DNA of 63,675 nt, from assembly GCA_030704615.1 (NCBI GenBank), contig CM060731.1, positions 70,618,001-70,681,675 of the forward strand, in the 5' to 3' direction. Every line of letters starts with the position of its first letter. The stretch's first letter is position 1. Made by a program: the position numbers and the translations under genes. The notes beneath the pieces were generated by a model. The model was not told where the DNA came from, searched no databases, and worked only from the letters and a program-made list of their open reading frames with translations. Shown here one piece after another: positions 1-63,675 of the stretch. The stretch comes from Takakia lepidozioides (taxonomy: Eukaryota > Plantae > Bryophyta).

Positions 1-430
1 AGGTTTATGCCAGGTTTTGCAAATAAAACCTCACTATGCTCCATTCCACACCAAATCTAGGCCTGAAAGAGGTCTGTCATTGCCTTATCAGGCTGCCATC
101 TTTAAAAACAAGGCCTCCTCTTCCTTAGAACCAAACAACCATTGATGCCTTACCCATAAACCATAACTCTTCTTTAAGGCCAAAACAGTACCTAGCTTAA
201 TAATCCATAGGCAATGCTGTCAAAGATTCAAGACAAAGTAAGGTCCAGATGCTGGGCTTCAAGAGACAAGTCTGTTAGGCCGAAAGTAAGCATTAGCATG
301 CCAAACCAGGAGCAAGCGGGCCGAAATTGGGGCTGCAGGCAGCAGCCAAGTAAAGATGCCATACACACTAGGTTCCCGTTGCCCACATCCTTATCTGCAA
401 GCTCAAGAGAATTCAAAGCAATTAGGGATC
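1..430 (-). mobile_element. Possible degenerate LINE ORF1 (DUF4283-like) remnant
   Basis: Minus-strand frames join to give ...VRHQWLFGSKEEEALF/xRWQPDKAMTDLFQAxIWCGME, resembling the W-l-f...l.rW.P...vW pattern of L1 ORF1. Frameshifts and stops present; weak. Confidence 0.3.
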
Positions 431-950
431 CTCACCTGGTCCCATCACAAGCCCCCACAAAAACCAACAGCTTATGAGGATTGTGGAACCCCAGGTGAAT
501 CACAGACCCCTACACTTGTCATCGATGTCAATTAAGAACCTCAAAAGCAAGAGAGAAAGACATAAAGCAAAAGGAACCCTAATCACCAAAAGCACCTTGA
601 GCGATTGGGGAAGATAAATGTGCGCCATCGTCACCAGCAAGCCACCTCTAGCACAACTAAGGAGAAGTGAAGCATACAAGCATCCTTGCTATGTTTAAGA
701 AGGGAAAGAGAGATACTTCCCAACACAAGCGCCGCTGCGAAAAATAAAAGCCAGAGGAGGGAAAGAGACAATGCATTCATAGCATTGTCTCCCGCCTGTG
801 AGAAGAGACAAAACGCCGCCATTGCGCATCCCCAGGAGCTCGTCCAACATGGGTACAGCAAACATGGTAGCAGCAAAACGCAGACGCCATAACTCTCATC
901 CCGCGAGCTCATAAGCACGAGGAGTGCTTCTGACGGCAGGAGAGACACCC

Positions 951-1500
951 TAGGGCTCATGCCCGATTTTTCATCCGTGCAAGATGAGTAATCAACACCA
1001 CATTTTTCGAAACCCGACGGATGTCATCCGTTAGCTAGGTTTAAACAGTAGGTTATAGGGTAGGGGTTAGGGTTTCACTCCTTAATTAGCCATAATTAAG
1101 GGTAATTAATCATCAGTCCAGGGCCATCATAGGCTGCATATTTCATCCGGTTTAGATGAAAAAGTCAATAAGTTCATCCGTTGGAGAAGGTTTGTCAGTA
1201 GGATGAAAAAATAGTACATAACATCCAAGGCAACGGTTTCATATCCTAACAGGTTATTCAACATCCCCAAAAAATGCCTCATCCAATATGGAAAAAAACC
1301 ATGAAAGAGGAATAAATGAATTAATATCTTGGTATTTTTCATCCGGTATGGATGGAAAAAATTATATATAGGATGCCAGTGTCAACCCAGGTAATTCATC
1401 CGGTATGGATAAAAAATCGTTATAGGGCGGGTGAAAGCAATGTTTAGAGTCCATCCGGTATAGATGGAAAAATAGGAAAAAAACACTGATAAAACCGGCC
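951..1500. repeat. DNA-transposon-like terminus (TAGGG start) with clustered TCATCCG/GGATGA subterminal motifs
   Basis: At least 7 copies of (T)CATCCG (about 971, 1024, 1143, 1174, 1339, 1396, 1452), several in the quasi-palindrome CATCCGGTATGGATG, beginning just after TAGGGCTCATG at 951. No partner end found. Confidence 0.45.
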
Positions 1501-1777
1501 AATTCCAAGGAGGGAGGGAGGGAGAGAGAGGGAGAGAGAGGGAAACCAAAAAAAAAAAAAATGGGGGAGGGGAGTGACTGAGCCCGTGGTGCTCAGTCAC
1601 CCACCCCCCCCCCCCCCCCCCTCCTTCTTCTTTTCTCTTTGTTGCCCCCTCTCGAGACCCCGAGCACTTGCTGCTCTCAGCCCCCAACATGTTTGGTTTT
1701 TTTTGTTTTTGATCTGGAATGTAGAGGTTGTTTCCTAATGAGGCCAACTTGTGGGTTTGCATGACAGGTGCCAACTT

Positions 1778-3662
1778 ATGGGGAAAGAGAAGAAGTCCCC
1801 TGCCCCAAAGAAAGGGGCGGACAATCCGTTTGCTCAGCCGGTACGTGTGGCGCGCCAGGGCGTCTCACGGTTAACCAGCCCCATCGACAGCCGCAGCCGG
1901 AGGGCTCGTCTGCCCCCCGAGGCCAGTAACCCCCCTCTTGTCCACATCTTGGATGTGCTGGGGGCCGGCTCAGCTAGCTCTCCTATTCGGGAGGTATGGG
2001 CCGGTTTGGAGCGGCCTAGCCAATCAGCGATGCCGCCCCCTGAGCCTGAGCGGTCAGCAAAGAAGGGCCTGAACTATGGGGCGCCGCCGCCGGCTATGCT
2101 CCACATCTGGAATCTACTTCTAGTGGTGCTCCGAGAGGGGAGGGATAGCACGGGCACATCCGGCAACGGGGACTCTTGCCACATCGGGTGATACCGGGGG
2201 CGAGTCGGACAAGCTTGCAAAGGTACAACTGTCGCACCTTGTTCAATGTTTTATCCTTTCCTTTGCATGCATGATTTTCTTTGTTGTTTGTTTCTTTTTT
2301 GAATTGGAGGGGTTATTTGTCTTCAGGAGGCAACAACATGGCTGGCCTCATTGGTGTAGTCCGGTGGGGTTGCCAATGAGGGAGAGCACGTGGTGTTCAT
2401 GAAGGACCCGAACACCAAAGGTAAGAAGAAGAGGCCTCGACCTCCCGAGATCCCTTTTACCATCAATGAAGGGGCTGCCGAGGAGAGAGAGAGAAGGGAG
2501 AGGGAGAAGGAGAGAGAGGAAGTAGCGGGGAAGGGGAAGGAAAAGAATAAGAAGAAGAAGTCCCATGGAGAGGAAGGGGTGAGTGTGCATGTGGGGGAGG
2601 GCAGTGGGGTAACAAAGGAGCAGGGGAAGGAGGCTACAAATAAGGGAGAGGGTGGGAAGAAGAACATGGCCTTGGCGATATAGGACGTGGAGTTGGAGTT
2701 GGAGTTGGCAAAGATCGTTGTGCCACCGGTGGAGGTGAATCGCCATGGTGACCCCTGCGGTGCGTTCTGGGAGGCTATGAAGAAGCCAACCTTCGAACTC
2801 GCAATGAGGTGGTTCCCTTTGCACATTGAGTGGGCTGATCAGCACTTTGGCGTGAAGCGGGCGTATGCCCGTGAGTTAGACCGCCGGTTTCCGGGCAATT
2901 GGAGTGACACAAAGGTGATGGAGATGGTGGGGCAAAACTTGAAGGACATGAGGTACCATGCCAGACAGATCATTCGGAGGGCAATGGAAAAGGGGGGCCA
3001 TACCCAAACCACCTTATGGAATTACACAGGTTGGCAAATCCTGAATCATTTCACCTTCCATTTGTCGCATGTGCATTAATGAGATAGATTTGATACAATG
3101 TATGTGTGTAATTCACTAATTGTTGGGGGGGATGCATAGGTATCGTGGGATGCACTCATTGCGGGAGAGAATAATGTCGCAAACAAGACCAAATTTGACC
3201 GGGCATGCGAAGCAACAATAGTCCGCCTTGACAAACACGAATCCACACACAAGTGGGGCGCCGACGGATCCAAGGGTTTTATCTTGCGATTTGTAAGTCG
3301 TACTTCCCTATGGATTTTGTTATGTCTTCTTTCTGGCTCCATCATCGCGAAGAACTGACTTTAATTTGTGGCATGTGTAGCAAAATGCGTTTGAGAGGAA
3401 GCCATCTCCGGTAGAGTACAACTACGCCAATGAGCATGGTTGGCAATCCCTCATGAAAAACATGGCCAAAACGGAGGGGATGACTGCACTACAGTGCACT
3501 AGTATGGATGAGGTCGGGGGTCATGGCCAGGGATTGGATGAGAGCTCTGTGGGACTTAGGGGAACGCCGCCTCATTTAGGTGCTCTGGCAAAGGGCGCGG
3601 AGTCATCAAGCGCATCGGATAGCTCTGAGTCCTCCACTGAGGATGAGGATGAGGATGACTAG
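1778..3662 (+). pseudogene. CACTA/EnSpm accessory (TnpA/PTTA-like) gene remnant, about 4 exons
   Basis: GT-AG exons at about 1778-2222, 2327-3029, 3141-3292 and 3381-3662. The protein has a K/E-rich N-half, then VEVNRHGDPCGAFW...W.....ELDRRF...LKDMRYHAR and HKWGADGSKGF, and an acidic tail. In-frame TAG at 2681. Lies directly inside the CACTA end. Confidence 0.5.
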
Positions 3663-3744
3663 TCCTAGTCCATGTAGGTCCTAGGGTCAGCCTACTGAAC
3701 CCTTGTGAGCTTTTCAGCTCATTTCCTGTAAATATATTTCCATT

Positions 3745-4423
3745 TTTCCATCGGCGGGGGTCGCAAGCCGCGACGGTCGGGCGTCGCAAATCCCATTTGC
3801 GGGTGGCAACGCCCGACACCCCCTGCGACGTGTTTTTTTGGTCCGGGGGTCGCAAGCCGCGACGCCCTGGCGTCGCGGAGCCCGCCACCCTGCCTGCGCC
3901 ACGTCTTTTATTTATTTTGATTAAATATAAAAAAAAAGCGACGCCAGAGCGTCGCGAACGCGTGGCGGAGCCCGACTCCTGCTCCTGCTGTTTTTTTTTT
4001 GCCACGCCCAATAGTCATTTGCAACGACGCACTGGCGTACCACCCGGCTTACGCCACATGTTTTTGGGTTTTAGGATGGGACTCCCGGGCAAGTTAGAAA
4101 AAAAAGAGGATGCGACGCTGCGCCATCACCCCCACCAACGCTGTCGGCTGGAGGGCAGCGACGGCGAGACGTCGCTCGAAGGAGGCCCCTGCCATCGGCG
4201 CGGATGGCCCGAAAAGCGACGTCCGACAGTCGTGGGAGTTGGGGCGGGGGCTAGCGACCCCCATACGTCACATTTTTGCGGTGTTTCTGTGGCAACGCCC
4301 ATATGATTGCCGGGCGACGGCCGGGCGTCGCATATTCGGCGCTTGCCCCGTGCCCGAAATGTGCGTTTTCCCGACGCTGCGGCGTGGCCCGGGCGTCGCA
4401 AAGGCCCCCCTTTTCCTGTAGTG
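3745..4423. mobile_element. CACTA (EnSpm) transposon right end with subterminal repeats
   Basis: TTTTCCTGTAGTG at 4411-4423 is the reverse complement of CACTACAGGAAAA. It is preceded by about 650 bp of dense GCGACGCC/GGCGTCGC/GTCGCAA repeats in both orientations. Left TIR not found in the window. Confidence 0.8.
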
Positions 4424-4714
4424 CACCCCTTCATCCATGGCTCCCCTATTGACCACTCAATGTTAGTTATTCTAAGCTTCCACTCACGTCAATACCAAGG
4501 AGAACTTCACGGAACTTCTCATCTGACGCAGCCACATCCCCTCTTGTATTGGAAGGTCTCATTTGTATGTCATCTTCATCCCCACACATTCATCTGCCTG
4601 TTGCATCACATAAACCCCAAAACCAACATAAGCAGTAAGAAACAATAATTGAGGCTGCACATTCATGACAAATAACAACATGAAAATACCACATCAACAA
4701 ACTCTAAACGTCAC

Positions 4715-4970
4715 GGAGAGAATGTACTCAGAAGACGTTGTTTGCCATAGCATTGTGGCCCCAACACGAGGTTTCCAGATTTACTCTAGAAATCCCTTCA
4801 CACAAACATCAAGCTGCTATGTGCGAGCTATGGAGCAATTATATCCCATCGGGGCCAGCCAGGGCTTTAGGCTCAGCCTCAAAATTTTGGAAGTTGGTGA
4901 ATAGGGCTGCAGGGACTATGTTCTTCATGGTCCTGCTCTATGAGGAGAAAACCCTGAACATTGTATGAGC
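4715..4970 (-). mobile_element. LINE 3'-end fragment, copy A of a family with three copies in the window
   Basis: Reverse complement matches 43555-43900 and 58590-59090 (shared GAGGCTGAGCC.AAAGCC, TGTGT.AAGGG.TTTCTAGAG, GGCCACAA...GCAAAC..CGTCTT). Encodes LIQCSGFSPHR. Confidence 0.7.
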
Positions 4971-5821
4971 CCTCCAACCACTGCCATGTGTTCCATTGGC
5001 ACAAGCTAGATTGCTATAGGAATGCTAACTATTATGTCTTTAGTACAGTCAATGCCAAATCATAAATCAACATCCAATCTCCTAACCTCCTTTAACCCGA
5101 TGGGCAAAAAGCCCCCCCTTGCCTAATACAAAGTGTGCATTTTTGACACCCTAAAGTTAGATCATTCGTCAGCGAGTCTCTTAAAAAGAGCCAACCCTCC
5201 CGATGGGAACCGGTCGTAGTTATAGGCCATACAAGAACTCGGTCCAAGAATATGAGAGTCACAGACGTATTGAGTAACCAACAAGCACCTGCTACAGCCT
5301 GCTCACAGACTTTTCAGTATATGCATCATCAGCTGGACAACCCTATGTGGAGTTTACATTCACTTCAACTTCCTATTCAAATTGCCAGATCAAAGGAACA
5401 ACAACAAACATTCAATTGTTTTAAGAGAGTATGTTGTACCTGCGCATTCCATTTTGAGCTTCCAGTTTGCCATTTTCCCCATTGGATCCCTCCTCAATTA
5501 TCACGGTAACATCCTCATGTAGAATATCAGCTAGCTTGCTCCGCACCTTTCCACTCAGCCCTATGTGAAGAAAACCGGAATGCTGGAACCATAGTCATGG
5601 GAGACAGACAAACGAGTACCTTTAGAGAAGCCCAAAACCAACGTCTTGTTTGGTAGGCCAGCGAACTCCAACTCAACATACACGTACTTTAGGTGTACGG
5701 TAGTACAGGAGAAATATGCATTACCGTCCCTGGACAACCGTTTGGGCATTTTTGCGTATATATATATATATATCCTTCCAGAAAGGTCTGAGAGGGACCT
5801 TTAATTTATTAACTGAGGTAA

Positions 5822-7010
5822 TCATCTCACACTACGAGGTGCAGGCTCAGGTTCATATGAAAGCTGCGCCTTCGACTTCCCCTTCCTGAAACTCCGACGA
5901 TGACGGTAATTGGTGTCTGATTCCTCTTCCTCCACTGGCGAGAGACGAGTATTAATCGAACTCCCAGCCTTTCGGGATGGTGTCATTCCACCAGATGGTG
6001 GTACCAGCACCTCTTGCACACAATCGACCACCTTTTGCCCAAGTGCTATCAAAGCCAGAGAGTAGCTATTCTCTTCTCCCCTCGGAACATCTGGGAAGAG
6101 CCGCACAAATGACAGACTGGCAAGCTTTCCTTGCCTCAGACATAACGTCTGAGTGAATGTACTCTAAACAAGATAACTTTCAAGCAGCCTCTCTTCCCCT
6201 CATAGACCATCGAGCACCTAGATCCCCAAATGTTCCATAGTGTGTATGCCCTAAGAGCAGCCCACACCGGACAAGAGGTACAAAGCCCATTTGAATTAGC
6301 ATTCAGGAGGAGCACTGCGGGGAGAAAGGGCAAAGAATGGTCCCAGAAGGCATAAACGGAAATGACTTTGCTCCAAGCCATGGCCGGGGTCGGGCAAAGC
6401 AGCAGACATTGCTCAATCGTCTTTGGTATGGGGCAGGTGCAAGAGCCGAGCATCCATGGCATGCTTTGTCGATTTCAGCGATGAACTCTGAGACAGGCAG
6501 GATACGATTAGCAATCTTCTAGAGAAACCTTGGGATTTTCGCGGCCCTATCTTTCCTCCAGATATCAGACCAGATAGCCTTCCAGGGTAGGTCCAGGCTG
6601 GTCACTTGATTCCATTTGGCATTCCATTTAGCCTGCATGAAAATCCTTTGGTTAAGCAGAGAGTAACCTTTTTTAATAGTGAAACCAAAAAACGGGTCTT
6701 GCTTTTTGGACATCCAAGCCCATTCGCCTAGATCGAATTGCAGTGACCTCAAGGGAGCTTTGAGGAACCATCTAAATGAGCCAGAGTAATGAGCTATCAC
6801 CACAAGAGGTTCAGGGCTCACCATTCCAGTGAGTCGACAGAAGACTCTAATGGCGAATAAGGGAGCTTCCAACATGGAAGTCCAGACATGGTTGTAGAGA
6901 TTACCAACGTTATCCGCACTGAACCTCCATCCAAAGAGAGAGGGGCCAGAGCGATAAGTTGCAAAAAACGCCTGTGGGTTAGTGCTTGCATTGCTCCCGA
7001 GCCAGCAGGG
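5822..7010 (-). mobile_element. L1-type non-LTR retrotransposon 3' fragment (zf-RVT region), degenerate
   Basis: KGYSLL...PWKAIWSDIWRKDRAAKIPRFL*KIANRILPV...CHGC...TIEQCLLLCP...AW...YTLWNIWGSRC is the zf-RVT/C-terminal signature. Stops and frameshifts present. Confidence 0.75.
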
Positions 7011-7016
7011 AATAGA

Positions 7017-7945
7017 TGGGCCTCGACATAGGAGACGCACAAGGATACATAGGAATTGCACTTGGTCTTAGATTTCAATTCTTCACACATGAGCCAACGG
7101 CACAGACGTCGCATTTGGGCCTCGACATAGGAGACTCATTTGAATACATAAGAGATTGCACTTGGGATTAGATGATACTGGACACTTGGGCCAATGGCAC
7201 AGACTACCCTAGAGGTTGGATTTGGGCCTCGACATAGGAGACGCACTTGGATACACAGGAGATTGCACTTGGGCTTAGATGACACTGGACACTTGGGCCA
7301 ACGGCACAGGCTACCATAGAGGTCGCACAACTTGGGCCTCGACACTGGACACATGGGAGATAGATCAATAATGATTAAATATATGACTACTCAATAGATT
7401 CACGGAAAAAAATAAACTGGTTTTTCAAATATATGATTGCATGTACAAACTTCTAACTCTTTCACCAAATTCCTATCTCTGAATTACATTAGTTTGTCGC
7501 TCATTTTGTTCATGTTTACAATATTCTTTAAACATTAGTTCATTCATGTTCCACACATTCTTTGTAACTAAACAAACATCCAACTTCATTTTAGTATATC
7601 GATTTCAATTCTTGACACATGGGCCTCGACATAGGAGATGCACTTGGATACATAGGGGATTGCACTTGGACTTAGATGACACTAGACACTTGGGCCAACG
7701 ACAAAGGCTACCCTAATAGGTATTAATATAAACTTCTAACTCTTTCACCAAGTTCCAACCTCTCTGAATCACATTACATTGTTGCTCATTTTGTTCATGT
7801 TTACAATATCTTCAAACATTAGTTCATTCATGTACCACACATTCTTTGTAACTAAACAAACATCCAACTTCATTTTCGTATATCCACACATGGGCTGCGA
7901 CATATGAGACACACTTGGGTACATAGGGAATTGCACTGGACCCAG
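7017..7945. repeat. Composite tandem repeat: about 100-110-bp unit (TGGGCCTCGACATAGGAGA...) in about 6 full or partial copies, interleaved with a duplicated about 155-bp AT-rich unit
   Basis: TGGGCCTCGACA or a variant recurs at about 7017, 7116, 7223, 7333, 7620 and 7891. Segment 7447-7600 is repeated at 7730-7885. Confidence 0.85.
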
Positions 7946-8652
7946 GGGAGTTCACTCATTGTAAAACTTTGTTACCATCTGCGAACAAAGGGTATGTAGT
8001 TGGGGGGTATTATTTGGTTTTTTTTTTTTTTTTTTTGGTACCCTTGTGCATGACATAATTTTGTAATACGGGTCGTTTGTAGACACACTATTTTGAATTA
8101 TATCAAAAATACTAGATTCTTTTATTAGCACCCAAATTTACTTTAAAGTATTATATAAAGATCTCCATGTCAGTGTTCCACCAAAGCCCACTTTGCTATT
8201 TTTGCAATCTCCCCTGTCGAGGCTTCATATATTCTACTTTGTTATTTTTTGTGAATATTCAGCGACCAAAAGTACTTGAAATTCCAAATCTCCCACATGA
8301 AGGGCCAATCATTGCTCCAGGAAAGCCCACTTTGCTATTTTTCCCCAATTTTCAGAGACCAAAAGTACTTGAATTTCCATATCTCCCACACCCCGGGTCC
8401 AAAAATCATGAGACCAAGCTGGTGCACCCCTCCTCATCGAAGGCTTTCCAACAGCACCAAGCACCAGCATTGGGCCCCGCGGTTTGGGAGATCTAACGAC
8501 GCTACAAACAAACAACGTCTCGCTTCATATATTGATGCGCACATACTACATCGGAAGTGGCTGGGGGTTCAATTTACCGATTGGTGTCACAAGGTGTCCA
8601 CCTTCCTGGCGGAAGGCAGTAACCCTTGGGGGTCAAGAGACACCATAATTTA

Positions 8653-8682
8653 TGCTTCCTTTGGGAGGCGTCATATATCTAT
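8653..8682 (+). other. Possible Helitron-like 3' hairpin and terminus
   Basis: TGCTTCC-TTTG-GGAGGCG stem-loop (perfect if two C>T changes are reversed), followed 8 nt later by CTAT where CTRR is expected. Confidence 0.3.
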
Positions 8683-8719
8683 AAATATTAATGTGCAAAT
8701 GTCACCTCCCTAAAATAAA

Positions 8720-10024
8720 ATAAAAGCTTCCTCATTAACCCTGATACACTGACCTTAATCCTTGTCTCTCAGTCCCCATCCCTCTTTCCCCGATTCGTTC
8801 ACACCCTAGTTAGGATATGCAACTGGTCCTCCAAGTTCAAGTAATTCGATCCACAACCACCCCTCACCATCCCTATCTTATCTTGGGTAGACCTCTCTCT
8901 GACCTACAGCTCAACCCCAAGGAATGGGAATGGGCCTTTGGTCGCTCCCCATCCCCGCTTCTCATCTACACCCCCAAAAAAACATACAGGGCACTTAACA
9001 ATCCGTCTGCCCTCTCCTCCAAGTGGGAAGGCACATGGAGCCACTTCGGATTCTCCAACAAAAACTGGTCAGTAATTTGGTCATCTATCTGGCTGAAAAC
9101 TAGACCCGCCAAGATCTCAGCATTTCTCTGGCAAGTAGCGAACAAAGCCCTAAAAGTAGGCGAGTGGTTGCAATTTCACGAAGCCCTGTTGTGCTCATGC
9201 TGCTCCTTGGGCATCATAGAAATCCACGAACACTGCCTTTTAACTTGTACCGCACCAGCGAAGATATGGCCCATGGTCAAGGTCTTCTACAGGCACTCTG
9301 GAGTCTTTTTGCCATCGGCCCTTTAGACCTACTACCCAACTACAAGAAGAACGTAAGGGCGTGATCCTTTCCATGTCCAATTTTTGAAACTCTCCGAGCT
9401 TCCACCCTATGGCACTTGTGGCATGCTAGATGTAGAAAGACCTTCAGTAATGAAATGATAAGTACCTCGGCTTTGCTGGCAATGATGTATAAAGATCTTA
9501 TTACGGAATCAAAAAAAGCATGGGCAAAATGTGTTGCAGATTGTCACAAGGGCCCCAGGTAGGCGCCCGCAATCCATGCCACCTTCAGATCGACGTGGGC
9601 CTGCCATGGCATCATTTGTCAAAGCGACGAGCAAGAACACTGTGTTTGGAACGCTCTCCCCCCTCAACGCTGGAGAGACCTCAGAGCTCCACTCCACGAC
9701 CTCGCCGGAATTTGAGAGAGACGTAAATTGGAAACATGTTAAGCACCCCGCCACCACTTCCAAGCTTAACTTTCGCTAAAAACCCTGCAGTTCTAGATTA
9801 GCTCCTCGGTAATCTCAGCTGCATGGTGCGCTGATTGGAGGTCTCTCAGGATAAGGCTAGGCTAATTTTTGAGTTCTCTCTCTAAGTACGAGGCTGCACA
9901 GCTTGGTGTAGGATAAGGTTCACTCATCACTGACTACGGTGTGTAACCCTCATGGTGTATCATGGGTTTTATTTTTTTCCCCACAATTTTTGGAATAAAT
10001 GATCTATATTGAAAAAAGAAAAAA
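8720..10024 (+). mobile_element. 5'-truncated L1-type LINE (zf-RVT, 3' UTR, A-rich tail)
   Basis: ORF 8817-9326 has WSVIWSSIWLKTRPAKISAFLWQVANKALKVGEWL...CSCC...EIHEHCLLTC..AKIW, with downstream TLWHLWHARC. AATAAA at about 9994 and A-rich tail at 10012-10024. Confidence 0.8.
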
Positions 10025-10406
10025 CAACCCCAAAAGTGCCCAAGTGACACTTTACTTTCTTTTTCATCAACTCATATGTTGCATGCGCCTGAATTTCTTT
10101 GAGTGTTAGGTGAACTGTCCCAATGTAATGCGGCCCTTTACTTTTTATGTGGACCGGTTGTGATGACAATGGGTGGCCAACCTTCCATCCACTCTCTCTA
10201 AGGGCTAGATTAAGTACGGAATATTGTCAATGTTTAATAGCATCGCTTATGTACGGTAGCGGTCATGACAAAAAATGAATTCTTTCAAGTGAATGGTGAG
10301 TTCTTTGGGTGGGTTTGAGTGGGCGGGGAGGAGATGGGTAGGCACATAGCTAAGAGGATATCTATGCATCCTTCCTTCTATGCGTCCATCCTTCACATCG
10401 CGCCGA

Positions 10407-11838
10407 CGTCAATAAAGGGTGAACCATCTTGTTTGGGGATACTCTAGGAGTAGTTTATGGAGGTGCCAGACAATCCAATAATTATTCACAAAACATAGGG
10501 TCAGATTGTTTGCCTTACCTCAAGGGAACTCCCCACATGGACTAGGTGGCTTCACCAACAGAATTGAATAGAATATACTCAGAATATTCTAGACTGAGAA
10601 TAGGACTAGGAACCTTCCTGTTGTGAGAATCTCTTGGTTTTGTCTTCTTCCTCTTCAATTTTGCAGCACTGCTGTTACCGTAGTGGGATAGCCGGTTAGG
10701 CAGAAATTAATTCGAAAAGAAAGAGCCTAATCAAGAGTTCGTAATCAAGAGTTACAAGAGTTTGTAATTTAAAAACATTATCTTCAAACAGTGCCTATTT
10801 TTCAGAAATTTCTCTAATAGGTACTGTAGTGCCTATGGTATAAAAACTTTGAATTTAAATTAAGAACAAATATAAAATAGAAAACAAATCTAGAAATGAT
10901 ATCCATTTAAAATGATATTAATTTAAAACGACATCCATGGACTCAGTTTTCAATTTTCATCCATAACAGGGGCTGCGCCCGCGTCAATAAGGGTGAACCA
11001 TCTTGTTTTGTGATACTGTAGAAGTAGTTTATGGAGGTGCTAGCCAATCTAATAATTATTATATTAATTAAATAATAATAATTATTCACAAAACATAGGG
11101 TCAGATTGTTGGCCTTATCTCAACTTCAAGCTTGGGAACTCACCCACATGGACTAGGCGGCTTCACCAGAATTGGGTAGAATATACTCGGAATGTTCTAG
11201 ACTGAGAGTAGGACTAGGAACCTTCTTGTCGTGGGAATCTTTTGGTTTTGTCTTCTTCCTCTTCAATTTTGCAGCACTGCTGTTATCTAGATTCTCGCAA
11301 AATGAAAACGTTTTCGAGGCGTCCAGTGATCAGTCTGCGGAGCACCTCAGCTTTCGATGGCGTATTCTTCATCTCCAAGGTTTGTGTGGCATAGATAATT
11401 ATTCCTTTCTCTGGTTACTCTAGTACGGTATTTCTGCAGATCGCAGAACATTCTTGTCGTGGCAATCCTTTAGTTTTGTCTTCTTCCTCTTCTGCTCGTA
11501 AGTATCTAGAATCTCGCAAAACGTGGTTTTGTCTTCTTCCTCTTCAATTTTGAAGCACTGCTGTTACCATAGTGGGATAGCTGGTTAGGCAGAAATTAAT
11601 TCGAAAAAATAGTGCCTAATTTAATAAATTATTTTTGACAAGAGTGCCTAATTTAAACACATTATCTTCAAACAGTGCCTATTTTTCAGAAATTTCTCTA
11701 ATAGGTACTGTAGTATGGTATAAAAACTTTGAATTTAAATTAAAAACAAATATAAAATAGAAATATATCTAGAAATGATATTCACTTAAAACGTCATCCA
11801 TGGACTCAGTTTTCAATTCTCATCCATGGCAGCGGCTG
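10407..11838. repeat. Tandem segmental duplication (10407-10975 and 10982-11838)
   Basis: Both units start CGTCAATAA(A)GGGTGAACCATCTTG and end CATCCAT..CAG.GGCTG. Each contains a MITE left end (TAGTGGGATAGC, at 10681 and 11570). Unit 2 has about 290 extra bp. Confidence 0.85.
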
Positions 11839-11984
11839 TATATTTATATTTTTGTGTTTTTTTTCTTTTGTTTTTTTAAAATAGAAAAAGGGGAGGGAGC
11901 GTGTTTTCGTTTTGTGATCATTACTTTTAGTTGCAAAAAACATTAAAAAAAAAACTAACTTTTTCAAAGGCATGTTAGTAGTTT

Positions 11985-12207
11985 AAAAAAAATTAAAAAT
12001 TAAAAGGGAAAACACCTGGGAGGGACAAATCAGGCCCCTTGATAGAGAGGAGAAAATAACCTCTCAGTAACCTCGCCGTAAGGCTTTCCGATGCGACGCT
12101 GCGCAGGGAAGGGGGAGAAGACCGTACCACACCAGTCAAGTAGCAGGATTTGACCCCAGGGTCATTCGGATGGCACTCAGCGCACTTTACCAACTGAGCT
12201 ACTGACT
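11985..12207 (-). mobile_element. tRNA-derived SINE-like element (tRNA-like head 12134-12207)
   Basis: Minus strand has A-box TAGCTCAGTTGG, B-box-like GGGTCAAATCC and pairing AGTC/GACT ends, then a GC-rich body of about 130 bp ending in T-runs. The cloverleaf is imperfect, so it is not called a functional tRNA. Confidence 0.55.
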
Positions 12208-12737
12208 GTTGGTGTCAGTGACTAGATGTTGGCCTGCGGAAAGTTGATAAAGGTGAGATTTCTTAGTTTAGTTTGTTGCAAGAGAGAGTAATTAGGGTGA
12301 TGATGCAATGATTGTGTGAGGTGTTGGGTGGTGCACAGTCCAACAGTGAGGCCCACATTTTTTTTTATCTTGCCCACTTTTTGAGAAACTCTTAAGATTT
12401 ACAAAATAGGACCATTGACTACATTCTACATTCCCTACCTGGGGCAACGGGCAGGGCATCTGCATAACTTCTTGACATGTGGCCTGATGGGCCTCTGGGA
12501 GGTGTTATTTGACGGCGAGGGTTCTAGTTTGATTTGCTCCTCCTTGCGGAGGATATTGCCAAAATCAGTTTGATCCTCGTTGCCTTCCCTAGGTGAACCT
12601 GTAATGTAAGATGAAAACTTATAAGTGCATAGATGATTGTTATACACTTTTATTTCTTTAAAAATAATTAAACTTAATGATTTTGTAAATTCTACCCTTG
12701 GATCTAAATTTTGTTTTGACTAAGCTCACTTTTGTCA

Positions 12738-13057
12738 CTCATTTTAAGATAATAGCGTCTTCAATGGGCACGTGCGAGGTGGCCGGTGGCCCCGCGCACG
12801 GACGCCCGGCTTCGCCCACGACTGCGCGCCGTCGCCCGCAGCTGTAGCGACCGCGCCCCACCAGCAGCGCACGCGCCCGCCTTGCCCGCGCCCCCGTCCA
12901 GCGCGCGGCCAGTCCCCCGCTCATGACCCAACAGTCCGCCAGTCTGCCAGTCTGCCCACCAGTCCGCTGGCCAGTCCCCTGCCATCCAGTCCGCTGACGG
13001 CGCAGGATCTCCACCGTCCGTTCCCATAACCCATCCGAACCCTCCATTTTTTGGGCT
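12738..13057 (+). repeat. Left TIR of the MULE-like element
   Basis: Reverse complement of 26352-26682. The first about 45 bp and the inner block GGATCTCCACC.TCCGTTCCCATAACCCATCCGAACCCTCCATTTTT are near-identical. Confidence 0.9.
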
Positions 13058-14631
13058 GCGAAAATGGCAATGATCTTGCCACCAAATCCCGACCTCTATC
13101 TTTTGACGGCTCTTTGTTGTCCGATATTGCGGTAGGCGTTTCCATGCACGCGACTGTTCCTCTTTTGCACCCGATGCTCATGATGATGATGCGTGCTTGA
13201 ATATGAGAGGATTGTCTCAGCACTACAGCCACCATTGTGCATATGCTTCCACTATTTTTGCCTTACTGTTGTGCTTTCGGGAACCTTCGTTTTATGGTGT
13301 GGTTCTATGTCATAAATATGGAAAATGCAGACATCTGTCCTCGATAACGTCCTCTGCTTGTGATCCGTCATGATACGTTTAGCCCCTTCGTACTGCATCC
13401 CTCATGAGAGCCTTCACAAGTTTAATTCGTTAAAAGAACCCATGGGTAACATGGGCGCGAAAATGGTGGAAGCGTATGCACATGGGGGCGTGTATTGCAG
13501 ATTTCGTATCGGACGATGAGACTGTTTACGTGACCAAGTATAGCGGTTTGCATCCGTCGTGCATAAGTTGTGGAAAATGGTGGAGAATCTAAAGAAACCT
13601 AGCTTTGTGATGGATCCACATAGTATTATATAAGGGATGGCAGCACAAAAAAGCAATACGAATCGTCACGGAACACCATCCAGTCCTAAGGTCCTCAAAC
13701 ATCCACACGCACCTGCTGAATGCAGATGTCTGAGCCACGACGGGAGTAGGTGCATAATTGGTATATTGTCGCATTTGCCAGGAGACGGACCAGGCTGAGA
13801 CAATTGCATCCGTAACTGCGCGTGGATGTTTGAGGTCCGTTGTGCCGCGAGTCTATTCGTAGTGGGTTCGCTGGCCCGCCAGTGCTCCGGATATTCCCCT
13901 TATCGCGTGCATAACAGTTAGTTTGGAGGCGGTCTGCTGGAAGTCTGTCTGTTGGGATATCAGTCTGTCGCACTTGTGAATTTGTCAGTTTGTTGTGTCG
14001 GAAGTTTGTTGCAGTAAGTCTGTTCGACTTTTTATTTTCCCTCTAGTTAGTCTTTTGGCTTGTTCTCCCGCCAGTCTGGCGAAACGTCTGTCTGCTGGAC
14101 AGTTCTTCTCTATGGATTTCAGTCTGTTGGACTGTGCATGCATCAATCTGTTGTGCCGCGAGTCTGTTCGCAATGGGTGTATTCGACTTTCCTGTTTGTC
14201 CTTTACTCTCTTTTGTCTTCATTCCGCCCGCTTCTTTGCAAACCGGTCTGCTGAACCGGAGGTGTGCTCGACAATCAATCCCCGATGGATATCAGTCTGT
14301 TCGCCTGGTACTTTGTCAGTCTAGTCTGCCACCAGTCTCTTCGCAGTGTATCTGCCGGCAGGGAAGTGCCTCCAATATTCAAAGCCGCTTCGCCTCAATC
14401 AGTTTTATCGTTAGTCTGTTGAACTTACAGTCTGCTGGAAGTCTGTCTGTGGGACTCCTCATTTTCTCTGTCTATTGTGCCGGAAGTCTATTGGAAGTGG
14501 GTCTCTTCCACCTTCTTGTTTTCCCCTCAGTCCCCTCAGTTGAATGTCCTTCCAGTATTCTGCCTTCTTCTCCTGTCGGTCTGTTGAAGCAAAGTTTTTT
14601 TTCATAGATAGCAGTCTGTTGGACTGTCGCT

Positions 14632-15378
14632 GGGTGAATGCAAGGTTGACTGGACCAAAATGGACGTTACCGGCACAGTTTTAGATGACTGCAATTGATG
14701 GTGTCATGAATTGAATTTGAATTAACTCATTAAAACCAACAAATATATATTTCATTGGATTCCTAGCTTCAATATGCACCCATAGCAACTCTCCAATCAT
14801 AAATTCGATAAGAAATGACTCCGCTATGGACTTTTGAACACTGTCATTGTGGACTGTTACCGCAATGAATAGAGTTACAATGGACTCAAGTTCTCCTATG
14901 TGCCATTGGTGGATTCCATTGAAATTTGGACATAAGGTGGCCATTTTGGTCCACATCTTAGGTATGGATTTGAAGTGGCAAAATCATCTGTCATTTGACT
15001 CATATGGACTAATATATATAAAAACAATAGGCGTTTTTTGAAAAGTCCATAGCTCATCTTGTTTTTTGGATTTTGGGTGTCATTTTTTTTCTAGAACTAT
15101 AAAAACCTATAATCTTCAATGGCTAGGTGGCATATTGATTTTTTTTTGTAAACTCTAATTTTTAGTTTTTCATAATTTTTCTAAATAATAGACTAAAATA
15201 TTTAATAAATTATATCTTTAATATTTGGGATAGGACTCTTTACTAAATATGTTCAGTATACCATTATCTATCACTAAAAAGATATTTTGGATAGTATCCT
15301 CAACTTTTTGGTTTTTGGTCATGGACTTTCATGGAGCAGGATCTGCCGTTTTTGGTCCACTCAACCTTGCAACTGCCC
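14632..15378. mobile_element. 747-bp AT-rich MITE with GGG...CCC ends and 4-bp TSD (CGCT)
   Basis: TIR GGGTGAATGCAAGGTTGACTGGACCAAAA versus TTTTGGTCCACTCAACCTTGCAACTGCCC. CGCT lies at 14628-14631 and 15379-15382. The rejoined site matches the host repeat at about 14121-14160. Confidence 0.8.
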
Positions 15379-16358
15379 CGCTGTATCAGTCTGTTGTGCC
15401 GCCAGTGCGTTCGCTAGTCTAGTCAACTTTCCTATTTTCCTCTTGGTCTCTTTTGTCGTCAGTCCGCCCGCTGAACTGTCCGTCTGCTCCACAATCGTGT
15501 TGTATGGATCATGTCAGTCATTCTGCCCGTCAATTTGTCACTCAGTCCTGCCACGAGTCTTCTCGCAGTGGGTCTGCCGACCCACCACTGCATTCCATAT
15601 GTCGCGTATCTACCAGTCTGCTTGGGGTTCCGTCTCTTGTGATGTGTCTGTTGGGAGTTATTTTATCAGTCCTCCGTTTAGTCAGTCCTTTCGGTGTGGG
15701 TGTGGTGGACCGTCATTCTGAACACGTGGTAGCTTTCTAGACCGAGTAAATGCCAGTACTGCGGCAATCAGGCGCCAATGATATCACGCCATGTCATCAG
15801 TCTGCTCTTCGTCTCTAATGCTTTTGTCGTTATACAGTCGGCCCGCTGGACCGTCGGTCTGCTGTGCAGTCGGTCCGGTGGACTCTCGGCCCGATGGGAA
15901 ATGAGTCTGCTGCACGTGTGAGGACCGTGGATGAATTTAGTATGATGCATTTGTTCGGTGGACGTATTCAATGCGATGACGGCGGATAGTTGGCGCCTGT
16001 GAAATCGCGCCACGTTGGCAGTGCCGTGCCAACTTTCCCCCTTCTACTTCTACTTTCTTCTCATGCTCCCTGTATCGACTCCATTCTCTTCGCGCCTGTT
16101 TCTTCACACTGTTTCGTTTTTCTCTTTGCGTTTCCATCACCGTAACAAAAGAGGGCCGTTCTTCCCCAGGTGTGGAGAGTCGCGGTGAGCCGCAAAGCGT
16201 CGCAAACACGGTCGCCTTCATAACAATTTGAAGTTCATCGGCTCGGTGAGCTGTTTCCATTCCATTCTGTGTCTTTTTCTTGCTTAGGATGAGTTTAACA
16301 TTTTCGTAGGACCTCTGTCTGTCGCTCATTGTCCTTGCACCCTCGTTTCATTTTGCAG

Positions 16359-19300
16359 CAATGGAGGATGCTTGTGAAAAGGGTGGAGCGGACTGGGTGG
16401 ATTTTGTGCACCAAACCAGATTGAAGAAGGAGCGAAGATACTGGTACTCACCAGAGGAGTTTGATCATAAAATAGTGGAAACATTTGTAGACCTCCGCGC
16501 CCGGAAGCCCAAAAATTCGAATTGGCAGAAGGACAAGCTCTTCTGTCCTTTCTGTGAAGAAGTATCAAGGACAAAATCCACCTAAATCGGCATTGTGTTG
16601 ACACGGGTTGCAAGGAGACTGTTGCAATGATTCCACTGGATTTCAAGCCTTAGCCGATACTGAAAGAAATGTCGATTGTCAAAGAGGCCACAATGCGCAT
16701 GCACGGATCAGTGCTTGACCCCTGCACTTTGGAATTAGACGAAGTGCGCGCACGGTATGGCGTCCGTTCTGGTGGGCCGTCAATGGAGGATGTGTAAGTG
16801 CAGGGAACGCCGGACGCTGCTAGAAAACATAAACTGAGTGATGGGGCCCAAAAAAAAGAGAGGCAAAAAAAGGAGAAGGCTGCAAGGTCTGCTCGCGAGG
16901 CAAGGGCAAAATCCACGCAGCAGACTCAACCCCATCCTGGGCGGCAGACCCACACCATCAGTACTGATATTGAAAGTGAATCTGCTCAGGGCGAGCAAAC
17001 CATTATCCAGAATGATGACTTCGAAGGCTTGGAAGAGGTGACAAGTCCAGTGGACATTGACTTGCCTGACTAGACTGGGCAGCAAACTCACACAAATATC
17101 GCGACCCATGCCAGAGGTTTAGGGTCAAAACCAAAAACTCAACAGAGCACTGAAGGGCCAGTCTGCCCTGGCACATTGCGCTTCCTTGACTTTGGGCTTT
17201 TCCCACCAAAGTGCCCACCAATTGGGGATCCAGACTTCTTCCGTTATTTCTACAGAGTTGCCCAGTCAGGTCTGCTACGCACATTCATCCGACAGGCGGA
17301 ACAGAATTGGTTGAACAGTTTTGAAGATGAAGATGACGATGAAGAAGTAGAGGAGGTAATGGTCAGTCTGACCACCCAGTTTGTTCTCTGTGCTGTTTAC
17401 TGTGCTGTTTAAGTCCATCATGGGGGTCATGTTGCCTGATCAGTCTGGTCAATCCGTTGCGTTCTTTCCTCAGTCTGCTGGCTCAGTTCGCTCGTCAGTC
17501 AGTTAATTTTATATTGCTGCATTACTTCTTGAGTCCGTTTGTCAGTCCGCTGGTACAGTCCACTGGTACAATCTACTAGTTGGCTCCACCATATGTACGC
17601 ACGTTACGTCTGTGAGTCTGCTGGTCTGTGAGTCCAGTCCGTTGCATGAGGTGAATATAGAGTCCACGTCCAAGTTCTCTGCCGTGTACCAGGATAAACG
17701 TGTTTCTATTCGTAGGGCCATTCAGGCTTGGCGGATACCGAGCAATGATGCTCCTTTACAAGCGACTGCGGTGCGTGCAGAAGTGGACCATGTGCGGGAG
17801 TACATATTGTTGAAGTATCCTGGGTCATCTGCTGCTATAGCGGCATTACATATTCAAGACGCGTCGGGGGGGAATGAGTCTGGGACAGTCGAGTATGCCA
17901 TCCAGCAGACTCCCATTCAGCAGACCGTCATCCAGCAGACTCCAACGACTCCTAACGAGCAGCCTGTCATCCTGCAGACTTCAATGCAGCCCATCATGCA
18001 CATTGCAGTCTCCATTGTAGCCCATCATGCAGCCCATGCCCATGGGAAGACCTGTCATCCAACAGACTGCGGACTAGCAAACTGATAGCCAGCAGATTGA
18101 CTAGTAGACTGCCTTTCTCCCACATAGCATGGCTCTTTTTGCAATTTGGCGATTGCCATCACCGGTAATTTGACCCGGAGCTGAAGACCTCACACTTCCC
18201 CGGCTTAGGACCTGGGAGAAATTAATCCCCATTTGGATTGGCATAATGAGCTCCACCGGATTGTTGCGGACCGCCGGTGGTCATTTGTACCCTTTCATTA
18301 TTCCATGGAGTTTTCTATTGAGGAAGCCAACCATGTTCTAGAAGCCGCCTCTGCTGCTGCCATTGAAGCCACAACCGTCCAAATGCGTCGCCTCTACTTG
18401 TGTAGCTGATTCTCATGGATGACCCACGGCCTGAAGACCTCAGACGTATGCATATGGCACATCCAACCTTTGGGGTGTGAAGAAAGCATTTGTTCGGATT
18501 GACTGAGGAGGATTTTGAGCGCATGACAACTTCCTTCCTACAACACAGATGGATGCAATTTGGCAATTTCCACTCGCACAACAAGTTGATGAAGGATCTG
18601 CATAGTTTGAGGATGGACTTACTCATGGAACAGACCATTCACAGAAGTTTGTGGTGGATGACGCATTGCAGTGGTTTGCATTGGTGATGGAGCGAGCAGT
18701 ATTCAACATTGTTTTGCAGAATCCCAATGTCTTTAAAGTCCTATGGTGTGGGACCCCCACTGAAGACCGCATCGGCGCCATCGCTCATCTCGATGGAGCA
18801 TGCTTGTGCCGGCAAATCAAGGACATTGGCCTTGTTAGAAATCTCTTGGAAGGTAAAATATTCCGGGAATCTTTTGTGTTTCAGCTCCATTTCTTTTGCC
18901 CATTTGCAGAAACATGTGTTACAGGACGAGTTGATATGGGAGACAAGCAAGTGCAGGCTGCTTTCAACTCTTTTGCCGAAGGTGCAAGGGACCTTGTCTT
19001 GGCTTTACAAAGAGATCGGGAGACTGTCCAGCAGACTGACCACGAAAATGTCCAACAACATATTCCCCACAACACATGTGGGCAGACTGCCCAAATGCTG
19101 GAGACCGAGCATGTGCACCAGACCGTCCCTGGTAATAGGCCGGACCACTCCTAGCAGAATGCCGAGCACACACATACTCAGTATGTACAAACACTACTGA
19201 GCGGGCAGCGAATTTTGCAGACTTTGCAGTAGGCCGACGAACAGACCGGCCAACAGACTACCCCTCAGTCGACTGTGCAGCAGACCAGCAAACATGGCTA

Positions 19301-22095
19301 GCAGAGTGCCCCTCAGCAGACTGTGCAGCAGACCGGCAAACCCAGCCAGCAGATTGCCCCTCAGCAGACTGTGCAGCACACTGGCGAACCCACTCAGCAG
19401 ATGGCCGAACATACTGTCCAGGAGACTAACAGCCAGTCTGTTCACTGGATTGTGCAATAGACTCGGATGCATTGGCCTCACCGGGACCCTGTGGACGAAT
19501 TTCTGCAGAGTTCCCAACAACATGTTTTTGGATCTGCCAGTATGAGTGTTTTGAGCAAGTCCACTTTTTCCCCAGGCACATTCACTGACGACGTCATCAG
19601 GTCACTGGTAAAACATTCTTATCCAGCTCCCCGTGGCCTGCCTTTTATGACCTTCCAGCTCAGTCCCGTTTTCGTGCGCTCAGTGGCGAAAGCCATAGAT
19701 GAGTCTTACGTGATGACCGAACTCAATCTGGGAACGCAAAACCGTATCATAGATCTTACAGAAGAGTCTGAGGATGCAATTGCCGGTGGGTCTTCCATAC
19801 ATGTTCATGATGTTTCCCAAGTCCATGGAGAAGCCTACAAGATCATAATACCCAGCCGGCTGTCCACCAGATTGACCAGCACACTGAACAGTCAACACAT
19901 GGAAGGACTACCGAGCAACCTGCGGCGGGCCAGCAGACTGTCTGCATTGATGAGCGGACTGAACCACAGACTAACCAGCAAACTGCACGGCCTGACCAGC
20001 ACACTGTTCACTTCACAGAGGGAAGGACTGACAACCACCCTGCCACCGAGCACAGTGCCCACATTGATGAAGAGACTGAACTACAGAGTCGCCAGCAGAC
20101 TGCACAGTTCACAGACGGAAGGACTGACGAAGAACCAGCGGCCGAGCAGAACCCACATTGAGCAACAGACTGAACATGCTGGTAGGCACACTGACGAGGA
20201 ACCACATGCGGCGCAGACACAGTCTGGTATAACGCTGGATTACATAGAATCTGCTCCCTCACCCCTTGGGCAGGTTGTGCTGTTTCCTCTTTCAGCACTG
20301 TTGTTTATGTTTTAGCACATTGTGAAATTGGGCTAATTTGCCATTTTGCTCGGTATCCTCACAGGATGATCGTCCCTCCGTCGGTAGACTGTCTACTTCT
20401 GAGGACGTGACATCTTCCGCCTATGCTGCAAACGTGGGATCGACAACCAAGAAAGGTGTGGTGGTGAGCACGCCCCCCGATGTGAGGGTTAGTTCTATGC
20501 ATGCGACCCACAAAACTGCAAAGACAGGTCCAGCAAGTGTAAACAAACCTGCTGACCAGCTTCTGTTGCGAAGTAGGGCGGCAACGCTACGTTTGTCTGC
20601 TCTATCCAGCCCGCCTACAGCTGTCCTTGCTTCCTAGGGGAGAGGCAAAGCCAAGAAGTGGACTGTTGTGGACCATGCTGAGGAGGTTGAGGAGGGTCCG
20701 AGTACCAAGAGACCGGCGAAGAAAAAGTCTGGCGTCTTTATGAACAAGAACCGCAAGCTGGCCTTGGACATGGACAAAGATGTGGGTCGTTTCCTGGAGC
20801 AGCACAGGTGAGTACTGTACTCAGTCTCCTCGTTTGTCTTTGTCGTTAAGTGCTTTGCGGTCTGTTGTGGTCAGTCTTGTCACCCTGCTCGGTCTGTCAT
20901 GTTCTGCACAGTCTGCTCTGCAAACCGGTCTGTTGTACTTAGTCTGCCAGTACTCTCAGTCTCGTGCGGAAGTGAGTGTTCAGTCTACTGATGAACTGTT
21001 CAGCCTGTAGAGTGTTTGGTACCATGTTGACGTCGGTCTGTTCAGTACATGAGGTTTCCCGAAGGATGGTCTGCTCTGTGCAAGATGGGTGCTCAGTTTG
21101 GCAAAGCACATGCTATGCACGTCAAGGCGGGTAATTCCATGCTGATGTTTTTTGAAGAGGACCCACGGTTTGAATGCGGACTGTCTCCGGATGACATAAA
21201 GGCGCTCCGAAAGGTTGAGTCAAAGTGCACAAATAGATTCATGGAGTAGAGGTGTCGATTCTATAAGAAGTCGGTTGAGGTAAGACTATTGCTGTTCTTC
21301 CAACGTCGGCTTGGACGGTGTTGAAGTCATTGGGGGCGGGGCAACATGAAAGCCTTCTGGAGGTCTTCAAAGGTTGCCTCAGCACTGAACGACTGGGCAA
21401 GGACTTGAAAGAGTGCAATTTTATTTTGGTGCCAATGGACAAATAAGAACTCTTCCGAGTCTGCTGAGACTGAGTCTCTTGAGTCAGAGTCTGGTTTCGC
21501 AATGTCCTCTTGACTCTGAGCGATTAAATTGACCTCTATATCTGTCCAGTGGACAAGGTTTGAAGATTGAGTCTGCTGAGTCAGCTGAGTGCTCAGTCTG
21601 CTGGGTGTCAATCTGCTGAGTCTGCCCATCATGACTGTGCAATGACGCCACGTTCTTTGATATCATTGCACGGGGCACTGGGGTGTTTGTATCATCGACC
21701 TCCACAAGGGCTGTTACACTCACCTGAACTCTATCAGGGACATGCATAGTTGTCCCTTTGTTCTAGGGTGGATTCGGAAGCTTCATGCTGAGTGCTTAGG
21801 GTACTCGATGGACTCACCGGAGTGGCACGAGATTTTCCAAGCATTTCAGTTCCACGCGCCTGATGTGCCCCAACAACCATTCAGCTAGGAGTGTGGCTTT
21901 TATGTCATGTCATTCATTCAAGTGTTTTATAAGTGGGCAAAAGTCAGAGGAAATGTCTCCAAGACTGCAAAGCCAGAGAGAGGAACACCTTTCACGAATG
22001 ACTGGTTTACTTTCAAGTTTGCACTTCGGCAGCAAATGCAGTGTGCCCAGTATATCATGCGGGGGTTGGACAATCTAGAGAAACTGCTCTCATGA
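16359..22095 (+). pseudogene. Transposon-borne multi-exon gene with N-terminal C2H2-like finger and C-terminal Ulp1/peptidase C48 (SUMO protease) domain
   Basis: FCPFCEEVSRTKS..RHC near 16541. Putative exons at about 16359-17356, 17693-19181, 19509-20272, 20364-20807, 21046-21440 and 21672-22095. The last exons encode DLKECNFILVPMD / GHWGVCIIDLHKGCYTHLNSI...VPQQPFS*ECGFYVMSFI (Ulp1 HW, D, Q and CG motifs). In-frame TAG at 21886, other stops and mutated splice sites present. May represent more than one gene. Confidence 0.75.
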
Positions 22096-22605
22096 GTATG
22101 ATGTACTTGTCCTATGAAGTCTGTGTACTGAAAATAAAAAATGCGAGTCTTTTCGCTTACTATTCCAGTGGTGATTGACGAGCACTTTTGTGTACTGTGG
22201 GTGCTGGCATGTTTTGTAATGTTGTCACTAGACTCAATGGACACAATGGTCTCAATTTTTTCATGCATTGTGCACCCGAGTCTGCTGAGCTTGAATGTGC
22301 AAGCAGTATGCTGCCGAGGCTTGGACTGGTGGGTCTGGTACCTAGTCTGGTAGGCACCATGTCCATGAGTCCGTTGGGACACTGGATGGGCATGAGTCGT
22401 TAGGGAGGTAGTCCACTGGGAGCGTGTCCATTTTGAGTCTGCTGTTGTGGATGAGTCTGCTTGAGACTTAGTTTGTCCAGTAGTCTGCTGGGAGAGTTGC
22501 AGGGATGAGGTGGGAGTGTGGTGAGCAGATGTTTGGAGTGGATAGCGAACTGGGCAGCAGAGTGACTAGCAGACTGGCTTACTGGCGTGTGCAGTCTGCG
22601 GACCG

Positions 22606-22790
22606 TGAGTCTGTTGGGAGACTGTGTGTGAGTCCATTGGGAGACTATGTAAGAGTCCGCTGGGAGACTGTGTGGGAGTCAGTTGGGAAACTGTGGAGGA
22701 GTCCATTGGGAGACTGTGCAGGAGTCCATTAGGGGACTCTGCAGCCGTCTGATGGGAGTTTGTGCCGGAGTCTGCTGGGATTGTGGAGAC
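22606..22790. repeat. 23-bp minisatellite (about 8 copies) between the convergent MULE genes
   Basis: Units such as GTGAGTCCATTGGGAGACTGTGT. Most carry an inverted AGTC/GACT pair. Confidence 0.8.
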
Positions 22791-22875
22791 TGTAGATGAG
22801 TACTGTTAATGTGCACATGAAAGTGGACGGACTTGTATTTCAGAATGGGCTTATGCTACCACAGGAATTGCATAA

Positions 22876-25800
22876 TTATATTGTCTTCTTGGTGACACCT
22901 ACATGACTTGAAACCTTGTGAATTTTCGAGTATATATGTGCTGCAGGTGCAGGTGCAGACACCCTCTTGGTGGTTCTCCGCAAAACCCTAGGCTGGATTT
23001 TCCAGGCCTCCACGAAATCTCGTCTCATTTTCAGAGACATGTTGTTGTTGTCGTTAAGAGGATGGAAAGCCTTCGCTGCCGCAAGGTGCAACATTCCAGC
23101 TGTACTTTTCGCCATGATATCAACAAGCTGCCCTCTGCACATACAAAGAGCAGATCGGGCATGTGCCTCCACGTATTTGTCATCATCTACAATGCGAAGT
23201 ATGTCTGCAAATTCTTGTTCCATTGAGGCTGAGACCTCCAGAGGTGCCTCGTCGTAGGGGAAGTCGTCCGGAGGAGGTCTTTCCATGAACTGATTAGATT
23301 CGTCGTTGACGCCGATACCATTGCCTAAGAGCAAGTTAGATAATCCTCCATGAATGGTTCCCAGTGCCATGCCACAAGCGCGCACAAGGAGGCCATCATG
23401 CAGGTCAGGGTGAAGCATCTTCAGGACACGGACCTGATGCTTGCATAAGCTTCCCTTCATTGCCCATGGGCACGTGCAACAAGCCCAATCGCAATCAGGA
23501 TTGTAAACAATGTATGTTGTGCCGGGGTGGTTGTTGCTGAGAATGTAGGCTGGTTCACCAAGACTCAAGGGAAGAGTAGCATTCTCAGCAGGAATGTCTC
23601 GTGCTGCAAGTATAGAACTGGAAATGTATTTTTTGTGTTTGTCATTTCTTATGAACCCGTGGGTCTTCAAATGGATTGCGTACCAGTAGTGTGTTAGCAC
23701 ACGGCCAGTGAGCTCCCATATAAGCCAGTCCACTCTACGACCACTCATCTTGTCTTTCCCCATGGCAAGTCTTGCCTTCAGATTTCCATGGTATGCCTCA
23801 ATGCTGGCGTTTGTGTCTTGGCTGGCATGAGGGACATGGCGCATCTTTCCTTCGCCTCTTCCAGGCCTTAGACATCCCCCACCTGCAGCGCTCTTATCCT
23901 TAGCCTCTGCAGACTTCTTAGTTGTGGTTATGGGGCTGTTGTACACCACATTGCTATTTTGGGCTTCCAGTACTGCTCGATCGTTTTCTTGCATGATTGC
24001 TTCACTCGGAGTGGACTGGTACAACGACCTGTATCAGCGGGCAGAGCCACTGGACTCACCCAGTGGATAGTACAATGCCATGACCTTGATGTGTTGGAAT
24101 AACCCCATTGGACTACCCAATGGACTTCCCCGTTGGACTTCCCCGTAGCTAGGACTGGGGCAACAGACTGCATCAGCGGATTGCCCCATTGGACTGCCAC
24201 AACAAACTACCAAGCGGACCCACATCGGACTTGCCAGCGGACTGCCGAGCGGACTTGCCAGGGACTGTCGAGTGGACTTGGCAGCGGACTTGCCAGCAGA
24301 CTGCCGAGTGGACTTGACAGCGGACTGCCAAACGGATTTGCCACAGACTGCTGAGTGGACTTCCCAGCGGACTTGCCGGGGACTGCCAAAGGACTTGCCA
24401 ACGAACTGCCGAGCGGACTATCAGCGGACTTGTATGAATCGTCTGGCGCAGTGGACTGACCCAGTCCACTGACCCACTGGATGACTTGGCCAGTGGATTT
24501 TCCCAGCGAACTGCCATCGGGGTTCGCCACAAGAGCTTGCCAGTGGAATGTTGCAATGGACTGCTGCAGTGGACCTCGACAATGGACCGGTGCTATGGAC
24601 CAACAAACTTACCGAATAGCGTTGATTTCTGCGTCGGCATTGTCCACAATGAAGGCATTGGGTCGCCAGCTCGGCATATCTGTGAGGAGTGAATCGCGCA
24701 AGGCTCTCATCCACGGCACCAGGTCTGTTGTCCGATTACTCACGGATAGGATATAGGCAACTGGTATACCGTTCAACCACTCGTCGAAGACCATCAACGT
24801 GTACAATGGGAACTGTTGGAATGCACAATGTCAGATGGTCAGAGCATGCAAATTCCGCTTAGTTCTACACCAGAAGACTTCATAAGAGTGATGAGGTCTG
24901 CAGCGGTTCACAGTGGGTCTGCCCCTCGGTCTTCTGCAACGTACACATGAAAACATACAGAAAGGGTCAGCACACCAAATTTTATGTGAATGCTGCATGG
25001 TACTATGCTATCATGCTCCCACAAGTCCATGGAATCGTTCGAATAGTATCTTGTCATGATTTGTCCCAAAGGTTGCATGCGATACGGACATGTCCTAATT
25101 CCAGCATTCATCGTTTCTGCCACGGAGTCTGTATGCCAATAGTGGATGTCAAATCTCCATCAAAATGCGAATGTTGGCTCTAATTTCTCCTCTTGATAGA
25201 AAAGGATTCTGGTCTCTCCACATGCGCACACTCTCCGCATCATCGGCGTGCTTTTTGAAGGTTTGCCATGCACGTTTCTCGGCAAGGTTGCGAACATCTT
25301 GCTCCAACAAGAAATCATCACGGGTCCATGCATTGCCCAAGCCGGTGTTGTGCATCACGTGCTCTTTATGCTCCATCATGATTTGGGCGACCGACATGCC
25401 TCGGCACAAACACTCGACGACCCAGGCTTTCAATTCCTCGCTAATGTGTGGTGCATAAGCGTGGTGGGTGTTCCTGAACTCAGCGGACTTCCCATGCGAG
25501 GATTTCCCTTGCGCATCTGTATGCTCCATGTTGTTGAAATACGTGAGAACACAGATGTCAGGGGCGAGATAGCATTGCTGGACCTTGAAACAGCATTGAC
25601 AACCACACTTATAAGACTCTCCATACTCCGACTTCTTTCTCTTTGGGCCTTTATGAGGGCAAGATGTTCCAGCACCCACAATAGGTCCTCCACACTTCAG
25701 TTTTGGATCCTCCACTATTGCCTTGTTGGTGCGCTTGTCATCAGGACCGTAATAGCATTGATACCTGGACATAAAATTCAAAAATCGATATCCAACGACT

Positions 25801-26202
25801 TGTGGAAGCATAAAATCAGAGAACTCGTGAAATAAAAAATGGCAACAGACATGCAATGAAATGTTAAAAGGACTGAGGATGGTGCACACATAATACTGGA
25901 CAGAAATGTGTTGGATCTGGGTGATTTTCGCGTGCCGGGTTTCACTTTAGAATAGACATTCACCCAGGGGTAGTCCTCCAAACTCTCCTCTCCCAAGACA
26001 AAGTCACCAACTCTATCCCAAGGTATGCAGGCCTTTCAACACACACTCGCACACCCATAAACCCATGTTGCGTCTCACTCTTCCAATGGAGATACTTCAT
26101 GTTGAAGGGTCCTAGTTTTGGTGTTTGCAAACATCGTCGAAGAGGCCGTATAAGCGGGCTTTCCGTGATCAGTATATCATCGGGTTTTGCTTCCACGTCC
26201 AT
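22876..26202 (-). pseudogene. MULE-type DDE transposase with SWIM zinc finger (At4g13970/At1g60560-like family), disrupted
   Basis: Motifs: ACIPWDRVGDFVLGEE; YQCYYGPDD; GCQCCF...EHTD.QG..SHG...APHISEEL; TRDDFLLEQDVRN; IGIQTPWQ...ATFGTN (first catalytic Asp region frameshifted); FPLYTLMVFD...GIPVAY; AFIVDNA; SQDTNASIEAYH..LK; RRVDWL; SWIM CTCPWAMKGSLCKH. Introns and frameshifts present. Confidence 0.85.
24200..24435. repeat. 11-12-bp tandem array GCGGACT(T)GCCA in a transposase intron
   Basis: About 18 degenerate GGACT-containing units in direct tandem. Confidence 0.8.
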
Positions 26203-26351
26203 GCCCTAAAACAATACAAATGACACGCTTCTGAATCTGCAAGAAACGCGCTGCAGTACCCAGGACACGATCGACAACGTGTCAGGAGATCAGTGTGCAC
26301 ATTCGCGGTTGCTGGCAAGTGGCAGACAGCAGGGATAAAGGTTTCAATTGT

Positions 26352-26682
26352 AGCCCTAAAAATGGAGGGTTCGGATGGGTTATGGGAACGGATGGTGGAG
26401 ATCCTCCGTCGTCAACGGACTGGATGGCAGGGGGCTGGCCAGCGGACTGGGAGACTGGGAGACTGCTGGGCAGCGGAGTGACAGACTGGAGGGCAGCGGA
26501 CTCATGGGCGGGGGACTGGCCGCGCGGCGGACGGGGGCGCTGCTGGTGGGGCGCAGTTGCTGCAGCCACACCGGCGGCAAGACGACCGCGCGCAGCAGCG
26601 GGCGGGGGGCCGGGCGCTCGTGCGCGGGGCCCACCAGCCACCTCGCACGTGCCCGTTGAAGACGCTATTATCTTAAAATGAG
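26352..26682 (-). repeat. Right TIR of the MULE-like element
   Basis: Reverse complement of 12738-13057. Confidence 0.9.
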
Positions 26683-27139
26683 AGGCCATTCCACACCCTC
26701 ACTAAACATCTCATCGTCAATGAGTCAATTTTTGGGAAAAAAAAACAAAAAACAAAAAGTTGCCTAATTTGAAAAGATTACACATCCAAGATGCCTAATT
26801 CAAATATTTTTTCTCAAAAGTGCCTAACTGCCAAATGGCTCCAAAAATAATTAGGCAGGCAAGTGCCTAACCGGCTATCCCACTAGAGTACCTAGAATCT
26901 CACACACGAAAACGTTTTCCATCAGGGATCAGTCTACCGCTTCAAACAAAGATGCCTTATCCGGATAATTAGTATGGAGTATTGTCAATGCTTAGAGGGA
27001 GCTATACAGGTTTCTGTGACATATAATCATATTATCCCTTTCCAATTTTAGCAGCTGTGTCTAGTATTTAAGCAGATCGCAGTGCATTGTTGTGGCAGAC
27101 TGACTCCCGGAAGAGGTGTAGGGATTTGAGAGCGTCAAT

Positions 27140-28724
27140 ATGGCTACTGATTATGGGCTTGGGGCTGGACTACTGCGTCTCCACCAAGAGTCGATCACAG
27201 GGAAGAAAGATGGTGTAATGTCAGCAAGGAGTGTTCTGAAGGAGCGGGTTATATTCCTCTTCTCACTTCTGCTGGTAATCAAGGTTGTCTGGGATCGCTA
27301 CACATCCAAGCTACCCCCGGGACCAAAGTCATGGCCAGTTCTGGGCAACCTCCCTCTGTTGTTTGCGAAGGCCCGGAAAGGTGAGCAGCTCCACAATATT
27401 CTACGCGAATTTGGCAAAACATACGGCCCTGTAATGACAGTGTGGGAATGTTGCCTACAATTGTCATCACAGATGCGGAAGTCGCCCATGAAGCTCTCAT
27501 TGTACAAGGCACAAACTTTGCTACACGGTCGTGCGCGCCGTCTCGAAATATCCTGACCTCTGGGTACAGCACCTTGTGGTCTGCAACCTATGGCCCATAT
27601 TGGCGTGCAATGCGGAGACTGCTGGTAGCAAATGTACTGAACTCGTCCAAAGTGTCGTCATGGAGACCGGAGCGGGAGGAGGTCGTTGACGACTTGTTGC
27701 AGAGACTTACAGCGCAAGCGGCAGACAATGCGGGTGTAGTGCCTCTAGTTTCGAACTTTCGCTTGAGTATGTTGAAACTTCTGATTCACATGGTGTTCGG
27801 AAACAACTCAAGAGATTATTTTGATGAATCCACCACCAAAGAATTGGAAAAGGCTATTCGTAAGTTGCTGGCGATAAGCCACCCGAAGCTCATGGATTTC
27901 TTCCCTCTTGTGCAGTATCTACCAAGCAGCCATAATCGAGAATCGCTAGCTATCCGGAATGAAATCGTACGGTTGTTGGGTCCGGTGGTTGGCGAAGGAC
28001 TGGGGAACCGGTGCTTGGCACATACCTAGACACACTACTTGCTATGAAAGCTGATGGAGAATACGAGATGTCAAGAACTACCATCGTGATGCTTTGCGCA
28101 GAGGCTTTCACTGGAGGCCTTGACAGCACAGCGAATGTCCTTGAGTGGGGGCTTGCCCATATGATGGACAACCCCGATATTCAGCAAAAACTGTACAGAG
28201 AGATCGAGATGGTTGTTGGCTCAAGGCCAGTGACTGATGCCGACATAGACAACTTGCCATATCTGAAGGCAGTGATAAATGAGACGCTAAGAAGACGGCC
28301 GCCTGCGCCGCTTGGTTTTCATCATGGCGTGACACAGGCATGCAAACTTGCAGGCTATGACATTCCTTCAAATGCCATAGTTTTCTTTCACTTGCAGGCT
28401 ATCTCTAGCAATCCTGAAATGTGGAGTAATCCTTCTGAGTTCAAACCAGAGCGGTTCCTTGATGCAGCCGTGGATATGACAGGTTCCAGAAAAATCACAA
28501 CAATTCCTTTTGGAGCGGGCCGTCGAATTTGTCCTGGGATGGGGGTAGGCTTGCTTCATACCCAACTTTTTCTTGCTAGTCTGGTGCAAGCATTTCAATG
28601 GAGCACACCGAATGGGGAAGCTGTGGACATGACAGAGAATTTGGAGTTTACAGTAAACATGAAGAACACGCTGTACGCTTCCATCAAAGAGCGGCGCAAA
28701 CCTGGCCTACCTTGCAATCTTTGA
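27140..28724 (+). pseudogene. Intronless cytochrome P450 (CYP71 clan, CYP77/CYP89-like) with two frameshifts
   Basis: PPGPKSWPVLGNL, YGPYWRAMRR, I-helix AFTGGLDSTA, ETLR, FKPERF and heme motif PFGAGRRICPG are split across three ORFs (27140-27556, 27442-28029, 28011-28724). Frameshifts near 27445 and 27995. Confidence 0.88.
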
Positions 28725-28781
28725 TGGGAGAGGTGTTTCTGAAGCTCTGCATAGTTCCTGATCAGGGGTGGCATGTACGTC

Positions 28782-30038
28782 AGAAGCACGTACAATATAT
28801 AGAGCTCAGGCTTGTAGACAATACGAGGCCAGGCATAAACCAGTGTTAGACCGGTATACGTGGTCAGACCTGGGTATGTAGGAAAGGTATGAATAATGGC
28901 ATACCCGACTGTGCCGCTCAAGTGGCAACCTCCTCAGGTGTCAAACTTGAGCCGCTGAAGTGGGAAACTGGTAATTGGTGAGAAAACTCAAAGTACTGGT
29001 TAGCTCATATATGTCTTTCAATGTTGTTTCATGAACCTTTCAGTGTACTATTTCTAGCTTTATGACATATCTCAATATGTATGAAGAGCTTGTGTAATGA
29101 CATTTCTGATTTGGTATGAAGAGCAGTAGAAGTATCATACCAATGTTCATATATCCCTAGTATGGATACTAAAAAATTCAAAACCAATACCATACTCATC
29201 TACAGTACATTTTACATGTCCTCTTACCCTATTGATACCCCTGATACACTACTAGGTGATACCTGCAACCATACCTTTACCAGGGATGGGATCCTCCATA
29301 CCAGAACCAGTCTGGTATTTAAAAATACATAACCCGGTCCAACACTGGGCATAAACCCAGTATCTACTCCGTTCAAGAGTTCAGATAATTAGCACTCACT
29401 ACTTTTGCAGTCATGGAAAGGAAGATATCAGGCAGCTCCTAATATCGGCAACAACCAGAATGATGGAGGCTATCTGATCCTTGTGAACAATTCACAAGAC
29501 CCTTGGCGCTTTCCTCTAGAATGGTTGCTCGTGCAAATTATGAGCAGACACAGGTATGCACTTTGTATAACTCAGTAATCCTCCCAAACAATCTAGTTTC
29601 ATATTATAAAGCTCTGCACTCAGAATCGTACAGTTGGACCAAGCTCCATGTGTCAGATGATGCAGGCAGATTAGCATCACAGTATTGAAGACTTTCTCGT
29701 AGATGATCAAGCTTGTTCCACACACAACACATCTGCATACCAGAGCTGGACCTCAGCTGGAGTGGGCTATACATATCTCTTCATAGACGATTGTATAATA
29801 AAATTCTAAATATCTTTTCTCCTTGGGCTATAGCATGTATCTCTCGCTCCGTGGCCACTCCAAGGGGGTTTTCCTTAAGCCATCCATCCTCATCATACAA
29901 AGTCAAATCAGGCAAACGCAGGAGTCATTGTCATTTGTTCGTCGAAATGGTGTCATATCCACATCCACTTCCTCCACATCTCACTGAAGGAATATCTGCA
30001 ATATCACCAGAATTATGCAAGTATTCCAGTCAGCACCT
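28782..30038 (-). pseudogene. Duplicated 3' end (last exon and 3' UTR) of the TrmB gene
   Basis: Direct-repeat match to 36133-36836 (for example GWLKENPLGVATEREIHAIAQGEK). A Ser codon TCA has become TGA and there are indels. Carries a MITE absent from the functional copy. Confidence 0.9.
28841..29347. mobile_element. 507-bp hAT-type MITE (CAGTGTT...AACACTG)
   Basis: TIRs CAGTGTTAGACCGG / CCGGTCCAACACTG flanked by the GGCATAAAC duplication. The empty site is present at about 36176-36195. Confidence 0.88.
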
Positions 30039-30300
30039 TGTGAAGCCATATTCCGGTTCCAGGGGTTTATTCCCCTTTCCTCGGACCGGGATGACTTGAA
30101 TCAAGGGTATGTAGTCGGCAAGGCTTGATGGTAGAGAGGACGGAATCTACCGTAGAGGACTTAATGACTTCAATCATCCAACACTCATCACATTCCCTTC
30201 ATCCACACATTGATGTACACCAAACGTACACTCTTAGATCGTAAAACACTGTCAATTTTTTTTCTTTGTAATTCAAGGGACCTCCCTGGCCGCAAGGTTC

Positions 30301-30430
30301 CCCGATTTACGGGAAGTACCTTCCGCTTTTGGAAGGGTCCCCCAATTTGCGGGAAGTACCTTCCGCTTTTGGAAGGGTCCCCCAATTTGCGGGAAGTACC
30401 TTCCGCGTGTGAAAGGGTCCCCCGATTTGC
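30301..30430. repeat. 40-bp tandem repeat, 3 copies, with internal palindromes
   Basis: GGGAAGTACCTTCCGC recurs at 30311, 30351 and 30391 with no unique spacers. Confidence 0.9.
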
Positions 30431-30471
30431 CGGGCAAGGAGTGGGAAAGAAAAATTTCCCAGTTTTTCACG

Positions 30472-30590
30472 TTGGGGAAGGGTCGTTCCCACGGCCCTTC
30501 CTGAATATTCGAGCACCCAGAACTCGGGCTCCACCCTCGTTGCCGGTGCTCTCAAATTCAGGAAGGGCCTTGGGAACAACCCTTCCCTAA
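30472..30590. repeat. 119-nt inverted repeat (about 46-bp stem, 27-nt loop)
   Basis: TTGGGGAAGGGTCGTTCCCACGGCCCTTCCTGAATATTCGAGCACC pairs with GGTGCTCTCAAATTCAGGAAGGGCCTTGGGAACAACCCTTCCCTAA. Confidence 0.9.
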
Positions 30591-31099
30591 TACAAAATTC
30601 ACCACCACCCAAGGCTCAAGTGCCCCATTTAAATATGATACCAACCCTGCATAGCTTTATAAAAAGACCCAAGTGGGGTGACTGTACAAATGGGTGTAAC
30701 TGTCCCCAAGAGGAAACAACCAAAGCTCGTAGAGCTAGATATATTAACACAAAGAAAGAAGCCTAAAAGCCAATCAGTAGGGCCACGTGCTCAGATGATC
30801 AGAGGCTGCTTATATTACAAACGATGTCCTTCTCACTTAGACAACACTAGGATAAAAGTAGCTGTTATAATAAAACAAAAGTGTAAAAGCAAGCTACAGC
30901 TCAACAAAGTTCCAAGTAGCCTCACAAGAAGTCCCAATTCTGTATTTAATAATTAAGGAAAAGATACAGTCGTTGGATTAATCCATGTTTCATTCATGTT
31001 AAACCATCTAAAGTTGACAGTGTCACACATTAGGGTGCTCAATTTCCTATTTTTCTATTTCATTTTATTCTTATTTTTGTGTTTTTATTTATTGGTATA

Positions 31100-33050
31100 G
31101 TCAATAGTGGATTTTCGACTATCTGGCTCACCAGCCCAGCAAAAGCCTACCAGAATAGAAGCATTTTTTCCTTGTGAAGAATATTGAAGACCACTTGCCC
31201 GTGTACTTTTAGGTATCTAAAGATACGTTTGACTGCCTGCCAATGTACTGGTCCCGGATTTGCGGAATGCTAAGGCATTGCCCCACTGCAAATGCTAAAT
31301 CTGGACGAGTTCAAACCATGGCATAGGTCAAAGAACCAATGGCTTGTTGATCCACTTTTTCGGGTGTGTGAGGTGAAACATCGTGATCTCAAAGGCAGTT
31401 TGTAATTCAATCTTGGTGCGAAGCAGAAGTGAAACATTGTCACAAACTAAGATTGCATCATCCACATATAACGCAAAGGATAAGAAACGAGCCACAATGC
31501 CCACGAACATAATTGCAATGTGCGCCTGTGCGGTGAAAGCCCACTTGGAGAAGGTAAGAGTCAATCCTCTCGTACCATGCGTGCAGAGCTTGTTTAAGAC
31601 CATATAGACTTCCAAGGAGGCAACATACTTGGTGTTCATGGCCTGCCTTCACAAAGCCTTCAGGTTGACGCATGTAGATCTACTCTTTGAGGTGGCCCTG
31701 CAAGAATGTCGTTTCGACATCCATTTGGTTAACCTCCCAATTGTGAATTGCTGCAGTGCCAAAAGAACACGAATGGATGTGATCTTGACCACAGGAGAAA
31801 AGGTATCGATGTAGTCAAGACCTGCAACTTGAGAGTACCCTTTGGCGACAAGTCAAGCTTTATAGCGCTCAACCGTCCCATCAGGATTCAACTTGAGTTT
31901 TAAAACTCACTTGCAGTTCACTGGCTTACGGCCCGCTGGAAAATCAGCTAACGCCCAAGTATTGTTCTTCATTGAGGACTGAAACTGAGAGTCAATGCGC
32001 ATCAAGCCTTGTCAATGCTGCATGGTAAGATTAGGGTTCGGTCGTAAGACAAGACTTAGATGGACGCTCATGAAAATGAAGATATTTGGGATTAGGTTTG
32101 ACTAGACGACAAGACCTGGTAACTTGTGGTTGGGCAAATGTAAAACCAGAGAGTGCAGGGAAAGAGGGATCAATGGTAGACGGAAGTTCATGTGGGATAA
32201 AGGGCTGAAGCTCAAATATGTAGTGTGTCATCAGAGAATAAAAGGTTATTATATGACATACGACGCTCTGAGGATCTGTAGGAGAGGTAGATCCAGCAAG
32301 AGAGGTGGTGGAACTAGTCACATCAGTGAGTGGTGGAGTATGTGGTAAAGCCATAGGGTCAATAGGTGGGGCAGGGGGTGGAGGTGGAGGTGGAATGTTC
32401 AGATTTAGCTTTTAGAAGTACAATAAAACAGCTGCAGTCATCGATGAAGGTAAGAAAGTATCTTGGCTCCTCCACGAGAGATGGTCTGCATCGGGCCACA
32501 TACATCGGAATGGACAAGGGCCAAAAGTTCTGTTGTTCTGGTGCCCTCCAAGTTTGGTAATTTTTGTCTTCATCACGACTGATAACTATTTGTTGAGTTT
32601 GAATATCAAGTAGTCTGTAGCCTTAACATGAGTGTGATAGCCACAAATCTGCACCTACAGCTTTTAGCATCCACTTTCTTCCTTTTCTCCTTGGGAATAT
32701 GAGCATAGACAAGGCAACCAAAAATGAGCAAATGCGTAAAATTTGGTGTTCTGCCTGTCCATACCTCTTCAGGAGTCCTATTGGCTAGCCTTTGTAATCA
32801 GTTTATTATGTAAATAATTGGCTCTAGTGATAGCCTCACCCTAAATACTATCGGGCGTATTTGCCGCTTTCAGCATACTCTTAGCGGACTCCACTAGAGT
32901 TCTAATTCTACGCTCAGCTACCCAATTTTGTTGAGGTGTATAAGTAACTATAAGCTGATGTTAAATCCCATGTTGAGTACAATATAATTGAAATGCTTTA
33001 GAAACAAACTCGGAGCCATTGTCACTCTGCTGGAGCTTCACGTAGTTGAT
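31100..33050 (-). mobile_element. Ty1/Copia pol remnant (integrase to reverse transcriptase)
   Basis: QSDNGSEF...[37 protein letters not shown]. Many stops and frameshifts. Confidence 0.9.
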
Positions 33051-33249
33051 AGACTGACACGAGGACTGACAACATATTAGGGCACCCATTAAAATTATGT
33101 GAAGGCTGTCTCTTTGGCTTCTCTACCAACCGATGGACACCTTTAGCGGGAGTCAGCTTCTCCTCTACTAGATCCTGAGCAGGCTACCATAACAGTAGGG
33201 GATCTTACGAGACCTTTATATCCTCTCTCACTTGTTGTTCCACGTGTAC

Positions 33250-35640
33250 CAACACTTCCTCCACCTCCACCCCTTGCACCACCTATTGTGCATGTGGCTT
33301 TACCACATACTCCACCACTCATTCATGGGGGACTTATTCATCATTTGCTCTGCTATTATTAATTAATATATCTATGGTTTGTGTTTACGTTTTATTTGGG
33401 GCCTGCATGTGCAGAGCCCCCTAGGTATTAGTAAGTAATAACTGAAAAAATAGTAAGACGCAAGGGAAGAGAGCCCTGCTCTCTTTATATACCCTCCCAG
33501 GACGGTGGGACCTTCTAGAAGCCCCCCTCGAGCGGTGGGACCCTTCTAGAAGGTTGCCCTAGGACACATATCACCCCTAGGTGACACTTGCTTCCCCCAT
33601 GGGCGCATGAACCATCCCCTATTTAACAGGTCTCACTTTCCTATCTTTTTCTTTTAACCCCCCTACATGGCAATTATTAATTCAACTCTTGCTGTAGCAT
33701 ACTGTAACCCCCATTTTTAATTCCTAGACCACCCTCTAATCTTCACACCAACTTCGAACCTGGGCCCTTATTGATGTGACTAGTTCCACCACCTCTCATG
33801 TTGGATCTACCTCTCCTACAGAGCCTCCATTAGAGTGTCATATGTCATATAATAACCCTTTATTCTCTGATGATACACTACCTATTGTTGAGCTTCAGCC
33901 CTTTATCCCATATGAACTTCCGTCTACCACTGGTCCCTCTTTCCCTGCACTCTCCCATTTCACATTTGGTACCCAACCACAAGTTATCAGGTCTGATCGT
34001 CGAGTCAAACGGTAATCCCAAATATCTTCATTTTCAGGAGCGTCCATCTAAGTCTAGTCTTATGACCGAACCCCCATCTTACCATGAAGCTCTCACAAGG
34101 CCTGATACTCAACATTTGGCATGTTGCCATTGACTCAAAGTTTCAGTCCTTAATGAAGAACAAATATACTTGGGCGTTAGCTGATCTTCAAGCGGGCCGT
34201 AAGCCGGTGAACTGCAAGCAGGTTTTTAGACTCAAGTTGAATCTTCATGGGACGGCTTGTCGCCAAAGGGTACTCTCAAGTTGCAGGTCTTGACTACACT
34301 GATACCTTTTCTCTTGTGTCAAGATCACATCCATTCATGTTCTTTTGGCACTGGCAGCAATTCACAATTGGGAGGTTGACCAAATGGATGTCAGAACGAC
34401 ATTCTTATGTGGCCACCTCAAAAGAGGAGATCTACATGTGTCAACCTGAAGGCTTTGTAAAGGCAGGCCATGAACACCAAATCTGTCGCCTCCTTGGAAG
34501 TCTATATGGTCTTAAACAAGCTCACAAGCACGAGAGGATTGACTCTTACCTTCTCCAAGTGGGCTTTCACCGCACATACCCAGATTGCAATGTCTATGTT
34601 CGTGGGCATTGTGGCTCATTTCTCATCCTTGCGTTATATGTGGATGATGCAATCGTAGTTTGCGACAACACCTAAAGAAGTGGAAGCTATACCTTATCAA
34701 CAAGCCGTTGGTTCTTTGACCTATGCCATGGTCTATACTCGTCCAGATTTAGCGTTTGTAGTGGGGGAGTGTCTCAGCAATCCGCATCCTTGACCAGTAC
34801 ATTGGCACGCAGTCAAACGTATCTTTAGATACCTGAAAGGTACACCGGCAAGTGGTCTTCAATATTCTTCACAAGGAAAAAATGCTTCTACTCTGGTAGG
34901 CGTTTGTTGCCGACTAGGCTGGTGAGCCAGACAGTCGAAAATCCACTACTGGCTACACTTATTTGCTTGGAGGTGGGGCTGTTAGTTGGAGTAGTAAACA
35001 CCAACCTACTATAGCCTTGTCTAGTAAACAGACAGAGTATAAAGCAACAACAGAAGCTGCAAAAGATGTTGTACGGATTAGACAACTACTACATGATGTT
35101 GGACAAGTTCAATCAACAGCAACAGGTCTCAAATGCGACAATCGGAGTTGTATTGCTCTTTCATATGATCACAAATTCCATGCAAGAACAAAACATCGAG
35201 ATACAATATCACAATATATGTGAGGTGATCACACGAGGAATGGTGAAGTTGCAGGAATACTGCTGATGAGAACGTTGCAGACATATTTACTAAATCTCTT
35301 ACCAAGATGAAGCATGAGTATTGTGCTCATCTTCTTGGTCTCATTGCTACTTGATCTCTAGAGTTGAAGCAGCTCTATATTGGTTTTCTTTACAACTTAT
35401 CAACCAAGACTTGTTTTTGTTCAAGACTAGCCACCTTGTGCAAAGTGCAAGCTTTAGGTTACATAGTAGAAACCTAGAGGGTAGCATTGAGCTCTAGAAC
35501 ATGACTCACTATCTAAGTGGGAGTGTTGAAGGGTTTGTACATTAGTAAGTCAAGTAGTAAAGGTACATTCAGAGACTTTAATACAACGCTTGTATTCTGT
35601 CTCAACTCTCTCTCTCTTGTATGCTTATACTGAGTCTATA
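33250..35640 (+). mobile_element. Ty1/Copia remnant (RT, RNase H, PPT, start of 3' LTR), same family as 31100-33050, with an insertion at about 33325-33768
   Basis: [60 protein letters not shown]. Purine tract AAGTGGGAG followed by TGTTGAA at 35524. Confidence 0.9.
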
Positions 35641-36585
35641 GAATGATTAAATTCTTACACGGCCTTAACTTGAACGATTCAAAGTGGTTAAGACTCTTAC
35701 AACCTCTAAAATAGCATCGATTGATCCACTGTGCGTATGTGGTTACAATGCAGAGCACAGGGATTCGAATTGCACGCTTGCTCGCATGAAAACAGGGAGT
35801 TTGGAGAGCTGCACTCTTCAATGCGGAGAGAGACGAAATCGCATCTGACCATGTGCCAGCCGCCCACACACGGGCAGCTGCCCGCTACAATAATGAAAAT
35901 TAACTTACATATGTATTTGATATAAAAAACCGTATACATATATACGAGAAAGTAGGCCTGAACCCTAGGGTTATGAATCTTTTGGAGCCTATCGTAGGCT
36001 AAAACGATCCCTAGGCCTAAGACAAAATCTTGACCCCAGGATACGGAATATTATAAGAATCTACCACCAGGACACGGGAATCTTTCCTGGGGTCCGGGCC
36101 CCCTTCATGCTTGGCCTTTATGCTTTTCCCTACAGAAGCACGTAAATAGAGCTCAGGATTGTAGACAATATGAGCCCAGGCATAAACCCAGTACCTACTC
36201 CGTTCAAGAGTTCAGATAGTTAGCACTCACTACTTTCGCAGTCATTCGAAGCATGGAAAGTAATCTGTCAGGCAGCTTCTAATGTCGGCACTAACCAGAA
36301 TGATTGAGTCTATCTTCACAAGACTCTTGCTCTTTCGTCTAGAAGGGTTGCAGGTATGAATGAGCACTTTGTAGAACTCAGTAATCCTCCCGAACAATCT
36401 TGTTTGACATTATAGAGCTCTGCAATCAGAATCTCACAGTTGGACCAAGCTCCATGTGTCAGTCGATGCAGGCAGATTAGCATCACAGTATTCAAGACTT
36501 TTTCTTAGATGATCAAGCTTGTTCCACACACACACATCTACATACCAGAGCTGGACCTCAGCTGGGCTAGGCTATACATATCTCT

Positions 36586-39500
36586 TCAGAGGCGTCTGTA
36601 TAAAATTCTATATATTTTTTCTCCTTGGGCTATAGCATGTATCTCTCGCTCCGTGGCCACTCCAAGGGGGTTTTCCTTAAGCCATCCATCCTCATCATAC
36701 AAAGTCAAATCAGGCACTTGCAGGAGACATCTGTCATTTTGTTCGTCGAACTGGTCTCTCATATCCACAGCCACTTCCTCCACATCTGACTGAAGGAATA
36801 TCTGCAAAACTACCAGAATTATGCAAGTCAGCACCCACACTACAATCAAACTTTTACAAAACAAAATTGGAAATAGTCGAGTGTTTGGGTAGCAAATCTA
36901 TCGTCATACAACATTAAGCGCTGGCAGCAACAAATGGGACACAAGTGATAAGGTTGGCTCTCTAGCATGAAAAGAGGAAACCCTTATTTCTCTAAACTAT
37001 AGACATGACACGAACCTGCAACCTCTCTTGCCATGGGCAAATCACTCAGTGTGATCTACTGGGCGTTTTCAAGCAGAGGAGTAAGCATTTACATGTACAA
37101 TTCTTGTCTCCACTGTATTCCTATCTCTGTGGTGTTGTTGAAGAAAGCTGACCTGACCACCAGGTGTTAGGTGTTTGACAACTGCATCCACCAAGGACTT
37201 CTGCACAATGCGCCTCTTTCGGTGCCTCATCTTGAAATGTGGGTCGGGACACTTTGCACAAACCCCAGTGTTCATCACTAACAGACCCTAACATTTCATT
37301 CCGAGAGATCCAACTGTACGCTTGCACATGAGCTTGACACAAGATCACAAACTTCCAAGTACAAGTAGAGGAGGATGGGCATTGTAACATGACCGATGAA
37401 AGAAAGAAGTTGAAACAGTTATTTGGGCAGCTCTGCCAGAGTATCGGATCACTATATTATATTTCTCCCTTGTCAGGCTTCAGAACTCGGCCCTCCCTCC
37501 TAGTGGAAACCAGAAAAGGACATAGCACTGGCTTCTCATTGCACTCCTTGACATTTCATAGTATTATACAAAGAAGCTAATTTTACATTTCTAGTGTTAA
37601 CAACAGATCTTGACCATATGGCAAGAAGCCGCAAAAGCTGAAGAAATTGCAAAATGGAGGAGCCACATACAGGGAAACGCAATCAACATATGGATAGACT
37701 TACAAGAATGGAAACGAGAGTTAGCTTGCCCGGATACGTGGACAATATTGCATCCAATCCTACAGTCGCATTGGCAACCATGAAGTGTCTGCAATGAAAA
37801 AATTGACAAAAATGAACACAAGCAAGGTGTTCGAACCCAACCGAATGGCAACTGACTGACTTTGGAGTCACGTATCAAATCTAAACTATTTGCAATCTAC
37901 CTCTTTCCATCATGCTTGTCTCAATGAGTGGTATGGATTTCACATGTGGCAAATGCATGCATCTCATTGGAATGTTGCCCATTACTTGCAACAAATCGAA
38001 TAAGGTACCAGTGGCTGACAAAAGATGACTTTAGGCATGACCTCAAGAGTAATTAACTCACATATTGGAAAGGCTGAGCTCCTCCACCCAAAGCTTTGAC
38101 CGTTGTAATAACTGATGAGACAGAAATTGGTAGATCAATATCCACGACTGCCTCTAAGCACATTTGCTTGTGTGGCAAACACACAAATTCAATGGCAATA
38201 AATGCAAGTGAATTATGATGCCCAAAGGTACAAACCAACCTTATGAACTCCACGTCTACTGCCTCTAAGCTTGCTGATGCATCTTCTTTTGGAAACCCAT
38301 TTTTTAAACTAACCTTTTAATTATTTCACTACAATGACAGATTGCCGATGTACTTAAGTCTACCATGATCACACCCGCATGACTTCTATCAAGGAGCCTG
38401 AATCACAACACCCAAAAAGATCCATGGCAATTAATGACACCAAGAAAGGAATTGCAAGCACCTTCTCCCGGACATCGAGCCCCAAGAAGTTACAAGACCC
38501 CAAGCTTCTCTTGGCCAACACCATCAGAAATCTGCCACTCCCTGTAGATGACATTAGTGATACTGAACACTTCGAATGTTCAAGCAGATTGGTGCCACGA
38601 ATCCTCGACATGAGTGTGTTAAGAGAGAGTAAAGAAGGTTACTAGCAAAACTTCATCTTATACATATTATACATAATGGACACATGCCATCTACCTATAA
38701 TGTCTCCTCTGTCTAACTTTAGAGTCAGCATAGAATGAAATTTACCATTGATCGAATTGAATCACAGCTTCCCGCCTTTATTTCAAATTTCTAACATAAT
38801 AAGCAATGCCGCAAAGAATACTACTTCAGAAAACTACTAACTATTTGCACCAGTAAACATACCACAACCGATGTCCACCATGAGTGGCAATGTTGGATCT
38901 GCAAACTCTGTTTCCCATGCAGGCGGGATTACAGGTGCCTGTTCCATACACAAACACATCAAAAAATTGGGTATTCTTACAATGCAGAAGGCTCTACACA
39001 TTTAAACTTCAAGTGTGTGGGTGATTCATGAAGGTAAACAGACAGATGTGTGTGAGTGATCTGTTTGTGCACTTGCCAGCTTAATCATCCATATATTGTT
39101 TCTCTTCTAATGAAGGTACTTTGCATAGGTCCATTACTGCACCTTTCATACAACCTTCACATACTTGGATAAATCCAACACAAGTTCTTTTGACAGAGGA
39201 AGATGCGGAGTAAGATGCACAAAAACCTGCCTTGCTACACCTGAAAGAAACAGCATGCTAGTGAAAAACCTCAGTGCAATGATACCCTGCATCCCTACCT
39301 GAGCAGGCATGCAAAAGAAGCCCACCAGAGAACATCAACTTGCTCTTTGTACCAATTTTGCATTGACTCGCCCAAAAGCCCCGGTGTCTTACCATCAGAG
39401 ATGCTTTGAGCGGGTTAACGTGTTGGCGAACCCTCACACCTCCCACCTGCCAGCCGCTCTCACCATGCTTTTGTTATCTGAAAGATGCACTTGCTCTGCT

Positions 39501-39890
39501 AAGCACTGTGAAAATTGCAGATGTTGGCGACCACAATTTCAGAAGAACGACTTCTGGTGTATACATCTTCTGTGGGACCCTAAATGGAGCGATTGAGAAG
39601 GAATTGACACCCCGCTCAGGCAATGCAAGCATGAGATGTTCAGAAAGGCTGAAGGTGCAAGTGCCCACCTGATGCTGGATAGATTTCAACTCCAGCTCAG
39701 CATATGTCTGGTCCACCAAGACTGATGTGTTTAAATCCGCTGCACACCGCACTCCCCAGCAGCTGTGGAAGAGTCGCTGACGACGACTGGCTGGCATCAG
39801 CTGCAAGCACTCAGGCCATGCTGCTGGCCAAGCACGCCGTGCACAAGCCATTCCCGCCATGGCCTGCTGCGCGAAGCACGGTACAGGCAT
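36586..39890 (-). CDS. trmB: tRNA (guanine-N7)-methyltransferase TrmB, organellar type with N-terminal transit-like extension; 8 exons
   Basis: Exons at about 39669-39890, 39393-39446 (VRVRQHVNPL), 38863-38938 (PLMVDIGC), 38463-38542 (GSGRFL...NFLGLDVREK), 38062-38111, 37703-37788 (HFMVANA), 37153-37251 (CPDPHFKMRHRKRR) and 36586-36801 (IFLQSDVEEVA...NPLGVATERE). Start codon uncertain. Confidence 0.9.
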
Positions 39891-40959
39891 CCCCTCCAGT
39901 GCAGAAGTTCTGTGGGACTCTTCGAGAAGGTAGCAATCACGAGCGGGACGAAGCTACCTCTGATCCGTAGTGCTGTGTCTGCTATGCGTTGAGTGCCATA
40001 CATGGCTTGATATGTCACTCATCTTTACCGTACCTTACCTCAACACGATTGCTGTTGCCTGCCCATCAGCTACCTATCAAAACTCAACAACCGGATTGTT
40101 GCCATGGCAACGCAGCCATCAACACACTGTTCTCAAGCTGGTACAGGTGGTCAAGCTACGCTTCTTCTTCAGAGCACACCTTCCAGAAAGATCATCCATC
40201 ATTCCTCCATTTACAGAGGAAGCAGGTGCAATTCCAGTCAGAAGGACAGACCCGAGTTAGCTGCTTCAACTACACTTGACGAGAAGAGCAGTATTAAACA
40301 CAAGGACCCTCGGAGCTCAGTGCATTGTTTCTGACGGTTTGTATTTCGAAAATAAACGGAGCAGAGGAAAGAACTGTAGGGATAGCGGGTGCCCGGTCCC
40401 CAAGCAAGGTGAAAGAGAGGGAGAGAGGTTTAGGGTCTTTGCAACGCACAGCTGGCTGTTTGCAGTTTTTCAACAGGTCCATTTTTTATCAGTCTCCCAT
40501 TCATCAATATGCAAATCAAATTTGCTTTCTGAAAACTTGACCATGATGAAAACCTTACGAGATACATATCCAGCTAATGTTACCTTCGTCTTTGAATCTT
40601 TACTGACAATGGATTTGCATTTGATCAGTTCACAGGAAGATCAATCAATCAATGCCAGACCCTATTTCCAAGATAATTTGCCAGAAAGAATATAGATTAC
40701 AGTCTCGAGCTATACTATTCAGAGCAATCACCATGACTACTGATGGCTTTGGTGGCCGTACCAGTGCCCAAGTTCAGACCTTTGCTCCACATTATGTACT
40801 AAGCTTCCCATACCAGTGAATTTCAAACTACAGTCCCTCCTTTCATGCACCTGGCAAAGTGGGGTTGTTTCTCAACCCATGGACCAGCATTGCCAGCCAA
40901 TCCTACTCTATGTATCCCAGTGCTTTCTCACTTGCAGAAGGAGTTGTAGAGACTCGACA

Positions 40960-43900
40960 TCAGAAAGGTGTGAGACCACGATAAGCAGGGGCAGACATGA
41001 GTGACAAAATTTCGGTGACGGATGCCATGGAACTGAGGGCAGCCTTTAGTACCTCCCCTGAGCACCCAGGTTTCACTATCTCCTTCACCTGCAAGTGTCA
41101 ACAACACATTGTAGAATGTCAGTTAAACACTATTAAGCCATGTAAGCTGTTTCATTTTATTCATTTAGAATGCGAAGATTGAACTCAAAAAGGAGTGCAG
41201 AATGCATGCAACAATTCAGTAGAACCATGTTCAAGATTATACTCAAATCAAAACACACAAGGAAAAAACAACACCTAACACTAGGTTATTTCTGCCCTCA
41301 CCAAGGCATAGTTTCGTTGCCATCCAGGTCTGAAGGAATTAAATAACACTGATGGACATCAGAAACAAAGCATGCCACTCACTCTCTGCAAACCTGGCAC
41401 AACATGCAACCGCTGTCTGTACAGAGAGAATCTAAGGTGGCAATGTGCTCATTAGAGTGATAGACTTCATGACAAACGTCACCTTCTCAAGATAAGCACA
41501 TAGCTCTTGAATTTTTCCAATGTAGTCATGGTCTGCATCGACTGACAGAGTCAGCGTTATCAAACCAGAACCAGGCCCATCAAATTGGATAGGACCTGGA
41601 TTCCTATATAAGTCCTCCATCAGCCATGCATTTGCATTCTGTGTCAGCACCCTGCTCAGGCAAGTAAACGAGGTTATAGACATACCTCAGAGGTAGTTCC
41701 AAAGTGACAAATTGCGGCAAAACTTAGTTCACAAAGCACTGAAGAAGCTGCCATGTGCAGACAGTTTTATGAGACACCTAAGAAACATTATCAGCCTATG
41801 TTACAAACACTTCTGAGCCTTCAGCTTTCTGAAGGGCTTGCATGTGCATCACAGTTCTGAAAGCAATCATCAGTAGAGAAAAGGCAAATTGCTTTTGAAG
41901 AGAATTTGTTAATACAAAGGAATGGCTCGGGTTGCAAAGTTTACTCATAGGGTTTGCCCTTCAAGTCCACTTTGGCACGGTGAACCGCAGGCTTGCCAAT
42001 TTGAGAGACACCAGGGCCCCTTAGCCACCTCTTCACAGTCATCATTGCCTGGACAGATCCGACTTTGTCAGGTGCCCATAATACTTTCTTTGCAGAAATA
42101 TAAGTAGCAACCACACATATAGAAGACCCCTCTCTATCCACATCCTTGAGAAAATAGTGTGGTCCCTATGAGAGAGGAAGGAGGGCCAGAGGTGTACAGT
42201 GATAGGCGCTCCACCACAACGCCACTGTGACGCAGGTTGCTTCAAGTTGGAGACAGTGGCCACGTAGCCATTGAGCCCAGCATCTGCTAAGTAGTATGCA
42301 GTTCGACCCAGCACCTGTTCTCATATACTTACAGCATTAGCAATCTTCCTGGCTCTTTCAGAGTTGATTGATCACATCAGCTCATCAGACAAAATTGAAA
42401 ACGAATTTTGTACGTACATAGGCATAATCACAGTCAAAATTGGAAGGTAGTGATCCCCGGGCTTGATAACCAAAAAAGTGGCAAATGGCATTGAATTTCT
42501 TCCCCTTGTAGATGCCTGCCTTCTGCAGCCAAAAAACCAACCTTGTCAGAGGTAGCTCTCCAATAGGATTTCCTTGGTAACAGAGTCCATGATTCCAGGA
42601 TGAAAGGACTTATTTTGGTAGGGGTTCCTGCAGCAGATACTACGCTGTACAGGCATGCCAAGGCTTTGAGATGAAGCTGAAAAGGCGTTGTGTGAAGACC
42701 ATAATGGAGCAATAAAACAAAATTTAGACAGCATACCGTGCGTCTTGTTATTTCTGTGTCAACCAACTGTGCCAATAGCTTTTCTGTCTCAATCTGTTAC
42801 AACAGATAACCACCACTTAGCCAACTTTTCTATAGTCATGTCAGATCTCCTCCTCCATACTACACTACAAACCTAGTTGTGGGATATCTGACTGAGGATA
42901 CCAATAACCAGACTAAACAAAACAAGTGCAGCCTGTAGTACGACTCCTCAGGATAGAAAACATCAGAGTCTCTCAAGCAATCAAGGTACAACCCTTCTCT
43001 TCTGCTATACATACCTACATCCAACAGCAATGCACTGTAGCCAGTTACAACATCAGACCTCCACTAACCCTCCAACACTGATAGCCTTTCTACGCCCAAC
43101 AGTAGGTCAGGAACCCCCCTTTTCCAAGATAGTCTCAGATGAGGACAGGTATATATGGGACCTCTCCTTATGAGCCTAGAACTGTTGCCGTTAAACATAA
43201 TTCACATCAACCATCACCCTGGCATCTGTATCTGGGTGATTGCAGGTCCAAATGACAGGTTTCCCATATCAGGGCTCTTCTTGACTGTCCTCAACTTCTC
43301 TCACTACATGTAAGATTTCATGCTTCCATGAACACATATTTCGGTCTCCAGATAATTCACCAGTTCTTCTAGGCTGGTCCAGTAGGGGAAGAAGCTGAAA
43401 GACTATTCGAGCCAATCTCATAACTGAAGTAAACCAACAACCCAGAACAAGGCATCATTACCTGAGACAATTGCACAGAACCATCTGATTCTCGGTCCAA
43501 TAACAGCTGCACCCAAACATGCCCTGGCGTGACTCCTTAGAAACTTACATTAATGGATCTATGGGATACTCTCACCAGAGAGTCACCCTCTTCAAGAACA
43601 TAAAGAGCATTGTTGCCGCACCTCTGTTCACCAACTTTGAAAATCTTGAGGCTGAGCCTAAAGCCCTGGTCCTGTTGGGGTCTAATTGCTGGGCAGCTCA
43701 CACACAGCAGGTTAATGCTTGTGTGAAGGGCTTTCTAGAGGATATCTGGAAAACCCAAATTGTCTTTATGAAGGTAAGTCTTACTACCGGAGTGCGCCCC
43801 TAACAAAAGGTGCGTTTGTAGCCTTTTAATCCACCCAAACTGGGTGCGGGATCTATGGCCACAATGCTACGGCAAACAACGTCTTACGAGTATATTATGG

Positions 43901-46900
43901 AATCTACTTTGAGACTAGAGTCGAATGAGATAGAAAGACATCTCCATTTGGAAAGGTCAAGCCTGCTTCTTCAACGCAGAAAAATTATTGAGGGGGGTAG
44001 AAGACGTTCCCATGCAAACCTGCTTTTTAATGAACGGAGGCAGAAACTCAAACAGTGCAGCGGCCCATGGTGACAGCAGTGACGAGATATTTTCCACACT
44101 CACATCTTGCTTCAATAAACTGTTGATTTCCTGATGCCCACCCCAAAATGCTTTTCTTCATCTCCATAGGACACATCCTACGATAGATACCAAAAGCATC
44201 TCCTTCAACATGTCCACAGAAGATAACAACCACTTATAAAAGAAATGAGGCTTACTTGCAGCAGGGCATAAAATTCTGGAATGTTTTCAATGAGACCCTC
44301 TGGTAAAAGGATTACACCATGGTATTTGCCTGCATATTCAACCCCACCTTCAGCTCAAAAGACTGACCTTTTCCAAGCAGAATAATAATAAAGAAGTGAG
44401 AACAAGTTGAAGCCAGCAATCCTTGCTCAAATAGAACACTGACCATCATATTTGTACTAAGATCTACCACCCAAACATTCCCTATCACGAAACTACAGGT
44501 CCTCTTCTCCCCTCAATTTCCAAGTGCATAACAAAAATTTGCTAGGTGAATTTAATCTACCATGCTCTGCTCGGGCTTGAATGGCATCACAAATCTGCTT
44601 TGTGACATCAAATAAAGTCATTTTGGATGTTGCCACCTCCTCACCAAGAATGACCTGCACTCCAGCAATGCTGCTCTGGTCAATGCTACCAACAAACATA
44701 CAAATTGTAAATCCAGTTCACCAAGCATGCTATAGAACCGAGGATGGAAACGTAAGAAAAAATTGCTTAAGAGAGAGGTTTTCATACCATGTTGGCATGT
44801 GACTGAAGAGCACATTCCAAAGTGACATGAGATGCCTGCCTTCCCATCAGCCTAATGAAGTAGTAGTACTGCATGCCCATATCAGCATACCAACTCCACA
44901 GTGAGGGTCTAGGCACTCGTCTGAATTGTTACAGAGGTGTGTCTAGCAAGGGTTCCCAGGAAAAGTCAATGGCAAAGGGCCACAAGTGGATCATATGCCG
45001 GAATTTCAGTCTACCATTGGAAAGGATTTACCTTTTCTGCAGACAAAGCATCCGTGCAAATGTTGCTGATAAGCTGTGAGTAAACCTGCCATACACCCCA
45101 ACTTCTTTGTGTTATTGCCATAGTTCAACTCTTACCCGACTTCGCTCCTCAGCTTCATCTAAGTCTTTCACACCCACAACACCTGGTAGATCGGGCAACT
45201 TTAGCAGAGCATGAGACTGATTGCATGTCAATGGCAGCCACTGTCAACGTCTTCACCAGACAGGCATCATCCGTCGGTAAGGAAACCAAGCTCTGAACAC
45301 TCTAATTAAGCAATATATAAAAGCCTGAGACAAGGATGGTCATCCTTCAAAGGTCAGCAGAAGAAGCCAGTGGACAATCACTCTTTAACATCCGCTGGAT
45401 TGAACATACAGATTTACAAAATGATCTTCGAGGTGGGATGAGTTTCCAAGGCCTCCTCAATGGACAGGTCACGACAATTTGCGTTTGCAATTAGAAACCA
45501 CTGTCTGACACACATGTCCTACCTTGCAGGTAGTGTCAAAACCCACATCCGTCTCAACAAACTGGTTCTTCAAATCTCCATCAATTGTTACAGGCACTCC
45601 AATCACCTGTGCAACATGGAGAAACAAGCTTTGTAATCCATTATTCCTCATTCAGGATTGATCCAAAGATGACATACTAATGCATGAGTCAGGATACTAC
45701 CAGGTCTCGATGCTTGCAATGAACCTGCTGCCATGACCCTTTCGTGGACTATGCACAGGCCAGATGTACGCTAGTAGGATGGTATCCCTCACAGACTTTC
45801 AGTAACTCCAGACAGTATGAGAAAGAGAAACAGCATGACATTGAATAAACAGGACACATAACATAAAGCACAAAATAGCATAGCAAATGCACCTTAGTTG
45901 AACATCCAGTGGCGGCAAAAGTTTCTGCTAACTGTGCGGCATCCGTATTTGTGCCACACCCTGCCACAAATCCAGCCACAACCTTCAGAGATGAGGATCG
46001 ACTTAAATCAGGCTGCCCTTATTTCCTTAAAACCTATTGCAATTTGCAGATACTAATGGCGATGATGATACGGCCAACATACATGCAATCTCAGGGCAGT
46101 TACATAACTTTCTGGTAACCAACTACTCCCAAAAGCACTCAAAACTACCACTTAAGGGTAAAACTTGCCTCCAACAAGTACAAGGCCATCCAGCTTCAAA
46201 GCCTGACAGGCTGCCTGTGAGTCATTGACTTGCTGCATGGACCTTATCTGGTCCTTTGTTCGCCCCAGCAAATCATAGCCTCCTGTACAGCCCTTAACAT
46301 CACATCCAACAGGGGTCAAGTTTTCTCCTTAAATCCGTGGAAGAAGCTCCAGCGGTTCCAGCAGAACCTCCCATTACTTGTAACTCTTGCAAAGCAATAT
46401 GCTGTCCATGGACATCACGATGATGAGTAAACTTACAAGGACATTTTTGCCAGCAGTAAGACAAAACAGAAATGTTAAAATCATGTGTGATGCAATGAAA
46501 GACTACATGAGGATAGCACTTTTGGACAAACCTGTACTATCCATCAGCTGTGCTGTGTATATCAACTACAGATTTGCAAAGATTAATCCACATTTGTCAT
46601 TGGAGTGGGCCAAAGACGGTGACAATCTTTCCATGAGGTAGCCGATACTAACAATGAGAGGCAGGAGAAGCACTGTACCCTGATTACGGTAATCGGTAAG
46701 CAGCTCTTCGGTAATCTCCAAAGTTTTTTGAGCAAATAGACCTTCAGATCCTCCTGGTATTTATTCAAGCATGCTTGACGATGTCAGTTTGTGAGGCTCC
46801 AGCAGATCTAGCAACTTCCAAGATCCGGACCAAAAAATAAGGCTGATGCTACTTGTTACCAGGTTGCTTGGTGTAATACAAGGACACCGATACTATAGCA

Positions 46901-47916
46901 CTATTTCTAAAACCATAGGACACATCTATTGCATGGTTCACCAATATAAGTCACATTGTGGTCCTTTGCTGTTTAAGATAAATTAGGACAAGTCATTTTA
47001 ATCCGTAAGAATTCACACTAGGCCCAGCATTCCCAATTTGCCATTCAGTGGCAGAGTTGAACAAGTGAAATCCATCAAATATGTTCACCTACAGATTTCT
47101 ACAATGCTGCATCGTTGATCACACTTACCAACAAATCCAATCAGTGTGCTTCCAGAGTTGTGCATCTTCAGGGCATCAAACAAACCAGAAATAATATTAT
47201 GGCCTCCAGGCGATTGCCGTCCACAGAAGACAACACCCAATCTGCACCCACCAAAAGAGGGCGTCATTTGTCGCTGTTGTATGATTATTCCCAAGGTTTA
47301 ACTGATACAACAACATTGAACCAGAAAGAAAAGCTCTGGAATAGAGAAGAACGTCAATTAGCTGACTGACAAACCTTAAAGGTGAGTGCTTTACTGCACC
47401 ATCATCAGAAGCAGCAGAAGTCAGCAACTGCACTAAAGGCCGACCGTATGTTAGAGGATACGCCCGACTTATTGCCAGTGCATCGGATGGATCGGATGCC
47501 GTAGTAGAATCCCCCTTCACGACCTTCGCATTGCCCCCCTGCAGAATCACGATACAGCATAAGTCCACGCACCACTGAACCCCACAAAGGTGCGCGATTT
47601 GCGTCAACGGAAAATTAGATGTGATGCTGCACTCGCCCATCGCATCTGGAGTAGGATGGCATTCTGTGAAGCGTGGGCTGTTTCGTAATTGATCAGTATT
47701 GCATTGTGCCTATACGTGATTTGGAAACACATCCCTCACTTTAAATTCCCATTTCCTGATACATAAATTACACCCGATCGACCTCACCAGGCCCTGCAGG
47801 GCACAGTTCTCAAGATCATGAGATAAAAAGACCCATACCTGGAATACGGGAGGCAGTTTGGGTTCATAACTTCTGCGCAAACTTGGAAGCCCTTGCAGTT
47901 TTGTTGGCAGCCCCAT
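40960..47916 (-). CDS. PFP-ALPHA: Pyrophosphate--fructose-6-phosphate 1-phosphotransferase alpha subunit; 19 exons, apparently intact
   Basis: MGLPTKLQ...PPVFQ; [14 protein letters not shown]; [13 protein letters not shown]; [12 protein letters not shown]; [17 protein letters not shown]; [13 protein letters not shown]; PEGLIE; QIETEKLL; [22 protein letters not shown]; [13 protein letters not shown]; [19 protein letters not shown] introns plus one GC-AG. Stop at 40960-40962. Confidence 0.95.
43555..43900 (+). mobile_element. LINE 3'-end fragment, copy B, antisense inside a PFP-alpha intron
   Basis: [36 protein letters not shown]...FLEDIWK. Matches copies A and C. Lies between exons 44020-44130 and 43462-43506. 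Confidence 0.75.
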
Positions 47917-49339
47917 CCTTCCTCTTCCTTCTCTCTCTCTCTCTCTCTCGCCCTCACTCACCACTCCTGGGGAATTGAGTCAGCAGTGTTTAGGCCCAGG
48001 CCGGGCGGGAGGTGCGAGGCACAAAGGATGCTCCGTCGATAAGATTGCATATACTAGGGAATATATCATCCGTTCACAACGTAACCTAACCCTGGTCTAG
48101 CCAGGTTTAAGGAATGGCAACCAGACCCCAGTGCATCAAGAAAGATAATAATGGGCACCAAAAAAAAGAGAAAAAAAGGCTAGTGAGGTGAAATCTCTTT
48201 GCAGGGTAAAATGATATCGTAAAAAGCGTGGCTTTTACTCCACGCAAAAGAAGCGGTCCCAGCGCTGCATTCTTTGAGAAACTTATTAGGGTTACCCCCG
48301 GGATCGGCTCCTCAGAGTTTCAATCAGAGCATCGCTATTCGAGGTCATGCTACAGCGGGCAGAGGTGGGGTGGCGAAAACTGGGTACGCATGGAGGATGC
48401 CGTTATGAAAGCATGATCAGGTCACCATGTTTTGTGAATGCATTACTTGGAGTCCTGCACAAAGATAGGATTCTCTTTCTTCCTTCTATCTTGTTTTTTC
48501 AAACTGGTTAAAAGACTCACGTTGCTTAGCCCGTAATGTGCAAGCTGAGGAATAACGTGCAGAGCGGTTGAGGGTTTAGGGTGCGAGGTACAGTAACTCA
48601 CTTGTGTGGAGGTTGATAGGGTACAAACATGATCTTAACTCTCAGACAGGAGGCGTCTTTGCAAAGACCTTTGGTGAGTCCCGAAATTGCAAATCCATCA
48701 CCAATTGTGAACGGTCACGGTTGTCTTTTGGTAACTGTAGAGCTCTGCCAAGATCTTAAGTTAGCTGTGCTTGCTGTTCATGGTGCTCTCCCTGTGAAAG
48801 AACTGTATGATGTTCACAGGGAGCTCTGAATGACTTCTACTGAGAGAGTCACGGGACTGTAATATTACAGCACAAAGTTGTGGAGTTGAAGTTGCAGCTG
48901 TGGAAAGATGGGTATGTTGCAGTGCATGATCTGCTACAGCTCCAGATGAGAACCAGGGCTGGTCTTCCCTTACATTCTCATGCCATTGACAATGTGTGCC
49001 AGGTATGCCACATACTGACAGAATTCAAATTTTAGTTGCCATGCGCACCCTGCTGGAGAACTATTGGAAGCCTGTTGCAGTGCCTTGAAAAATCCTTTGA
49101 ATTGATTGGATTTTGACTAAGTTTAATCAGTTGGATCGACATCAGCACCTCATTTTGAACCGATCTTTTAAAAGTACAATTTCAATACATTTTGGTTTCA
49201 GAACACCAACTTTGGTAGTTACATTTCGTAAGGATCCTTCCATTTCAAGGAAGCGCGCATCTGGCTGGTGGCTCAGTTATAAGGTTTTGATAAGGCATAT
49301 GATATGTGACTGCTGGTCTCAGGCCTCTACTTTCTACCT

Positions 49340-50400
49340 GAGCCCCTTTCCTTCCTACAGCAGATTTTCTTCTTGGGGTTGGAAAGGACACTCGTTCTAG
49401 CAGCCAGGGCACCCGTCTAATACACAGCAATTGCAATGGCTGATGGTGTTATGTAGAATTGAATGGAGATGCTACAGCAGATGACTTGATGATTGGCTTG
49501 TTGGAGGGAGTGCATGTCACATATGAGAGATAGATGGATTCTATCTGGGAGCATGGATTGAGTGGAATGGAACGCAATCATGTCCACTTTGCCACTGGTT
49601 TGCAAAAGGAAGATGGTGTCGTTAGTGGTAAGTTTCCTCCATGTCTGTCTACAGTGGGATTTTCTCCCTTTCCTACAGACAGGCATGCACCCTCCCACAG
49701 TTGTTTTTCAACTTGAATTGAAGACCACTAGGCTTCTCTTGGTTGTGAGAGAGATGATAGTCACCCCATGGGGAGGAACTGTTTGTAAATCAAACCATTG
49801 CAGCTTACAAATCTATCTTCAGAATATTGTACAATCGTATCATCCACAATACTGAAACTGGCGAGTGGGCCTGCAAAAGTTGAAGGACTGTGATGGGATT
49901 GACAGGAATGCTATCAACATGTGAAATTCTCATCTACTTAGATCTGGAGAAAGCAATGAACAATACATTGATAATTGCCTGCTATATACCAGTCTCAATG
50001 GCATTGCTTTTGCAGCTTAATAACATAGCTTTGATCATTGTGAGTGGAACGGAAGGCCAGATGTTGATTTACACATGATATGTGGGCCTCAAAATGTGAA
50101 GTTTTCATCCACTTGAGTGGAGAAGGTAGTTACTACTTGCCTGCTACATGCTCCCTCATTGTCAGTGAAATAGGTGCAGTATTGATGTACGTAATGTCTG
50201 GGCCTTCAAGCCTGTAGCATGGGTGATTGCAATTTTTAGTGTTCACCTCTCTTGCAAAGCTGCAGATTTTGAGAAGAAGGGAGGCTGGTCTCGTCTGGCA
50301 TGTGCAGATAATATGAAGCTGCACATTTCCGAAAATTGAGTGGTGTTAACAGAAGGCTTTAATGGAGTAGTGTCACCCCAGCACTTGCTAAAGTGATGAA
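49340..50400 (+). pseudogene. TPT1: tRNA 2'-phosphotransferase (Tpt1/KptA) pseudogene
   Basis: RFS.....GHSF*..SQG; VHVTYER*MDSIWEHGLSGMERNHVHFATGLQKEDGVVSG|GTAAG; acceptor then GMLSTCEILIYLDLEKAM; acceptor then DNMKLHISEN*VVLTEGFNGVVSPQHL. This is the Tpt1 HGT / R.H.H / SGMR / S.N.V.LT motif series, with stops and an HGT>HVT change. Confidence 0.8.
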
Positions 50401-51174
50401 GCTGCCTGTTTAATTTACCTCCATCCAGGCTTCAAAGGAAGGACGAAGAAAGGTGCAGGGAGAAAAAGCCAATCTTTAATAAATGACAGCTCATATTGCC
50501 AGCATGATTAAAAGAGCTGACTTCCACAGCACCTTGAGATAGCACCCTATGTGCCTAATGTAAGTTGTCGGGCACAGCCTGCAGCATGCCAAGGGATGTA
50601 CAATGTATCTGTTTGCAACCCTGCTATGGGTGTATTTCAAATCTTTGTTGGTTGCTATGGCACAGAGGGGATAGTATATCTGTAATTTCCATTGGGGTTT
50701 GGAAATCATAGTGTGAATCACGAGAGAGTACAGGTGATTTTTGTCTATTTCTTGTTCCTGTTGCCAACAATCTTTTGGAGACGAAGGTTGATTGGACTCT
50801 TGGCAGAACTAATTGGTCGGATTATTTTAGTGTGGGAATGTTTCTCTTTTTGGCTTGAAGTGAATGTAGTCCTCCTTTCCTAATACTACCTGCTGTGGGA
50901 GACCATGGTAGGTAGCTCAACCCATTCAATTTCCTAACCAGCTTATTCAATCGATTTTTTTGCAGCCTTATTGTTTCCCCCCTATAATTGCTTAAATTGT
51001 CCTGTTTTTACCAAACTGGGGAGGTCTTTGTGTAGGGAAACTTATCGCAGGTACTATGCATGCATGTTATGAGCCTGCCAAAAGCTATTCAGGGGTCATT
51101 TGATGCATACATGCTGTATTGACCATAATACTGATCGGGGGAGGGTAGTTTCTCCACAGCTGGCTTCACTACCC

Positions 51175-51395
51175 AGAGCTACTTCCTCCTGCCTATGGCT
51201 TTGATGACCGGTGTGCTTGATTTGGCCTGGAATTCATCACCTAAAGGTGTGGCGCACTAACAACCTTTTGAGAGCTACTTCCTCGTGCCTATGGCTTTGG
51301 CAACCGGTGTGCTTGGGGCTTGGAATTCATCACCTAAAGGTGGGGCACACTAACAGCCTTTTGAAAGGACACCTTTAGGTGATGAATTTGTAGCT
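51175..51395. repeat. About 95-bp tandem duplication followed by an inverted copy of its core
   Basis: GAGCTACTTCCTC...GGAATTCATCACCTAAAGGTG...CCTTTTGA twice, then CACCTTTAGGTGATGAATT and GTAGCTC in reverse complement. Confidence 0.85.
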
Positions 51396-51862
51396 CCTGT
51401 TGCCTTGATTGCCTGGTTCGTCACCCTCCTTGATATGGGGTAAGTTGCCCTCTCAAAGGACTGGAAACAAATGCCCGTCTTATGAATTGTATCCCTGCAT
51501 ATCTCTGCAGCATACTCCAGCCAAAGACCATTATGGCCTACAAGTATTATTTTGGCCTCTCAAGTGAAAGGAAAAAGATGGAAATGTCGTTGCAGTCTAA
51601 AGGGTTTGAGTGAGTGGAAATAGTTAAGAGCACACATGATCTTTCAGGCTTGGTTTCCTTTTCGCTTCGTTGGATATCATCTTAGCAGAGGTTGTTTTCA
51701 TCTGATGATTGCAGGCTTATGGCAACGAAATTCTCATCGATGATTTCTGTAAAAACGTGGTAAGGTCAATCGCAGGTTTCTTCACTGTCCATCCTTGCAA
51801 GGCACACTTTTGCTGGTGTGCTCTTTGTTAAATTATACTGTCTTGGGCCGGCGCAGAAGACC

Positions 51863-52911
51863 TGAATATATATAAATGTCATACTTTAATAAGTGCCTAT
51901 TGTGAGAGTATTCAGAACTCTTCTCTCTCTCAGACATTCTCTCTCACTTACATATGAGGAGCACAGCTCTCCACACCTCATATATAGAGAGCTTATGGCA
52001 CAAGTTCTTTATATACGTTTTCAATATAACAGTGTCACTTTCCTACTTTAGATTTGTTAGATTCTCCTTGTTTGACCCTTTTGTTTTGTTTGAGATTTGT
52101 CTTGTTTGAGATTTGTCGACATACAATGCCATAATTTGTGGACTCTATATTTTATGATGTGACTCTTCCATAAGAAACGCACTTATACTACCATATTCAC
52201 TATAAGATCAGGATTACCATGTAGTGGTTGTATAAGACCTTTATATGACTCAGTGGAGTAGTTAATAGCACTATACTTCTTGTAGAGTTGGACGAATTTA
52301 TGCCAATTTTGCTCTATTTGAGTGAAATTTAATAACATAATATCACTACATAAATTTGATATTCAATCTTGTGATTGAAATGTGGCACAAGTTGCTCTTG
52401 TGCTTCATGAGATGTACTTACTGCAAGATGATGCAGATGACCCACATTACTGAGATTGTGCCCTTGGCCCTTTATCCCTTCTATCCATTCATATTTTTCA
52501 GTTTGCTTCCACTACATGCTATGGTTCTCTTTCATCTAACAAAGATCGATACCGATGGATCCATTGAATTGATGGAAATGCAGCTGAAATGGTACTTACT
52601 CCACCTCCGTTCTTTGACATTTTGGTTTTTGTCTTAATTGAATATTTAGTCACTCTCATCTCTAATCTTTAGACCTGAAGCTCTAATATATAAGACTTAA
52701 AAAGGAAATATAAATGTCTTACTTTATTAAGTATGACCAAGCATTATCCGGGGACACTAACTCTTCTGTATCACATCCACGCTTTCTCACTTACATGTGC
52801 TCCCTATATGCAGTGCATATAGTACAAGTTACTTATATATAGTATCTATTTCTAGTGACTATTTAGACTCCCATTAGGAGTTAGTAAATGTTGAGGTTGT
52901 ATATTCCAACA
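51863..52911 (-). mobile_element. Two related solo/remnant LTR-like sequences (about 51863-52031 and 52703-52911)
   Basis: Both share ATATAAATGTC.TACTTTA.TAAGT, TCTCACTTACAT and CAAGTT. The second ends TTCCAACA (TGTTGGAA on the minus strand, a Copia-like LTR start). No clean TSD. Confidence 0.5.
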
Positions 52912-52954
52912 CGCTTAGGATAATTGTCGTAGAAGATTGAGGGATGTTCAGATT

Positions 52955-53075
52955 ACTGTGATAGCTGTCTCAGCCATACTGCTTCTTTTGTTGGTGTCTT
53001 ATATTCAGCTTTGGTACTACCTAGACAGTGCTACTGTACGTTGATGCTCACCACCATCTCCACCTAGTATATAAG
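52955..53075 (-). mobile_element. Copia RNase H fragment
   Basis: QRTVALS/STKAEYK..TKEAVWLRQL across a frameshift. Confidence 0.55.
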
Positions 53076-53949
53076 TATACCCAAGGACAAACCAGACTTG
53101 TTAAAATAGAAAGACATTATTAAAAGATAAGTTAAAGAGATGCAACTCTTAGAGTTGAAAGGATGTAATTCGTATAAATATATGTATTGTGCTCAATAGT
53201 AAATAATTCAAATATCTCTCTCTAATTTCTGCAAGACTTGGTCGTAAGAACTCGACGATCATGTGCAGGATATAGTGGACCTTCCAAAGAGAAATTGATG
53301 GTATGAGGATCTTATCTTCCGTTCTTATGCTACATATATCTTGAGGAAATTCGAGTAGATTTATCCACTAGTACACTTTCTTTTTCAAGTTTGGCACATG
53401 AAGCATGTCTTCAACTAATTGTGTTCTTAGACCTAATGTCATACATATCGAATGCCTGAAGTGCTATCATCTCCCAAGTGTAAGGGAGAATCAAATGTTT
53501 AGTAAGTAGTAAACCATTGTCTGTGAGGTGTCATGTGCTATGCTGCATTAGGATCTAGTACCAGGTATCTTTAGAAATGGTCACTAGACAAACAATTGGA
53601 GACCATGTGCTTCATTCGAACCTGCAGTGTCTGCGGGGGACTTCAATGTCCCATTGGCTGGATCTACTGCCTTCATTCTACATGCAATGTGCATTTTTAG
53701 TATGATATTGGAAGCACTTACCTATTTTTCCTTTATGGTTGTTGGATTTATTAATCTAAAGTGTGAGTTAGTAATACATCACTGCGACTCGTATTCTTAC
53801 GCCAGTATACAATCGATCACGTTTTCAGAATATCACATTGGAGTGTTCTGTCACACTCTCTCTCTCTCTCTATACCGAGTCTACAAGATTCATTCTCTCT
53901 CTAGATTATGCTCCCTTGGGTGTGTTCTTTACTATCTATGCGTTTATCC

Positions 53950-56900
53950 CAGTGTTAGGCGGTTATCAGGTTTTCGTGAGCTCCTCCGGTGCAGGTTCTT
54001 TGCCAATTGCCCCTTCTTTAGAACCTCCGGAGGCAGTTAAATGGACAAAAGAAAAAATTAAATAACCTGCCGGAGGCGATTCTTTGATGTTTTCAAAAAA
54101 CCCGGTTAAGTTCAATTCCGGTTATTAAAGACCTTTGCACAGGCGGTTTTTTGAACAGGTTCTGGAAGTTCAATATACTTCATAACCGGTAGATAACCAG
54201 CGGTCCTTAAAACGGTTATATTGCGGTCATGTAAATGAACTATTTATAAAATAAAAATTTGCATATATTGGAATGATGAAAAAAAAAAAAAAAAAAAATA
54301 AATGCCAAGCAGGGATTGACCAGCCATGTAAGATGGTTAGCCCTTGAAACTGGATCATCCAGATGATCAATAATGGACATCTTAGTTACCAGATTGGTTT
54401 CATATAGATTTTTTCATTATGTAGGGTAAGTTATTCAATGATTTGAAGAAATATTACGGCATCCATCAATACCTTCTTCACATACACTGATTTTTGTATA
54501 TCCTACACACTCTAGGCAGCTACCATAATCCCATGGCAAGGATTTTCATTGTAGAGCCTTTCTTGTTGCTTCAGATTTCTGTCAAGACAAAGCAGCAAAA
54601 AAACCCAATCAGCACATATAATTTTAATATAAATGGATGGATTGCTAAACAACATTGCAAACTAGAAAAAGTGAAATGAATCTTACCATTAGCACAACAC
54701 TAGAAAGTCTCATCGCCCTCGGGAAATTCCTCACGTTCAACTTCATCATCAAATTCCTCGTCAAGCTGCTCTTCCAATTCATCCTCAAGCTCCTTCATAT
54801 CATCCAGCACTTTGAAACTCTTGCAACCCTCTCTCAGATCATTAGGCCAATTTTTTGCAACAAAGATCATCTTGTCAAGATTGTTTCTTTGCAAACGACA
54901 ACGACGTAAAGCAATGAGGATTCCAGCAATAGAAAATATTCGTTCTGTCTCAATTTGGCTGCCAACAATTCCCAATATCTGCCGAGCCAGATGACCAATA
55001 GTTGGAAACTTTAGTTCATGAGACCTCCACCAGGTCAGAGGGTTACTGCAATTCTCTACATCAACTGCAAAACGTCGGAACAAAGCCAATTCTCGGATGA
55101 CATGTCTTTGGTGGTTTCTGCCGTTGTTTCGGAGGTCGTGAATAAATCATGAGTGTCGCCATGCACTCGACCACAATCACTTTCCAAGGGGCTAGATGGT
55201 ACCTAAACTTGGAAACGTGCGAGAAGCAAAGGATGTAAAGATTTCGTGTCATATTCTTCCACGATTCGGAGGGCCACCTCTCGGCCTACATACTCCGAAA
55301 CCAAAGCCATGCCCCTGAAGCGAGGATCAAGCATCAAAGCAAGCATATTATGGGCTTTTGACTTGTCGTACTTATGCATGAAAACCAAGAAAGGTGACAA
55401 AACACCAATCACTTCTTTCTTCATTGCAACATTCAAATCAGCCAACTCCCGGTCAAAGCCATTGGTTTGTGAGGCTTCGACAAACCTGTTTTCAATCGTA
55501 ATCGCTGCAATCTCTCGCTGGAATTGCAACGACATGGTTACTGCCACATTCAAAGCGTCGGTGAGCAACCAATGGCCTCGACTTTGGTTGAGCACGCAAC
55601 TAGTGACAACAGGAGATAGTGTTTTCACAACAGCCCCAGCAATAGCCCAAGTTTTACCGGTGGGAACTCGAGTTTGCAAGACCAATGTTTGACGGCTATA
55701 GCATAAATTGATGGCAGTTCGGAAACGTAGAGCATCCTCAAACATCAACACCCTACTTGCAAACCTGCACCCTCCCCATAGATACTACATCAAAATTCAA
55801 CGAGTGACCACATAGCAAATATCATGAACAATTAATGGTGACCACAATATTGCAGGAAAATTGATTAGGTTATAAACAATAAACAACCAGATTACAAAAC
55901 ATAATTCTAACCAGATTACAGTAATATTAATAGTGATGACCAGATTGTCACAAAGCATCAAAAGTAGTATACACTGTAAAGACATAATTAATACTAGGCC
56001 TACATCAGATTGCAGATGCATTAATTATGATCATAGTACAAACAAACATAAAATAACAAACTTACCTTGTTTTGACAGGAGTATTAAGCTTGCGGGGCCG
56101 CATGCCAGAATCTATGCATGCCTTCTGCCATTCCTTACGGCCCTTACCTGACTTCTTAGGCCATGTAATGCATTTCTGTATGTCACTTTGGGCAACCTTG
56201 ATGGAGACATAGAATTAACCCTATACATACTTTCTCATCCGTGGTGGCGTATTGGCATGCTTTTGACATAGCATGTCCAAAGCATGATCCAGAGAAAGGT
56301 TCCTTCAACTATAAATTGTCACAACTCACAACTGACTTGAGTGCTTGTGTCATGCTTGCCAAATTTGAACCCTCGTCTTTTACATAGCACAGTATCTTTT
56401 TTGTCAAAGAGAACTTAGCAAGAAGTTGCTGAAGTTTCATGGCCATGGCCTGACCACTTGTTTCTGTGGCTTCAAACAGGCCTATGGTTCCATGTTTTGG
56501 TTCTCAATCAGATGACAAGAAGTTAATGACGAGGGCAAAAACATCATAAGCTCCTTTGGACATCCACAAATCAAAGCTGGCTGTAGCCAAGACACAAGAG
56601 GCCAAAGCAGGAACAACAAAAGTTTGTAAGGTTCTCTCAACTAGTGAAGGCAGCACCTCCTCAGTAAAAACTTTCATACTTGGGAAGACTACCCTGGGAC
56701 ATAGACGGAGGGCCATTCTTTGTAGCCAGATCGACTCGACTGTCCTAAGAGGCATGTACTGTTTAATGACCATCAAAACCAGATCCTCCAAAAAGGCCTT
56801 TTGAACTGGGTCATCTTTCTTGAATGGGTTGACAGCCCCAAAATATTCTGAAATTGCAGTTGGACTGACACCAGGATGTTTTTTAGCAGGCTGTCGATCC

Positions 56901-58232
56901 AAAGGGTCCCTCTCTCTACTATTTACTTCTTCTTCATATTTTGAAGACACCCGCAAGTGCTCTACCTTAACGTGTTTTCTCATTGTTGTGATGCCATTGG
57001 CCTTGAAGTACGTGATGAGACCTTTTCGACATCTGGTGCGTAATGCTAATATGGCGGGACCAACTGTGGCAGTATGACACATAATGCATCACATTACCTG
57101 AGGCTTAGCTACATCCACTGGCATGTTGTCATTGATGTTGTAAAACGCCCATGTTGGAGAGTTTCGATTCTGATGTTTCCAGAATCGGGCCTGTTCACGC
57201 AAGAGTCGTAGCTGACTGTCCAGCAATAGTCGCTCCCCTTCCTCATCATTAGATGACACCAATTGCTCACTTGGTTCCTGGCTCTCTGTGGCCCCTCCAA
57301 AACTCCCAATCTCCACATGTCGATCCAATGATTCTGTAGCATGGTTATTGCTGGCAGATCCTAAAGATTCCCGTATAGGGGCAGAGTGATCAGAAACCAA
57401 ATCATGCATAGAAGCACTTGCACATTGACTATCCATTGCCCACATCTCATTCAATTCGTAGTAACTTAATGCCCTCAAGATAGAAATATGGTTTGCAGAG
57501 CTAAAAGTTGATCAAGAGACAACACATGAAAAGCTTTTAACTACTTGACAAAGTGTGGGTTCCACCACACATGATCACACGATGCAAAGCCACGACATCC
57601 ATGCTCTAGACACCCTAAATTACAAGTCAAGATGGGCCTACAATCTCGGACCTACCCCACCATCCCTCTAGCTACCCACCACACATCACACATCTGTGTA
57701 AGATAGCTTGCTCCTGTCTGAAGACTCCTCCATACTCTCAAGTGGGTTCCACCACAGATCATAGAGGCCAGTGCATGCTCCATAGATCCTAAACTAAACC
57801 AACATAATAACAAAATGGAAAGAGGGGCCCGCATACTACCTCAATAGCTTGAGAGGTGGTTGCCGCCCTTCCACACCTAATTAATTACGTACTCCAGCAG
57901 CCGAATCCAGCAGCCGCCTCACAATGAAGGGAGGTTTACTACGGATCTTCTTAGCCACCATGAAAAGACGAAAAGCATTCTTCACACCAACCCTACTGGC
58001 GAAACTTGTTTCTAAACCCTATCACCTTGGACTGATGTGTCACATTAATCTTAGCAAGGGTATATGCTGACACTATTTATTGATAACCGGGTCCCTTTTT
58101 AAGGCCATGGCCGGATACCAATAAATAAAAAACCAAATTTGCTCGCCGGTTCTCGAAGCCCGCCGGTTATCTCAACCCCTAGCCTCCGCCGGATCTGTCT
58201 ATATCCAGTTTTTTTTATTTTTGCACCTCCTC

Positions 58233-58273
<41 letters not shown>

Positions 58274-58328
58274 CCGGTCTAATAACAGGCGGTTATAACC
58301 GGCCAAAGTTCATAACCGCCCAACACTG
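53950..58328 (-). mobile_element. Full-length hAT DNA transposon (4379 bp) with perfect 8-bp TSD GTTTATCC
   Basis: TIRs CAGTGTTAGGCGGTTAT / ATAACCGCCCAACACTG. TSD at 53942-53949 and 58329-58336. ACCGG/CGGTT subterminal repeats and (TA)n at 58237-58272. Confidence 0.95.
54700..57478 (-). pseudogene. hAT transposase (BED-like finger, DDE core, C-terminal dimerization domain), inactivated
   Basis: SPTWAFY...C..C...GITTMRKHVKVEH; SFDLWMS; KDEGSN; CFGH; LMLDPRF; NPLTWWRSHELKFPTIGHLARQILGIVGSQIETERIFS.AG...RRCRL. Stops at 57089 and 56504, and frameshifts. Confidence 0.9.
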
Positions 58329-58589
58329 GTTTATCCCAAGAGGTCTTCGTCACACCCTTTCAAATCTTGACTATTTCATTATTAGAGGATTTTGTCTTTT
58401 CTTCACTCCCACTAATGCTCATTAGTTAATTCGTAGCTTCTCTGAGATTTGATCTTCTATCTTCACGAAGACGAGCTTCAGGTCTTCTATGCAGAAAATG
58501 TGTTGAACATCTTTCATTTGGAAGTCTGCCACCATTGAAGAAGTAGAAATATATTCCAAATATACTTCTCCAGCTTGTACTTGCTCTCG

Positions 58590-59090
58590 AATAGAATGTA
58601 CTCATAAGACGACGTTTGGCGTGTCTTGTGGCCATTGATCCCGTGCCCAGTTTGAGCGGAACACAAAGCGACAGAACCTACCTTGTTAGGGGCTGACGCC
58701 AATTGTAAGACTTATCTTGGAATAAACAATTGATCGGGGTTTTCAAGATATCCTCTAGAAATCCCTTTACACAAGCATCTACCTACTGTGCCCAATAATT
58801 AGGCCCCAAAAGGGCCTCGGCTTTTGGCTCAGCCTCGAGATTTTCGAAGTTGGTAAAGAGATGTAGAGACACAATTTCCTTATTGATTTGAATAGAGTGT
58901 CTCTATGGTGAGAGAACCCCGTACAATGAATCAAAAAATGAATATTGTCTTCAGGTTGCCGACACAATGGGCAATTGCACTCTCCCTTTCTTATGTGCTT
59001 CTGTTTGTTGTTGAAAGGTAGGCTTCCCGCCCTGAGTGCTCTCGAATATTGTGGTGTTGTATGTCTATGTGTTTGCTTGTGGTGTGAAAC
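58590..59090 (-). mobile_element. LINE 3'-end fragment, copy C (longest; includes zinc knuckle)
   Basis: LRAGSLP...CPLCRQPEDNIHFLIHCTGFSHHRDTLFKSI. The 3' nucleotide tail matches copies A and B. Confidence 0.8.
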
Positions 59091-59094
59091 GTAG

Positions 59095-59535
59095 AGTTCA
59101 TTGATAGAGCAAAAGACTTCGATTATCAGCATGAATGACCGCATGTTTCTCTTGTAGAAATGCTAGTTCTGATATTAACCTACGTATCCAAACAGCTTTT
59201 GTAGCCGCTTTCGCTAATGTTATGTACTCCGATTCAGTGCTCGATAAGGCAACTGACCTTTGTTTCTTGCTAGACCAATAATACCTCTCCATATAGGGCC
59301 TTACTCAATTTACAAACCATATAAGGTTTGATTTCCCAACTGGACACCTTTTGGAAATTCCATATAAATCTCTTCTTCTACAAGTCCATCAAGAAAGCAG
59401 GCTTTACATGAAGCTATTGTACCTCTAGGTCAAATTACGCACCTAAAGCAAGTATGACTCTAATACATGTTAACTTAACTATAGGAGAAAATATCTCGTT
59501 GGAGTCAACACCTCATATCTGGGAATATCCCTTCC
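59095..59535 (-). mobile_element. Copia RT/RNase H fragments
   Basis: GYSQI*GVD..EIFSPIVK...IRVILAL; KLSKALYG; WSSKKQRSVALSSTESEY..LA.A..AVWIRRL. Confidence 0.8.
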
Positions 59536-59829
59536 TTCGATACTCTTTATTAATTGTTAGGTGGTTTCTTAGACAAATTGCCTTAGTGGGTTTGGACTTA
59601 ATACTTCTTCACTTGGCAATGTATTATTCTTTGCAATAGATGGACGTCTCTCGCAATTACCTATGCGTGATTATATGGTCGATAGATAGAGCCTGTGGTC
59701 CTACTCTGATATAGGACCAGGACGATGAACCACGGTAGGATCTATGGATCAACAAAAAGTTTCCACATCTGAAATTGTGAGTAATTTATTCATTAGTTGT
59801 AAATTACACAAATATATTGATGTTTGAAT

Positions 59830-62800
59830 ATATTTACAACATGGGTTGTAGCCCGGTGGTAAGACGCACATGCAACCACCTTACATGAAAGATCGGATGA
59901 ATTCTCAATTCCACCCGTCTCGTCTTTGTGCCTTCTTTAAAGCTGTTTTGGCGAACTCCATTCTAACTTGCTAAACATTCACATACTCCCCTGCGGAAGG
60001 ATTTTTCATTCTTTGTAATTTGGCAAGGCTTGTCAGCGGTGAAACCAAATTCTTGTCAAATATAGTTTCAAATGGCGTTTGGCCAATAGATGGATGTTTA
60101 GAGTTGTAAGCAATTTCAGCAGTTGGAGTACAATCCTCCTAATCAAGCTAGTGAGCGTTTATATATAATCTAATCAACTCCTCGAGAATATAGTTTATCC
60201 GTTCTAATTGTCCATTTGTTTGGGGATGGAAAGTTAGGCTCATGTTAAGCTCACCTCTCATGAATGCAAAAGCGTTTTCCAAAACTGCCCAGTGAAACGA
60301 ACATCACGGTCAAAGATGATGCCTTTTGGCATGCCATGATATTCGATCACTTTTAAAAAAATAGTTTTGGTATTTTTGGAGCACTAGCATTCACATTATT
60401 GAGGATAAAATGGGTTCGTTTACTTAAGTGACACACCACCACTAGGATAGCATCATGCCTTTGTGCCGCATAGGCAACTGCATTATGAAATCCAAACTTA
60501 TCAACTTTCATGTTCCTTAAAAGAATTGGTAATGGCTGGAGAAGCCTCGCATATTTCTTTTGCACTACTTTTTTCTGGTGACATATAATACAAGCTCAAA
60601 TAAATGTCTTTAACATCTTTGAGCATGTGTAGTCAAAAATAAGTTTTCTTTATAAATTCATAGCATTTAGCTACATCAAAATATCTAGCTAACTAGAAGA
60701 ATGATGGTCAAGTAACAACTACAACCGCCACTTCCATTTGTATGAATACATACTCGATACTTGTATCGACTGATTCTGTCGTCTTATACATAAGCTCGTA
60801 CATCAATATCAAAGGTTTGGGAACCTTTCTCTTTCCGACGTACTACTTAGGTATAAATGTCAACGAAGTATGAATCTTTTCCATATTGCACCTTTAATTG
60901 GTCCAACAACGAATTGTGAATTGTGCTCAATAGAAAATTCCGTCGGCTCAAGGCATGAGCTACGACATTCTCTTTGCCAGGACGATAGTCCAAATCAATT
61001 AGATGTCATTTTCTCATGCCTTAGAACATGGCATCACTATTTGATGGAAAGAAGGTTTACTATCGTACTGATAATGTTAGTTTAAATTTTTTTGAGACGC
61101 AACCTAATTTGTCCACAAGACAGACTAGGTGACAAGAGTTTTCAGCATTGTTCGATAATTTCAGCATTAACTTCTTAGACTTTATGCCACCGGATGCCCA
61201 TCCTGATACAATGCCGCACCTAGTGTAGTTTGGGATGCATAAGTAGCGCCTCAAATGGCACATCGAGGTGTGCAATGCATAGCACAAGAACTGCTATTAA
61301 CATTTGTTTAAGTTGATCAAAAGCGTTTTCAAAGCATGGCATCCACACATAGCTCACATCTTTCTTTAAGATATCAGTTAAGGGTGCTAACGACCTTGAA
61401 AATTCCCTTATGAACTTCCGATTCAAATTGACAAGGCGAACGATCTTAGTTCATGCACATTTTTAGGAGAAACCTAGTCCAAGATCGCTTGGAATTTTTT
61501 AGGGTCCATGGAAATATCATTAACGCTATTGACATGGTCAAAAAAAATTAATTGAAGTTAAAAACTCGCGCTTGGAAGATTTACCATACAATTTATTCTT
61601 TAACAATTCCCTAAAGACTTATATTAGATGTTGCAAGTGTTCTTGGACCGACTTGCTGTAGATGAGTATATCATTGAGATCCACCACTACGAGCTTCTCC
61701 AGGAATGGGCTCAAAACTTTATTCATAAGGTCATGAATGTTGTTGGCATATTGACATGTCCAAATTGCAAATTTACCAAATACTTGTAGCTCCCATAATG
61801 GGTTCTACAAATAGTCTTTTCCACATCATTTTCTTTGATGTGGATTTGATGATATCTTGATCGTAGTTGATTTTACTAAACACGGTTCCATCGTCTAGCA
61901 CATCGTCTATTCTTGGAAGTGGATCCCAAAGATTAACTCTATGGGGTGTTGTTCTATACCCCAGGGAGGCAGTTCCCTAGGTAGATCATTAGGAAAAACA
62001 TCTTGGAACTCATTCAGTAATTCTTGCACTTTTGCAAGGGCTTATCTAGGCTTGTTCATTTTCTTTTATACCATAAAGAGAGTGTGAGTAGCACCAGTGT
62101 CTATTAGAAATGACACCACCTCCACCATCATATAGCCAAAGTTTTTAATTAATGGAGTACTTATGAATGCCTCGTTACGAATTTTGCTCTCTTTCCGTTG
62201 CACTTGTTGCCAAGCTTTAATACATTAATATCTCCATCTTTTGATATCTCCATCTGTATTTAAAGATGTAGTCTTGTACAGATCCACTTTGTCTGATGCT
62301 TTTGAAGCTTCATTCAATGGCGTAAACTCAGATAAAATCATTGCTCGGAATGCATCTTAGGTCTCAACCCGCTTGTCAAGATGCTCCTTCCAATGCATTG
62401 GCTTGTCTAACCATCAATTTGCGGCAAAACTTTTGAAAAAGGTTGACCAAAACAGATCATCTCCTCTTCCGAAGTTTTTTTTTTTTGCAAGCACATATAG
62501 ATCAATTGAAAATAACCAAAGCTCCGATATTTTTACATTTTTTTTCCAAAGATTTTAGAATGGGGATGAGGCTTGAATACACTTTTTGTATTTTGCTCGT
62601 TGGTGGTAAGGAATGGATTGTTCTTTATGCTTACTTTAGCCAATTCTTATAATTCTTGATTTGGCTTCTTAATTCTTTCATTTCCGTTTGCATGGCTTCA
62701 ATTTTACTGCGGTCCTCCATACTACTAGCTTTCTTTGGACTTGTAGAAGATTTGTTTTCTTCTATTAATGCCGCAGTATGAGATGACTCCCCTTTTTAGT

Positions 62801-63000
62801 GTTCTAAGACTTCTCTCAATTCTTGACGAGAAGCACAACAACCTTGACTACCCTTAATTGAGCCAATTCTTCAAAGGTATAAGATTGTTTCTTATCCCTT
62901 CCTTTCCATGGCATCAGAATGAGTTATTCTCATTGAATCTTTATAACCCCATTGCTATTTGACATAATTTTTTAATCAATCCTTAAGTTACTACTGGTAG
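59830..63000 (-). mobile_element. Ty3/Gypsy internal remnant (gag-like, protease, RT, RNase H, integrase), heavily decayed
   Basis: FLIDTGATH (about 62085-62112); RT RKFI..FS....PLTD.LKK; DAS...LGAALYQ; YRPGKENVVAHALSR; integrase LLQPLPI, LSKRTHF, FHPQTNGQLER.N. Confidence 0.85.
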
Positions 63001-63199
63001 AATGTTACTTTTAACTTAAGTCTCACAATCTTTTCATTTTGATGTAGCCTGTCATACCAACTGTAATGAAACTACTTTTATTAAGGAGTGCAACCAAGTA
63101 ACAGTTACGTTAATGGTCTTGGAAACTAACAAGTCGATAGTGACATTATACATTGGATCAAACAAACCAAACAATAATGCAAATATTATAAACGAACTC

Positions 63200-63520
63200 A
63201 ATGGTGAGAAGGTTAAAATCAATAGATGTAAAGACACTAACATTATGTAAAGCCTATATCCCAGGGAAACAACACAGGGATGAATTCTTTATTGAAGGAG
63301 GTACTAGAATTACAGAACTGTTAGGTCTAATACATGTAGACCAATGCAGACTGCAACACAAAGTGGATCTAAGTACTTCATCACTTCATAGATGATTTCT
63401 CTAGATTTATAGTTGTTTACTTATCAAATCATAAGTCTGGAGTTTCAAAGATTCAAACAGTACAAGGTATTAATTGAAAATCAGTTTAGTAAGAAAATAA
63501 AAGTTATAGGGCCTAATGGA
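63200..63520 (+). mobile_element. Copia GAG-pre-integrase/integrase fragment
   Basis: LCKAYIPGKQHR..F......TELLGLIHVD.C, followed by YFI.F.DDFSR and ENQFSKKIK in broken frames. Confidence 0.7.
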
Positions 63521-63675
63521 GAAGGTCATACGAGGTATTAAGTTAAGTGGAAAAAGAAGGCATGGGGGATTTGGCATGAGGGAGATGACCTTGTTATTTT
63601 TTGGGTGCCAAAGGTTGCATATACTTCATCTTTTCAATATGAAGGGTTTCGATTTGTTCTATATGAAATAAATAT

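What the first reader, a model, noticed from the sequence alone, without database searches (positions are those of the whole stretch)
12738..26682. TIR-bounded transposon whose transposase belongs to a family usually seen as conserved plant host genes, paired with a Ulp1 protease
Seen: 320-bp TIRs enclose a minus-strand DDE/SWIM gene and a convergent plus-strand Ulp1 gene. From recall of the Arabidopsis SWIM zinc-finger genes At4g13970/At1g60560, the match runs full length. Examples are IPWDRVGDFVLGE vs IPFARVDDFVRGE, CYYGPDD vs CSFGPDD, APHISEEL vs APYISEDL, GIQTPWQ vs GIQTEWQ, AFIVD vs GFIVD, and SQDT...EAYH..LK vs SQET...EFYH..LK. Inference: this is a once-mobile member of the lineage from which those host genes were domesticated. 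Ulp1 cargo is known in KAONASHI/VANDAL-type MULEs, but I do not know it in combination with this transposase clade.
Basis: partly seen in the sequence, partly recalled or inferred. Interest (0 to 1): 0.8.

Follow-up and report, generated by a model that had tools for sequence, protein, structure and literature searches.

The report
Decayed Mutator transposon with Ulp1 gene
This is a real but broken 14-kb Mutator-type jumping gene of a non-flowering plant; its cutting enzyme belongs to the same protein family as two conserved, unstudied flowering-plant gene families (AT1G60560-like and a second, probably AT4G13970-like), but it is a distant cousin of them, not their direct ancestor.

Summary
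TIRs of about 320 bp (12738-13057 / 26352-26682) enclose a minus-strand MULE/SWIM transposase gene (26202-22876) and a convergent plus-strand gene ending in a Ulp1/C48 protease domain (about 21279-22095).

Both genes are pseudogenes in this copy.
- Transposase: an in-frame stop, a frameshift, His in place of the first catalytic Asp, a lost splice donor, loss of the CxxH segment to a short-word array, and a 92-nt frame-breaking insert.
- Ulp1: Asn in place of the catalytic Asp, and a stop just before the catalytic Cys.
- No target-site duplication is detectable.

The transposase is homologous end to end to the AT1G60560 orthogroup.

In a maximum-likelihood tree the angiosperm genes nest among fern, liverwort and conifer sequences, with a multicopy Taxus family as sister. 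The window copy falls in a separate, well-supported subclade. An AU test rejects it as their direct sister (p = 0.004).

C48-carrying MULEs are already known. The scan has already reported this same host-gene link, and word-saturated Ulp1 MULEs, on other DNA of this genome. I found no paper describing the host-gene link.

The parts
12738..13057 (.). Left terminal inverted repeat, GC-rich, begins CTCATTTTAAGATAATAGCG; carries several CCAGTC words
26352..26682 (.). Right terminal inverted repeat (reverse complement of the left one; 84% mean identity with indels, terminal 27 nt identical)
13058..16300 (.). Subterminal spacer with no protein-family hit, dense in CAGTC-type words and short tandem repeats
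16361..21246 (+). Upstream open-frame pieces of the plus-strand gene (ATG at 16361; pieces such as 18606-19151 and 19461-20312). Exon structure and function unresolved, no homologues found; a 48-bp x3.3 repeat lies at 19249-19406
21279..22095 (+). Ulp1/SENP-type C48 protease region. His motif GHW at 21661-21885 (Pfam hit). Asn in place of the catalytic Asp (HLNS). QQ oxyanion motif. In-frame TAG at 21886-21888 directly before ECGFYV (catalytic Cys). Gene stop TGA at 22093-22095
22607..22772 (.). 23-bp tandem repeat (about 7 copies, GAGTCC/GAGACTG type) between the two convergent 3' ends
22876..23850 (-). Last transposase exon: catalytic Glu motif (SQDTNASIEAYHGNLK), SWIM zinc finger (CCTCPW...CKH), C-terminal tail, stop at 22876-22878
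23842..23933 (-). About 92-nt insert, not a multiple of 3 and without GT..AG ends. It separates ...KPKIAMWCTTA (frame 1) from RHVPHASQDT (frame 0), which adjoin in relatives
24040..24611 (-). Degenerate stretch where relatives encode the CxxH motif (CLWHVRR) and about 85 further residues. Here there is a stop after ...EINAIR, loss of LWHVR, and about 400 nt of GGACT-word tandem array (24226-24432)
24612..24821 (-). Exon with the second catalytic Asp (NAFIVDNADAE); weak Pfam MULE hit (E 0.0035); good CAG acceptor
24822..25048 (-). Intron conserved with relative L004, whose intron has GT..AG at the same codon. Here the donor reads AT instead of GT
25049..25179 (-). GIQTPWQ and first-Asp region: in-frame TGA after GIQTPWQKR, a frameshifting short deletion, and VSHATFGTN in place of SMDATF(G/A)TN (Asp to His)
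25152..25800 (-). Exon with the N-terminal WRKY/GCM1-like zinc-finger signature (YQCYYGP...CGCQCCF) and helical region (APHISEEL...)
   Evidence: (E 7e-43)
25960..26202 (-). 5' end: putative ATG at 26202 (MDVEAKPDD, resembling MDTVESIDD of P0140) and the IPWDRVGDFVLGE piece at 26035-25960, which lie in different frames

Best explanation
This is a dead, non-autonomous copy of a long-TIR Mutator-like (MULE) cut-and-paste transposon in a non-seed plant genome.

Inferred mechanism for an intact element, from family knowledge: the transposase binds the TIRs through its N-terminal WRKY/GCM1-type zinc finger. It cuts and pastes with an RNase-H-like DDE domain that carries a CxxH motif, followed by a SWIM zinc finger. 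A second, convergent gene supplies a Ulp1/SENP-type cysteine protease, as in KAONASHI/VANC-Ulp1 genes of Arabidopsis VANDALs. The element's non-coding DNA is saturated with one short word (ARCRGACT). By analogy with VANC target motifs, these could be binding sites for an element-encoded protein that counteracts silencing.

Shown here: the TIRs, the domain order, the homology, the lesions and the word enrichment. In this copy both genes are inactivated by several independent lesions.

Evolution: the transposase belongs to a MULE family that is multicopy in liverworts, ferns and conifers. One branch of that family was tamed into two or three conserved angiosperm gene families (AT1G60560-like and a second, probably AT4G13970-like). 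The window copy is a collateral relative of that branch.
For: TIRs. Collinear homology of all exon pieces to Adiantum, Riccia, Taxus and angiosperm proteins. Relatives pass the Pfam MULE cut-off (P0019 44.1 bits, P0029 29.1, P0117 59.1). Relative L004 has about 400-bp TIRs, the same transposase-plus-convergent-gene layout, an intact CLWHVRR stretch and a GT..AG intron at the same codon. Lesions. C48. Word: AGCAGACT 25 copies against 0.1 expected from the rest of the window, CAGTC/GACTG 113 against 19. Tree and AU test. Host-gene status of the angiosperm clades (71-88% and 52-79% identity across angiosperms). Multicopy Taxus family (18 members at 90% or more, an identical protein on two chromosomes, a shared internal deletion).
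Against: No target-site duplication. Splicing is inferred, so some apparent lesions could be unrecognised introns. The tree uses one exon (209 columns) and is unrooted, because no FAR1, MUSTANG, MuDR or VANDAL outgroup was available. The role of the word and of Ulp1 rests on analogy only. The partner gene of L004 shows no similarity to this one, so the Ulp1 pairing is not shown to be a trait of the clade.
Confidence: 0.85

Rival explanations
1. One reading: this element belongs to the very lineage from which AT1G60560/AT4G13970 were domesticated, as their closest mobile relative.
For: End-to-end homology and shared motifs.
Against: The window groups with P0001 and metagenome or Logan fragments in subclade B (99/91 and 98/82). 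The host clade (100/99) is sister to the Taxus multicopy family (99/93) inside subclade A. The AU test rejects window+P0001+host as a clade, p = 0.0044, although that group was named after the tree had been seen.
Confidence: 0.06
2. Composite locus: the TIRs, the transposase and the Ulp1 gene do not belong to one element. For example, a Ulp1-bearing element could be nested in, or recombined with, a SWIM-MULE. That would also explain the missing TSD.
For: No TSD. The partner genes of the closest TIR-bounded relative L004 are unrelated to this Ulp1 gene.
Against: The same short word saturates the TIRs, the spacer, the Ulp1 gene's introns, the intergenic repeat and the transposase's degenerate segment, and stops at the TIR ends. 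No second TIR pair lies inside. Unverified scan notes describe the same transposase-plus-Ulp1 layout on other pieces of this genome.
Confidence: 0.08
3. The genes are still functional, and the apparent stops and frameshifts are unrecognised introns or assembly errors.
For: Splicing was not observed directly. One real intron is conserved with L004.
Against: Asp to His at the first catalytic Asp and Asp to Asn in C48 are substitutions, not frame problems. The CxxH segment is uninterrupted ORF in L004 but absent here. The TGA lies inside the conserved GIQTxWQ-to-D1 block. The conserved intron's donor is AT.
Confidence: 0.03

Closest known systems
KAONASHI / C48-MULEs, including VANDAL elements whose VANC gene carries a Ulp1 domain (Hoen 2006; van Leeuwen 2007; PMC4948706; review PMC13317346)
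   Same: A Mutator-superfamily element carrying a second gene with a Ulp1/C48 protease domain. Non-coding DNA is filled with a short element-specific word, as are the VANC target motifs.
   Different: It has long (about 320 bp) TIRs, whereas VANDAL/KI elements are described as non-TIR. The host is a non-seed plant, whereas the review dates the VANDAL Ulp1 capture to the monocot-eudicot split. The transposase is from the AT1G60560-related family. No VANC homologue was detected. Both genes are decayed here.
AT1G60560-like 'SWIM zinc finger family protein' and the second angiosperm clade ('zinc ion binding', probably AT4G13970-like)
   Same: Same domain order and motifs end to end: IPxxRVxxFxxGE, YWCxxGP...GCxCxF, GIQTxWQ, D, D, E (IEAYHxxLK) and SWIM. 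Identity is 32-43% in the conserved blocks.
   Different: The host genes are about 720 aa or about 1000-1170 aa, and 52-88% identical across angiosperms. I did not inspect their flanks for TIRs or count copies per genome. They have Arg in place of the CxxH His while keeping D, D and E. The window copy has TIRs, is decayed, and lies in another subclade.
FAR1/FHY3 and MUSTANG (known MULE-derived plant genes)
   Same: Same kind of event: a MULE transposase with a WRKY/GCM1-type finger, DDE core and SWIM finger tamed into a conserved host gene.
   Different: Different clade. The exhaustive search with the 385-aa exon found only 512 representatives at E<=1e-3, whereas 18,744 FAR1 genes are reported in 80 plant species (PMC8599713 abstract). 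This is an inference; no joint tree was built.
Animal ZSWIM1/ZSWIM3 (Pfam PF21056)
   Same: Relatives P0019 and P0117 pass the PF21056 cut-off (40.0 and 36.9 bits against 27.2) alongside PF10551; other relatives (P0029, P0040, P0301) score below it. Some AT1G60560 orthologues carry a precomputed PF21056 hit.
   Different: Similarity at Pfam level only; no phylogenetic link was tested.

Membership tests
Mutator-like element (MULE) | Long terminal inverted repeats | tested here: met
   About 320 bp, 84% identity, terminal 27 nt identical
Mutator-like element (MULE) | 8-11 bp target-site duplication | tested here: not met
   The flanks cttttgtca and aggccattc share nothing
Mutator-like element (MULE) | MULE-type DDE transposase domain (PF10551) | tested here: inconclusive
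   The window exon scores E 0.0035, 18.2 bits, below the 27.6 cut-off. Relatives that align collinearly pass it (P0019 44.1, P0117 59.1 bits). The family profile hits the exons at E 1e-21 to 3e-53
Mutator-like element (MULE) | Catalytic D, D, E plus CxxH motif | tested here: not met
   In this copy D1 is His and the CxxH segment is lost; D2 and E are present. Relatives P0007, P0001 and P0019 have all of them
Mutator-like element (MULE) | C-terminal SWIM zinc finger (CxCxnCxH) | tested here: met
   CCTCPW...CKH aligns with the family. The Pfam SWIM score is weak (E 0.006, 16.6 against 19.6)
AT1G60560 / AT4G13970-type host genes | End-to-end homology with the orthogroup | tested here: met
   tblastn, profile search and motif columns. 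P0301 is named 'like AT1G60560'. AT4G13970 itself is only inferred
AT1G60560 / AT4G13970-type host genes | Placement inside, or as direct sister of, the conserved angiosperm clade | tested here: not met
   It falls in a separate subclade; AU p = 0.0044
AT1G60560 / AT4G13970-type host genes | Immobile conserved gene without TIRs | tested here: not met
   TIR-bounded and pseudogenised
KAONASHI / VANDAL C48-MULE | Element-borne gene with a Peptidase_C48 domain | tested here: met
   Pfam E 1.8e-4, above the cut-off. His, Gln-Gln and Cys motifs are in the right order, but Asp is Asn and a stop precedes the Cys
KAONASHI / VANDAL C48-MULE | Non-TIR termini; VANDAL-clade transposase; VANC-type gene | tested here: not met
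   Long TIRs are present. No VANDAL or VANC sequence was on hand for comparison, so the clade and VANC parts are untested
KAONASHI / VANDAL C48-MULE | Short family-specific motif arrays in non-coding DNA | tested here: met
   ARCRGACT-type word: AGCAGACT 25 against 0.1 expected, AGCGGACT 16 against 0.4. Binding is untested

The most novel reading that the evidence does not exclude
The AT1G60560-like genes and the second clade (probably AT4G13970-like) would be a third, so far undescribed taming of a Mutator transposase in the seed-plant lineage, beside FAR1/FHY3 and MUSTANG. Their mobile relatives survive in conifers, ferns and bryophytes. The tamed proteins keep the D, D and E residues but have replaced the CxxH histidine. 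Bryophyte members such as this one pair the transposase with a Ulp1 gene and a private DNA word, which would be an independent VANDAL-like self-protection layout.
Probability: 0.4. Interest if true: 0.6.

Novelty: new member of a known kind. Interest (0 to 1): 0.4.

Why it matters
The conserved AT1G60560-like genes and the second angiosperm clade have no known function. Showing that they nest within a family that is mobile outside flowering plants suggests what they are: a tamed MULE transposase, probably a DNA-binding regulator like FAR1/FHY3. It also gives a comparative series for studying how a transposase is tamed: mobile in bryophytes, ferns and conifers, fixed in angiosperms, with the CxxH His lost and the DDE residues kept. 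A long-TIR, Ulp1-carrying, word-saturated MULE in a non-seed plant also bears on whether the VANDAL-type anti-silencing layout arose more than once. This particular copy is a fossil and adds little beyond serving as one more example.

Tried and rejected
- A plasmid search with the TIR was irrelevant and found nothing.
- An exact TIR-end pattern in metagenome contigs gave 0 matches.
- The scan's sequence look-up with the TIR came back blank.
- An exact-product look-up of the 282-aa ORF was not on record.
- The ESM Atlas search of the 182-aa plus-strand piece gave only sub-threshold hits.
- tblastn of all plus-strand pieces against the relatives' loci found nothing significant.
- Pfam gave no hit on L004's partner ORFs.
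- TIR searches around the Riccia genes found only AT microsatellites in L007 and nothing in L008.
- DNA for the Adiantum and Taxus loci was not retrievable.
- The organism could not be identified with my tools. Earlier scan notes say a moss, probably Takakia; I did not verify this.
- Papers: the two gene identifiers occur in only two papers, whose titles concern downy-mildew resistance in Brassica rapa and a database of fusion transcripts, and which I did not read. They are absent from the supplements of PMC5715367. Hoen & Bureau 2015 is not held.
Exons were searched separately by reference.
- Rejected idea: that GTAAGT at 24611 simply starts an intron hiding an intact CxxH exon. No CLWH-coding piece exists in any frame of the element.
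Full report
**Observation**

Four collinear inverted-repeat blocks join 12738-13057 to 26352-26682. Aligned, the two ends are 84% identical over about 320 bp, with several indels. They share an identical 27-nt terminus beginning CTCATTTTAAGATAATAGCG, which occurs nowhere else in the window and never in shuffles. The 9 bp outside the two ends (cttttgtca / aggccattc) do not match, so no target-site duplication is visible.

A Ulp1 domain lies on the plus strand: Pfam Peptidase_C48 scores E 1.8e-4 and 21.8 bits against a cut-off of 20.7 on 21661-21885. A weak SENP2 alignment covers the catalytic His block. The two genes end 780 bp apart, tail to tail.

**The transposase gene**

I built no joined or repaired model.

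A profile made from 13 full-length relatives hits these pieces:
- 25946-25152 at E 7e-43
- 24830-24612 at E 1e-21
- 24033-22879 at E 3e-53
- weakly, the IPWDRV, GIQTPWQ and KPKIAMW pieces

Together they cover profile positions 25-678 of 777. tblastn with Adiantum, Riccia, Taxus, Amborella, Perilla and Hibiscus proteins is collinear.

The domain order, read from motif columns, is:
- IPxxRVxxFxxGE
- a WRKY/GCM1-like finger signature (YxCxxGP...CGCxCxF)
- GIQTxWQ
- the first Asp (DATFGTN)
- the second Asp (FIVDN/D)
- CxxH
- the Glu motif (SQDTNxxIEAYHxxLK)
- a SWIM finger (CxCxW...CKH)

Pfam on the window pieces alone is weak: MULE E 0.0035, SWIM E 0.006. Relatives pass the MULE cut-off: P0019 44.1 bits, P0029 29.1, P0117 59.1. 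P0019 and P0117 also pass PF21056, the ZSWIM1-3 RNaseH-like family.

**This copy is broken**

I compared it with the closest usable relative, L004. L004 is an ENA metagenome contig whose transposase is split by a canonical GT..AG intron directly after ...DATFATNENK. Against it, the window copy shows these lesions:
- an in-frame TGA after GIQTPWQKR
- a short frameshifting deletion before the first-Asp motif
- VSHATFGTN, that is His (CAT) in place of the catalytic Asp
- AT in place of the GT donor of the conserved intron
- a stop after ...EINAIR
- loss of the CLWHVRR (CxxH) motif, and replacement of most of the following 85 or so codons by about 400 nt of GGACT-word tandem array at 24226-24432. 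In L004 this stretch is uninterrupted ORF (P0007).
- a 92-nt insert that breaks the frame between ...KPKIAMWCTTA and RHVPHASQDT
- a putative ATG at 26202 that is in a different frame from the IPWDRV piece

**The Ulp1 gene is broken too**

Its motifs read ...GHW...HLNS...VPQQPFS[TAG]ECGFYV... The residue aligned with the SENP2 catalytic Asp is Asn. A stop sits directly before the catalytic Cys. No acceptor site allows the His exon to open without an in-frame TGA.

The upstream 5 kb of plus-strand open pieces has no detectable homologues.

**Relatives**

The word-index search with the 385-aa exon gave six unnamed hits, so I ran the exhaustive search. It found 512 representatives at E<=1e-3, with a best identity of 44%. 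Named full-length hits are:
- Adiantum (P0019, P0033)
- many Riccia sorocarpa paralogues
- a Taxus chinensis cluster of 18 members at 90% identity or more
- Cryptomeria
- the angiosperm proteins P0140 ('SWIM zinc finger family protein'), P0112/P0184 (Amborella, 1138-1173 aa) and P0143 (Magnolia, 1048 aa)

P0140's orthogroup is about 720 aa and 71-88% identical from Magnolia and Nelumbo to Lamiales. It includes P0301, annotated 'like AT1G60560'.

P0143's orthogroup is 52-79% identical across monocots, magnoliids and eudicots. Several members are named 'zinc ion binding'. That fits AT4G13970, but I could not check the Arabidopsis protein itself.

The Taxus family behaves like a transposon. It has many near-identical copies, an identical protein on two chromosomes, and a shared internal deletion of the D2-CxxH region.

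L004 carries about 400-bp TIRs (6914-7313 / 16830-17230) around a transposase and convergent ORFs. Those ORFs show no C48 hit and no similarity to the window's partner gene.

**Phylogeny**

I built a careful IQ-TREE analysis (LG+C20 PMSF, 70 rows, 209 columns of the last exon). It gives three groups:
- Group A: ferns, one Riccia gene, Cryptomeria, the Taxus family and an angiosperm clade. The angiosperm clade (100/99) has three sub-clades: AT1G60560-like, Amborella/Magnolia/Arachis-like, and a Phoenix-type group. Taxus is its sister (99/93).
- Group B (98/82): the window exon with P0001 (99/91), metagenome and Logan fragments, and Riccia P0029.
- Group C: other Riccia MULE-domain proteins.

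Forcing window+P0001 together with the angiosperm clade costs 32 lnL units, p-AU 0.0044. The caveat is that I named this group after seeing the tree. The tree is unrooted, because no FAR1, MUSTANG, MuDR or VANDAL sequences could be fetched.

Indirect evidence suggests the family is distinct from FAR1. Only 512 representatives were found, against the 18,744 FAR1 genes reported in 80 species (PMC8599713 abstract).

The host clades keep D, D and E but have Arg in place of the CxxH His: SLWRIRR and CFWRVRH.

**The DNA word**

CAGTC/GACTG occurs 113 times in the element against 19 expected from the rest of the window. The core AGCAGACT occurs 25 times against 0.1, AGCGGACT 16 against 0.4, and AACAGACT 13 against 0.4.

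The word runs in blocks of uniform polarity through the TIRs, the spacer, the partner gene's introns, the intergenic 23-bp repeat and the transposase's degenerate segment. It stops at the TIR ends. This resembles the VANC target-motif arrays of VANDALs (review PMC13317346). Nothing here shows what reads it.

**Literature**

[quoted passage not shown] The review dates the VANDAL Ulp1 capture to the monocot-eudicot split.

The identifiers AT1G60560 and AT4G13970 appear in only two papers. Their titles concern downy-mildew resistance in Brassica rapa and a database of fusion transcripts; I did not read them. The identifiers are absent from the supplements of PMC5715367. No paper combines 'SWIM zinc finger family' with transposase domestication. 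Hoen & Bureau 2015 is not held, so prior description cannot be excluded.

**Earlier scan notes (leads, unchecked unless stated)**

- The same stretch was flagged for the CAGTC word (s1-462243). I confirmed the enrichment.
- Two follow-ups on other copies in this genome reached the same host-gene link and the same 'distant cousin' caveat (s1-473623, s1-469996).
- Other notes describe Ulp1-carrying, word-painted MULEs of this genome and call the organism a moss, probably Takakia (s1-459675, s1-493550). I could not verify the organism.
- s1-470150 reports a CAGTC(T/C)G-saturated 12.3-kb MULE on another piece, possibly another copy of this family.

So the scan has found this before on other DNA.

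**Verdict**

This is a genuine long-TIR MULE carrying a Ulp1 gene, but it is a fossil. The 'progenitor lineage' inference holds only at the level of the broad family. It is a new member of a known kind, and the host-gene link is a modest, apparently unpublished point of interest.

Noticed in passing
window 12738-26682: The element is saturated with one short word (core AGCAGACT/AGCGGACT, i.e. ARCRGACT; CAGTC/GACTG 113 against 19 expected). It runs in blocks of uniform polarity and ends at the TIR boundaries. One array (24226-24432) sits where relatives have coding sequence for the CxxH region.
   Followed up: partly
window 27442-28724 (+): A cytochrome P450 gene (Pfam p450 E 1e-18 and 4.5e-66 on two adjoining ORFs in different frames) starts about 0.5-0.8 kb beyond the right TIR. 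The element therefore sits just upstream of a host gene, a position I recall as typical of MULE insertions (from memory, not tested here).
   Followed up: no
L004:6914-17230 (ENA metagenome contig ERZ24794498 NODE_250): A TIR-bounded relative (about 400-bp TIRs) with an apparently intact transposase, split by one GT..AG intron, and three convergent ORFs (476, 304 and 117 aa) with no Pfam hit. This is a different, unknown partner gene in the same transposase subclade.
   Followed up: partly
proteins P0140, P0301, P0112, P0143, P0323 (angiosperm host clades): All examined host-clade proteins keep the D, D and E residues of the transposase core but have Arg in place of the His of the CxxH motif (SLWRIRR, CFWRVRH). 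This may be a signature of the taming event.
   Followed up: partly
Taxus chinensis proteins P0056 and P0156-P0169: An 18-member cluster at 90% identity or more. The members I aligned or read (P0056, P0163) lack the D2-CxxH segment, and an identical protein is encoded on two chromosomes. This looks like an amplified deletion derivative and is the closest TE-like relative of the angiosperm genes. A convergent gene lies 4-7 kb downstream at the two P0156 loci. No DNA was retrievable.
   Followed up: partly
window 22607-22772: A 23-bp tandem repeat (about 7 copies) lies exactly between the two convergent gene ends. It is built from the same GAGTCC/GAGACTG word family.
   Followed up: no
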